Positions 1 to 64,000 of a DNA stretch of 64,000 bases are shown piece by piece. The notes beneath the pieces are model-generated. The model saw nothing but the letters and a program-made list of their open reading frames with translations. It was not told the origin of the DNA and made no database searches. How positions within the stretch are numbered: position 1 is the stretch's first letter; each line of letters begins with the position of its first letter. This DNA comes from Azolla caroliniana (lineage: Eukaryota; Plantae; Polypodiophyta): positions 6,758,001 to 6,822,000 of the forward strand of contig JBHGNT010000001.1 in the NCBI GenBank assembly GCA_043228905.1, given 5' to 3'. Both the position numbers and the translations under genes were made by a program.

Positions 1-306
1 AATAATTTAGCATTTTATATAAATAGTCCAGGATAATTAAGTGACATGACATGAACATGCTCATAGTGCACTAATCTCGTAATATGAAAATCCTTAAAGA
101 CCTTCGATATTAGCCTTACTAAATGCTTCCTGTATTGAATTCGGTTTGGATCTAAAGATCAGATGCACGTAGAAATTGCGTGACAAGTTATTTCAGCTTT
201 TAATGAAATCCTTTAGAAATAAGATGAAAATTTTGTTCTGCATTACGTACATCGACATTATGTAGAAGAATAGAGATGAATCATTTATTAATTAAAGTTT
301 ACATAC

Positions 307-1626
307 CAGTAGGTAATAGTGCCATTTCTTGGATCTGTAATAGATCCATCGCAAAGGAACCATGACTATGAAAAAAAGGCAATAGAGAGAGGGAATGTCT
401 TGAGGCCCTGTAGGTGGAGGCTGTGTTAGAATACTGAAATTTTCCAAGGAATAAATACATACTATAACAGACTAGATAATTGCTTACTAGATCCAAGCAG
501 GAAACAGAACATTCCAAAGCTCAACACTCCAAGAGAATACATCATCTAAAAATCATCAGGCAAAACTAGTGAGCTGACGAGAATAGTTTTTCAAGAAGTA
601 TAACTAAAAGACAATTACAATAAGCATACGTTTCAGTTTATTTTAGAGCTTTGAAAAGAAAATATCCAGAGCTTGACACTCTAAGATTATCTAAAACCAA
701 CAGGTGCATCATGAGCAAACGAATAATGTTCTTAAGAAATTGTGCAGAAATCCAGCCAAACTGGCAAGTTTATCTAGATAATAGATTAAAAAGCACTAAA
801 CTTTTAGACCATCTTAAACAATGCAGACAACACACAGAATACGAATACTAGAGAAATTCAGAGTATTTACCTTGTTAATGAATTGTTCATGTTCATCTGC
901 TTGCTTCACCATTCTAGCAGCATGCTTTTCAAGAACCTTCTTCGTCTCCAGCAGCACAACCTGTCAGAAACGTTTAATGAAAAGGTGTTTATTATAACGC
1001 AACAGGAGTGAAAGGTACTAGAGCAAATACATGTAGAGAAGTAACAAAGGATTTTGCAAGAAGCTAATGAGTGAAAAAAGAAAATTGCAAGAAGGCTAAT
1101 GCGTAAGAAATAGAAATGGAAAAGGAATGCTAATATAGAAGAAAGAAATTTGGAAGAAATCTAATAGATGAAGAAGAATAATGCAAAGAAGGTTAATACT
1201 GAAGAAATAAAATAGAAAGACTATAATACTGAAGAGAGGAATTTGCAAGGAAGATAAATTCAATGAAGAAAGGTATATTTCTTAAGAAAGATAATTTGCA
1301 AACAAACCAAGAATGGGAGAAAGAAATTGCAAGAAAGTCCACAACAGAAGAACGAGAAGAAAGTTAATGATATAGGAAAAGAAATTACAAGGAAGCTAAT
1401 AATAAAGAAAGAAAATTTGAACGAAATAATACAATTTGTTCTTCACAACTTTGGAGTTCAAAATGGATTTCACTTCATATTCCGGGCCTTCATCAAGCTA
1501 ATACGAAAGAAAATCTCAAGAAAGAATATTTGAAAGAAAGAGGATAGTATTGAAGAAAGTTGTTAGATATCTTACTTTTGGAGGGTGTCTCAGATGTATA
1601 TGTTCAGATCCATATCTTGGCGCCAT
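307..1626 (-). CDS. GPCAT: Glycerophosphocholine acyltransferase (GPCAT / yeast Gpc1 family), 5' exons only; gene continues beyond the window start
   Basis: Four GT-AG exons join in frame: 1626-1576 ([17 protein letters not shown]), 960-871 ([30 protein letters not shown]), 545-488 ([19 protein letters not shown]) and 407-307 ([34 protein letters not shown]). The motifs KQA.EHE.FINK, GV..FG.FCFLLG.RPQDIP and [16 protein letters not shown] match plant GPCAT as I recall it. The first exon is the least certain. Confidence 0.9.
1050..1560. repeat. Degenerate purine-rich minisatellite in GPCAT intron 1
   Basis: Recurrent GAAAGAAAATTGCAAGAA(G)GCTAAT-like units of about 30-35 bp. Confidence 0.55.
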
Positions 1627-1659
1627 GCGTTAACAGATCTGATTTGAGAGTCCGAGAGA

Positions 1660-1960
1660 AGTAATTCTGATCCAGAAAAGAGAGCAATGGCGTGTTCTGT
1701 TGTTGACAGAAGAAGAAGAAGAAGAAGAAGAAGAAGAAGAAGAAGACGATCACAGGAATAAATCTGATCCAGGAAAGGGAACAATGGCGAGCTTTGTTGT
1801 TGACAGAAGAAGATTATCAGAGAGAAGTAAATCTAATTCAAGGAGAGGAAGCAATGGCGAGGTTTGTTACTGACAGGAGAAGAAGATGTAGATGGAGAGA
1901 AAGCAATGGCGAGCTTCGATGTTCAAGAAGAAGAAGAAGAAGAAGAAGAAGAAAAAGAAG
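1660..1960. repeat. (AGA)n microsatellites embedded in 3-4 degenerate copies of an ATCTGATCCAG..GCAATGGCG..GTTGTTGACAGAAGA unit (GPCAT 5' leader)
   Basis: CAATGGCG recurs at about 1685, 1782, 1852 and 1903. (AGA)n runs lie at 1708-1746 and 1925-1955. Confidence 0.75.
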
Positions 1961-2040
1961 TAGGTGACTTTTTCGAAGGCGAGAGAGAGAAAGAGCCGAA
2001 GAGAAATATGCGGGTCGGACAAAATATAGATTTGTCTTGC

Positions 2041-2279
2041 GACGTAGCGCTGACGTGGCCCCGTCGGAGCGGGGCCCTGCCAATGAATGCTTGCCACGTC
2101 AAGCTCATCGACCCCCCAATTTGTGGAGCACAGCGGGCCCCACCTGACGTGGCATTAAAATCGCCCCACCCAAACATGACTTTGGGGGTTGCCTTGCCAC
2201 GTCAGAAACGTATGAAAAATTTATTGATTCGGATGAGGCTGCTTGCATTTCCTTGGACCAATGAAATGTTGCCATGTCA
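2041..2279. promoter_or_regulatory. GC-rich cluster of bZIP sites (4x TGACGTGGC in either orientation) plus CCAAT-N9-CCACG (ERSE-I) upstream of GPCAT
   Basis: TGACGTGGC at 2051 and 2145, GCCACGTCA at 2093 and 2196. CCAAT(2080-2084)-N9-CCACG(2094-2098), and CCAAT(2258)-N9-CCATG(2272). The motifs are seen directly; their function is inferred. Confidence 0.5.
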
Positions 2280-3539
2280 GCCACGGCACACGCATCGCCC
2301 CCCGGGAGCCTTCCACATCACCCGCAAATCTCATGAAATGATGTGCGAGATTAGCTTTTTGCCAAAGCACGCATGCACTTCAAATAGGCCAATGCACTCG
2401 TTTGCACATGAGCAAGCTTTTTCGGATGCCTAGGTTTAGGCCATGCTTCACGCCAGCACATGGATGGCCTTTTCCATGGGGCGGAAACCAAAAGCCAAAG
2501 TGTCTCTCAAGAATGAAGGAAAATAAGAGTGGGAAAGGGTATTAAGTTGGGAAACAGGAGGAATGGATTCATGATGGGACAATGGATAGTATAAGACAAA
2601 ACACTCTTTCAAGAGGTTATCCCAGAGAAAGAGTACAGCCCACTTTGCACCTTTTCTTTAAGACATGGCCGCCTCCAAATCCTTGGATGTCGCCTCAGAA
2701 ACTATTTACATATATAGTTGGTACCCATCCTTTTTATGTTGTCAAGCTTCTAATGCATTCCCATCCTTGAGGTTTCCTTCCGACAATTTCTCATTTGCTC
2801 ACACCTATTTAGCTTCAAGTTTAAAATATATAAGTGTGGTTTCCGCTTTTTTTGCGCTTTATGTAACTTGTTTTTGTGCAACAATGCTTAAATTCGAAAT
2901 ACATTGCTCATGTTTTTTGTGACGGTTGCAAAAATGTGAGGTTAGTATAAAATTCCCAATGTTATGTAAACACTATAATTAGTAGTTCGGTCTATAAATT
3001 TGATGGCAATACCATAGAAAATATTTAAGACTTGGATTCAAAGTAGAAAAGTCAGCATTGAGAATGTTTGGTGGAATCCAAATCTATCTATTGGCTTCAA
3101 TTTTAAGGCATACTTGCTAGTGCCAAATTTAAGACATTTTTTGCTATTGGTTGGGCCTGATTTTCTGGATATAACTTGTTTGACATTGTTTACTAATAAT
3201 TTTGTAAACTTGTGCCAAATTTATTTATGACTTGTAGTTTGTGTGCCACATAAGCATGGACTCATAGAAACCAATCCTTATATTGAATCATGATGGCCTA
3301 TGGGACAAAAAGTTGTAAACCTAAGGTTTTGTTTAAGTTAGCTCAATAAAGTAAATTCCAAAGTTATGTAGAATATTTCACATGTTGTAAATGAGAAATA
3401 CTCCAAATGGCATCAATGGTGTCTCCTAAGTTTTTTTTTTTTTCCAATAACAAAACTCCTTCCATTAGTTATAAATTTTTTACTGTTGAGAATTTTATAT
3501 ACAAATCTCAGAAGGGACTCAATAGTTCCATCTTATGTT

Positions 3540-6500
3540 TTTTTTCCCAAAAAAACACTACTTCGCATTAGTTAGCAAACAAATCACATCATAGATCACC
3601 AAAAATTCCTCTCATCAACCCTCACTCTGGCCTTCCCACCAAAGTGGACATAGTCCCCACCTCATTTTAACTCCTATAACCTAGTAATTTGTACCATATC
3701 TATACATATTTACAACACCTAGTCACTGATGGAAACCATTGGGGGAAACAACCATCGGGGTGCTTGGTAGTTCCATTGAGGCCCTGATGATGATCTACCC
3801 ACCATAGGAGAACTACCCCATTTCAGCAAGAACTTTGATCGAGTTCTTTCAGTTGCATCGGATTCCCCCTTAATCGAGTCGTATCGTACCCGCAGGCAAG
3901 ATACCAACTCAAACCAGATATTTAATAACACCTCACCACTAGGGATCTTTTGTTGTTGAAAAACAAACTTACAACGCCTGGTCCAAATGTGCCAGACCAA
4001 TAAACAAGCCACCATCATCCATATCTCTTCAAAAAATTCTGAGTTAGTGCCAGGTCGAACTCCAACCCGTTGAAACACCTTGCCACCTTGCACTATAAAT
4101 CCATGATCGTGGGGGTTTAACTGTTTAGCCCAACCTTCCCCTGTTACAACTTCAGCCCCTGTATGGACCCCCATACAACTCTCCCATTCATGCCACATGC
4201 TGCCACTATCCTAAGACTTCTACCCCAAATGTTAATAGCCTCTTTGCAATTCCAAAAACAATGAGGAATTGATTCCAAAGGGTGTCCACAAATCTTGCAA
4301 CCAACCTAACCACCACGACACCTAAGCCACTCCCCCACCGATACCGCTTTGTGACTAAGAAGCCACAACCAAAGCTTTATTTTTTCTAGCATATCGAACG
4401 CCCATAGCCTCCTCCAAAACGACTTCAACAAGTCATCATAAATGCCTTTATCCTTCCAACTATTGCGAGTTAGAGCAGCACCCATCGATTTGGAGCCAAT
4501 GATTTGCCTTCCTAGATTAGTAGTGTACTCGAAAAACCATTCCAGTTTGTCCGTTCCTGGTTTTTGCCACCACACCTCTAGTGGATCCCAATCCAAATCA
4601 CATATGGACTTGTTGTCAACTATCCAAAGCTTACAATAAGGTTCCAGCTTCCCTGGGTCCGGGTTTACTTGCCACTTCTTACCTTCCAACACTACCACTT
4701 GCACTGCCAACCACTGGCCATTGTCTACCACAGCGCTTAGGTTGCCCCACAAACGATACTCATTAGATGGGCACCTGCCTCGGATAATTTGTGCATCGCC
4801 CTCACCTACAAACCACCCAAACCAGACCCCCTCTTCTCCATTCAACCTAGCTAGACCATCAATAGCCTTATCTATCAAACAGGTCACCTTTTCCAGCCTG
4901 CTAGTAAACCTAGGACTACCAACCAGACCTCCCTTCTTTTCCTTTTGAAATCCTCACAGTCTCTTACTGAAGTAACATTGTACCCTACCATTTGCCCCCA
5001 TGGCAAGTATTTTTTCTGGCCAAGCATCATACTGTCATCATTTCTAATCCTGGGGTTCCAATACAATGGTTGACGGAGTTGTTCCTCCATCGTTTTTGGT
5101 TGCATTAAGACCAACCCCTCTCTTAAACTTGACCAGGCCCTCTTATGGTGCGGGCCACCCTATCCTCCATGCTAGTAGGTTCTTTTAACTTTAGGCCTGG
5201 CTTGAACAACCACCACTTCTTTGCCTTCCAAGGGCCGCCATTCCTCGGACACTAGAGTTCAGTTCTGTCTCTAAGAAGCTATTTCCACAATTCTAGTCCA
5301 AGTTGGAGACTTCACACCAGGAGCTTACCGAGTAAAGCCTTTGGTGAACCGAATCCACCATCCCTAGTCCACCTTGATTTTTTGCCTTGATCAAACAACT
5401 CCATGCCACTTTAGCTGACGCTGTCTCATGGTCTCTACCCAACCAAAGGAACCCTCTCACCATTGTCGTAATATTTTTGATGCAATCTTTATCTAACATC
5501 CAACATGCCAACGAGTGCCACATGGTGGCCAACAAAATGTGGTTTACCACAACCACTCTACCTGCAAGGGAAAGCTTTATTGATGCCCATAACCAAAGCT
5601 TTTTTCTGATTTTGTCTTTCACTTGCTCAAGCTGCTGATTTTTCTAAATCTCTACTCCCACCAAAAAGCCCAAATATTTAACAATCCTTCCATTAGGGAC
5701 CCATTGAAAATCAACATTAGGTTGCCACAGCGGCCATGAGTTTGGACTTACCCAAAACCCTCTACTTTTGTTCCAATTAATTTTCCCACCTGATGCTTTA
5801 CAAAACAACTCAATCTGTTTTTCAGCCTGTTGTAAATTAACATCATTGCCTTGTAGATAGAGCATAGTGTCATCTGCATACATGGAGTCCAACAAGTCCT
5901 TGCAAGCATGTGGGACAACCAATCCCCGAATTCCTGCATCCGGTCTATTTAAAAAGAAAGAGAATGCCTCTGAAATAAATAAATAAAGATAGGGGGCCAA
6001 CGGGCACCCCTACCTGATAGACTTGCATAATGGAATTGATGGGCTCCGTTGCCCTAATACCAACACCCTACTCCAACTTCCTTTGTAAAGGGCCAACACA
6101 GTTGATATCCATTTTGAGGGTAGTTCCAGCCGCTCCATGACTTTGTCTAAAAAAGGCCACTATACTCTGTCATATGCCTTCTCGAAGTCAAGCATGAGAC
6201 ATGCAATATGTTGATTGGTTTTCTTTGCCAGGGCAATCACCTCCCAAAAGGTCAATACATTATCAATTATACATCTATTTTCCATGAATCTTGTTCGTCC
6301 AACATTAATTAGCGCATGCAGGTGGGGTTTGACCCTCTTTGCTAGAATATTAGCAAAAATCTTATAGATTGTGTTGAGCAACGTAATCGGTCTCCATTGC
6401 CTCACATCCGTTACTATACCCTTTACCTTAGGAATTAGAAATATTAGTCCCTCTTTAAAATGCTCAGGAAGGTACCCATCATCCCATGCCTCATTTAGTC

Positions 6501-6758
6501 CAGCAACTAGGTCAACCTTAATTACTTCCCAAAAATTTTCAAAAAAATCTTTTGATAATCCATCGACGCTTGGGCAAGACGTATTACATATACTTGCTAG
6601 ATCGTCTGACACCTCTTCCAAGAGTGGCCTTGACAACTTAACTTGTGCAACCTCTGAAATTCTTGGTTGCATTCCCTCCGGTACAAATTTTGCCAGTGAA
6701 GGTTGGTCTAGGAGACTATAACTATTTGAGAGTTGCCCACTATAGTGAGATGTGATTG
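3540..6758 (-). mobile_element. 5'-truncated, frameshifted non-LTR (LINE, L1/Tx1-like) retrotransposon ORF2
   Basis: ORF fragments carry RT motifs: PSVDGLSKDFF..FWEVIK, WRPITLLNTIYKI, LDFEKAYDRV, YADDT, KINWNKS, KYLG, LSLAGRVVVVN, KVAW, GGLG, then a zf-RVT-like KIKLWLWLLSHKAV..CRGG and WHIWTRRC. The poly(A) tail reads as a T-run at about 3538-3545. Possible TSD ATCTTATGTT at 3530-3539 and 6759-6768. Confidence 0.9.
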
Positions 6759-7299
6759 ATCTTATGTTATTTTTATCACACATGTATGTTTTTATATTTA
6801 AATATTGCCTTTGAGGCATTGTTGCCATTTATACTCATTGCCAAGGTGAAAATGTGTTGGCCTCAACATTTTAAAGCCATTTCCAATTAGCGCACATGTA
6901 AAACTATCACATTTTTATAACAAGAAGTTCCAAGCCATGTCACATTGTTTTATTTAAAAGAGAGGGGTTCGAGGCCATGAATACGAGTCCAAAATTGAAT
7001 CATAACTTTTATCCAACAAAGCAATTTTAGTTTTACAACATCAAAGCATTTAGTTATTTGTTGCACAGGACACAATTCACATACATACTTAAAAGGCGTT
7101 GTCTACTCTACATAGAAAGGTTAAATGCTTGAACTATCAAGAATACCAAAGAATGTTAATGCATAATAATATAATGGGCGCAAAGATAATGTATTTTGCA
7201 ATAAAATTCACCTTTCTAATATTCAAATGCAATTTGGACTTTCTACAAATAAGTTGATAGGTTTATTTACTCCATTGGATGTTTTGATTGGAGTAAAGG

Positions 7300-8280
7300 C
7301 TTGTATTGGGGAATGCTTTTATGATATTTGATGTACATAATGATGGTAGGGTAACTTTCATACATACAAAAACAAATTTGTTTAGTTTTTGTTTGCATAA
7401 AGAAGCGAGGGTGAAAGCAAATGATGGACCAAATTGGGACTTAGATACGGATCCACAAAAGATGAATATTTTTTGGAGTTGGATTATGGAAATGAGAAAA
7501 ATATCTCAATTAACTTGGGATCTTGGATAATCGTATTAAAAAGTGTCGGTTCATGCTCATATAAAACAAGTGCCTTTTTTTCAGTATTCTATGAAGATTG
7601 ATGAGAAAATATTAGGTGATAGATCATGGAAGGAAACGGCCACACATGTTTTTTGGAGACGGAATAGACTTTCTCCACAACAACTCAAGCAATTTTAACA
7701 ATGGTTGTGCAATATAAAAATGAGTAGGAAAATTGTTTGCTTTCGATGGTTCTTGGTTCATATAGCTACACCAATTCATATTTAGCAAAAAGGGGTGATG
7801 CAACCAATGTGTGCCCTTTATGTACAAATTTAGTGGAGACTATTGATATTGTCTGTGGAGCTGTGACTTTGCTATGGAAATATGGAAAGGAATCGTAACA
7901 TTGTTGATACCAATATATCCTCAAGTGATGTATACATGGGGGTCGGTATTAAGGGCGGTGGTACAAGATAAATCAATGGATATGAAAAAGAGGATATTGC
8001 AAATGCACTTACTATGAAACATGGTCTGATGAAAAAAACAATTATATATGTGAATCCACAAATAGAAATTGATAAATTTGAAATATGGCAATTGGTAAGT
8101 AGTATCATAATTTGATATATTTGGAAGGCTAGATATTTGAAGATATTCTAAAATGTGATTGAAATACCTTGCAAGATACTTCTTGGGATTTGAACCAAGG
8201 TTGTGCATAATCTCGAAGGTTCTTTGGATAACATAAAACTTAAAAGGTCATACACAACGCCAACGATTAGAGTTTCATGC
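7300..8280 (+). mobile_element. Highly decayed LINE 3' fragment (zf-RVT region)
   Basis: Broken frames give WLCNIKMSRKIVCFRWFLVH, CPLCTNLVETID and WQLVSSII..YIWKARYLKIF, typical of the LINE ORF2 C-terminus. Many stops. Confidence 0.55.
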
Positions 8281-8282
8281 CA

Positions 8283-8460
8283 TAGGGGACAATAGGAATC
8301 GGCAACGGTTCGGTTTAGGTTTAACTAGTTTGGCCTTATCCAAGCCAAACCAGTTAAGCCTAAACCATTTTGGGGTTCTCAAACCTGAACCAAACCAAAC
8401 CAAACCAATCCCTAAATTGGTTTAGGCTAAAACCGGTTTGGCCTAATTAAGAACTGGTTT
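8283..8460. mobile_element. Probable terminus of a hAT-like non-autonomous DNA transposon
   Basis: Starts TAGGGG, followed by dense GGTTCGGTTT/AAACC subterminal motifs and an imperfect 25-bp-arm hairpin (8312-8366). The partner end was not found. Confidence 0.4.
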
Positions 8461-8829
8461 GGGACAAAAAAGCTTCAGAGGTGTGAAGAAACCCAAAAAC
8501 ACCAATACCACTTCTACTCTTCTTCTCCTCCTCATAACTCCTACCCCCTTGGCATGTCCCCCATTCCCATCCTTAGGAACCGGTTTGGGACGAAAAAGCT
8601 TTAGAGGTGTGAAGAAACCCAAAAAACACCATTAACACTTCTACTCTTCTTCTTCTCCTCGTAACACCCACCCCCTTGGCATATCCCCCATTCCCATCCT
8701 TAGGAACCGGTTTGGGACGAAAAAGCTTTAGAGGTGTGAAGAAACCCAAAAAACATCACCAACACTTCTACTCTTCTTCTTCTCCTCGTAACTCCCATCC
8801 CCTTGGCATATCTCCCATCCCCATCCTTC
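8451..8829. repeat. Tandem repeat, 3 copies of about 126-127 bp
   Basis: Units start GAAC(T/C)GGTTTGGGAC at 8451, 8577 and 8704. Confidence 0.9.
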
Positions 8830-9637
8830 TCCAAATTTGACATGCGCCCCCACCCCCATCCTCCTCATCTTCCTTTGTAGCTTGCTACCGGCCGACCCTT
8901 TCCGGATCTCAATATGTCCATTCTCGATTGCTATTGCCCATCCCTCGACCACCTTCCAGTCGAGCTCGCCGCGTCCTAGGTCCTAGGTCAAACTGGAGAG
9001 AGAATTTGGAACTAAAATTTCACCTATATGTATAGAAAGAATGTATATAATAGCAAGGAAGAGGTACACTATGCAAGCTCCCTCTTCATCTTTGTCCCTC
9101 CCTCTCTCGTCACTCAACAGTCTATAGCCTATGGCTTCCTATCAGTCTCTCTCTCAACTTCCTAATTCTAACTTCTAACTTCTCACTGTCTAATTTCTAA
9201 CTTTGATTTGATGATTTAAAGAAAAAGGTTAAAAACTCGTCACATCGACTTGTGAGGATGGCATGGGAAGCAAGTCAAAAGATTCAATATAGATGAAAGT
9301 AATTTTTGAGTTCTAGATGTATCGAAGACATTTGATGCGATGGCTTGAAAAGTCGGATGCACCGCATTTGCATCACGATGATCTATAGATTCCTTTGTGA
9401 ATGAGGCTTTTTTTGCGATGCCAATATATCATCACAACTTGGGAAATACGGGGAAGATCATATGTTTCACCAAACTACAAAACCATCTCTTTTAGGAACG
9501 AGGAAACTGCACTCATCGATACATGCTAGATCCCCCATTCCTTGGTCTCCGATTCACATCATAGCTTCAATACGACTCAACTCACATTCTCTCTATGTAA
9601 GAAGGGTTGTTGGGCCAAAGGGGAGAAGATTTTTTCA

Positions 9638-10102
9638 TGTAAAGAATCGGGTATGATTCTTGTGTAGCGGAAGATATGTGTGTTATGCGTATGTGTGAGA
9701 GGAAAGAGAGAAGAGAAGAGAAACACAAGATAGATTAGATAGAATGGGAACACAATGAAGTACTCAAGAAGAAGATGTATATTCACAAGTAAAGTAAGAG
9801 ATACAAAAATGTAGCATTACAAGGAGTCACAATCGACTTGGTATGAGGTATAAGGAGGGTGCTTTATATATAGTCACCCTCTCTATTCATTAACTAACTA
9901 CAACAACCACTCCCTCTTGGGGAACGTGAAGACTCATTATCATGGGGAATATGTAACTCATTAGTTATGTGTCATAGAAAATGATTCTATGACACATAGT
10001 TAATGTGTAGAGAGTAGTGGGTTGACTCTTGACCTTTGAGTAATCATAGATTCTCAAAAGGTGTGTTCACACATTGCACCATGTTGAGCTTGATTCTTAA
10101 CA
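9638..10102 (-). mobile_element. Solo LTR (465 bp) with 5-bp TSD
   Basis: Inverted termini TGTAAAGAATC...GATTCTTAACA. TSD TTTCA at 9633-9637 and 10103-10107. TATA-like motif at about 9865; orientation is inferred. Confidence 0.85.
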
Positions 10103-10512
10103 TTTCACAATGCATATTTTATCACAAACAAGCATGAGAGTCAAAGTATCATACTTTGACGTAATGCATTACATTCTACCACATTTGAGTTTGCTTTCCA
10201 CACATCATCGATCTGGTTGATTGCCTACACACATACTTCTCACAATCACCATGTGTTCATCAATAAAATTCTTGAATATGGAGAGGCATTACTCAAATCC
10301 ACACATATTATGTAAAAACGTTTTAGATTTGGTTCCATAGGTCATATTTGACCTTTCAGGACAAAAAAAAATCTCCCTTTCTGTCACACACATTTGGATA
10401 GCATGAATCCACCCATACTTGTAAAGTTGTAACCATGATTTGTCTTATATTACAACTTTAGTCCCTAATAGATGTTTTTATTTTTGTTTCTCTTCCTTGT
10501 CTACTTGTTGGC

Positions 10513-10722
10513 TGTTACGGGCATGACCATTTAATATCCCGTGGTGAGAATTTACCGTAGTATTCTATACACGTGGATAAGTGTGAGGGTTAAACGAGAG
10601 TGTAAAGAAGGGGAGGATTACTTTTAATCCTCGGGATTGAGACAATCCTCACACTTATCCACGTGTATAGAATACTACGGTAAATTCTCACCACGGGATA
10701 TTAAATGGTCATGCCCGTAACA
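10513..10722. mobile_element. LTR-derived fold-back (hairpin) element with 76-bp perfect inverted arms and 5-bp TSD
   Basis: Arms 10513-10588 and 10647-10722 are exact reverse complements with TG...CA ends. TSD TTGGC at 10508-10512 and 10723-10727. The first 135 bp or so align with the left end of the solo LTR at 31309. Confidence 0.9.
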
Positions 10723-11305
10723 TTGGCCATGCGCTTGTATTTGCTGAATTCAGTGAAGGTTTAGACATGGCATTATTCCTAGCTCTTATTGCAATCGTGG
10801 TCATAGTAATTTGCTTTTTTGCACCCATTCATGTGTCTCTTTCTCCATTCGGATAATGTGCGCAAACGTATGAATCTTTTTTACCTCAATGTGGGTATTC
10901 ACATAAGTTGCCAAGTGAGGCGGTGAAGACAATGTCCAACAATGTTTTGTTATCACTTGGGGGTGGATCATTGTTGTCAGACTCTAACACATGCATGGTC
11001 ATGGTTGGTTTAGAGGATTTGTTATTTGTTGACCAATGTTTGGTCTTCAAACAAAACTCTTAGAGTGGGTGTGACCTCAAGCCATCCACTTCATTCGGTG
11101 ATCACCCTCAAGACATGCCAAATAGTACACCTCTTAGTTCAAACGTCTCTTTCTTGACCCCTCGATGTCACAGTTACATTAGTTACCGTGGTAAGTCTCA
11201 GTCCATCAAATGTAACATTGCAATGTAGACAAGGTCCAAGTATAACTCCTAAAATATCTCCTTGTCACACATGGATCAAAGTACAGTGGTTTGTGACCAA
11301 AGACC

Positions 11306-12087
11306 TGTTGTCCATAGGCCAGAAATGTAATTACAAAATATGTAAACTCGCCGGTAGGTAGAAAAGTAGGTGAGGAAATAGGTAGAACTAAAATAGTCGA
11401 GTTTTGAGCCCCTCACAATCAGCCGACGGCTCGACTCTGTGTAAAGAAGAAAACTATATAAGTTGAGACCTACATACCTCGACAGAGAGGGAGATATTCC
11501 TAGATTATTAGCAGGATTAGTATAGTAGCGCTTAGCTCTGCACAAGACTGTTTCCAGCTGAGAGCCATGTACTGTATTCATTGTGAGCTTTCTCATTTAA
11601 TATAAATCTTGCTCTTATTGTTCCTTCATCTATGTGTTCTCCCCGTACTCGTAATCCTAGCTACGTCTATGTCTACCGAGTTGTAGCCAGTGTACGCTCC
11701 CCGTTCCCCTAACGTCTTCTCGGTGTAGAAGAAGCCTTCACGTAACACGACCCCTTGATACCGATAGCCTGTGGGCACCAGATTATTATCAGGATTAGTA
11801 TAGTAGCGCTCAGCTCTACACCAGAATGTTTTCGGCCGAGAGCCATGTATTGTATTCATTGTGAGCTTTCTCATTTAATATAAATCTTGCTCTTATTGTT
11901 CCTTCATTTGTGTGTTCTCCCCGTACTCGTAAACCTAGCTACGTCTACGTCTACCGGGTTGTAGCCAGTGTACGCTCCCCGTTCCCCTAACGTCTTCTCG
12001 GTGTAGAAGAAGCCTTCACGTAACACGACCCCTTGATACTGATAGCCTGTGGGCTCATCGAAGGTGTTTCCTCCAAAATGGTTAACA
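11306..12087 (+). mobile_element. Solo LTR (782 bp) with internal 278-bp tandem duplication and 5-bp TSD
   Basis: TGTTG...TTAACA ends. TSD AGACC at 11301-11305 and 12088-12092. TATATAA at about 11456. Duplicated units start at 11503 and 11781. Confidence 0.85.
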
Positions 12088-15000
12088 AGACCCACACACA
12101 TGAAGACTAGTCACATGGCCATATCTTAAAAAATTGACAACTACCCAAGGATGGCATGAGGGCAATATGAAAACTTGGCTTTGTAAGAACACACAAACCC
12201 AACTGAGGCAAAAAATTGTCAATCCTATCCCTCGGAGTGCCTACACACACATTGTGGCAAGTATCCAAAAATGTCACCGAATGTCAAGGATGGTTTGATA
12301 CCAAGTTTTGGCCCTCGACCTCATCACGAGCAACACTTTACACCAAGTAACTGATTATGGGCACCCAACCTTCATGAAACATTTATTAATGTTGAATCCA
12401 TTGTCCTACCACCCAACAACACCCTTGTTCTCTCACATGAACCAAATTGGTTGGTCATGCCCAAGGATTCCCTCGTCATATGTATATAGCATTTTCCTCC
12501 TTAGTACTAAGAACCATAGGCCACATTTGTAAATAACCCAAACAATAAGTAAAATAACCGATAGGCTATAAATAAAAATGAACTCTTCCCTTTTGCTTTC
12601 AATAAAGACACTCTAGTTTTTTGTAAAACATTATAAAAACAATTTTTCATAAAAAACCATCAAATAAAGAAAATGTGAACCCAATAAACCATCTCTAGAA
12701 GCACTTGAATATCTTCTAATGCATGATGGTATCACTCAACAAGAGACGAGTTCATATAAGATTATTTAGAGGAAGGAAAATTTCTACTAGCATTTATATT
12801 GAAAAAGAAGATGGGTTAGTTGTCACCCGAGAAAGAAAGCAACCATATGAGAATTTCACAAGTCCTGCTTGAGAAATAATTTTAAATGCATAAAATACTT
12901 TAGAATAGTGGAAGACTCTAGCTTCCCAAGTTTTCATTACTTCACTCAATGTCCTTCACTGACCTTGAAAGATATTGTTTTTCTCTCATGAATTGACCAC
13001 ATAACAAATACCATGTGGGAATTCAAAAAAGTTCAAGTTAGGGAAAACGTGTGAAATGCCTCTCGCTTATTTTCTTTATTTATGCAAATGCACTAATATG
13101 TCATTACTTGCCCAAATAGCATTGGTTCCTCGCCCCCCCTCCCCCCAAACAAGTAAAAGGTAGGGGGAAGTAACCTTTTTTGTTGTCAGATGGAAATCGA
13201 TATCGTAATGTACAAAGGAAATGAGAAATAAAATATCAAAAGACATGTGCTAGAATTCATTCATATGATTAGAAGAATTGAGCCCTAGAAATCACACAAC
13301 CTAGAAAACCACCAACCACCTATAGAAAACATAGAGAAACTTTTTAATAAAACTCAAATACCCTAGAACACATGTTCTATTCAATCGTAAGCCCTAGAAA
13401 ACCATATCATCTAGAAAAACAACCACCCTAAATAATGCATATGACGTTCAACCTAAGTACACATCAAACAATTCATAGAACTTAGAAAAACGCCCTATGT
13501 AATGTAGATTATATTCAAAACGTAGTATATATTAGAAAATACATGCATACATATATATACTCTGATGAGAACAAATATGCAAAATAGAATACTTATGTAT
13601 ATGCAAGTGCGTGTGTGTGTGTGCGCGATCCAAACAGTGTGGTGACCCAAAATGAGTGTGAAGAAGGATAGGACAAAAGATGTTGACTTAGAATAAATCC
13701 TGGATTTTGCAAGGTAGTTGTTAAGAGACAATAGTAGACAAATAATGATATAAAAAATACCCCTTTGTATCTTTAGACTCCAAGGGTAATATAAAAATTT
13801 TCCCCTAGTAATCAATTTTCAAATCATCAAATTTCTAGCACTCGTAGAAAAGCTCCACAACCTAGGGTTAGGAGGACTCACTTCTCTATCCACCCCCTAG
13901 ACTTTGGGAATATAGGTTTTGTGTTCAATCATCTATGATATTTAGGCCCTCCTTTTCATCGTCCCAATTCATCATAGATAAAAGTGATTCTATTACCATT
14001 AATGTATTGAAGCATCCTTCTTTTTCAAATACAACTACACTTCTTCCAAATACTTTCAATCTTCTATGTGCGCCAAGTTCCACTTATAAGAGTCCTTTGC
14101 CTCTAAAGTACCCCTAAGGTTCCATTTTTTAGACTTTCTAAAGGAGTGGTTACTAGGTTGTTTGAAGGGGATTACGAAAAGAAGTGAGAGACAAACTTTC
14201 TAAGGGAGTGATATCTCAACTATCAATTTTCTACAATATAGTCAAGCAATACTTATTGTTAAGTTTTGTGCTCCTCTAATTAGTTCTCCATTAATCTCTA
14301 TTTCGCTAATCACTCCATCCATGCTCTACAATCTACCCCCCTCCCCCTCCCAAGTTCAAAACCCTAGTGGCTCTACTTTGGCATGCACGTATCCACACTA
14401 TTTATGTGACAATAGGAGAAGCTAGGTAGATGACACGTGGAGCCGAGAGGAACGCTATCAATTATTAGAGGAAGATTAGATTTTTTAACCATCCATGAGG
14501 GAGGCCAAATTTAGCCCATGAGACCAAATCCACATATCACTTTGTATGTGAGTTCTTCCTAAGAAAAGGGATTACTACTTTGCAATAAAAACTTCGGAGT
14601 CAAACAAAATCCCTTGTTTTTTAATTGCAACATTAATGTGGTGTGTTACCTATCATGTTTACACTAACAATTAAGTTCTTTGCATGTTCGAGTATCATTC
14701 TAAGAATACATGTTAGATCATTATGTTGAGGCCACCATAGTCATGACGTGATGACATGTATGGTTAGGAAAAGGAAGTGGATATTGCCAACTTTCAAGTG
14801 AAACTAGAAAAGAAATAAGGATATTCTAGAAGTAAATAAAAGTATCAAGATTCAACACCAACAGAAAGATAAAAGTAAACGAAATGTACAAAAGGGAAAT
14901 CTAAGCATAGAAGAAAAATTAGATAATGGTATACAACGTACATCACTGTAGGTTTATTTGTGTGAGTTACAAGAAAAAGGTAATGATAGAATAATAATAA

Positions 15001-16008
15001 TGGAACGAAAGGGTAAGGATAGAAGCATAATTAGAGAACGGTATGCATCACTGCATAGTTGCTTTGTGCATGTTATCGAGTAAAGAAACAACGAGAATAA
15101 AAGTGTATTTTGAGAATGTAGCATCTCTAGGCTCATTTATGCAAGTTGTCCGAGGAATGAAAGATAAATTGTGTCACTGTGGAAAGAAACATCAAAATGA
15201 AAAGGATAAGCAAGGATTTATTGTTAAGAGAAAGGCATAATTTGAGAACATTTAGCATCACTCGGGATCATTTACCCAAGTTGTCGAGAATTGCAGGATT
15301 AAAGCAAGGCACCTTGGTTTGCATATGTTCTGCCCTTGAAACATGGAAGTGAAACTTACAAACGTTTTGTCTTTGAAATCCATACGGATGATCCACAAAT
15401 GCCACTAAAACTATTGTGAAAATTGTGCATCACTTCCATAATGGTCTCTAGATTAATTAACGAGCATTTACCTAACATAAGAAAGAACATAGATGTTATG
15501 AGACATTACCAAGTGTTCAAAATATCCAACCATACCCTTTTTTTTGTTTTCAAACTAAAGAACTATTTGTCTTCAGACTTCAACCAAAAAAGAAAAGAGT
15601 ACCATATAAATTTCACAAGGGTTTCAAAAGACAAAACCATATTTTACATTCAATCATATCTCCCTCTCTGAATAATATACATTCATCCTAGACTTCCTCC
15701 ATTGGATGCTGCCTTCTTGTAATCAATCCAATAATATACTCCCTGCTCATTTGATCGATGTTACTCGAAACATAGGACAAATTAAGACAACCTGATCTAA
15801 CTCAAACCTAGACAAGATTGGGTTTCAAACAAAGTGATAGAACAAACATAGGAAGAATTGAGACACTGTGATCTAACTAAAACCTAAGATGGATGGGGAA
15901 CCACAATTTGACCACATAACAAGATGTAGGTAGGACGGTCTAAAAATGCAGCATTCAGTCACACAACAACCATATTTGTGCAAAGTGACAAAATTGCGCG
16001 GGCCGGTT

Positions 16009-17211
16009 TCACACATGCATGGTACATGATGCTTGGATGATGCCGCTGAAGCCAAGAAGCTTTCGCCAGGAGCCGGAGGCCGGGACAAACAGCCAGACGG
16101 AAGCTCTGCGGTCGGCCGAGTGGCTCAACCCTGACACAAGGATGTCCCCGGATTTCCGGAGCACGGTGGCGCACCTCGCTTCCTTGAGCTCCCTAGGAAG
16201 CTCGGTAATCTCGAACCAACGACCTTGCTCCTCCTCCTCCTCCTCCAACTTCCAAAGCTTCCCGTCCACCACGGCATACAAGATCTCCTTGACCGACACC
16301 ACCGCGCTAGGGGCTCGCCCCGGCATCCAAAAGTTGTCCATGGCCTCCCATCTCCCCGTGGCCGGGTCCCACGTCTCCGCGCTTGTGGCGAACTGGCCCT
16401 GTAATTCGGTCGAGTACCCGCTTATCACGACCACCTTGCCTCCGGGGACAGTGACTGCCTTGCACTCGTCCCGCGCCTCCTTCATGTCCGGCAAAGGGTG
16501 CCAGCAATCGGCGGCCACGTCGTAGATGTCCGCGCTCCGGAGGGCGTTCTTGTCCGAGTCGTGCCCGCCCGCCACCACTATGTTCCCGGACGAAGAAGCG
16601 GCACAGCCGAAGAAGGAGCGGGGGCTGGGCATATCGGAGCCCCGCCTCCACGTCCGGGAGGAGAGGTCGTATATGTAGACGGTCCGTAGGACCGCCCAAG
16701 TCTCGGGGTCCAATCCGCCCATCACTACCATCTTGCCCCCGGCGCTCGTGCACTGGGAGAAGAGCGGGATCCCTTTCTGCTTCAAATCGGATGGTAGCTC
16801 ATGTGGGAGTTGGCTCCACGAAGATCCATCATAGACGCTAATTCCGTAGGTAGGCTTTTTCTCCAATTTTGGTGGCGGCACACATTGGCTCGCCTCCTCT
16901 ACAGTTGGAGATTGTGATGGTGATGGTGATGGTGATGGTGATGGTGATGGTGATGGAGATGGAGATGGAGATGGAGATGGATCAAGATCCTCGACTGGTG
17001 GCACCGCTGCCTGCACAAAGCACGCATAGTCATCCGCGTACCCTAATTTGACCCTCGATTCACCGAAGGAGTCGCTCTCCACCACAGCTTTCCATGAGGT
17101 GCATACTCGGCGGAGATCTGAGTGAGAACCGGCAGGCACACGGTAGAGACAGTCGAGCGCCACATCATCAGGCAATGGCGGAATCATGGGTTGGGAATAG
17201 ACCAGAGACAT
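16009..17211 (-). CDS. F-box/kelch-repeat protein (KMD/KFB20/SKIP20-like clade), intronless
   Basis: F-box (MIPPLPDDVALDCLYRVP..LRRVCTSWK) and kelch repeats (MPSPRSFFGC, IVVAGGHDSDKNALRSA, PLPDMKEARDECKA, VISGYSTELQGQF..SAE.WDP). First ATG at 17211. A (Ser-Pro)n insert lies between the F-box and the kelch domain. Confidence 0.95.
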   Translation of the reverse strand: MSLVYSQPMIPPLPDDVALDCLYRVPAGSHSDLRRVCTSWKAVVESDSFGESRVKLGYADDYACFVQAAVPPVEDLDPSPSPSPSPSPSPSPSPSPSPSQSPTVEEASQCVPPPKLEKKPTYGISVYDGSSWSQLPHELPSDLKQKGIPLFSQCTSAGGKMVVMGGLDPETWAVLRTVYIYDLSSRTWRRGSDMPSPRSFFGCAASSSGNIVVAGGHDSDKNALRSADIYDVAADCWHPLPDMKEARDECKAVTVPGGKVVVISGYSTELQGQFATSAETWDPATGRWEAMDNFWMPGRAPSAVVSVKEILYAVVDGKLWKLEEEEEEQGRWFEITELPRELKEARCATVLRKSGDILVSGLSHSADRRASVWLFVPASGSWRKLLGFSGIIQASCTMHV

Positions 17212-17261
17212 CGGGTGGGGAGGGGCCGCAGACCGAATGGGGCTCTCAAACGCAAATAATT

Positions 17262-17470
17262 CAGTAACTATGGTTTGAAACAGGAATTTTGATCGGGAAG
17301 ATTCCGTTTTCCTACTTACAATCAAGATCAAGTTCAGTTATTGTTTGAAACATGAATTGATCGGGAAGATTTCGTTTTCCTTCTTCACGATCAAGATCAA
17401 AGTAAAGTTATTGTTTGAATCAGGAATTGATCGGGAAGATTTCGGTTTCCTTTCTTACAATCAAGATCGA
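17262..17470. repeat. Tandem repeat, 3 copies of about 69-70 bp in the 5' leader/promoter of the F-box gene
   Basis: TTTGAA.CA.GAATT(TT)GATCGGGAAGATT.CG.TTTCCT...CA..ATCAAGATC at about 17275, 17344 and 17414. Confidence 0.85.
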
Positions 17471-20400
17471 TAACAATGGTGGGGGAGGAATGGTTTTAGG
17501 ATTATGAGAGGATTATGAGAGGAATGGTTTTAGGATTAAGATAAAAAAGAAGAAGAAGAAGGAATAATCAGTAGGAGGAACTTTTGGCTATGGCGGATAA
17601 ATTAGATTAGATGGAAATAAGATACAACCAGAAAAACAAGAACAGAATTCAAGAAGAACAACAAACAAAGAAAAAAATAAAACCACGAAAGAGATGAGAG
17701 AAGGGGGTAGCTAAAAATAGAAAAGGTTTCCAATCTTCTTCTGCTTCTTCTTCTTATTCTTCTTCTTCAGAAAGATTGAAATATTTTAATTTGTTCATAG
17801 ACTAGTTGTTATGTATTGGTTTTCTTTTTGTTGTTTTCAAAAATATAAAAATGTATTGGTGTTTATCCAATTGGAATTTAATCTAGGCCAAAAGGAACAA
17901 GTAATAGACTAGGATGGGGGGCGGGACCCATCAAGTTGGGCGGGCAGGCCATTTGAGCCACTCATAACCCCACGTGTTCCCGAACTCGACATCTTATTTC
18001 ATGTCATCCCAGCCCCACCACGTTCACATCCGTATTATCCATGCGCCCCGGTCCCCATCCCCAACTTCCTACAACTCTAACCTAACCCATCTCTTTGGTC
18101 TCACCCCAGATCTTCCTTTTCCGCCCATAGTAAGCTTTTCTTTTTAGTCACTGTCACTCAGAGAAAAGAAAAGTCATTTCTCACATGCATGATTTTGTTT
18201 GGATGTCGGCCTTCAACACACCTGGCTTGCAGAATGAGACAAGTCGATTACTTGATGAAGCGCCCAACCTTTTCTTTTTTTTGTTTTAAAAAACTAACAT
18301 TTAGATAGGTTAGGTGTGTTCCAACTAGAAATTAGATATAAGCCGTATTGCTTGACATTAAGTCCAATTAAATTGCGGGATGGGTTCAGAATTTATTGAT
18401 TCAATATATAATTCAACTAATGTGTGTAAGCACCCTATATATTTTCTTGATCAAGTTTCCGATTAACTCCATCGTATAAATGGTTTAAAAAATATCTCGA
18501 TTGAATTTGTATTTCAACTAAATTGTCACATCTTCTATCAAGGAAAAGACCAACATGTTCATTTGCATATGTGCATATTTAGAACCTATTAAGAAAGCAA
18601 CTTGCATAATCTTTGGAATTGCTTCACACTGAAGACCAATCCATATAAAGACTGGCATGATCATACTTATGATCAATCACGAAGATTGTCTAGGTAGTAC
18701 TATATTTTGGATTATAGTAACCAGACATGTTCATTCTATCATATTGAGTATGAAAGAGTTTATTAAAGAAGTCTAGGTATATTTACATAATTGCATTGTA
18801 TGCTCCTCTATTATTTTATCGAGCATTATGAAATTTGGATTATATCAATCATACACAGTCATTGGATATTTGTTGGATCATGTTGAGTGTGGCTTTATGT
18901 GTCTTGTGCCCGACATTGAAAAGCAGGCAATTTCCAAGGTAATATTTTCAATGCTTGTCACACATGTGCATGATTGCAAGCCTTATATATACATATTACG
19001 TGGTTTGTACGTAGTTTCCTATATGTTTCCATGAGGTTAAACAACAAAATAGAAAGTAGTTTGTGAAGGGTTATTTACATGAGAGTTGGCCGTGCTATAT
19101 TTAAATAACATATCACAATTATGAATATGAGTGGGTCAACAAATAAAGTTATTAAAAGGGTGTAAAGCTTATTATGTTATAATTTTCAATGTTGCCTTTC
19201 TCATAGAAGAAACCCATCCAATAAGCAAGGAGCAATTGGCATTCAATCTTGAATCTCCGAGCTTTACGGGTATTCTCTCATTTAAGAATAATTTCAGACC
19301 ATGAAGAACAACGCTACTTTCTTTCTTTTCTTGTTTCGAGTTTTACAAATGAGCTTATGATTCAAACTTCTACATGAAATATTGGATTTACAATTGCAAG
19401 TTTAGGTTGTTAAGGTGACATGTCACGCATGATCCATGGTGGCTTTTCTCTCTACACAATGTCAAACCTAATAATTAATTACAAAATCGTGTTTAGACTT
19501 TCCCCTTGCCCTCCCTCATTCATGCAATTATTTTAATATCATTCACCTGAGGACTAGCAATTTTATGGCCAAAACTATCACGATGAGTGTTGCAAGAGAG
19601 AATGTGAAGAGTGATCTATTGTTGAAAGAACAAACATAAAAAAAACTCGATTCCACATTTTGTTGAAATTACTTATGGGGGTTTAACTTGGAAATCTCAA
19701 AACTTTAGAGTTACTGTATACATCTCATTTCAAACTTCAAAAAGGTGATATTGTGGCTAAGAATTACAATCAAATTGGGATTTTTTGAGCAATTTCTTGA
19801 CAATTGGGAATGAGTTACAATCACAAACTTACAACAGTCTACTAAGAAATTTAGAAGGAGGCCGTTCGAACGACGAAACGAACAAGGCGTGCGTCGTCCA
19901 CAGTGGCCCTCCACCAACGACCAAAGTTCCTTGCTAAGAATAAGGACAAATTATCACCTTCTTATCTACTAACTACTTAACTTACGCGACGAATAAAGTT
20001 GTGATATATGTATGATGTAAATATAGATAAACATAAGTTTTTTTTCTTTTTTTGTTGGGGGGCGGCGAGCCATTTGTATTAAAATATGCAAATTATATTA
20101 ACATTTTATTATCAACAAAGTTGACTTTACTTTTTAAGCTTTGTTTTTTTAAATAAAATGATTAATATACATATTAGATAGGTCCAATAGGTAGCCAAGT
20201 CTTCAACGAAAACATATATATACATTATCTTTGACAAATTGATTATGATCATTTGTTCATGAGAGAAATTTCTAAATTGCAATGTTAACACTAGAATTTG
20301 TTTTCACATTAGATACATAGTCGAGGTTCTAGGTTGTGTGATTCTATTAATGATTCAATATTGATGTTTGGTTATGACTCAAACATCTCACACAATTTGT

Positions 20401-22438
20401 TTTGATATGTATATGTTATGTCATAAACATGACAAACATGAATCATGTTCATTTACTAAATGACACATATTTCTCTTTGGCCCACAATTTGCATAAAATT
20501 TTAAATATTCTTAGCTTCATCTTCGAAGCAAAACATCTTTTTATTAGGATTAAGAAAAAGTAATGTATGTGAATGAATTGAAATAAAAAAGAACTTAAGT
20601 CATGGTATCTTTCTAGCTTTACAACTAATTAGAGCGTCTTCGGTGATCGAGCTCCATAATGGCTATAAACATTTGTGCAAATTATCAATGTTATGATTCC
20701 TTTTTAATATTAGTATTGCGTAAGGGAAGCTATTGTTTTCAATCATTGGATTGTGAAAAAGTTGTTAAACTGAATTTGTAAAGCCATTCCTATTCTTTTA
20801 GTAGAAACTATAATTTTAAAAGCTTGCATACTATGTATGTGGAAAATACATTTCATACATGCCTATAAGGCATTACATGCTCTTACATGATGTGACGGTT
20901 TTGTTCATCATCCTTCAATGCCCTTGTTTACAAATGTGAAATTGATGCTATTAAAAAACATAAATCCATAAGGTTTTGAATAAGATAAAACAATTACGGA
21001 CTCATGCAAACATATGAAATATACAACAACCATTAGAAAACCACGACGACTAAAAACACTAGTGGATAACCTATACAAAAACAAATTTTAGAGTGTTTTT
21101 GCATAAAAGAAAAGCAACTCAAAGAGGAGATATAGGGTTATAGAACCAAATTCTTTATAGAGGTATCTCCCTCCAATCCTTATATCTCGTGAAGAGATGC
21201 CATCACTAATTCATTACATCTAACCTAACACTAGAGTTTGTTACAAATTAGTAAAAGAGCTAAGATTTGTCAACATAAGTAAGAACGTTAGTTATCATTT
21301 AGATTGAAATAATTGTTGAGGATCCAATGCTAGGACAACTTAATATTTCTCCATCAATAGGGCTCTTAAATGTATGAGTATTTTTCTAGCTCAAAATAAT
21401 CATAAAAATCTCAAAACTACTTCTCAATGTCCAATGTCTCATTGCTCAACTATCACATACCTCATAACATCACCTAACAGCTCTGATAGATGTTTTGCTC
21501 CTAATTTCTTAAACCATTTCATAATGTCAAGCATCCAACCACCTCAAAGCTTTTTTTGTACCTTGCATCCTATGTTCCAAGCTTGTTTAGGAAATCTATG
21601 GTTAGGCATATTCTTGACTTTCGCGTATTCTTTGCATGGGTAGTACCTATGTCGATTGGGCACCAATTTCTAGTAGCAAGATAAGATAGGATATTGTGGA
21701 GATGGGTGTAAGGAGTTTACAAGAGTTTTAGCAAAACAATGGATTTTTCTTGTTGGACAGAGAGAGAGAGAGAGAGAGAGAAAGAATACTACCATTTCAC
21801 CAAAAAAGAGAGAGTACAGCTTTAGTCCAAAAGTTTGTTGTTGGGGATAAACTTCACAAGGTGGTCCATCCCAATAGTCAATAGACAAGCGCATAACAAA
21901 ATGGTTTCCACATTTGTTCTAGTCATCTTGAGAACCTAAGTTGTTTGGACAAGGATCTAGCCAATTTTAACCAACCTCAATGCAGCACAATCTTACTAGA
22001 CTTCCAACCATTTTACAAAACCAGCCTAATCTCCATTCCTGTGTACAAAAGAATTGTTCCTTTGTACCAGCAAATAAAGACAACCCTAGCATGCAGATCT
22101 ATGTAAGTGGATTGGTCAGTTGTAAAACCTAATTTGTCTCAAATATGATTATACAATCAAAATAACAATGTCATTTTGAACTTAGAAGACTGCAAAGCAA
22201 CACCCGCTGAGTAAAGTCGTATTACCAAATATAGGGAATAAACGTTGACAGTTACACTGACACAGATCAACAATGCTCTTTAAGAAATCTTGCACAAGGG
22301 CCTAAAATTCTATGAAGAGTAATTTATACTCAAATCAAATGTATTTTCTTATATACTAGGAAGGAAAGCCGGGAGTAAAACTCCAATCATTTGCATCATC
22401 AGGATAAATTTTATACAAGAAAATGGCTCTTCTTCATT

Positions 22439-25400
22439 TCATCCTTTCAATATTCTGGTTAATAGACTATCAACACTTGTAAATTTATTATTAGTTTTGA
22501 TCTCCTTAGGCTTCAGAAATTTGTCTAATAATAACGATGATGACATGGACACATCCAAAACAGATACCTTAGATCCTATACATTCTCTACTCTCTTCATT
22601 CTTCTTGTCTTCAGTTGATGAACCAAATTGAGAAATGGGAGAGGATTTCAATCCCAACAGCATCTCATTATTTCTCGATGTTGATTGTAATGTCTCCATA
22701 GTTCTCGCTTTAGGAGCTCTTAACAAGGGAATTCCAAATGAATCTTGTGTTGCTGGTGGGGCTTGGGATGAGGGATTATACATCATAGATTCCTCACCTA
22801 TAGTGGTAAACTTTCTCTTGGAAATGTGTTGATTCGCCTCTAATGATGCTTGCAATATCTCCATAGCTTTTTCTTTCCTATCATTGATCAGAGCCATTGC
22901 ACTAGAATCACTATCATTGTATCCAATACCTTTATCATCACCAACTGAATAATTGATTTCGGGGAAGTATCCATCATCCTTGGTAGCTTCAACATCATAG
23001 ATGTCAGCAAACCAGTCATTCTTCTCCTCCGGTATGTATTTTGATGGGAAATCAGGAGAAAAACTCAGTGTATCCATCCCTGAGTTGGCATCTATGGCAA
23101 CTTTACAATCACCGGCTGCTAATTTTTCATGGCGAAGTCGATCCTTCTCCAGGGTCTTGAGAAGTTCTTGTCTTTCATCTTCGGTTATTGGCTGCAAAAT
23201 AGATCATATAGGAAAAAATTAACTACAATTATATAAAGAATTTTTTTGAAAATAAACCAGAAGAATGAACTAGACAAAACATATAGGAAAAAAACTCCCT
23301 ACTACACCTAACATTTTCTTTACTAGCCAGACTGCCCTTAAATTTTCATTATTTGCCCAAATAGCCCTGCTAAGCCCCCCCAAAGGATTTACGGGGATAA
23401 ATTGAACATATAATTGCTAAAATAGTATATATGGGGATGAATTGATCATGTAGTTGCTCAAAATGTACATATATTACTGAAGACAGGCGAGAGAGGGCAT
23501 TTGGGGAAATAATGAGAAATCAGTAATGTTAGGAAAATAACGAAAGAATCCCACAACAACGAGCTTTCCAAAGCAATAACTTGAAATATCATAATTTTTT
23601 TTAATAGTTGTACCTCGTGAGAAAATCGGCATGATTCCATATCCAAACAGTGTCCTCGAGTATGAAAGAACTTGCAAGGAAAGGTTGATAATGCATGTGA
23701 AAATAGACAGTCCTCTCCTTTCAGACAGCAATTGTTTTTAAAGTACTTGCACATCTGACCATCCATGACTTAAATTAGCAATTTATGTCTAATCCATAAC
23801 ACTTCATTTGATAATGAAAATCATGCCTCACCTTAGATTTTGATTCAGGCACAACATTGTGTGAGAAAGAACAATCCACACCCTGTTGATAAACAATAAC
23901 ACATCAAACTACTTTAACTTCTTGTCCATATAAATCTATAAAATATACTGAAATTCAGGGGTACATAGGAGATATTTCACACACCTTGTTGCATTTTCCT
24001 TTTATATAAAACTGGCAGAACTTGATTTCTCTTTCCTTCTTAATGGCATGTAGGGGGTGAGGGGGAGGTTTAAAACTGACTTTCCGAATGCCTAGTGCCG
24101 CTTGTTTTTTTTCTTGTTTTTGTGCATTTCTTCTATGCTTTGCTCTCTGCATTAAAAAATGAAATTTAAACAAACATATTCTTTTTCAAATTTTTGTAGA
24201 AAAATGAACCATAAGTATTGATTGCTTACCTGTTTCTTTTGCCTCCTTTCAGCAGAGATTTTTTTTTTCGGCTTCTTTCTAACTTCCTCCTGTACAAATA
24301 TGACGAGGATTCATCTTAATATGACATCCAAATTAAGCTAGGGTTTCTTAACTATGTCTAATTAGGTTTCTCCTTCAACTTTCCCAAAATAAGTAGTCTT
24401 TAATTGTACCAAATTGGGAAAAACTTTAACATGTCAAACCTGACCTAAGATTTTAACTAGTGCAAAGTTAATTAAATAACTTTTTGTATTATGCTAGCAT
24501 CATTACATAAGTTTTAATTTGATCATGTTAAGAACAATGTAAGCTTTAACTATGCCAATATGTTTTTAAAAAAATCCACGACCAATATTACTAATGGAAT
24601 ACATGTAATCATTCTTTTTGTTATGAAAATCGATACATGCATGACCTATAAAACATAGAGCTCACTGATCTGATAAACCTGTGTTTGACAACCATATAAA
24701 TGCACATACAGGAGGGAAAGATCATTGGAATCAGAAGTATATGTTCATAAAATGAATTGCAACATTTATATCAAGGAAGGGGTATAAAATCATATTGATA
24801 TGATGATGATGGTCTCATCAGAACAATCTCGAATTTCATGTTTCATGGGCTCAATATGTAGGCATAATGGACCCATGGAGAATTGTATTAAAAGCACATC
24901 AAAGATAAAGCATGATGTCCAAAGACATGCTCCATGTAGAGCAGTCCATGGTGAAAGCATGGAACCGTGTTAACCCATCACCATGATCCATGACATTACA
25001 TACAAGGCATATGAAAGCATGAAATAATGCGATAGATTTCATTTTTTTTCCAAATGCCAATAAAATTAAATTAGAACAACAAAGAATAGTAGCCAACATT
25101 AGAAAATTTCTCAACGTTAAAAAAGTAAACTATGTCATGCACAAGTATAAGTTTGAAACCGTCAATACAAATAACACTAAAATAGTCGGACCATAATAAT
25201 CTTTTATTTAGTAACCTCGATAGAAAAAATTTGATCATCTCCAGCATCAGTGGTCCAGAGACCAACTTCTTCTTCAATCGCCTTTGATAAAAGGCCCTTC
25301 ACGCTCTGTTCAACACAAAATAAAGAAAAATATTACCACCATGATGTGTCTCAATCACGAAGTTTCTCCATTATGGGATGGCATTTTTTTCTAGTCTTTA

Positions 25401-28400
25401 ACAATACAGAAAAGAATAATAACTTTGTGCATTTTAGTACCCAGAATTTTTGTGATCTCTCATAGCGAACACTGAATTATTACAACAAATTTATATAAAA
25501 ATGCCTAGAAAAAGAAATGGGTTTAGTACAGTGCCTAATGAAAACTTAATACCTATAAATGCTTCCTCACCGATCATCAAACCTCATAGTTCGCAGTCAG
25601 CACCTACTTACCCCTACACAAATGAGCAACTAAATTGTTGTTCGATAGAGCCATCAGAAACAACCAATGTCGTAGGGAAAAACATCCTTTATAATTCCCC
25701 AAAATCCTCCTGAACTTTCCATCCTACAAAGAGAATTCCAAACATCATGCAATGCACGAAAACAGTCATGTCTCCCAACTAACTAGAAGTCAAAGTTTAG
25801 GGAAAAGCTCCAAAGTAACTCATAGTTTTTCTTTATTTCCTTAACTGCCCCTAATTTCAATTATTTCCGAAAAGAACAATTTATATGTGATCTTCGACCA
25901 ATTCTATGCTATCCTCTGTTTCTTAATAACATGTGCTTTGTAGGCTTATGTCATCAATTCATCCGCCCTTTTTTCCCTTTCAGTGACTGAAAAAGAGAGC
26001 TGCGAGATACAACAAAATAGTAATATTTGGGGAAATAATAAAAAACATTGCGAGTATTTCAGAGTTCTTTTACCTAAATATTACTTAATCGAAAATTACA
26101 GATCACTCAATGAATTTGCCCAAACCTATCATTGGCTATGTAAATTGAACCATCTAATAGACATCATGACTTCCATATGCAATGAATGATTTACACGGGT
26201 TATTAAATAGATAGAATGAAGTATGCATGAAACATCTTTACCACTCATCCATAATCAGAAAGGCATAAATAAATCAGTCAGTCATAATCTAAAGTATTAA
26301 CAAGAGATATACTTGGAAAATTTTAAAACCCAAAATACCCAAGTTTTTCTTTATTTTCTAAAAAACCCTAAGTTCTTAGTATCCTTTATATGCAGTCAAA
26401 TAGTAAATTCATCCTCCTCCAAAGGCATCTGAGGAAAACAAAGTAATGCCTGGTTATTTCCCTAAATTAAATATTAATCTAGGAGTGAACTTTTCTAATC
26501 ACTTTGGTATAACAACTTGCCAATTACCTTCTTGCTTGCCTCTGTCTCCCTTGCTGCTTCGTTTTCTTTTGAAGATGACCTTGGTTTTGTACAATGAGAA
26601 CTGTCTTTCGTGGTGATCACATCAGCATCAGCCTTTGTAGATGGCATTTTCTTTCCCTTTTGTAAAGCTGTTCCTTTGCTACCTGTGGCCTTTTTCTTGA
26701 TATCCGAACATTGACCATTGTTATGATCAGCCTTTCTTTTTTTGTTTGGCTTTTCTTTCTTCTTTTTTACACTACTGATATCAGTCTGTGGAGACTTCTG
26801 GTTGAATAGCTGCCCATCTCTTCTCTTTGCAGAACGTGTATTATAATAACGAGACAAGAAAAACCCAATTGGCATGTCCATTTCATCATCCGTTGGCAAT
26901 TTAAAATTTTCTTTGGAAAACTCAGGCGCATCTTTTGTCTGAGTTTCAACCTCATTTTTGTTGTTCTCTTCTTGTAATGAGTCGTTATCAATCCATTTCT
27001 CTGATAGTTCACCTTCTTCAAGATCATCATTATCTTCTAGAGTAGTACTATGTACAGTATTTCCACTTTTTCCTTCATTTGAATCATCTACATTGCTACA
27101 TGGTAACAAAAAATCATCACACGACGAAAGGGATGATACTTCGTTCTTTTCATCGCATCTGTAAACCATTAAGGGCACCTCATGTTCTGTTTGAAAGCAT
27201 GAAACTTCTCTTCCTTCCTTTTCACATGGTATAGCAATATCAGCACAAGCAAAAGAAGAAGAGATGTTATTATTTTTATTGCATTCCATTGAGTTGTCCT
27301 CATTGTTACATGGTATAGCAATATCCTCACAGTGCAAAGAACAAGATGCCCTATTATTTCCATTGCTTTGCTTCAAGTTACACATATCGTTACATTGTAT
27401 AAGAATATCATCACAGTGCAAAGAGCATGATGATTCATTATTTTCATCCCCTTCAAATGTCCCGACAGATACCTCATGTCCTATTTGAATGCAGGAAATT
27501 TCTCCCCCTGGAACACCCTTTGAATCATCTACATTGCTACACAGTATAACAGTATCATCAAAAGGCAAAGAGCATGACACATCATTCTTTGCACTGTCTT
27601 CATTAACCCCTAAGGGCACCTCATCTCTACATAAACTGCCATTATGAATCATGTTAATATTATCCTCCATATCTGTTAGGTTACATGACCTTTGTCTCTG
27701 TATGTCTACAGGTATCACAAGATGTGAACTATTACATAAATTAATATTACGATTCATCTCCTCTTCATCTTGCATATCAACTTGTTTTGATGAAGTTTCT
27801 CTATGTATATCCATAGATACAGTAGGATACAAACTTTCACCTCCATCACTGTTATGAATCACATCCTCTTTATCTTGCAGATCACTTTGTTTGGATAGCA
27901 TTTCTTTGTGGAGATTCACATGCACCGTAAGATGTGAAATTTTGCATACATCACCATTACAAATCGTGCTGAATTCATTCTGCATATCACTTGGTTTCCA
28001 AGACACTTCTTTGTGCATATCCACAGGAGCCACAAAATGCGAAATTTCACTGCATACATCACCACTACAAAGCATGTTGGCTTCATTCTCCTTATTACAT
28101 TGTTTGTATAAAATTTCTCTGTGTATGTCCACAAGTGTCGCAGATCGTGAGCCACTACATGCATTTCCACTATCATGAATCGTGGCTTCTTCAACTAGGC
28201 TGCATAACATTTCTCTGTTTATACCAGTATCAGAAATTATGTTTTCTTTATCAACATTGTTGCATAACACTCCCCTATGAATATCCACATGTGCCACATT
28301 ATGTGAATCATTATGTGAATCCCCATAATCATGAGTTATGTTATCTTTCCCAACTTGGTTGTATAAGATTTTGGTGTGTATATCCACGTTTACTACATGA

Positions 28401-29530
28401 TGTGAGCCACTACAGCTTATATTATCTGTCTTGGAGTTCATATCATCAGATTTCGCATCATGCATATCAGCCAATTCAACATGAAACACTTGATCATCAA
28501 TACTCGAACAAAAGACATCATCGATGCCACTTATATCAAAAATTTCTTTTTGATTATATGAAATATTTCTGGATAAATCCCCATTAGAGAATGTTCTATC
28601 TTCATGCTTCATGTCCATTTGGTTGCATAATACTTCTCTGTGTAAACCATCATTTCTCTGTGGGTCATTGCGCCTTACATCAATCTTAGAAGGAACATCA
28701 GTATTCATTTCGATGACATCTATAATACCTGATATATTATAGTTTATATTCTCCAGCTCCAAAGCCATAGCGTGATGTATTTTGTCATTAGATTTGATGG
28801 TGTCCATCTTTGAAGGAACATCAGTATTCATTTCAATGACATCCATCTTAGAAGGAACATCAGTATTCATTTCAATGACATCCGTCTTAGAAGGAACATC
28901 AGTATTCATTTCGATGACATCTATAAAACCTGAACCCTTACAGTTTATATTCTCCAGCTTCAAAGCCATATCGTGATGTATTTCGCCATCAGATTTGATG
29001 GTATCCATGTTTGAAGACGTATCAAGATGCACTTCACCATTAAAGCTTGTATTACCCTTTCTAGAAGCCATATCGTTATGCATTTCGCCATCAGAGTGCA
29101 TTTGGAAAGGAAACATTTTTGAATCAGACCTCACAATGGTATCATCATCACTCATATTCACAACAATACGATCGCTAAAACGTGAAGATAAAGAAGCAGA
29201 GATGGCATCAATTCGATGAGGAAGACGCCCTTTGATGGATTTCTTGTTCTTACCTGAGCAATGAGAGAAAGTGAGAGGAGGAGGAGGAAGCCATGGAAGC
29301 TGAGGTTTGCTCAGCTCTCCAAGATTAGCGAAGAGAAACTCTGTGAACTTCAGGAATCGGTCTCGCAACCTGTGTGACGGAATAAAATCTTGAATCACTG
29401 GAGAAGAATGCAACGATGTTGATGTTGATGGTGATGGTGATGGTGATGGTAATGGTGATGGGGATGGAGCTGAAGAAATATTCCGACAATCTTCTTCTTC
29501 TCCATCTCCTTCATCCTCAGCTAGAGTCAT
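22439..29530 (-). CDS. Large zinc finger CCCH domain protein (3 CCCH fingers, C3H7/C3H65-like), about 1389 aa in 6 exons
   Basis: In-frame GT-AG exons: 29530-26528, 24289-24230, 24146-23985, 23882-23832, 23754-23614 and 23191-22439. Fingers are CQFYIKGKCNKGVDCSFSH, CKYFKNNCCLKGEDCLFSH and CKFFHTRGHCLDMESCRFSH, preceded by a DDLEEGEL motif and basic NLS-like tracts. Confidence 0.9.
24600..25800 (-). mobile_element. Possible old LINE remnant in intron 1 of the CCCH gene
   Basis: Broken frames include PPVCAFIWL..GL (zf-RVT-like) and FWGIIKDVF (RT-like). Heavily decayed. Confidence 0.3.
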
Positions 29531-29789
29531 CCTCGGTTCAGAGGAGATCTGCGCGGCGTGAAGAAGAAGAAAGGTAGAAAAACCCTAATTTTGTGCAGAC
29601 ACAGATTCTGAGAGGTTTTTCAAAGCGCCTAGTTTGTGTAGATATTTAGAAAAAAACCAGTATTGTATTAATTTGTTAATTATATGAGAAATTTACTATC
29701 TTTAATTACATATCTAAACATGGATTAATAACTTCAAAGAAACTAAACTTTCCTTTTTTCCTCCAAAATTTTCATTGAATTACATGCAT

Positions 29790-29795
29790 GTAGTA

Positions 29796-29830
<35 letters not shown>

Positions 29831-29897
29831 ACAAGGTAGTAGTAATAGTAGTAGTAGTAGTAATAGTAATAGTAATAGTAGTAGTAGTAGTAGTAGT
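29790..29897. repeat. (AGT)n/(AAT)n microsatellite
   Basis: Long TAG/TAA triplet run. Confidence 0.95.
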
Positions 29898-30349
29898 GTC
29901 TTCGAAAAATTCTACGTTTTAAATACGTACATAGCCTTCACAAGTTTTTGAAGAGTAGATGATGATACTTGCGAAATGAGTCGATTGCTCTCTACTCGTC
30001 AAGCAAAAATACCAACCTGATTAAGATAATGACACGTTTAACTTTTTGCTTTTGGTTTTCCATCCAGATAAATACTCATTGGCTAATGAAACGTTGCTAA
30101 ATTAATCGTGTGCGCATAGTCATTTACAAGTTTTCTGAATTATAGGCTTACTGTGAACATTCATGTGATTTGGAGCCAATACTCTGACCATGCAAACTGA
30201 AAACATGACTTTGTTCCAGTAAATTTCCCATAACTATATTGCCTTAACTTAAGGGAAGTTTATAATTACACATCGAGAACATTGGGGATGGAGAACCTGG
30301 CCTAATCAACTCTATTACTTGACTCGGCAATATGAGAGGTCTTGAGGCC

Positions 30350-30716
30350 ATCTTATATTGGTATCGGTTAATAATTAGGTAATTAACTAGGGTTAATTAG
30401 TGACTAATTATGTGAGTAGTTAAGTAGCGGAAGATTATGTGATATTTGTGCGTATGTGTGTGAGAGGAAGAGAGAGAAAGAGAGAGAGAGGAAGATACAC
30501 TTATGAACGATAATGTAAAATGGGGGATGATTAACAAGAGTGTAGCTAAAGACCTTTCCTCTATATTAATAAGCATCAAAATACAACGATATCCTCAATG
30601 AGGTATAGATATATCTCATGTGCAAGGTCAACACACTAACTACATTCTATCTAGGTAACTACTAAGTTACGCGGTTAACCAAATGGCTAAACTAAGTTGA
30701 GCTTGATATCTCAACA
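30350..30716 (-). mobile_element. Diverged LTR related to the solo LTR at 9638-10102
   Basis: Shares GTAGCGGAAGAT..TGTG..GCGTATGTGTG..GAGAGGAA and the terminal GTTGAGCTTGAT..CT.AACA. The left boundary and TSD are not resolved. Confidence 0.55.
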
Positions 30717-31308
30717 TATCAAATAGTTATTTGCATTTTGCTTTAGTACTTCAGGAACTACCAAAAAGTGGTGGCTAAGGTGATAAAGTCAAGATGGTAA
30801 AATGCAACAATAAAAATATTAACATGTATGGTTGAAGATCATTTCAATAACGGGACAAATGCTCCAACCAATTGATCAAGATACCTAACACGGTATCTAA
30901 GATCATGGAATTGATGCTTTATCAACTGAAGGCCTTATGATGACATCAAACTCTATGAACCACCAAAATGCGGTGGTGGAGAGGGTGAATGTAACAAGTT
31001 ACATGATCCTCTATCAAGGCAAAATGTAAGGATGATGTAAAAATATATACAAATAAGGATTTGAGTATGGGATGGATCATGATCTAAACAAGTGGTTAAA
31101 TTGATTGGTTCAATACAAGAGTAGCAATAAGTATTTGTGCCTTAATATTGGAGTATTCTATGAGCTAGTAAAAGGTAGTTGTCAATAGAGTGAATTTACA
31201 AGATCATCAATCCCCAATAAGCCTCTACATCTCTTGCTCTAATGCCACAATTTGGCTTGCAAGGTAAAGCTAGCTTAAATAGAATATGCATGATACATGT
31301 ATTCTTTC

Positions 31309-31766
31309 TGTTACAGGCATGACCATATAATATCCCGTGGTAAGTTTTACCGTAGTATTCTATACACGTGGATAAAGTGTGAGGGTTAAATGAGAGCGTA
31401 AAGAAGGGAAGGATTACTTTTAATCTTTGGGATTGGGACAACCCATTAGGCCAAGTGTGAACTTGCTTGGGGGTCAAACTCTTAGGTTTGGCTATAAATA
31501 TGAGGCCTAGCTACCCTCATTTGATATCTCTTGACTACATCGAAATTCTGTCCCTGTGGTGGGTCAACTCTTGTAGTGAGCGCGCCAATACCAAGTACGC
31601 CACAACACCACGACGATGGTATGGAACGCCGATGGAGGCTCAAGTCCGTCTTGATCCTTCGCTCGGGGGTGATCGAGTGGATCGACACCCTTTTTTCTCT
31701 CTCCTCTCTTATTTTTCTATTTATATTGTCCTTATCATATGCTTACATTAGTAGCTAGCTCTAACA
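31309..31766 (+). mobile_element. Solo LTR (458 bp) with 5-bp TSD
   Basis: TGTTA...TAACA ends. TSD CTTTC at 31304-31308 and 31767-31771. GGCTATAAATA TATA box at about 31490. Confidence 0.9.
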
Positions 31767-32426
31767 CTTTCTTACCAATAAGCTCCATTTTTACAAACTC
31801 TCTAACAAAAGAAGAAGTTGAATCGGAAACAATGTTGAACTCGAGAAACAATATAGGAAAACCAACTCATTTATTTACAAGAAGAACAAAATTGCTTATT
31901 TATAGATGCCTACATTAGGTAGTTGTAGATGGTACCTACATGTGTAGGGTGTAAAGATAATCCTACATATAAGCATGGAGAGAGAGACATTGTAAACTCT
32001 TGGCCATTTGTGACCTTTTGGTGGGAGACTGTAGAAAATAGGACACTTTAAGGAAAACTTGTCAAATTAGTGTGAATCCTCCCCCTGATTATATAAGACG
32101 GAGAAAAGAGGCTTGAAGAGTGGTGGCTTGTGTATGAGTTTTTGTGTGGTCAATTGAGTGAATGTTGATCACTACGTGAAAGATCCTACAGTATACTATT
32201 ATTTGTGTGAAGGTCAAGCACAACCCTCTGTTTCTATTTGGTGTATTTTGTCTGTCTCTCTCGTAAATCAATGTTTGTTATTAAAACAAGATGACAATAA
32301 AACCCTTGCTATCTTCACTACTTCATAAATAGTGATAGTGCAAGGGAAACACTCTCAAGTGTTGCAAAACTAGATGACGTTTCTCTATCTCCTCTTGGGA
32401 CAATGTCCCCATACAACACAGATGTG

Positions 32427-32462
<36 letters not shown>

Positions 32463-34904
32463 TCTTTTAGTGACCATCTGTGTTGAAATATTTCTATTGT
32501 AATAGAGATTGCCAGGATACCTTGTTATCATCCAAACTCCAATACTCTCAACATAGAAATGGCAACTATATGATTGGATTTAAGGTTTTCTTCCACTTGT
32601 TGGTAGTTTATTCTTTAGTTTAAGTATAAGCTTCATGTTTAGGCTTAGATAACAACTTTGAGTGTAAGGTTCGATGTTTAGTCTCAAATAATAACACAAA
32701 AAAGTGATTATTATATTGTGTGGGTTTGAATCTATGTTTTAGGATATGAGGCAAATTAGCATCAATGGTCAAGTTTCAATCAATGTTGGTGGTATAGCTT
32801 ATGCTTAAGTTTTTGGATTATTGTAAATTGGGCCATCGCGAATTCTTCCTCCTCGAGAAAAGACAACATATTGACTATATTAGACATTCTAATTGTTGTA
32901 AATTGTAATACTGATGAAGATGTCTTGAAGGATGAATTCCTTGTAAATGATCTTAGTGCACATTATAGATAGATCTAGAACGTATCAAGATGAAGTATCC
33001 TTGCATCTTATGGTTGGTATTCCTATATTGCATGTCCACAAAGCACGTGTGTTTTTTCAAGATTACAAATTTTCTACATATATTACAATGTACACTTTTT
33101 CATGACAAGAAAATGGCCATCTCCAACTTTCTTTGATGTGTTATCTAGGTCGAAGTCTCTTGTTTCTTGAACATGCATGTTCATTCTATAAATTCTATAA
33201 GGAGACATCATTTTGCATATATTGTCTATGTGCATTGTGCATCATCACTTACTCATGTCAACATCAAGAACATTATATTTTCACTTTCACTGTCATCGTC
33301 ATTGGATTATCTGGTAGTTTGGTGGTGTTTATACCATGTAGATATATAAACTTCTACTTCCTCATATTGGAGAAGGAAAGCTTCACAACAAAGATATTAA
33401 CTTGTTTCTTTTCAAGCTCTAACTAGTTACGTAACAAGTTTATCGAGTGATTACTATATACCTTAATCCTTCCAATTGTGCTCTTCATCTAACAATGCCA
33501 TAAAAAGATTCATTGAGGAAGTAATCATACAAATGTTAGACAAGAGTTTTTTACCTTGAAACGAATCATTTTAGCTAACTATGATTTCAATGATAAAATT
33601 GTATTGATAACCTTATTTATCGAGCCATGGAAATTACAAGTTTTTATCACTTTTGAAATAAATAGTTAAACATATTAGTTTCTCTATCAATAAACATGAC
33701 TCATCCTTCATTTGATATGGGCCACTAGGTTACCCCCCTATGTTTTCTATTCATGTAAGGAGTCGGGACAAATCAATCATTCACATTGTTAACAATGACA
33801 TATCATTCAATTCAAAGTGTTCTTTATGCATGCCACACCTTAGAAGATTATGATAACTCAATGAGACAAGTTCCCAAAACTATGGTTCATGATCTTGTTA
33901 TTATTCCTTGTACCGTCCATTTACATTAAACATATGGAACACCATGTGAATGTTCTTTTTTCTATTTCATTGCATGTTTGAATCTAGAATTTAAATATGT
34001 TTTTTTCTACTTGTTTTCGAATATAATGTCAAAGTCACTTTGAACCATATGCTTTTATGTGCTCATTTCTCATGTTCAACCTACCTGGATTTAGATAATC
34101 AAATCGTAATGCTCCCGAAACATCACTTCATATGTACATATCACTTCACCAAAATCATTTAGTCCTTTTATTATTTTACAACACAATTTCTTGTACTTGT
34201 CTTGTCTAAATCTCCGACATTACATTCAAGGGGGCAAATTTTTGGAATGTTATTGATAAAAAGGTGGCATTCCTCATTCCTCATCGCCTTCCAAAGGATT
34301 TATAAGTCTTCAATTTCACGAGCAAAATATATACTTTTTGAGTTTTGATTTAAAATAACGATGATCAAGTCATCATCACACACGATTTTGGTGCAATAAT
34401 TCCAACATTTGAGAACTACTTTCAAATATAGGGATTCCACGACAAATTGGCCAACGTCAAGAGAATATCTTTAGACCAATAGTAAATACGAGGATATAAT
34501 AAATGTATAGAGAGAGCTCATATGAGTTTAAAACAAACATTAAGAAACTCAGGATGGTCCACGTCAAAAAGTTTAAGGGTCCACAAGTAGCAAAACGAAA
34601 CATAAAGAGGTTAAAACTTGCATTGTGCTTTAAGCTTTGAACCCGGTTAAAGTCATTCATTCACCCCTTGGTCTTGAACTCTTTACTCGTTGGCACGTAT
34701 ACCTTATATACTCATCGCCTCCGTTACTTTCACATTCTTTTCGAGATTCTAATGCACATGATAATTAAACAATGGGAACGTTAGCGGCATACAACATCGA
34801 TGAGAAGCGGTTGTTAAACCGACGTAGTGTTTGTTACTATTATATTTCAAGGTTGAAAAAAATGAGGGACCGCAAATTGTGTGTGTGTGTGGCGTGGGGG
34901 GGCA

Positions 34905-35046
34905 CCCTACCAAATTTGGTAGAGATATGTCCGCCTGAATTATATACATGTTTGCCCAACCCGAATTCGGTCGAGAAAGGCCCGCCCGACCCGAATTCGG
35001 TTGAGAAATGTCCGCCTGACCTGAATTCGGTCGAGAAATGTCCGCG
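34905..35046. repeat. 30-bp tandem array with palindromic core CCGAATTCGG (probable DNA-transposon subterminal repeats)
   Basis: Cores at 34961, 34991 and 35021 (exact 30-bp period), plus a diverged CCAAATTTGG copy at about 34910. Confidence 0.75.
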
Positions 35047-35665
35047 AGAATGGGGATACACAATATATACATATATAAATGGATGGCCATGGTGAGGTGG
35101 AGGAATCTAGTGGAGGGAGAGGCATTTTTTTACAAGAGAAAGGGCCTGTCAATATAAAGACAAAGAGAAGACACCACCAAATTAGCACCCCTGTTGATGA
35201 TGAAGGCCATGACATATGCCTCATTGGAGAGTACTCTGTGTGTGTGTGTCATACAATCTCTGATTAGATTAATGAACCATCTTTGAGATGCATCATCAAT
35301 CATGCCAATATTTCAGAATGCTGTAATCTTTAAAGAATTTCTACCATCCGATCATGATTTCTTAGTATGCGTGTAATATATCTGCTGTCCTTATACCATA
35401 CTTTGTGTATAATACTTGCATAATACTATGTATAATACTGATTAGTTGGAGGAGGAGGAGGAGGAGGTTAGAAGAAGAGGAAGAGGAAGAGGAAGAGGAA
35501 GAGGAAGAGGAATCAGAGCTTGCCCATCAACGAAAATCCATGATCATTAACGCATATCCATTCTCCAGTAGATAATTAGATCATAGAATTTACAGAAATA
35601 AGGAGAAGGATCGCTCCGAACCAAAGTTTCATCGAGAGGTCCAAATTGTCAAGTGATTTAAATAT

Positions 35666-36211
35666 ATGGAGACTGAGATGGTCATGATCGAAGTCCCTGC
35701 CATGGCCAATTATATGGAGACTGAGACGGCCATGATCGAAAGCCTCTCCATGCCCAATTATAACTGTACCATTTCATCATCATTGTCTTCATGTCCATCT
35801 TCTTCCTCTGTTTCACCCTCCTCTTCTTCGTCCTCCTCATTGTCCTTACCATCACCATCTTCTTTTTCATCACCATCACCATCAACATCACCATCACCAT
35901 CACCATCTTCTTCTTCTTTTTCTTCTTCTTTGATGTCTTTATTGTTTGCCCTTACATCAGTTGCAGAAGCAGCAAAGTCTAATATACGTTTCATGGCAGC
36001 TAGTGTAATATCATCATCACCCGCTAAACAGAACGTCACTAAAGAGATTCAGATGACGCCAACTTTCATGGATATTGCTACGCAGGAGCTTAATGACATG
36101 GTGACCTTTATGCTTCAGGATATAGGTTGCAATATAAGTACTGAGAAAAACAAGATTAGATTGGATAATATAATGGAGACAGAGATGGCTTTCCAACAAC
36201 GAAATCGCTGA
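35666..36211 (+). CDS. Hypothetical low-complexity (Ser/Pro-rich) protein, 181 aa, no recognised family
   Basis: ATG-initiated 546-nt ORF preceded by (GGA)n/(GAGGAA)n leader-type repeats, with an internal duplicated METE.. motif. No domain recognised. Confidence 0.4.
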   Translation: METEMVMIEVPAMANYMETETAMIESLSMPNYNCTISSSLSSCPSSSSVSPSSSSSSSLSLPSPSSFSSPSPSTSPSPSPSSSSFSSSLMSLLFALTSVAEAAKSNIRFMAASVISSSPAKQNVTKEIQMTPTFMDIATQELNDMVTFMLQDIGCNISTEKNKIRLDNIMETEMAFQQRNR

Positions 36212-36953
36212 AAGATAGATTTTGCATATCCATCTGTCTATATATATCCCCGATAGAAAAACTTTGAGATACAATCATCTGAAACCAACAGAGATTTATT
36301 TTCCCCTGATCTGAGAATTCTACATTGTCATCGTAGCTTTCTGAACATCATATATAGACATACGTACATACATACATACGTTACGTACACACACACACAC
36401 ATGTGATGTTCAGAATGATTTCTCAGGTCAAAGAAAGTTCTGATCTGTAGTTTCTGGTGATAGTATACAATGAAGAGACTGACCATAATGTACATATATT
36501 TTTCTCAGATGAAAGAATATTCTGAACTGTATTTTCAAATGATTATATATAATGAAGAGACTGATCAGAATTTAATTATATTTTCCGAGGCGGAAGAAGT
36601 TTTGGGAGTATGAATGGCTTTCTCCAGATGAAAAAAATCACATTCTCTGCGTGTTCTGATGATTAAATACATATGCACGCCAATATAAGAAATGTTATAA
36701 TTGTCGCTGATTTCTCAGATCAAAGAACAAATTCTCTGTTGGTATCTCATGATTATATATATACGTGCACATATATCTATCTATCTATCTATATTTATTT
36801 ATAGACATCTGATGTGGTTTCAGAAAATTTGTATTTTTTGGATACATGGGGCAATGCTCAAAAAGAATGTAATTTCTCAGATCAAAGAACTATTTCTGGT
36901 TTGTGATTATTATTAATATGCTATTATGGAAGAGAAGCTGAAGTGCATATATT

Positions 36954-36956
<3 letters not shown>

Positions 36957-37007
<51 letters not shown>
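36957..37007. repeat. (AC)n microsatellite
   Basis: About 25 AC units. Confidence 0.95.
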
Positions 37008-37011
<4 letters not shown>

Positions 37012-38815
37012 ATATTTGTATTCCATACCATGGAAGATATATCTATCTAATGCAGTGTTGTATAGTATCATCAGAAATCCATGCGGAGTAGGTTGACATT
37101 TTGAGATATGTGTGTGTGAATGTGTGTTGATGATGATACTATACAACACTGTATTATATAGATATATCTTCCATAGTATGTAATACAAAATAACATCCCA
37201 TGATTTTAAGATAATAATACTGCAGAAATTCATGATCAAATCATGAACGAAGAACCATTAAATTTGTGGTGAAAGAAAATGTAGCTCTAATAATTCTTTT
37301 CATGGGAGCTCCCCATTATAAAGGGATATAAAGCTAATGTTTCAAAAGATTTCTGATGATATCTTCGAGGTTTCTATTTTCAAACAAGTTAATATTGACA
37401 GTATAAATGTGTGTGTAATATATGTTGCTGTAACTGACTGACTATGTAGAAAACCAGATAACACATCCTGGTATTTACCTATGCCCATGGAATCTCTCCT
37501 ACTTTCCAGCTGTGAGAATACTTGAATCTCCCTTCTTGCTGATACTGAGAATACCTACCCAATCCATTAAACACACACTCATAACAAATTCCATGATCTA
37601 CCTGACATGCCTTTCACTTTGATGATTCATCCAGATACCAAATCTAGCATAACCACAATCATAATCATTATCAGTCATTCAAAACTTATCTCTTTGACCT
37701 CAAGTATCATCCCAAAATGAGACATGATCTTGTGGCAAACCACAACAAAGAAACGAGGTTAGTTTAGACTAGAAGAGATTCAAAAATGTATCATAATATA
37801 ACCTCTTCATGATTACACAATGCACACTACATATCTTTTCAACCAATACCCAACAACACATAATCGTTTACAGACCCGCATGATATTTAATTTCCCAATA
37901 GCACATCCAGAGAGAGAATTAGCATGTCCAAACAGACATTTTGCGCTCTCGATCAGCAGTGATCTCTTGGCAGAATCTTTGCTAGATAGCAAGGTCTTTT
38001 GAATGGATGAGATATGAACTTTGAACACACCTCCAAGAACTTTTAGTAATCCATCAACATAATCTTGAATGTGGATTATTCCCATCTCGGACATGTAGCT
38101 CAAAAATGCTAAAATAACGAAAATAAAATTTCAAGATACCTTTTTGGAAAGTTATCCATTAGTACGAAATATACTTTTAACATCAAGAATGTACACTTCT
38201 TTAAGGGTTCCCACAACCATCAAAATGAAGATACATAAATACACCAAGTCCCTGCTTTACATAGCAGGGGAGCAATCCATCTCAATGGTTTAGTACTTAT
38301 CAGGGCTTCCAAGCATCACATAAACACTATTCTTTATGTTACAATGTGATCTTTGTATCAGCTTCTTTTATCCGAGTATATCTCAAGATGTATTATAATT
38401 CTCTGGTTCAATCTCCTCTCCTCTCTTCTCTGTCTCACCAACTCCACACTCTGTGAAAATGGTTTGCATTGTTGTCAGATGTCCTATTTGACCTCCAAGG
38501 ATGATTACAAAATCTGTATCTCTCTCTCTCTCTGGTGGGGGGGTGGGGGGGGGAAATATACAAAATTTAGCCTCAGCTCTCCTACATGCTCAATCCAGTA
38601 TTGTTATCAAGAGCATCGAAAGTTCCTATATATTCCATCCTGCATAGACATGGCTGTGCATTTGCAGGTACATGAACACACAAAGTTGGATGTACTCTTG
38701 AAGGAATTGGAATCACCATGAATAATTTATTTTCCAGTCTTCCAGCATGAATCTTTCTCGTCACTCCACAAACATCGCCCCATGTAAAGAAGCAAATAGA
38801 TTATGCAAAAATCTT

Positions 38816-40960
38816 TTAGCATGACAATGTAGACAAAAGCTTGGCTCCTTGAATGAGCCCTTTAACAAGAATATCATGAATTGTGATGAAACTCTCTCTG
38901 CGAATAATTCTCAATCTTTGTTGCTGTGATAATCTATCTTTTGGTGGCTTCATACAGTCATGAAACTTCTCCAGATCTCCTATTTGAAGGTAGACCCATG
39001 CCATAGTCCATAATGTCTCTGGAAGTGGCATTATTCCAGCCTCCCTCATACTTGTAAAGATTTGCATAGCTGACATGGTATTACCCGAGTGACTGTATGT
39101 TTTTATGAGAGACGTAAAGCATCGAGCGTCTGGATTGCCGCCACATTCAATATAAGAGTGGAAAACGTAATGTATCTCGTCAAATTTCCCAGCCAATCTC
39201 AACATATCCATGAGCAAAGTACATGACGAAGCCTCTAGAACATAGCTTTCTTGCAGCATATTTTCTAGCAAGAAAATAGCTTTTTCGTGCCATTTTGCAA
39301 GAGAATAAGCATCCATCAAAGCCGTAAAAGTCTCTTGATTAGGAGGCTCTGATATAGAGTCTTTCATGTAGTTGAATACCCACAATGCAGCTCCCGCATT
39401 CTTAGCAATGGAAAAATCTTTGATAATAAAATTGAACGTGATAAGAGAGAACTTAGCACCTTCTTCTCGCATTTCAATCAGGAGCGAGCGAAGAGGTGGA
39501 AACATGTCATTTCTTGAAAGGATTCTCAACATTGTTATCTGGTTAAAAAGGTCATGTTTCAGACCTTGTTCCAAGGTTAGCCAATGAAAAAATTTCCATG
39601 CGATAATTGGCTTTTGGATGCGCCTCGATAACACTTCATAGATTGTCTCATGGGTCCACTTGATTTTTGCTTGTTTAAGGGCCAAGACGGTCAAGGGATT
39701 CCATGTTTTTAGAATTTTTTCCATGTGTAAGTGACTAGGATTCTCTCCACCAAGATTCCTTCCACTAAGATTCTTTCCACTAGCACCATACAACTCGGAG
39801 CCTTCTGTAGACAGGTATCCAGATGCAACTTTTTCCATTAGTTCTTCCTCTGAAAGCTCAGGCCACACTTCTTTGCCAAATAATAAAGCTTGTTTCTCCC
39901 CACATTCCTCATAAATTCTCCTGATACCATTGCAAAATGGGTAACCAGGGCGATCACATACAAATCGCAAGTGCTTACTGAACTTCTTCAACACCATGAC
40001 ATTACTGAGCTTAGCATGTGCTACCATCAGGGAAGCATATGAAATCATAGTTGGAAACATATCGATTTTTATCATGTGCTCAACAATTGCATCAGCATCA
40101 TCTAACTTGCCAAATTCTACAAGATGGTCAATAAAGATCGATACAGTTCTTGGGTTTGGATCAAGCCCAGCGTCTATCATCTCGGAGAAATGCTTGATAG
40201 CTTCATCAAACCTCTTTGCTTTAGCATATATATCGATCACAGATGTCCATAATGAGGCTGACGGCTTGATTTCATCATTCTTTGCATCTTCCCAATAAGA
40301 CATTACTCCATCAAAGTCACCACCACATGCTGACCAATACATCACATCACGGTACAACATGGAACGGATATTACAACCTGAATGTCGCACCTCATCGAAC
40401 TGATCTCGCATTAGGGAGAATTTTCTGGATTCCCCTAGAGCATCTATGAATGCATGATATGTTCTAAAGTCATGAAAAAAACCTTGTGTTTTGAGCCAAT
40501 TGAAGAACTGTATGGCTACTTCTATTTGAACTGTTTTTATGGCTTTTATCACCACATGGGCATTCATGGATGATAAATAGAATTTTAATTCTCTCTCTGT
40601 TTCTTCACACCATTGACTCTTACAAAGAATTTCACATACCTTACCTATTGTTTTGGACTCTCCAGAACGCCATGGTAGGTACTCTTCTTCATCCTTTGCT
40701 TCCAAGGAGAAATTGCGCCTTGACACAAGAGACGTTCTCCTTGAAATATTACATAAACAGCAGCTGCATTTAAAACCTAATCCTACGTCGAACACCAACT
40801 TATTTACATGTTTGCTTGCATTTCGATGCACATGGCAAGCTCCTTGTGAGAGAACTTTGTGACGATGAATTGACGTTGAGGCCTCCATAGCCGAAGGACC
40901 ATTGATAAAGGAGGAAACCCTACACAGAAACAGAGTAAAGTTTCCCCTGTTCTTGCCCAT
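38816..40960 (-). CDS. P-class pentatricopeptide repeat protein (resembles At5g66631-type), intronless
   Basis: 714-aa ORF with an N-terminal transit-like region and 35-aa PPR motifs (FFNWLKTQGFFHDFRTYHAFIDALGE, PSASLWTSVIDIYAK, PNPRTVSIFIDHLVEFGKLDDA, AWKFFHWL..EQGLKHD, PNQETFTALMDAY, PDARCFTSLIKTY). The start could be a later Met. The subfamily call is from memory. Confidence 0.9.
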   Translation of the reverse strand: MGKNRGNFTLFLCRVSSFINGPSAMEASTSIHRHKVLSQGACHVHRNASKHVNKLVFDVGLGFKCSCCLCNISRRTSLVSRRNFSLEAKDEEEYLPWRSGESKTIGKVCEILCKSQWCEETERELKFYLSSMNAHVVIKAIKTVQIEVAIQFFNWLKTQGFFHDFRTYHAFIDALGESRKFSLMRDQFDEVRHSGCNIRSMLYRDVMYWSACGGDFDGVMSYWEDAKNDEIKPSASLWTSVIDIYAKAKRFDEAIKHFSEMIDAGLDPNPRTVSIFIDHLVEFGKLDDADAIVEHMIKIDMFPTMISYASLMVAHAKLSNVMVLKKFSKHLRFVCDRPGYPFCNGIRRIYEECGEKQALLFGKEVWPELSEEELMEKVASGYLSTEGSELYGASGKNLSGRNLGGENPSHLHMEKILKTWNPLTVLALKQAKIKWTHETIYEVLSRRIQKPIIAWKFFHWLTLEQGLKHDLFNQITMLRILSRNDMFPPLRSLLIEMREEGAKFSLITFNFIIKDFSIAKNAGAALWVFNYMKDSISEPPNQETFTALMDAYSLAKWHEKAIFLLENMLQESYVLEASSCTLLMDMLRLAGKFDEIHYVFHSYIECGGNPDARCFTSLIKTYSHSGNTMSAMQIFTSMREAGIMPLPETLWTMAWVYLQIGDLEKFHDCMKPPKDRLSQQQRLRIIRRESFITIHDILVKGLIQGAKLLSTLSC

Positions 40961-40994
40961 AACAAGTTTAGTTTGATGAATGTGTCAGCATTTG

Positions 40995-41240
40995 TATGCA
41001 TCCATCCCTCTCCTTCAAATGAAGGCATGAAGAGAAAAACTTGGAAAACGAAGCAATCCCTCTCCTTAAATTGAAGGCATCAAGAGAAAAACTTGGAAAA
41101 CATGGGAATATCGGAGAGAGTGATGAAGTTCAAGTTCTTTACTCGCTCATGTCTCCATGTCGACAAGAGCTATACCATGAGGGAGTTCTTTACTCGCCTA
41201 TGTCGATGAAAGTTATACCACATGGAGTTCTTTACTTGCC
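40995..41240. repeat. Two short tandem duplications upstream of the PPR gene
   Basis: ATCCCTCTCCTT.AA.TGAAGGCAT.AAGAGAAAA(A)CTTGGAAAAC occurs twice, and AGTTCTTTACT.GC occurs three times with ATGTCGA..AG.TATACCA linkers. Confidence 0.75.
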
Positions 41241-42941
41241 CTTCTCTAGGATAATCAATGTAACTGAGTGCATGGTTAGCCGGAGGATAGGTGTAACCTA
41301 GCAAATAATTCAATAAAAAGTGATAGTTGGTCAGTCAACCAAAAAATATAGCTTTAATGGCAGCCTACGAATATTGCCCATGGTAACATAGACATACATG
41401 ATCGTATAGTGATTCATCTTGTAACATGACCCATTGTAACATTACTAAGCAAACATCTTTGTGTTTAGCTCTATGCTTCTCTATTTGATGAGGAAAGACT
41501 TAGGGGATTGATTGGCATGCAACATTTAAATCGTTTGATGGCACTAATCATCATGACCAACCAATTATTCTAGTTAGTTCCTAAGTACACACATCAAAGC
41601 ACAATCTGATGAAGAGTACACCTATATAGTTACAAAGGATAAGTGAGACACGAGCAAATTGAAATGTACTAATCAAAACTTACAATGTTAACCTAAACTA
41701 TAACAATTAACTTTCCAAATTCTTCATGCAGATCATTTGCAATTCAATTTGATATACGTCCCTAATTCCTCCTAAACAATAGCGCTCCCTTCAAAATACC
41801 ACATCAATTGCATCCACTAATTTGCACACATATCAATAGCTATTCTAAGACACTAAAATATGCCTACGTACTAGTAACATAACAGCAACTTTACTAGGAT
41901 CTACATAATGGCATCTCTTAAAATCTTGCACATTTCAAACACACCCTTAAGGTTTTCCCAGAAACCATGTCTTTGAAAACAATTGCCATATTTTGAGTGT
42001 CATTGACTTTCATAACAGATTAAATGCACCGAGCTTGTCTATCAATATTGCAAGCTACAAAATTCTAATTTTTATAAATCGTTAATCAAGGAAACAATCT
42101 CTTAAATTAGTCACTAAACAAGATTAAATAGTAATTAGTATGACTATTTAACTATCAGTCAAAAACTCTTATCAGTTTGGTCTAACCAATTGTCCAAAGG
42201 TAGCTTGGCAATTCTACCAGAGTCCAATTGTCCACAAAAACCATGCAAATAAAATTGGAAGAAGCGTGTGCAGACAACCAGCAATAATTCATGAGTATAA
42301 CAGTAGAGCAACAAATAGAAATCAAAGAGCTTAAAGCACTCTTTTTCAAGTTCAATACGGGTCTTGATATATAACAGCAAATTTGTTTAGTAAAATATGT
42401 TGCCATACATAAAAAGGACATGGCATTAATCATATATGCTACAACCATCATATATTGTAACTCCCTACATTGAAAGTACAGGTCAATCCTAAAGACTTCA
42501 TATGACTAAAGAAAACAAAGATCAATGTGGTTCACCTACATCACCATGTCTGTTCTATAACAGGGGTTGGGGTTTATATTCAGCCTTCTGTGTTATATTC
42601 ATCAACCCATTCTCCAATTGAATCAAAAAGTTCCATGGTGTCTTCACTTTCCAATGGGACTTTCAGAAAAAACAACACGGCATGTCTATAACAGACACAA
42701 AAAAGGCTCTCTATCAATATAGGAAGGCTTCAAAAGAAAGAAAGAAACACCATGCCATGAAGCAATGAGACAGTGACATCTCATTGTTGTCACAATCTCA
42801 TCGATCATAACAATGTGAATTTGGTTTTTTTCATTCAGGATGGATGGATGGATGGATGGATGTGATTTTGAATCACAAGCAAAGTGCAAAAGAACAATGA
42901 TGTTATAGCCTTTTTCTGCTCTACATTCCATTTAACACTTT

Positions 42942-45900
42942 TTAGTAGTGTGTGTAGACTTCGCCAACCTCAAGCTGATCTGATTTGCCAGCCTCAGCTA
43001 TTGCTTTTGCCGCCGCTTCACCAGGAGGAGGATGATCAAATTTGCATGTTAGTGCATATTTGCAAGTTCCCGTCTTCATGTAAAACGGGCAAGCTTGCTC
43101 ACCCTGAACCATGGAAGATAAGTTTAAAACACATGTATAATACCACATCGTATATGCCATGGAAATATCTTAAATAATATTAATAGTACATAGTAAAAAA
43201 TCACATGGTATATGCCATCAAATATGTTAAAAATGTGGTAAATTGCATATGGTATATGCCATCAAATATGTTAAAAATGTGGTAAATTGCATATGGTATA
43301 TGCACAGAAATATGTTTAAAATGTAAAAAAATATGGTTCATGACATAGAAATATGTTAGAAAATGTACAAATCACAGCATATATATGATTTTATAGAAAA
43401 GATGAAACCCAACAAAAAAGTAGCATTACCTCCCGCCTTGGATATCCAGCAAGTGTAAGTTTGACAGGGTCTACTTGTGCAGCCTCTTTTCTCCCAAGAG
43501 GATGGTGAAATTTGCAGGTGGTTGCAAATTTACAAATACCTGTCTTCATGTAGAACTGAAATCAAGATTACAAACATTATATTAGATTTGCATCTTTTTT
43601 AGTTGCACAATCTATTGTTTCAAAAGAAAATTGTTGTGTAATGTCATTAACATATGTGAGAAGCGGTTATAATTTTTATTTCTAATTTCAATCTTTCATA
43701 CTAAGAAAATGGTACTCAACCTGTTTAGATAAACTTTTGATAAATTAACTAGATGATCTGGTAGATAAATTAATCTTTTAAAAACTAGTAAGAGATAAGA
43801 CTAGACAAAATGCTTCAAAATGGTGGGCAAGAAACTACAATTATAAGAGCAAATTCATCATAAACCAGTGCTTTTGCAAAATAATGACGTTTTTGTTTCT
43901 TTGCTTTATCAATGACAACGCAACGAGCAAAGATATATAAATTTCTGGGACTTAGTACCGCGCATGCAGTTTCACCAGGCCGTTGAGGGAGCATTGCAGT
44001 TTGCATTAAAGACTGCAATCCGAAATCTGTAACTGGTAAACTCATCCCATATTCTGAAAAATTCTGAAACAATAATAATAAACAATTTTCAAGCTCATTA
44101 TAAAAATCAGTTATGAGTAAAGCACATAACATGAGAAACTCTCGAAATAAATGATAAAGAAATCAAGCATATTTAATATCGGAGCGGAGGAAAGCATGTC
44201 ACATTTCTGAAACTTACCCCAGGGAAAATTGAATAATTCCCATAAGCTCCAGGTAATGTGCTCAACACACTTGTTTGATTTTGTGTTCCTATAGTAGACA
44301 TGCTTGCTGTGATGTGAATGCATAACTAAAGGTTAAATTAGATACATGAAAACCTACATATATAATACGAAAGACGTAAGTTACCGTGTATATACAAACA
44401 CATTATATATGTTATGGGGAACAGTTTAAGTTATCCCACGGTACCTGGCTTTTCTGGATGATTGTAGCGACAAGCCGATCCAAATTTGCAGCTGAAGGTT
44501 CGTAATAAATCAAGCAAAAGAGACAAGACCCATCATCCAAACATCATTGGAAGGAACACAAACAAAACGTACTTATGTTCTCTAATCCATAATAATACAA
44601 AAATACTGAGTAAAATATGTAAGTGTTTACACGGCAGTACCTCCCAGTCTTCATGTAAAAGGTGCACTCAGTTTCACCCTGTAATACATTAAACACAAAG
44701 CATGTAAGGTCAAAAAACATTCAAAACGTTTCATCACATAATACAATCAAATAACAATCCGTTCATCTAAATCAAATTAAATTTATATACCGATCACCTT
44801 CTAGACACTTTCACGAGTTAAACCAAAACTTTGATAATCTCTTGCAAGTTAAACCAAAATTCCAATGAATTGTAAAAGTTTGCAGATGCTTACAGGTCTA
44901 ACAGGCAGGCCTTTTGCATTAAATGTAGAAGCAGGCTTCACTGATCCATTTTCACCATGATAATCACCATTAGTTACTATCGAAGAAGAAAGCTTTGTAG
45001 TTGTATAAGTTTTTGCCACGTCTTCATTAGTTCCTTTGTCTTCAGGGTGATTAAACTTGCATTTGGATCCAAATTTGCAAATTCCGGTCTTGACATAGAA
45101 CTAGAGGAGCATAAAAGCTTGTTACATAACAAAGATAAGAAAGAAAATGATTGTAAAGGGAATATCAATAGAAGCAGATAGAAAAGCTTACTGAACAGTC
45201 AGGCTCCCCTGAACGTACTGGCAACACTTCAGATTTACTGGTAGTTGTGGTCGCCTATGCACATCAATGTATCAAAAAAGTGATAATAACTTATCCAAGA
45301 TCAAACAAAGGGAATTCAGTTATTATGAAGGGAGTTTGCAAATTCCAGCAAAAAGAACCACAAAGACAAATGAAGCTTGATAAATTAAACAAAATTTCAT
45401 TCAGAAAGTGACTCAAAATGCAAAAACCAAAAGTCTAACTAAGGGTGATTAATTGAGGACTGCATCTCTCTCTCTCTAAATGTTGACAATTATTCCATCC
45501 TAGTCAATTGTTAGGACAAGAAAAGTAGACAAATCATGCATTAAAGAAAGAATTGATAGAGGCATAAGAAATATCAAAGGAACATTGGTAAGAGGAATAT
45601 CAATGGCTTGACCTGTCTATAGCACAAAGACGTGTTAATGTTAGCATTCATTCAGCAGCGTTTGTTTCAAGTTTTGATCTTATACAATCTATTATGTATT
45701 CCTACTTACCATAAGCTCCCCTCCAAAATCAATCTTAATTACTTTCTTTCATGTTATTCCTTCCACCATGTCTTCACTAGTTCAACACGTTGTCAAGCTC
45801 TTTAATGTTTTTCATGCGTAATATCCCCCTCTATTATATCATCAATACATAGAAGGTATATTATATAGTCAAACTGTCAACGTATACTCTCTTACTATAA

Positions 45901-47949
45901 GTAATTTTCCATAATTGATCTTAATTATTTATTTCATTTTTATCTTCCCTTTTTCAAGATCTTTCATGCCTTCATCCAGAACATCTTCAACATAAATTTT
46001 TATATCCTGCTCTATTACATGTTCCAAGGACTTTGCATTGCCTTCCCATTTATCATCATCAACATGATCCACTTTTGCATTGTTGTGAACATATTCACCA
46101 TATTCAACACCTAAAACACATGTTTTTTATGCCCTCGAGAACCTCAAATACACTAAAAATTTCTAAATCGTGTAGATCTTTGTCAATAAAAATTACTCAA
46201 GAGGGATAAACTCACATTGCTATCATCACAAATACCATGAAAAGCCTTATATCTCCATATTTCTTCAAGATGTCCCCTTTCTCCTTGTGGCTCAAAAATA
46301 TTGCTAAAAAACATCTTGATAGACCTTCATCAAGACCGCTAATATCTTCAGCATAAGATTCACCTTCACCGTCATCATCTATGGTTGCTGCTTCTATACC
46401 ATGTTATCATCACACATATCAGTTTGTGTACCCATAAAACGCTTTATATCTCTGTTTATCTTCAGCATGATCTCTTTTCATCTTGCAGCTCAAAAATATT
46501 GCTAAAACATCTTGAAAGACCATCAAGACCATCAATATCTTCACCATAAGATTCACTTTCACAACCATCATCTGTGGTCGCTTCTTCTATACCATATTCT
46601 CATCACAAATAACTTAAAATGCACTGCCTACTTGCCACATCCAAGATTATCGTCATTCATGCCCAAGCTTAACCATTAGATTTGTATGTATCTTCACCGC
46701 ACTGTATTAAAGTCTTCTATATGGGCTTAAAACCATCAAATCTCCAACAATTGACTTGATTTAGGCCCAAACACAGAATTTAATGGCATCTATACACCCG
46801 TTGAGGAACGGTGTATGTTAGAACTTACTATAGTGAAGTCTGACCACTTCATATGCTACAATATACATGAAAAGTTTGAAGTTTGCTTTCAAACTTTAAC
46901 ATAACGAGGTCAACAAACAGTTTACTCCTAAAACAGATTCCTCCTAAAAAAGAAACTGAAGAGGAAATATGCACACAGATTCAATGCATTGAATAATTTG
47001 TAGCACAATTGGCTTAACTGAACAATGATTTTAAACAGACAATAATTAGAAGTAAAAGAGAAACCTTGAGGAAACGTAATAATACGGCAACAATAAAATG
47101 AAGCCATACAAACATAAAATTCATGAGCTTTACATAATCTTTACACCATAAGACTATCATCACAGTCAAGATGCATAGAAGAATGAAAATCAATGAGGTT
47201 CTATTGTGCTACTCGCATCTCAGAGTCAAAACATAGTTGTATACTTGAAAAACGAACAATCTCACCTTAAGATTTCATGCACCATGAAAGCTAGGAAAAA
47301 GGAAAACAAGAAAAAAATTACAGACACAAGAGAAAAACTGTCTAGAGGGGAGAAAAAGATAAGTCTCCCAAAGCAATGGGGGCAATTAGGACAATCTTAT
47401 AATTAAATGAACTTACTACCATTCCTACCAAGAAACTAACAATTATATTGGATCAACGGTGTGGGTTGGATATTACGTAGCTTTTTCATAATAGAAAACA
47501 CGATTTAACAAATTACAATACACCATATATAGACAAGCTGAAGAACTAGATGTATGAATCCAAACCCTTGATAATAATATAAAAGGAAAACCTTCGAATT
47601 AGACTATAGTGTGGTAAAATGTATCAGAAAGATAATGCCTTCAAAAGGACAGTAAAAGTAAGTATAAAATGCGTTCAGAAAGAAGATAAGAGTAGATGGA
47701 ATCCTTGTCTTAAAAGTAAGTGTATGTGAACATGTATATATAAATGAGGTATTATAAGAGTATGAAGGGTTGCACCTCCTTCCAGTCTGGGATGCCACCA
47801 GCTGGGACCCACGCGGGATGATCATACTTGCACGTAATTCCGTAGCTACACATCCGTGTCCTCATATAAAAAACACAATCTTTTTCTCCAGGTCTTTGAG
47901 GATATATAGGGAGCATCGGAGCCAATTCGAATCTAGCCCTCTTGGACAT
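42942..47949 (-). CDS. HUA1: Tandem CCCH zinc-finger RNA-binding protein, HUA1/C3H37-like (5 fingers seen, about 303 aa from the first in-frame ATG)
   Basis: In-frame GT-AG exons: 47949-47776, 45254-45192, 45100-44894, 44678-44641, 44491-44445, 44053-43959, 43555-43430 and 43103-42942. Signature motifs are [63 protein letters not shown] and [23 protein letters not shown]. An upstream exon probably lies at about 50250-50600; the N-terminus is unresolved. Confidence 0.88.
43195..43370. repeat. About 42-bp intronic minisatellite, about 4 copies
   Basis: ATGGTATATGCCATCAAATATGTTAAAAATGTGGTAAATTGC is repeated, with two near-identical copies. Confidence 0.85.
46220..46612. repeat. About 190-200-bp diverged tandem duplication in HUA1-like intron
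   Basis: GCTCAAAAATATTGCTAAAA.CATCTTGA.AGACC...CATAAGATTCAC..TCAC...CTTCTATACCAT occurs twice (about 46290 and 46488). Confidence 0.75.
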
Positions 47950-50900
47950 TGCATCCCCAGACTTTACCAAAAAGTATAATATATATGTGTCTTTGATTAT
48001 CATATAATTAAATTTTAGATTTAATATCAATGAGTTATTCATATTCATCATAAAATAAACGCATGCAGAATAAGCATAAATAGTTAATACAGAATACGGA
48101 AAACCATCCATGTTTGTTGAAGTATATGCATGAGAGATTGGGCACAAGTACATGAATATACCACCATAAATTACCATAGTAGAATTACCATCATAACATG
48201 ATAGAGAGATATTGTATATATCGTCACACGCAGTATCCAGCAAAGCCCGTGCGATTATTATGTACCAATGCAGAAGAAGAAAAACAAAAGCAGACAAAAA
48301 ATGAATGTCAGATAATTATATATAGCTGATTTTTTAATCAAATATACCATAACTACTGGTATAATATGATGACAGAAGGTTCAAACGATGCCCAAATTTT
48401 AATAACTCTGATACTTAATAATGCACTTCAAAATATTAAGAAAAAACTCGGCCAGAGAGAAAATAGATAATAGAGTCTTGATGAAAATCAAAACCTCGCT
48501 CAAATCTATACCATATCGGTATTTTCATATCATCACTGGAAGGAATATTAGATGATAAATACCAAGGATGCAAAATGCACCTTCAAAATACAATAGTCTC
48601 AGCCCAAGGTTCCAAATCATTTTTTTCTCGTAACAAATTTGTTGTACTTTTGAGCACAAGAAGGTATCATATACATAGATCAATAGTAAATCAATCTCCT
48701 CACTGAAACCTTTGATAAAACCGCTTAAATCAATAGTTCAAGCTTAAAATGATACGTTAAAGAATTTTATTAATATAATGCAATTCAAAAGAATAGCATA
48801 ACTCTCAGCTTGGAAAGAGAATTGGTAAGATGTAACTGGAGAAAACATTCATGCTAAATATATTTATGATTATAGAATGCACTTTAAAGCACTGATTTAC
48901 AAGATGGTATCATGGTTCATGATATATAAACCAACAATAGATTGATCTCATCACTAGAATTCCATGAGACATCCATCTCTTAATTAACTATATTGCATAA
49001 GATCAAATTTAAATATTATAATTCTCTGGTGAACTTTTCTTAACCATGTATAAACTTGAGGAACGATTTTGGAATTTATATGAAAGCATGCACGAGTTCT
49101 TTTTAGCATTCTTTCTTTTGTAGTTAGAAAAATCTAGTTCTTCTATTCAGTTAACATCACATTTTCCAGACTAAATGAGCATGAAAGAAACCCAAACCCA
49201 ATACGGTTTCATTATTCATTAAGAGAATGGAAAACGTTTTATAATTTCGGGTTTCAAGTTCACAAATAGAAAAAAGATGTTCCTAGACAATTACGGTTTG
49301 AGCCCACGAATTGAAAAGACAAACTAAACCATTAGGGTTTTTATTGTTTACACAGAGAAAGGACACACAAAGTAACTTTTTATCATCTAAAATTTCAACT
49401 TCACAAATAGAAAAAGAGATATTTATTGGCTTCTGGATTTTAACCACTAATTGAAATTAGTTTCTTTAAACATTTCGGGTTTAACCACAAACTTAGCATA
49501 GCTATCGCTTAAATCCTATATGTTTAAAGGTTTAAAGGTTTCGACCTCTACACATAACAGAGCTTTTTACCTTTTTGGGTTTCGACCCAAGTTTTTTTAC
49601 AGCATTTGGGGTGTCAATCTCTACATAAGAAAGAGCTTTTAGTCATCTAGAATGTTAATACGGAAAACAGAATAGAAATTCTTTCTCGTTTAGAATTTCA
49701 ATCTAGAAACGTAACACGGATTGTTTTTAACATTTAGAGTTGATCTCACAAACAGAGTATAGCTTTTTTATTGATTAGCGTTTGCTTGCGACTAACAGAA
49801 AACATACGAGTGGCACATTTAATGTTTTATGTTAGCGTTTCAGCCCACAAACAAAAACGAAAGAAACGCCCTTCCTTTCATCATTTCGGGTTTCAAACAT
49901 CAATAAAAATAAAACCAAAGGAGGAACACATGACAACGCAGAAAATGAAGAAGATAATTACAGACTTTTGCCAGGGTTTCTTTTGTTTTTGTTTTTTTTT
50001 TGAAGAGAAGAGAGACTTAGGGTTTCTTGTGAGGCAGTAGAGAACACAGTTTGTTTGTTTTTTTTTAAAAGGAAAACATAAGAGAAAGTAGAATAATTAG
50101 GTTTTCTCAGGTCATGTCTTCTGAAAGAAAACACAGAAATAAAGAAAGAGAAAAGTGTCGAAAGACAGCAAAGTATAAGGGATTTTCTTAGAAATCGAGA
50201 GAGAGAGAGAGAGTGAAAGAAGGGGGGGGGGGGGGGGAGATGAGCATACCTTCTTTCTTCACCAACAGAGCGCTTGAAAGAAGAAGAAGAAGAAGAAAGA
50301 TGAGCCTGGAAACAGAAGGAAGGAGAATATTATTTACTGTTGAAGAAGAAGAGGAAGGGGGGGGGGGGGGGGGGGGGGGGAGCTTCTCGGATTCTGATCA
50401 ATATAGCGATGGCAAAGAGGGCATGGTGTCTGTCTGTCTGTCTGTCTGTCTGCTTCCTTCCTTTCCTTCCCTTCTTCCTTTCCTCCTCCTGTTCTTCTGT
50501 CTGTCTATGAGAGTGAGTGAGAGTAGAGTGAGTGAGAGAGTGAGCCAGCCAGCCAGTCAGTCAGTCAGTCAGTCAGCAGAGAGTCCACTGAGATGAGTGT
50601 GGAGAAGGAGCGGTTCACAAGAAGTAGCCATACCAGAATAAAACCCTAGTTTCATATTGCCAGAGCCAGAGCCGGGTGCTTGCAGGGGTCTCTCGTACAC
50701 CTTTTCAGTTCTCGATCGATCGATGTATGTATGTATGTATGTATATATGTATGTATGTATCGGATCGGACAATGGCTTCCATGGGTCCATTGGTCGATGC
50801 CGCCCCTAAAAAAGTGCTCTCCACATGGTGATGAAATACGTTACGTGGCCAGGTCGATTGACCATATGGGAGTTTGGCTACCAATAGAGAGGCACACACG

Positions 50901-53299
50901 CTCTGCTTTGGGCTCCCTTCTCTGCTCTGAGGCGCACTTCCACTAGTGGGTCGATCTAGTGTCGGGTAGTATATGGCTCGCAATTCATATTGGACCAATT
51001 GCACTTTGCATTCGATTTTTGGTTGATACTATGAGATTGCCCTCGAGTTGAGGCATTGAAACTCTATCCCCAATTATACATGACTGCGTTGGTTCAAGCA
51101 AGAGGCATTTTCATGTGGCTGTTGGCTAGCAATTAGTAGGAGCATATGCTTTGTATTGATTCTCGTCTCTACCTTCAACCTACATCTTGTGCATGTGGAG
51201 GACATTGCTGGGAACAATGTTTCGAAACTAATTAGAGGGGCAACATCGATGGCACCGTCCTAGATTTGTAACTTGCTAACCATGTGGTGGCATTCAAAAT
51301 GCATCATGGTTTTTCTACTGGTTGCTCTACTATGAGAGAAAAACATCATTGCCTCTTTGAAGGCACCATGAACTAATAATGAAACGAATATATATCGAGG
51401 AAATTAAGTTTCGTTTTTTTTTTTGAGGGGTGGGGTGGGGGCTGGATGATAACATGACATCAAGATAAATGACAAAAATTGAAGTTTTAAGTTTAGGGAT
51501 GTTTCTTGCCAACTGTTGAGTGACAACAAGATAGATTATACAAAAGACATATAGTTTTATAGTGTCCACCTCAATTAAGTATTGCATATCACATATGACA
51601 TTGCGGATACGAGGTGATGATTGATGGAATAAAAAAGAACATGGATAGTGTTCATGTTGCTAAAACATTGGTTGTTGAAGCAACAAACTATTTAGCTCAG
51701 TAGACTAATGTGAACCATCCAACCCTGAGCATGAAAAGAGATAATCTAGCGCATGCAGGACAACTCTTATGTTGTTGTAAAAAAAACATCGTATTTGTTA
51801 ATATAGTGCTTTAGCTTTGTTGTCACTCTTGACATTGTGTTATCCACAAAAGCAGAATATTAGGTTTTGGATTGATGCAACTTATGACAAAATGGTTTAG
51901 AAAATGGGATGCATTATAGTTGTATCATGATGTGCCAATAGATTCTTCCATGAACAATACTTTATTGTAATGCATATGTATAATCGCTTTGGGGAAATAT
52001 CTGGAGGTTCGTATTTCACATTCTACTAAACCACATTCTTCTCCAAAGTGGAAATCAACACAGAAACACATGCTAGATCCCATTCTTTGTTTGCCATCCA
52101 CGTCATCATTTCTATATGACTTGACTCGCATTCTCTTTGATGTGACACACGACATTGGAGCACATCCTAACTTGCAAATGTGCGTCGGATCGATGTGTGC
52201 ATTGGTTCAACCTCCAAGGGTTATGGTCAAGAAGATTGATGAGATGCACAAATTTTGAGATGAATAATTTGGCTAAATGAAGTAGCATAAGCTAGGTAGA
52301 GATTTGAACCAAAAACCTTCATACATAGCCAAAAGATGGAGAAAATAGATAAATAACATATAAATAAAGCCTTTTGTATATTCATATTATATTTAGTATA
52401 TTATAAAACTTTAGGATACCTCTAGGCTAAGCATGTGTCCCCACTTGGCGCACATGCTTTAACCTTCTTATGCGCTAATGGTTGCTTGTGCCACCACTTG
52501 CTACACATTCTTCAAATTGGACTTAAGTATTACTAATTAATTCTTTGTAATCTAATTAAAATATGTAAAACAATTTAGCATATATTTATTGCCTTGCTGA
52601 TTTTACATTAATTCGTATACATGAGCTATAAGGTTTGATGCCCACATCAAAATCACAAGGACACTTGTATGTATATTTTACCCTTAACAAGTTTAAGAGT
52701 CTAAACATCACACTTTGATGCGATGCTTTACCTTTGACCATATTTGAGTTGCTTTCCACATTTTGTCCATCCAGTCACTCTTTATGCACAATTTTTCGTA
52801 GTCAAAATGTGCAACATCAATTACAATTTTTTTTTAACATTGAGAGTTTGGCTCTGGGAGTATATTGTATGATCATTCAAAATCTCAATAAAATCATTTG
52901 ACAAATTTCTCTACTATTGGGAAATACTTGAGGAGATTTTCTACGTCAAGGCAAAGTAGAATGAAAGATGAACAAATTCATGCATCCTAATCTAATGTGA
53001 ACAAGCCAATCCCAAGTATGAGATAAGGATCAACGAGGATTTGATTTTTTCAATGTTTGTCATCTCGTAGAACGAGAGAGACAAAGAGTGAGAACTCGTG
53101 TATGGTTTTGCACCTACGATTATGATTAGTGAAACTACCATCTATATGATTTGTATATTAATTTTGTGTTATATCACTATATCTTTGAGTCTTGTGATAT
53201 TATTCTCATGTTATATCACTATCACTAAGTTTGGCTACTTTTTGGAGTCACAATGTAAGATATTTAGGTCTCCAGGGATTACGAAAACCTTTGAGTTGT

Positions 53300-53810
53300 G
53301 TAACTCTAGAAGATGGTATATGAAATAGGTTTGTCTACGACAAGTTAAGAAGGAAACATGTTGGAAGACTTTACAAATTTCACAAGAAACCTAAGCTATA
53401 ATGCACAAAAGAGATTAAGATTAGTAGGAGATTAATCGGCAATTGAGAAAAGTGGAAGAGTTGAGATGGGGGCTTAATGACTCAAAGATATTCACCATAT
53501 CATAACATGTGTCAAAAATAGGAAGTTTTTGAAGGGATTTCATAACTCCAAGGAGAATCGCTTAGAACTTTAGATGTTTGATGACTTAGATTTCAACTTG
53601 TGGAAGAATTAGATCCGTGATGTTCTAATTCATGTGCAACAATGGAAGTTGGTTGATTGGAAGAGAACTACCCACATGATCAATGAAGACTGGCATATCT
53701 AAAATTATCAAGATTGATCATTCGGCTTCATCTCATTGATAGCATCTATTTGTGGAAAGTACATTATTAGAGCTCAAAAAACATGTGGAGGAGGCTATCA
53801 CATAAAACCA
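53300..53810 (+). mobile_element. Decayed Ty1/copia gag remnant
   Basis: FDDLDFNLWKN*IRDVLIHVQQ ... IRLHLIDSIY ... SSKNMWRRL resembles copia gag. A degenerate TGGTAT PBS-like site lies at about 53313. Confidence 0.6.
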
Positions 53811-55324
53811 TGTCTTCCTAATGCCGAGATTGTATGAGATTTGGATGAAGGAATCCAATTCGATTACCATTAACATAGATGATTTTTATGTCCATAAAAG
53901 TTGGTGATAGATCTATTTCAAGGATGACGATGTAAACGAGGGTGATTGAAATTGTTTCCCTGACCATACGTGAACGTTTCCTACAATATAAGAGGCCCTT
54001 CAACTTCTTTTAAAAGAATAGTAAATAGATCCATTGCAAATAGTCTTACCATAATGGTTAGATGTCTTTAAGCTTCACTCCTAGATTTTTGTAACTTCTC
54101 CCACTTTCCTACTATACAAGACACGACATTGAAATTCCCATGATCTCTTACACACATCTAGCACATGTCCATAACGTAACTTCTACCGAACCCTATGATT
54201 TGCTATTGTTGAACATGCAACTTGTGCCATATGTCTGCACCACCTCTTGGGAGCTTTAGGGGATAAACCATGTCTCAAGAACAAGTGGCACATGAAGAAA
54301 CATGTGATCACATGCCCTTGGGCTAAATGATAAGCCTCCCACTTCTTAAGAAAAAGATCGCGGTTATGTATTTTTTGGGGCATAAACCTTAATGATATCG
54401 TGAAGATATAAAGTTCCATGAAAGGAACTCTTACAATAAAATATAGCAACATTCTACCTCGTTTTCTCTTGTTAATTATTCCAAAGAAACATAAGATTTT
54501 TTTGAGTTGTTCATAGTACTTTTTGTTCTCTAACCGTTTTGATGATGTCTTTCGTTAACTAAGGGGCAAAAGATGAGAGGTGTAAGCAGTGATGCTCATG
54601 TGCATGTCGCTGACTCAATGGGACATTTCATGATACTAAACATCATTGCATTAGACAATATGCTCTCATATACAAAGGTATGGGGAGCACTTCTCCATGA
54701 GGATATACACCAACGATTGATGGTCAATGGAAAAGGAGGGGAACACATAATGTATGTGACTCGTGAGGGAGGTTTTGAAAAGGGTCTCATGACATGGTTG
54801 GCTCACAAGGAGAAAGTGGCCGAAGTTTGTACCATAGATAAATTAAAAAACACTACAAAAGTGGAGTAGTAAACATGGTAGCTTGGTGAGTTAATAATGT
54901 TTTACTAACATAGACGATGCAAGTTTGAATCTTAAGAGAAGTAGAAATCAATGAGCTTATTAATTAATGGTGAACACAATTATGTGTCGGCACGAGTTCT
55001 CATTGAGCACAAGTTTTTGTATTAATAGAGTTGTACCTTTATGTTGGTATTGTAAGTCAAAGGGTTCAGACCATTGTAGTCCCTATTGATGACAAGCTAG
55101 ATGAGAGCAATTGTCAATCACCCTTGAGTGGCTACTTCATTTATCCTAACCTCGTGAACTCTCACTCACCTTTTGCCAAGAAAGGTCTAATTAAGAAGTT
55201 AACTAAAGACTAAATAAAAAATTAAGTGATGGCTTATAAAGGATTAACTACTAAAAGGACTTGTTAAAGTCACACAAATTTCACAAACGACAACTATCAC
55301 ACCTTTATAATATGTAGTTTTGCT

Positions 55325-55615
55325 TGATAGAGCCATGATTTACTATTTTCTGTTGCCCCAAAAGAAGATGATGCTTCCTAATGAGAAGATGAAACTCAAT
55401 GTTGACCACCGATCGGTTGAACTTCTAATCTAATTAGTGCATGTGTAGCCGTCAAGTTGGGTTAGAACTCCCATTTCATAGAAGCTATCATAGTTTGCAA
55501 TGTTGCATATTACATCACTCACTTAGCACAATCCAAGACTACTCATTGCATGACATTTGCTCGAATTGGCTAAAATGGTTGTCAAAGTAGTTGAGGTCAA
55601 GATAGGTGATCGTTA
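55325..55615 (-). mobile_element. Decayed Ty1/copia RT/RNase H remnant
   Basis: Frames give FSQFEQ, LDCAK and FYEMGVLTQLDGYTCTN*IRSSTDRWSTLSFIFSLGSIIFFWGNRK*.IMALS, matching the copia GY.DAD.AG..DR.ST.G..F.LG...ISW.SKKQ..VALS motif. Confidence 0.7.
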
Positions 55616-55859
55616 ACTAGACGAGGCATTTGATGACATGCTAATACCTTGTTACATCATGAATAACATAGGTGACCATAGTTAGATGAGGCATTTGATG
55701 ATTTGCTAATACCTTGTTAGATTATGAATAACGAATATTCAAGATATAGTAAAGTGATATTGTAATAATTTACCTATTATGCTCCAATGACATGACATGT
55801 CATTTATAGTCTTGGGTCACATCATCGTGTTATCTGGAATCAATTCACAAAGTTGGTAC

Positions 55860-56653
55860 TTTCTTTAGTACTTGTGACACCTCTAGATGGAGATCGCAAG
55901 ATTCGGGATTGGATATTACAAAAACGAAACATTGTTATTCCAATGAATAAGAATACAACACATTCAATGTATATGTTGTTGCAACCTGACATGTGGTTTC
56001 ACGAACATGCAAATGCATTGTGGCACATACACAAACACAGTCCTGGTGGAAAAATTGGCTTACAAACTTATGGAGCTCTGGTCTTCCACTAAAGCAACGG
56101 GTATTCCTATGGAGATGCCTATTGGGTGTGCACCCGATTGGGTCAAATCTTCAAAAGAGATCAATAGCCTCACCGCATTGTGCAAGATGTGGTGGACGAT
56201 TGGAAATAGTCCCACACTTATTATGGACTTGCTCATCCACTACAACATTTGTACAAAGATTAAGTGCATCTCTTTCTCACAAATTTCCTGGCCGAAGGTT
56301 TGGGAAACACTTTTGGCTATTTGGACAAATTTCGTGCGCCCTATCAAGCAATGCCTATTTTCTCCAATGGACAAGATTTTGGGCACTTTGGGCCTTTTGG
56401 ACGGCCCGCAATACTAAGGTCTTTGATCGCAACCAACTGCATGAACTTAGCTTCTTTAAGTAATCCCTCAAGCAATCTCTATTTGATTGTCTACAACTTA
56501 GAGACATCACATTGCAAATTTACACTCTTAACTTTGAGTGCTTTTAAGCTCTTTCGTGTCTAATCGACACTCGTATATTTCTCTTTATTCTTTGTGGGTT
56601 TTCACCTCACTTTGAGGTTTCCCACTAGTAATAAAAGTGTTACTATAAAAAAA
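55860..56653 (+). mobile_element. LINE 3' fragment (zf-RVT) with poly(A) tail
   Basis: LWSSGLPLKQRVFLWRCLLGVHPIG..CARCGGRLEIVPHLLWTC and WALWAFWTARN.KVF. AATAAA at about 56630, followed by an A-run ending at 56653. The 5' boundary is approximate. Confidence 0.85.
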
Positions 56654-58382
56654 AGATGTTCAACTTGTAATAATTTCACAATGCCAAAGTTGAACAAGTT
56701 CAAAATGTATTATTGTTGGGAGAGCAAGATTCTATAAGGTGTATAAGCAATCTTCATGCTAAGGAAGGAATAAAGTTCATCCATGTCCTTCATTTCAAAC
56801 ATGGTAGGGAGCAGAGACTTTAATTTCTTGATTGTGATCATAATGGGGCAAAGCCAAAAGTTATATTGAATTGAAAAACCAAGTAAGAAGGAAAGGAATT
56901 TGTACTATGAACAATAAGGGCTAGATTCACAAGGATGCGCCAAAGGACGATGTTGGGCTAAAATGGTTCAAACAATACAAAGCCTCTTCTATATATGGTA
57001 TATTGTCTTGTTATGCATAGTCGCTACTTAGCCTTGATGCATGATTGCGACTAGGCTATCTTGGTTGCATAACCATTCCACAATAAGTGATAATATATGA
57101 ATATCTGCAATATTATATAGCATCACACAAATAGCGAGAAATTCAGTTAGCTTGAATCTCTTCATGTCAAAGTAGATGATCCTCCATAAAAGGATTTTTC
57201 AAGACATCTAGATATTCAAGCATCATCCAATGAAGATAACAACCTTTTTTTTGTTGTGAAGAATGGATTGTATCCCCTTAAATGGGCCTCTAAATGAATC
57301 GATAAATGAAGATATCACATTTGACATCCTTCAGGATTGATGAGATGATGTTAACAATAGATAATATAATGCTCAGATGAAACTCACCTAATTGACGTTC
57401 TAATATGATATATAAACTTAGCTACTCCTTGCCCAAGAAATCATTTGCTTATGCTTAGATGTGCAATGGCCTCACTGTACTTAATGAGCCAATTCAGTTG
57501 TCAAAATCAAATTGACTAGAGACACATGTTGAAACCATTGAAAAGGAGGAAAAGCAATTGATTATCTTAAAAACAAGATATGTTTGAACGAATCCATATA
57601 AGGTTCTCACAAAAGCAAATAAAGTTGTTATGTGTGTGGCATCTTCTAGTTAAGAGTATGAAAACTTCGAAAAAATATGAGCTTTGCATGAGCACAATGA
57701 TAATAAATACCAATAAATTGACTTCCTTTTTACAAGAAAGGCCGGTTTAAGACCACATAATGCTGAATTAGCATTACCTATCCCAAAAAAAGGAGGCCAC
57801 CCAAATCAGATGCATAAGATTTCCTATGGTTGCAAACGAACATGGAACTTGAGGAAAAGTTGAGGGTTCTTCAAAAGGTTGCAAAAGAGGAAGCAAGATA
57901 GATATGAATCAAAGCTGCAAGACCATATATAAAATATAAATTTACTCGACCACTGTTACACATCACTCTTACAATTATTTTTTTGAGGGTCCATTATATG
58001 TACAAAGATTCATGTGAAGACTTTTTTTTCTTTTCAATATTTTCTTCTATTTTTTTCCAAGAAATAAGGAGAGCCTTGGAAATTTAATAAGAGTACGACA
58101 ATAAAATAAAATAAAGAAAAGACAACAAACTTTTGGTTTACATTGATTCACTTGTCTCAAAGAATGGATGGGTGGTGCATATATGAAGGTCCGCATTTGA
58201 TACCTTGTCAATATATGTACATATAGAATGTGTGGTGCATATCTGAATTGTGCTTGCTTGGTATGGGACCACCTGGAAGTTGTCACCATTCCCATCCCTA
58301 TGTGTTCACACACCACCTTCTCACCCACATTCTCAACATTCCTTGTATTCGGACACCTCCCCATTGTCCGCTTTCCTCGCGT

Positions 58383-59579
58383 TCACACCTCCACTATACA
58401 CCCAAGCTGGACAACACTTCGGAAGCCACCTTTTTTTCCAACCCTTTGCCATCTCACCTTCCCACCCGTTGTGTCGTGTTCACACCACCATAGGGCCGCT
58501 TCAAAAGGCTGCCCACCACCACCACTAAATCCAGAGACAACAATCCCGCCTTTTGGTAGAGGGGCTGCACACGCGGCCATCGCGATGTCCGCTGGGAGTT
58601 CTAACACTACTTCCCAACGCCGTCCGGGCTTACAATCACTTGACCCAGTCAATTTCATGAGCTTCCGGTCAATTAGAGCATGAAGCTCCCCGTTCAGCAC
58701 CATGGCCGAGCTCGGATTCCTCCCACCTTCGATCCACATATCGTTCGCCACCATCCCCCATTTCTCGGCCTGGGGATCGTAAGTCTCACAGCTCGTGCAA
58801 AACCGTCCTTGCTCCAAGTGTGAATACCCGCTAATGACCACGAGCTTTTCGCCCACGAGGAGTGCCTTGCACTCGTCGCGAGCCGAGGTCATGTCGGGCA
58901 AGGGGCACCAGGTGTCGGAATCGGCATCGTAGAGGTGGGCTGAGGAGAGCGCGTTCTTGCTGGTGTCATGGCCGCCAGCCATGACGATGCGGCGGCCATC
59001 TCCGAGGGCCTCGGCCGCGAATAAGGAGCGGACGGGGGAGGGCATGTCCGTCCCGCGGAGCCAGAGGCCAGTGGCGAAGTCGAAGAGGAATACGGTTGGG
59101 AGGGCGGCCCAAGTGATGGGGTGCCAGCCGCCCAAGACGATAAGCCGGTGTCCTAACGAGACACACCGGCAAAAGAGCGGGAGGCCGGGGGCATCAAGCC
59201 CGGGCAACAAAGGGAGGCATAAGGGGTCGTGCCGTGGATCGGGAGCTAAAATCCGATGCTCCCGGCAGTCATAGAGGCCGATGCCATAGCAAGGGGGGGA
59301 CTTGGTGCCGGATCGGGAGGCCGAGAGGTGGTGCGGGTAGCTATTGTGGTTGAGGAGGAGGCAAATGTAGTGGGTGCTGTAGCCGAGGCGGTGCCGGGAC
59401 TCGAAGAAAGCGCCGATTTTGGTCGCGACCGAGCTCCATGCTCGCGACACTTGGGATAGAACCGGGAGGGTGTGGACTGGCAGCCTGTGGAGGCAATTCA
59501 GGGCAACTTCGCCTGGTAGTGAGGGAATCAGATCAGGGATCATGTTAGGGTATTGGCCATCTGTTGTTGCCTCTGCCAT
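58383..59579 (-). CDS. F-box/kelch-repeat protein (KMD/KFB20/SKIP20-like clade), intronless
   Basis: 398-aa ORF: LIPSLPGEVALNCLHRLP (F-box), GLPLFCRC, LIVLGGWHP, MPSPVRSLFA, MAGGHDTSKNALSSA, LPDMTSARDECKA, VISGYSHLEQGRF..SCETYDP. Confidence 0.95.
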   Translation of the reverse strand: MAEATTDGQYPNMIPDLIPSLPGEVALNCLHRLPVHTLPVLSQVSRAWSSVATKIGAFFESRHRLGYSTHYICLLLNHNSYPHHLSASRSGTKSPPCYGIGLYDCREHRILAPDPRHDPLCLPLLPGLDAPGLPLFCRCVSLGHRLIVLGGWHPITWAALPTVFLFDFATGLWLRGTDMPSPVRSLFAAEALGDGRRIVMAGGHDTSKNALSSAHLYDADSDTWCPLPDMTSARDECKALLVGEKLVVISGYSHLEQGRFCTSCETYDPQAEKWGMVANDMWIEGGRNPSSAMVLNGELHALIDRKLMKLTGSSDCKPGRRWEVVLELPADIAMAACAAPLPKGGIVVSGFSGGGGQPFEAALWWCEHDTTGGKVRWQRVGKKGGFRSVVQLGCIVEV

Positions 59580-59624
59580 AGATCGTCAAAGAAGAGAAGG
59601 ATGAATATGTGCTTGTGGAATATA

Positions 59625-59657
<33 letters not shown>

Positions 59658-61376
59658 ATGTATATAGCATATATGTACATATATGTGTACATATAGAACA
59701 AGGGGGTTGGGCATGGGCGTGGCCGTTCATACTTGGGGATGAACTTGTTTGCCGAATGTTTCTTTCTCGAGAGCCCTATGAATTGTGTGCGTGTATCCAA
59801 TGCTTGCTTTTTGCTTAAGAGAGAGAAAGTGCGTGTAGATTGTCAATGCTACGATACGAGCGTCCTTCTCTTTGTGTTCTTTGGGAATCCTCATTTGAGA
59901 AGTTATTACGAAGACTATTTCCTTATGTAACTTACTGAATCTATCTTGGACACAACTCTCGAATATCCCACAATTTCTCTAGGTGTTCATTTCCTTTTCC
60001 CTAAATGCCCTTAGTTTACATGGAAGTACAATTGTATATGCACTCATATGGTCACAATCATCTCCACTTCATGATAGAAACCAAGGGTGTTTTGTTTGGG
60101 GAAATAACAAAAACTTAAGGATATTTTGTAAAGAACGAGAAACACAAGGGGTTTTCAAAGTTTTTTCCGATGAAAACATTTTAATAATATTTATGTACAA
60201 CATGACAAACGTATGTACGTATCAAACTAAGGCTAGGTTTATTTCACTAAGGCTAGTTTGAAGAGTTACCATAACGCCTCTATTTTGGGAAGATATTCAA
60301 GTGCCTTTCGTTGATGGCAAAGGTTGTTTATAGCTGGATGGACATGTTGCAAAGCTTTAATAAAGACTTGTGTATTGCATATTTAATGTTAATAACACAT
60401 TTGTAGTTTATTGTTTTGAGGAGATTGGCCTAGAGGAAACTTGTGGTAAAGGCTATACATACTTCATAAAAACATTTTTATACCTTATCTTCTCTTAAAA
60501 AAAGGGGGTTATGCATACTTGGACATACAAAAAACTAGTTTTTAATGTTCCCAAGAGCATTCTTCAAATGAGGCAATTAAAAGTCTTGAATGAAGCATGT
60601 CAGTCCAATCTACCTCTATCTAGTGTTTTGAAACGTTATTGCAAAGACTATATTTGGTATTGTTAAATAGATGTGAGTGTTTTTTAATAGGATCACATTC
60701 TCTTGTGCATGCAATGTCTTGTTCTTTGTTCCCTAGGTTTTTGGGCATAGTTTTTTACACCAATACATTAGGTTCCAAATAGACATTATACATGGAAGTT
60801 TTCTTCATAAGATCACATTGTGCTCATGTGATGGCGAGCCAACTTTGCACCTTTTTGCCCACCTTGAAATCCTTTTTTATCCAAAGTACCCCTCATGAGC
60901 ATTAGCTATCGTTAATTTTGTTTTTGACCAATGACATGTCACCATGTCAACTCCAAATCTCCTCAATATAAACCTAAACCGTAGGTATTGTGCGGAGACA
61001 ATGGTTTGTGTCATATCTAGCCTATCCAAACACTGGGGGGGGGGACCGTAGCATTGCCTTGACGATGTTCGGCCCTTATGTCGCCTTTGATTAGGTTGGA
61101 CTACCTCTAACCTCAAATTGACTTTTCATTGCATATTAAATGCGTGTTTGATGGGTACACTCATACACGCACTCACTTAATGGCTCTTGGCCACCAAATA
61201 TAAATATGAAGTTTGAACCTATTATCCCCATCTTGCATTTGCGGTGGTTATGTTACCTTATATATTCATTCATAGAGCATGCATGTATAGCATCCTTTTT
61301 CACTATGCACTGATAATAAGTTCTCAATTAAGTGCTTGTGACACATCCATTGATCAAGAGGAGCGTTTCTAGCACA

Positions 61377-63368
61377 TCACTCTACCGAGAAACATTCTCT
61401 TTCCATCCATGCTTCATTTCTTATTCTCAACAGTTCAACTTTGTCTGCATCAGCTTGCATGGATGCAGATACATAGATATTTCTCATGCTTACATATGGG
61501 GCCACATCCTTTTCATCCAATTCTATTGCATGTTCAAAGGCCAATTTTCCGAGGCTCACATTTCCACATCTTTGACAAGCACCTAACAAAGCATTCCATA
61601 TTGGAACATACTCACAAATCGGCATCTTATTGATCACCATTATTGCCTCATCAAACCGGCCAGCACGGCTAAATAGGTCGACTGTGCACGCATAATGTTC
61701 TAAACATGGTATTATACCATAGTATGTGCTCAACACCTCATAGTATTTATGACATTTATCAGGTAAACCCGAGTGACTACATGCATTTAGCATGACAGTT
61801 AGTGTCACGACATTTGGTTCCATTCCTTCTCTGAGCATTTTGTCAAACAGCTCAATGGCAAGATCATCTCTTCCAAGTTGGGCATATCCAGCTATGAGTG
61901 TGGTCCACGAAGTTACGTCTCTTACAGAAAGCTCATCAAACACCTCTTGTGCGTTCACGAGCAAACCACACTTAGCATACATATCCACCAATGCATTTCC
62001 TAGTAATGCATGCTTTTCTAACCATCCTTCTCTTACAATAGTGTTGTGTATTTCTTTCCCCTTACCAAGCAATCCTAAGTTGCTACATGCATTCAAAACA
62101 CAAAGAAATGTGATGGAATTTGGAGAGAAACCTCCACGCAGCATTTGCCAAAAGCAATTCAATGCTTCTTCGCCATCTCCATGTTGAACATATCCTGATA
62201 TCAAAGTCGTCCACGATATCACATCTCGGATTGGAAGCTTGTTGAAAACTTCTCGTGCTTTCGCAACTTCCCCACATTTTGCATACATATCTACCAATGC
62301 ATTGCCAACTAAAGGGTCTTTTCCTAGAGATTTCCTTCTAGAAATGTCTTCATGTATTTCTTTGCCTTTATCAAGAGCTCCAATACTACCACACGCTTTT
62401 AGAACACAAGAAAAAGTGACTTCATTTGGATGAAAGCCATCGCTTTGCATCTTTTCAAAGAGAATTAGGGCTTCATCACCATGTCCATGTTGGGCATATC
62501 CAGCAATCAATGCGGTCCATGAGATAACATTATGAACTTGTAATGTATCAAACACTTCTTTTGCTTTCACAAGTGAATCACATTTGGCATACATATCTAC
62601 TAACGCAGTGCCAAGCACAATGTTGTTTTCTAGCAACCCCTCTCTAACTATAAACACATATATTTCATTGCCCTTTTCGATTGCTCCAATGCTAGCACAT
62701 GCCTTTAAAATGCAAATAAAGGTTACTACATTTGGTGAGAGACCCTCATATACCATTTCTTCATAGAAAATTAGAGCTTCTCTACCATATCCATGTTGAT
62801 TATATCCAGAAATAAGTGAAGTCCAAGACACAACATTTCGTATTGGAATTTGATGAAACACTTCGTATGCTTTAGAAAGTTCACCGCATTTAGCATACAT
62901 ATCGATTAAAGCTGTCCCAACTAACACATTCTTCATCAACAATCCTTCCTTTTCAACTTTACCATGTATTTCTTGACCTTTCTCAGACGCTTTTAGGGTT
63001 CCGCAAGCTTTCAAGATACAAGCATAAGTAAATGCATCTGGAGAGAACCCATCGATACGTTGCATTTGCTCAAAGCATCTTATAGCTTCTTCACCATGAC
63101 CATGTTGAGCATATGACGCAATAAGTGCTGTCCACGAGACAACATTTCGGATCCGAATTTGATCGAAAACTTCTCTGGATTTGTTTAAATCGCCACATTT
63201 TGCATACAAACTAACCAAAGTATTTGCAATATAAAGCTCTTTGCTAAGTAAACCACTTTTGACAACATCAGCATGTATTTTGATACATTCTTGAAGGTCC
63301 TTTTTCTTTGCACAAGATTTGAGCAATGCCATAACAGAAGAACTTTGTCGAAATTTCGGGTTTTCCAT
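61377..63368 (-). CDS. PLS-class PPR protein with E extension, no DYW domain (organellar RNA-editing specificity factor type)
   Basis: Five P-L-S triplets (NVVSWTALI..Y.QHG.G.EA / P..VTF.C.LKACG / GTAL.DMYAKCG....A.EVF), then L2/S2 (LNACSHSGL, EHYACTVDLFSRAG) and E1/E2 (WNALLGACQRCGNVSLGK, APYVSMRNIY). First ATG at 63368. The frame is open to about 63449 behind an AG acceptor, so an upstream exon is possible. Confidence 0.95.
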   Translation of the reverse strand: MENPKFRQSSSVMALLKSCAKKKDLQECIKIHADVVKSGLLSKELYIANTLVSLYAKCGDLNKSREVFDQIRIRNVVSWTALIASYAQHGHGEEAIRCFEQMQRIDGFSPDAFTYACILKACGTLKASEKGQEIHGKVEKEGLLMKNVLVGTALIDMYAKCGELSKAYEVFHQIPIRNVVSWTSLISGYNQHGYGREALIFYEEMVYEGLSPNVVTFICILKACASIGAIEKGNEIYVFIVREGLLENNIVLGTALVDMYAKCDSLVKAKEVFDTLQVHNVISWTALIAGYAQHGHGDEALILFEKMQSDGFHPNEVTFSCVLKACGSIGALDKGKEIHEDISRRKSLGKDPLVGNALVDMYAKCGEVAKAREVFNKLPIRDVISWTTLISGYVQHGDGEEALNCFWQMLRGGFSPNSITFLCVLNACSNLGLLGKGKEIHNTIVREGWLEKHALLGNALVDMYAKCGLLVNAQEVFDELSVRDVTSWTTLIAGYAQLGRDDLAIELFDKMLREGMEPNVVTLTVMLNACSHSGLPDKCHKYYEVLSTYYGIIPCLEHYACTVDLFSRAGRFDEAIMVINKMPICEYVPIWNALLGACQRCGNVSLGKLAFEHAIELDEKDVAPYVSMRNIYVSASMQADADKVELLRIRNEAWMERECFSVE

Positions 63369-64000
63369 GGCAGGTATCTTCCTACAACTCTGTTGCCTCT
63401 TCCAAGCCACATCGCAATGCGTTTCTTTCGACAAGCTCAGGGATAAGATCTAGGATGTACGCTGAAGAAGAAAAGATCTAGACGGCAAATGAAAAACAGG
63501 GGGCTTGTCTAGCTCATGGGAAAGCAGAGGTTCTAGGAAACAGAACTATCGCTTTAACGATCTCAATCAATTCATTATATATGTATATATACTTCTAACT
63601 AAGGTTTTTGCTAAAACACAACATTTGTCACAACTGCAAGTGTGAGAACGCGTGTAGATTTTGATTTGCCCATTTGCTGAACTATCCCACTTGAGGACTA
63701 TATCCATGTCAATATATATACATATAGATGATTTGACATAGTCTCACCGTAGAGCTAGGGTTTCGTGGCGCATCAATCGTTGATACCCTATTGTGGCGCT
63801 CGCCTACTTCCTCGTTGCCAGTAGCTGGACAACTTACTCATAATCCTAGTGACCCTTAGGGAACATGGAACATGCTTTGTGGTATAACAATGGAGAATCT
63901 CTGATCTCTAGAGCTCCCTCTTATTTTCATGATTGATTGGTGAATCTCTTCATTAAGCTATCCCAGTGGAAGAAAAACATCTCTTTCCATGTCTTCGAAA

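What the first reader, a model, noticed from the sequence alone, without database searches (positions are those of the whole stretch)
10513..10722. Palindromic mini-element made from two inverted LTR left ends, inserted with its own 5-bp TSD
Seen: 76-bp perfect inverted arms around a 58-nt loop, TG...CA termini and a TTGGC direct repeat on both sides. The first 135 bp or so (arm plus loop) are collinear with the left end of the normal solo LTR at 31309-31766, roughly 90% identical by eye. That end is U3 judging by the TATA position. The sequence then turns back and copies its own start. The turn point has microhomology: the LTR has GACAACCC here, complementary to GGGTT at the end of the arm. 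Established: LTR-retrotransposon integrases join TG..CA ends and create 5-bp TSDs, and small LTR derivatives such as TRIMs have direct rather than inverted repeats. Inference: a snap-back or template-switch product with two U3 ends was integrated by the retro-integrase. The result is a MITE-shaped element of retrotransposon origin, and a ready-made hairpin that could yield siRNA or miRNA against its parent family. Perfect arms suggest a recent origin.
Basis: partly seen in the sequence, partly recalled or inferred. Interest (0 to 1): 0.78.

Follow-up and report, generated by a model that had tools for sequence, protein, structure and literature searches.

The report
Two-headed LTR hairpin from retrotransposon miscopying
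This 210-base hairpin is two facing copies of the start of a plant jumping gene's end repeat, flanked by a 5-base insertion scar at a site that is empty in related organisms; it is likely a copying accident that the element's own integrase still pasted in, and sister hairpins of the same family show that such forms arise repeatedly.

Summary
Confirmed. 10513-10722 has 76-bp perfect inverted arms, a 58-nt spacer, TG..CA ends and TTGGC on both sides. Both outer junctions recur in 3 of 4 runs laid (three studies), and two related organisms carry the empty site with one TTGGC. Bases 1-136 differ at 2 sites from a young copy of a high-copy LTR family with a Met-type primer site, a polypurine tract and a chromodomain remnant (likely a Ty3/gypsy chromovirus), so both ends are U3 ends, not DNA-transposon TIRs. 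The turn lies at a 5-nt inverted microhomology. Among 18 scorable family loci, 2 more U3-U3 fold-backs with other turn points run to the exact LTR start, one with a 4/5 target duplication. Best reading (0.68): abortive plus-strand DNAs fold back or prime each other, giving a mini-cDNA with two U3 ends that integrase inserts. No sign of MITE-like amplification; small RNA untested. The scan noted inverted-LTR insertions before on other DNA (e1-9818888, e1-10279157, e1-10619871).

The parts
10508..10512 (.). left copy of the 5-bp target-site duplication TTGGC
   Evidence: single copy at the empty site in X6 and X13
10513..10588 (+). left arm: LTR bases 1-76 (U3 end, starts TG)
10587..10591 (+). 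GGGTT, LTR 75-79: landing site of the inferred template switch
10589..10646 (+). 58-nt spacer: LTR bases 77-134 in forward orientation
10644..10648 (+). turn point, AATCC (family copies read AACCC, the complement of GGGTT); base 10646 differs from 13 of 13 family loci that read normally through it
10647..10722 (-). right arm: inverted copy of LTR bases 76-1 (second U3 end, ends CA); last 5 bases also equal the LTR's own 3' end
10723..10727 (.). right copy of the target-site duplication TTGGC
31309..31766 (+). ordinary 458-bp solo LTR of the parent family (another subfamily, 90.5% over bases 1-136), TG..CA, CTTTC duplication at 31304-31308 and 31767-31771, TATA-like motif at 31493; comparison copy, not part of the hairpin

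Best explanation
The 210-bp element is two inverted U3 ends of a high-copy plant LTR family, joined at a 5-nt microhomology and flanked by a 5-bp duplication at a site that is empty in relatives; it likely arose as a miscopied plus-strand DNA inside the element's particle and was likely inserted by the element's integrase through its two U3 ends. Steps. Shown: sequence anatomy, U3 identity, microhomology, TSD, empty site, sister fold-backs. Inferred: (1) plus-strand synthesis started at the polypurine tract and stopped or was displaced near base 136; (2) its 3' end AACCC paired with GGGTT (75-79) of the same strand, or of a second abortive plus strand ending there; (3) reverse transcriptase copied back to base 1; mutual priming of two plus strands would give the whole duplex at once, whereas a one-strand hairpin would need a further priming event; (4) integrase joined both CA ends across a 5-bp stagger. 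The product has no primer site, polypurine tract, R or TATA motif, so it is predicted to be dead on arrival; each sister element would be a separate accident rather than a copy.
For: Empty site with one TTGGC in 2 of 4 runs laid (X6, X13). Outer junctions in 3 of 4 runs. Parent family: polypurine tract plus 2 nt before TG (L031, L018), 2 nt plus Met-type primer site after CA (L037/L048); chromodomain just before the tract in L018 (PF00385, E 5.6e-5, 23.4 bits, under the 25.1 cut-off). Both arms share a rare variant (T at base 19, in 2 of 60 loci), so both were copied from one subfamily template. A junction microhomology of 5 nt or more falls at 0.5% of random fold-back junctions in this LTR. 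Sister fold-backs found by a motif inside one arm, not by shape: L009 (77 bp, turn at CACG, flanks CGTAT/CGTAC; chance of 4/5 or better 0.019) and L007 (108 bp), both running to LTR base 1 and then into unrelated DNA. Their arms differ from each other mostly by C-to-T/G-to-A changes (3 of 3 in L009, 4 of 6 in L007), which fits decay in the genome. A chromosomal event would have had 8-12 (L009), 18-19 (L007) and 16-21 (window) exits of 5 nt or more to choose from; both unselected cases leaving at the terminus has odds of about 1 in 144 to 1 in 228 if exits are equally likely. 0 of 18 scorable places show a fold-back that returns into the downstream LTR. In Ty3 the tract primes plus strands repeatedly and displaced dead-end plus strands accumulate in particles (PMC5371799, passages).
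Against: The right-hand TAACA is also the LTR's natural 3' end, so no single locus proves that integrase met two U3 ends. L007 has no clean TSD in register (AAGTT left, TGTTA right; 4/5 only one base out of register) and ends TA. A contig in X1 and X2 (records 7 and 15) follows the same turn point at about 88% but leaves the arm near LTR base 41, short of the terminus. L002 is an LTR stub ending at base 66 with a perfect TCTAG duplication, so shortened forms that keep a TSD also arise in other ways. The scorable loci are few and biased to contigs that escape collapse. The equal-exit assumption is rough. No gag-pol of the family was found, and no paper in the library searched shows U3-U3 integration in vivo.
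Confidence: 0.68

Rival explanations
1. An ordinary element (or solo LTR) inserted first and made the TTGGC duplication; later a replication or repair polymerase folded back at AACCC/GGGTT, copied bases 74-1, and returned to the template at the LTR's own terminal TAACA, deleting the rest of the element.
For: The LTR has a 5-bp terminal inverted repeat, and the element shares exactly 5 terminal bases with the LTR's 3' end, so the end product is identical. Chromosomal fold-back inversions start from stems as short as 4 bp and can be resolved by microhomology in yeast (PMC7467729, passages). Records 7/15 leave the arm before the terminus; L002 keeps a TSD after losing most of the LTR.
Against: The terminal exit is one of 16-21 equally long exits and the farthest one. 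Both sister fold-backs seen whole also exit at base 1. No run laid shows an intact LTR at this site: 3 carry the hairpin, 2 the clean empty site, and X3's second allele lacks the site; only 7 of 22 listed runs were laid.
Confidence: 0.24
2. A second family member inserted in reverse inside the first LTR, and two later microhomology deletions trimmed the nest to 210 bp.
For: Nesting into the same family is known in plant Ty3/gypsy elements (PMC6911290, passages); 3 of 18 scorable places show this LTR broken off by other sequence (L005, L010/L056, L018).
Against: Needs three events within a short time; both arms carry the rare T19 variant (2 of 60 loci); LTRs are not common nesting targets in that paper's abstract.
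Confidence: 0.04
3. The 76-bp arm is the terminal inverted repeat of a DNA transposon, and the element is a MITE moved by a transposase.
For: Shape only: small, inverted ends, TSD, no coding capacity.
Against: The arm is the first 76 bp of a 454-458-bp LTR that follows a polypurine tract and precedes a primer site; 12 of 18 scorable places continue as normal LTR; no high-depth contig crosses the junction (at base 10646 the summed depth with the window's letter is at most about 5 single copies in X1 and X2); a two-arm pattern with total gap 115-175 found 0 metagenome matches; sisters have different turn points.
Confidence: 0.03
4. Assembly or library chimera.
For: The turn point itself is not bridged by a displayed contig with the window's letters; X1 may be the source sample.
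Against: Both inverted outer junctions stand in X2 and X3, other samples and studies with their own flank differences; TSD matches the empty site.
Confidence: 0.01

Closest known systems
Ty3/gypsy chromovirus LTR retrotransposons and their solo LTRs (REXdb classification, PMC6317226, passages read)
   Same: Sequence is the family's U3 end; TG..CA ends; 5-bp TSD; parent has Met-type primer site, polypurine tract and a chromodomain remnant.
   Different: Two U3 ends facing each other instead of U3 and U5; no R, U5, primer site, tract or coding region. Clade within the chromoviruses not determined.
Dead-end plus-strand strong-stop DNAs of Ty3 and Ty1 (PMC5371799, passages read)
   Same: The proposed raw material: displaced plus strands that begin at the U3 end.
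   Different: Described as unintegrated by-products in yeast particles; fold-back or mutual priming followed by integration is not described in the passages read.
TRIMs and LARDs (PMC7215508, passages read)
   Same: Short, non-coding LTR derivatives with TSDs that rely on an autonomous partner.
   Different: TRIMs have two LTRs around a primer site and tract and are copied through RNA; this element has inverted part-LTRs and neither signal.
MITEs of DNA transposons (PMC3814204, abstract read)
   Same: Small size, inverted ends, TSD, microhomology at the formation junction.
   Different: Ends come from a retrotransposon LTR; no transposase partner; no amplification seen.
Mu killer and Ac killer loci of maize (bioRxiv 10.1101/2020.01.07.897926, passages read)
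   Same: Inverted duplication of an element's 5' terminal sequence made by an aberrant event, able in principle to give hairpin RNA against the parent family.
   Different: Those come from DNA transposons, the Ac ones are kilobases long, and they are shown to be transcribed and to silence; here 76-bp arms, no promoter core, no RNA evidence.
Ty1 artificial transposons with U3 ends on both sides, and retroviral mini-donor substrates (recalled; not found)
   Same: Would show that an integrase can join two like ends.
   Different: In vitro constructs, not natural products; from memory only.
DIRS elements with inverted terminal repeats (search listing only)
   Same: Retroelements with inverted repeats.
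   Different: Use a tyrosine recombinase, not a DDE integrase, by the abstracts listed; the repeats here derive from an ordinary direct-LTR family.

Membership tests
Derivative of an LTR retrotransposon family | Sequence is collinear with a bona fide LTR (TG..CA, TSD, tract before, primer site after) | tested here: met
   134 of 136 bases equal to L024; solo LTR with CTTTC duplication; tract in L031/L018; primer site in L037/L048
Derivative of an LTR retrotransposon family | 5-bp TSD made at insertion (single copy at the empty site) | tested here: met
   X6 and X13
Ty3/gypsy chromovirus (parent family) | Chromodomain at the end of pol, before the polypurine tract | tested here: inconclusive
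   PF00385 E 5.6e-5 in L018, 23.4 bits against a cut-off of 25.1; a like remnant with stops in L031
Ty3/gypsy chromovirus (parent family) | RT-RH-INT order and RT phylogeny | not testable with these tools
   no gag-pol in the loci examined (L018, L024, L031, L037, L038, L048); no whole genome held
TRIM | Two direct LTRs with primer site and polypurine tract between them | tested here: not met
   inverted arms; spacer is LTR 77-134; no primer-site motif in the element
MITE | Terminal inverted repeats and TSD, non-coding, short | tested here: met
MITE | Ends shared with a DNA transposase element | tested here: not met
   the arm is an LTR start in 60 loci; no transposase search was possible genome-wide
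MITE | Many near-identical copies at different sites | tested here: not met
   depth across base 10646 of a few single copies at most; indirect; 0 matches
Killer locus (Muk/Ac killer type) | Inverted duplication of the element's terminal sequence | tested here: met
Killer locus (Muk/Ac killer type) | Transcribed to hairpin RNA, yields siRNAs, silences the family in trans | not testable with these tools
   only assembled contigs were on offer and none was recorded as small RNA

The most novel reading that the evidence does not exclude
LTR retrotransposons routinely spin off short U3-U3 palindromes by mutual priming of abortive plus strands, their integrase inserts them genome-wide, and these TSD-flanked hairpins form an unrecognised class of self-made silencing loci (and of false 'MITEs') that seed small RNA against the U3 promoter region of the parent family.
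Probability: 0.15. Interest if true: 0.8.

Novelty: new variant of a known kind. Interest (0 to 1): 0.5.

Why it matters
It is a well-supported natural footprint of what a plant retro-integrase likely accepts (two like ends on a DNA of only 77-210 bp) and of errors in plus-strand synthesis, which have been studied mostly in yeast particles. Because the family made such hairpins several times with different turn points, a genome census can test the mechanism directly. It also warns that some elements annotated as MITEs or hairpin-RNA genes may be LTR by-products, and offers a route by which a retrotransposon could create hairpin loci against itself. As a single locus it is probably inert.

Tried and rejected
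No whole genome is held, so the genome-wide junction count could not be run. Rfam: 0 matches in the window. Family motif in viral contigs: 0. Two-arm pattern in metagenome contigs: 0; it needs exact motifs and a total gap of 115-175, so it could not have found L007 or L009. One protein search gave only 26-43% plant-type hits and did not name the organism; 'fern' comes from unchecked earlier notes. X14 gave only a piece at 10884-10985 with unrelated loose ends, and X11 laid nothing: no evidence either way. X3's second allele joins 10508 to 10745, 21 bases more than a clean empty site, so it was not counted as one. Two RNA-guessed runs of the same species label hold 0.00 of the words and six other RNA or RNA-guessed runs 0.04-0.07; none was laid, so they say nothing on expression. 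I first read the seven joints with coordinate sums 85-89 as artefacts of a weak internal palindrome at LTR 22-67; that palindrome is not significant in the solo LTR (182 of 500 shuffles as good), and L009 shows a real turn there, so most may be L009-type fold-backs; their short sides (21-30 nt) keep them as candidates only. ORFs around the element were listed but not searched further. Literature searches found no description of a natural U3-U3 mini-element; the library lacks most subscription and older papers, and no supplements were read.

Full report
OBSERVATION. The window is plant DNA (F-box/kelch and PPR genes, LINE-type RT fragments); no whole genome is held. At 10513-10722 the arms are perfectly complementary for 76 bp around a 58-nt spacer, the ends are TG..CA, and TTGGC lies on both sides. 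Folding is far beyond chance (z -23.3; 0 of 200 shuffles). Bases 1-136 are collinear with the 458-bp solo LTR at 31309-31766 (90.5%), which has its own CTTTC duplication. The LTR reads AACCC at 132-136 and GGGTT at 75-79; the element reads AATCC at the turn.

IS IT REAL, AND IS THE REPEAT A TSD? One search listed 22 runs, 5 holding half or more of the words. I laid 7 different runs of the 22. In one search (X1, X2, X3, X6), X1, X2 and X3 (three samples, three studies, two organism labels) each have one contig from the left flank into the left arm and one from the right arm into the right flank, at single-copy depth; X1 may be the source sample, but X2 and X3 carry their own flank differences (1 letter; 2 letters and 2 gaps). 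No displayed contig crosses the turn point with the window's own letters; the tables were cut. In one search (X6, X13, X14, X11), X6 and X13, two other organisms whose right flank differs by 32 and 35 letters in 278, run from the left flank (window 10479-10507, one substitution and one extra T) straight into a single TTGGC and on into the right flank. X14 and X11 were uninformative. X3 also has a second, about 90% allele that lacks the element plus 21 further bases. One mismatch in 79 bp gives 0.5-1.3 Myr (upper bound 2.3-6.3 Myr) under three substitution rates assumed from memory; hairpin arms can be homogenised, so this is rough.

THE PARENT FAMILY. It is high-copy: 1491-2490 contigs were laid per run, with many different flanks at the LTR start. 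A 21-base motif found 60 metagenome loci, 56 distinct by flank; whether they come from the window's own species is not known. L031 and L018 show a polypurine tract and 2 bases before TG; L037/L048 show 2 bases and a Met-type primer site after CA (the primer-site motif is as given in PMC7215508, passages). So the duplicated end is U3, independently of the TATA argument. The reading frame before the tract in L018 matches the Chromo domain (E 5.6e-5, just under the gathering score). Chromodomains were found only in chromoviruses in PMC6317226 (passages), so the parent is likely a Ty3/gypsy chromovirus; no gag-pol was recovered to confirm it. Element bases 1-136 differ from the high-coverage copy L024 at only two sites: T19, present in both arms and in 2 of 60 loci, and T134, absent from the 13 of 13 loci that read normally through it. 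The template therefore had a perfect AACCC/GGGTT match, and T134 likely came later. A match of 5 nt or more occurs at 0.5% of random fold-back junctions in this LTR.

SISTER ELEMENTS. Twenty of the 60 loci (18 distinct places) run at least 138 bases past the LTR start; the other 40 end too early to score. Of the 18, 12 continue as normal LTR, 4 break off, and 2 fold back. L009 is 77 bp, TG..CA, turns at CACG within a 9-of-10 inverted match, and is flanked by CGTAT/CGTAC. L007 is 108 bp, older, ends TA, has about 1 nt of microhomology and no clean TSD. Both fold strongly (z -7.5 and -13.4; the normal LTR start gives 0.57), and their arms have drifted apart mainly by C-to-T and G-to-A changes, which argues against library chimeras although the contigs have low coverage. 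One search shows further candidate junctions at low depth: LTR 58 plus 13 nt to inverted 59 (X1 and X6, at least 50 letters each side), LTR 100 plus 12 nt to inverted 33 (X1, X2, X3), several short-sided joints of the L009 type, and a contig (records 7, 15) with the window's turn point at about 88% that leaves the arm near base 41. Their ends and TSDs could not be seen. Different turn points and subfamilies mean repeated independent formation. At base 10646 the summed depth is about 5, 4-5 and 2-3 single copies for the window's letter in X1, X2 and X3, and the 10 contigs with C in X1 average single-copy depth, so there is no sign of an amplified family (indirect; depth is not a copy number).

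MECHANISM. In Ty3 the tract primes plus strands repeatedly and displaced dead-end plus strands accumulate in particles (PMC5371799, passages). A plus strand ending at AACCC can pair with GGGTT of itself or of a second plus strand ending there; copying to base 1 gives a DNA with two U3 ends, directly double-stranded in the two-strand version. Integrase joining both CA ends explains the TSD. These steps are inferred. The rival is a chromosomal double switch: the LTR's own terminal repeat is 5 bp and the element shares exactly those 5 bases with the LTR's 3' end, so a resident LTR could be rewritten to the same sequence and keep its TSD; yeast fold-backs start from stems as short as 4 bp (PMC7467729, passages). 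Against it, the terminal exit is one of 16-21 exits of 5 nt or more for this element, 8-12 for L009 and 18-19 for L007, yet both unselected sisters end at base 1, and 0 of 18 places return into the downstream LTR. For it, records 7/15 stop short, L007's TSD is unclear, and L002 is an LTR stub with a perfect TSD. I put the integrase route at 0.68 and the chromosomal route at 0.24.

FUNCTION. The element lacks the TATA motif (LTR base 185), R, primer site and tract, so it is predicted to be unable to copy itself and would need read-through from the flank to give hairpin RNA. The nearest recognised gene downstream is the F-box/kelch frame at 16009-17337. No RNA data were laid. The parallel with Mu killer and Ac killer (bioRxiv 10.1101/2020.01.07.897926, passages) is structural only.

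WHAT IS KNOWN. It is not a TRIM and not a MITE by membership, though it has a MITE's shape (PMC3814204, abstract). Ten library searches found no natural U3-U3 mini-element; the library lacks most subscription and older papers, where in vitro two-U3 substrates are described as I recall. Earlier unchecked notes of this scan report inverted-LTR insertions with one TSD in two other genomes and a two-tail-end Copia insertion in this genome; I did not test them and do not count them as support.

VERDICT. A real, young, TSD-flanked U3-U3 fold-back derivative of an LTR family, one of several formed independently; likely an integrated reverse-transcription by-product; probably inert. New variant of a known kind; interest 0.5.

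Noticed in passing
L009:1153-1229: 77-bp U3-U3 fold-back of the same family, TG..CA, flanks CGTAT/CGTAC, turn at CACG.
   Followed up: yes
L007:43-150: 108-bp older U3-U3 fold-back, ends TG..TA, TSD unclear.
   Followed up: yes
L002:559-671 (minus strand): 113-bp LTR stub with an internal tandem duplication, ending at LTR base 66, flanked by a perfect TCTAG repeat; a separate 129-bp imperfect hairpin lies at 944-1072.
   Followed up: partly
records 7 and 15 (laid on window 10599-10682): A single-copy contig in X1 and X2 follows the same turn point with C at base 134 at about 88% identity and leaves the arm near LTR base 41.
   Followed up: no
joints 10570-10664 and 10612-10690: Further candidate fold-back junctions of the family, the first shared by X1 and X6.
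   Followed up: partly
window 37015-37189: A second hairpin, 59-nt arms at 93%, AT-rich, ATA on both sides; looks like an ordinary MITE-type element.
   Followed up: no
L037:50-591 (minus strand): Two frames downstream of the primer site read like fragments of plastid ndhH (likeness recalled; no Pfam hit); captured organellar DNA or a chimeric contig.
   Followed up: partly
window 11502-12054 and 8447-8828: Tandem arrays of 278 bp (2 copies, 94%) and 127 bp (3 copies, 92%) on either side of the element.
   Followed up: no
window 26495-29584 (minus strand): 1029-codon open frame with several internal tandem repeats and no Pfam match.
   Followed up: no
X3 allele laid on window 10250-10508 and 10745-10997: Run X3 holds two alleles at equal depth, one like the window and one about 90% alike without the element, as a hybrid or allopolyploid would.
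   Followed up: partly
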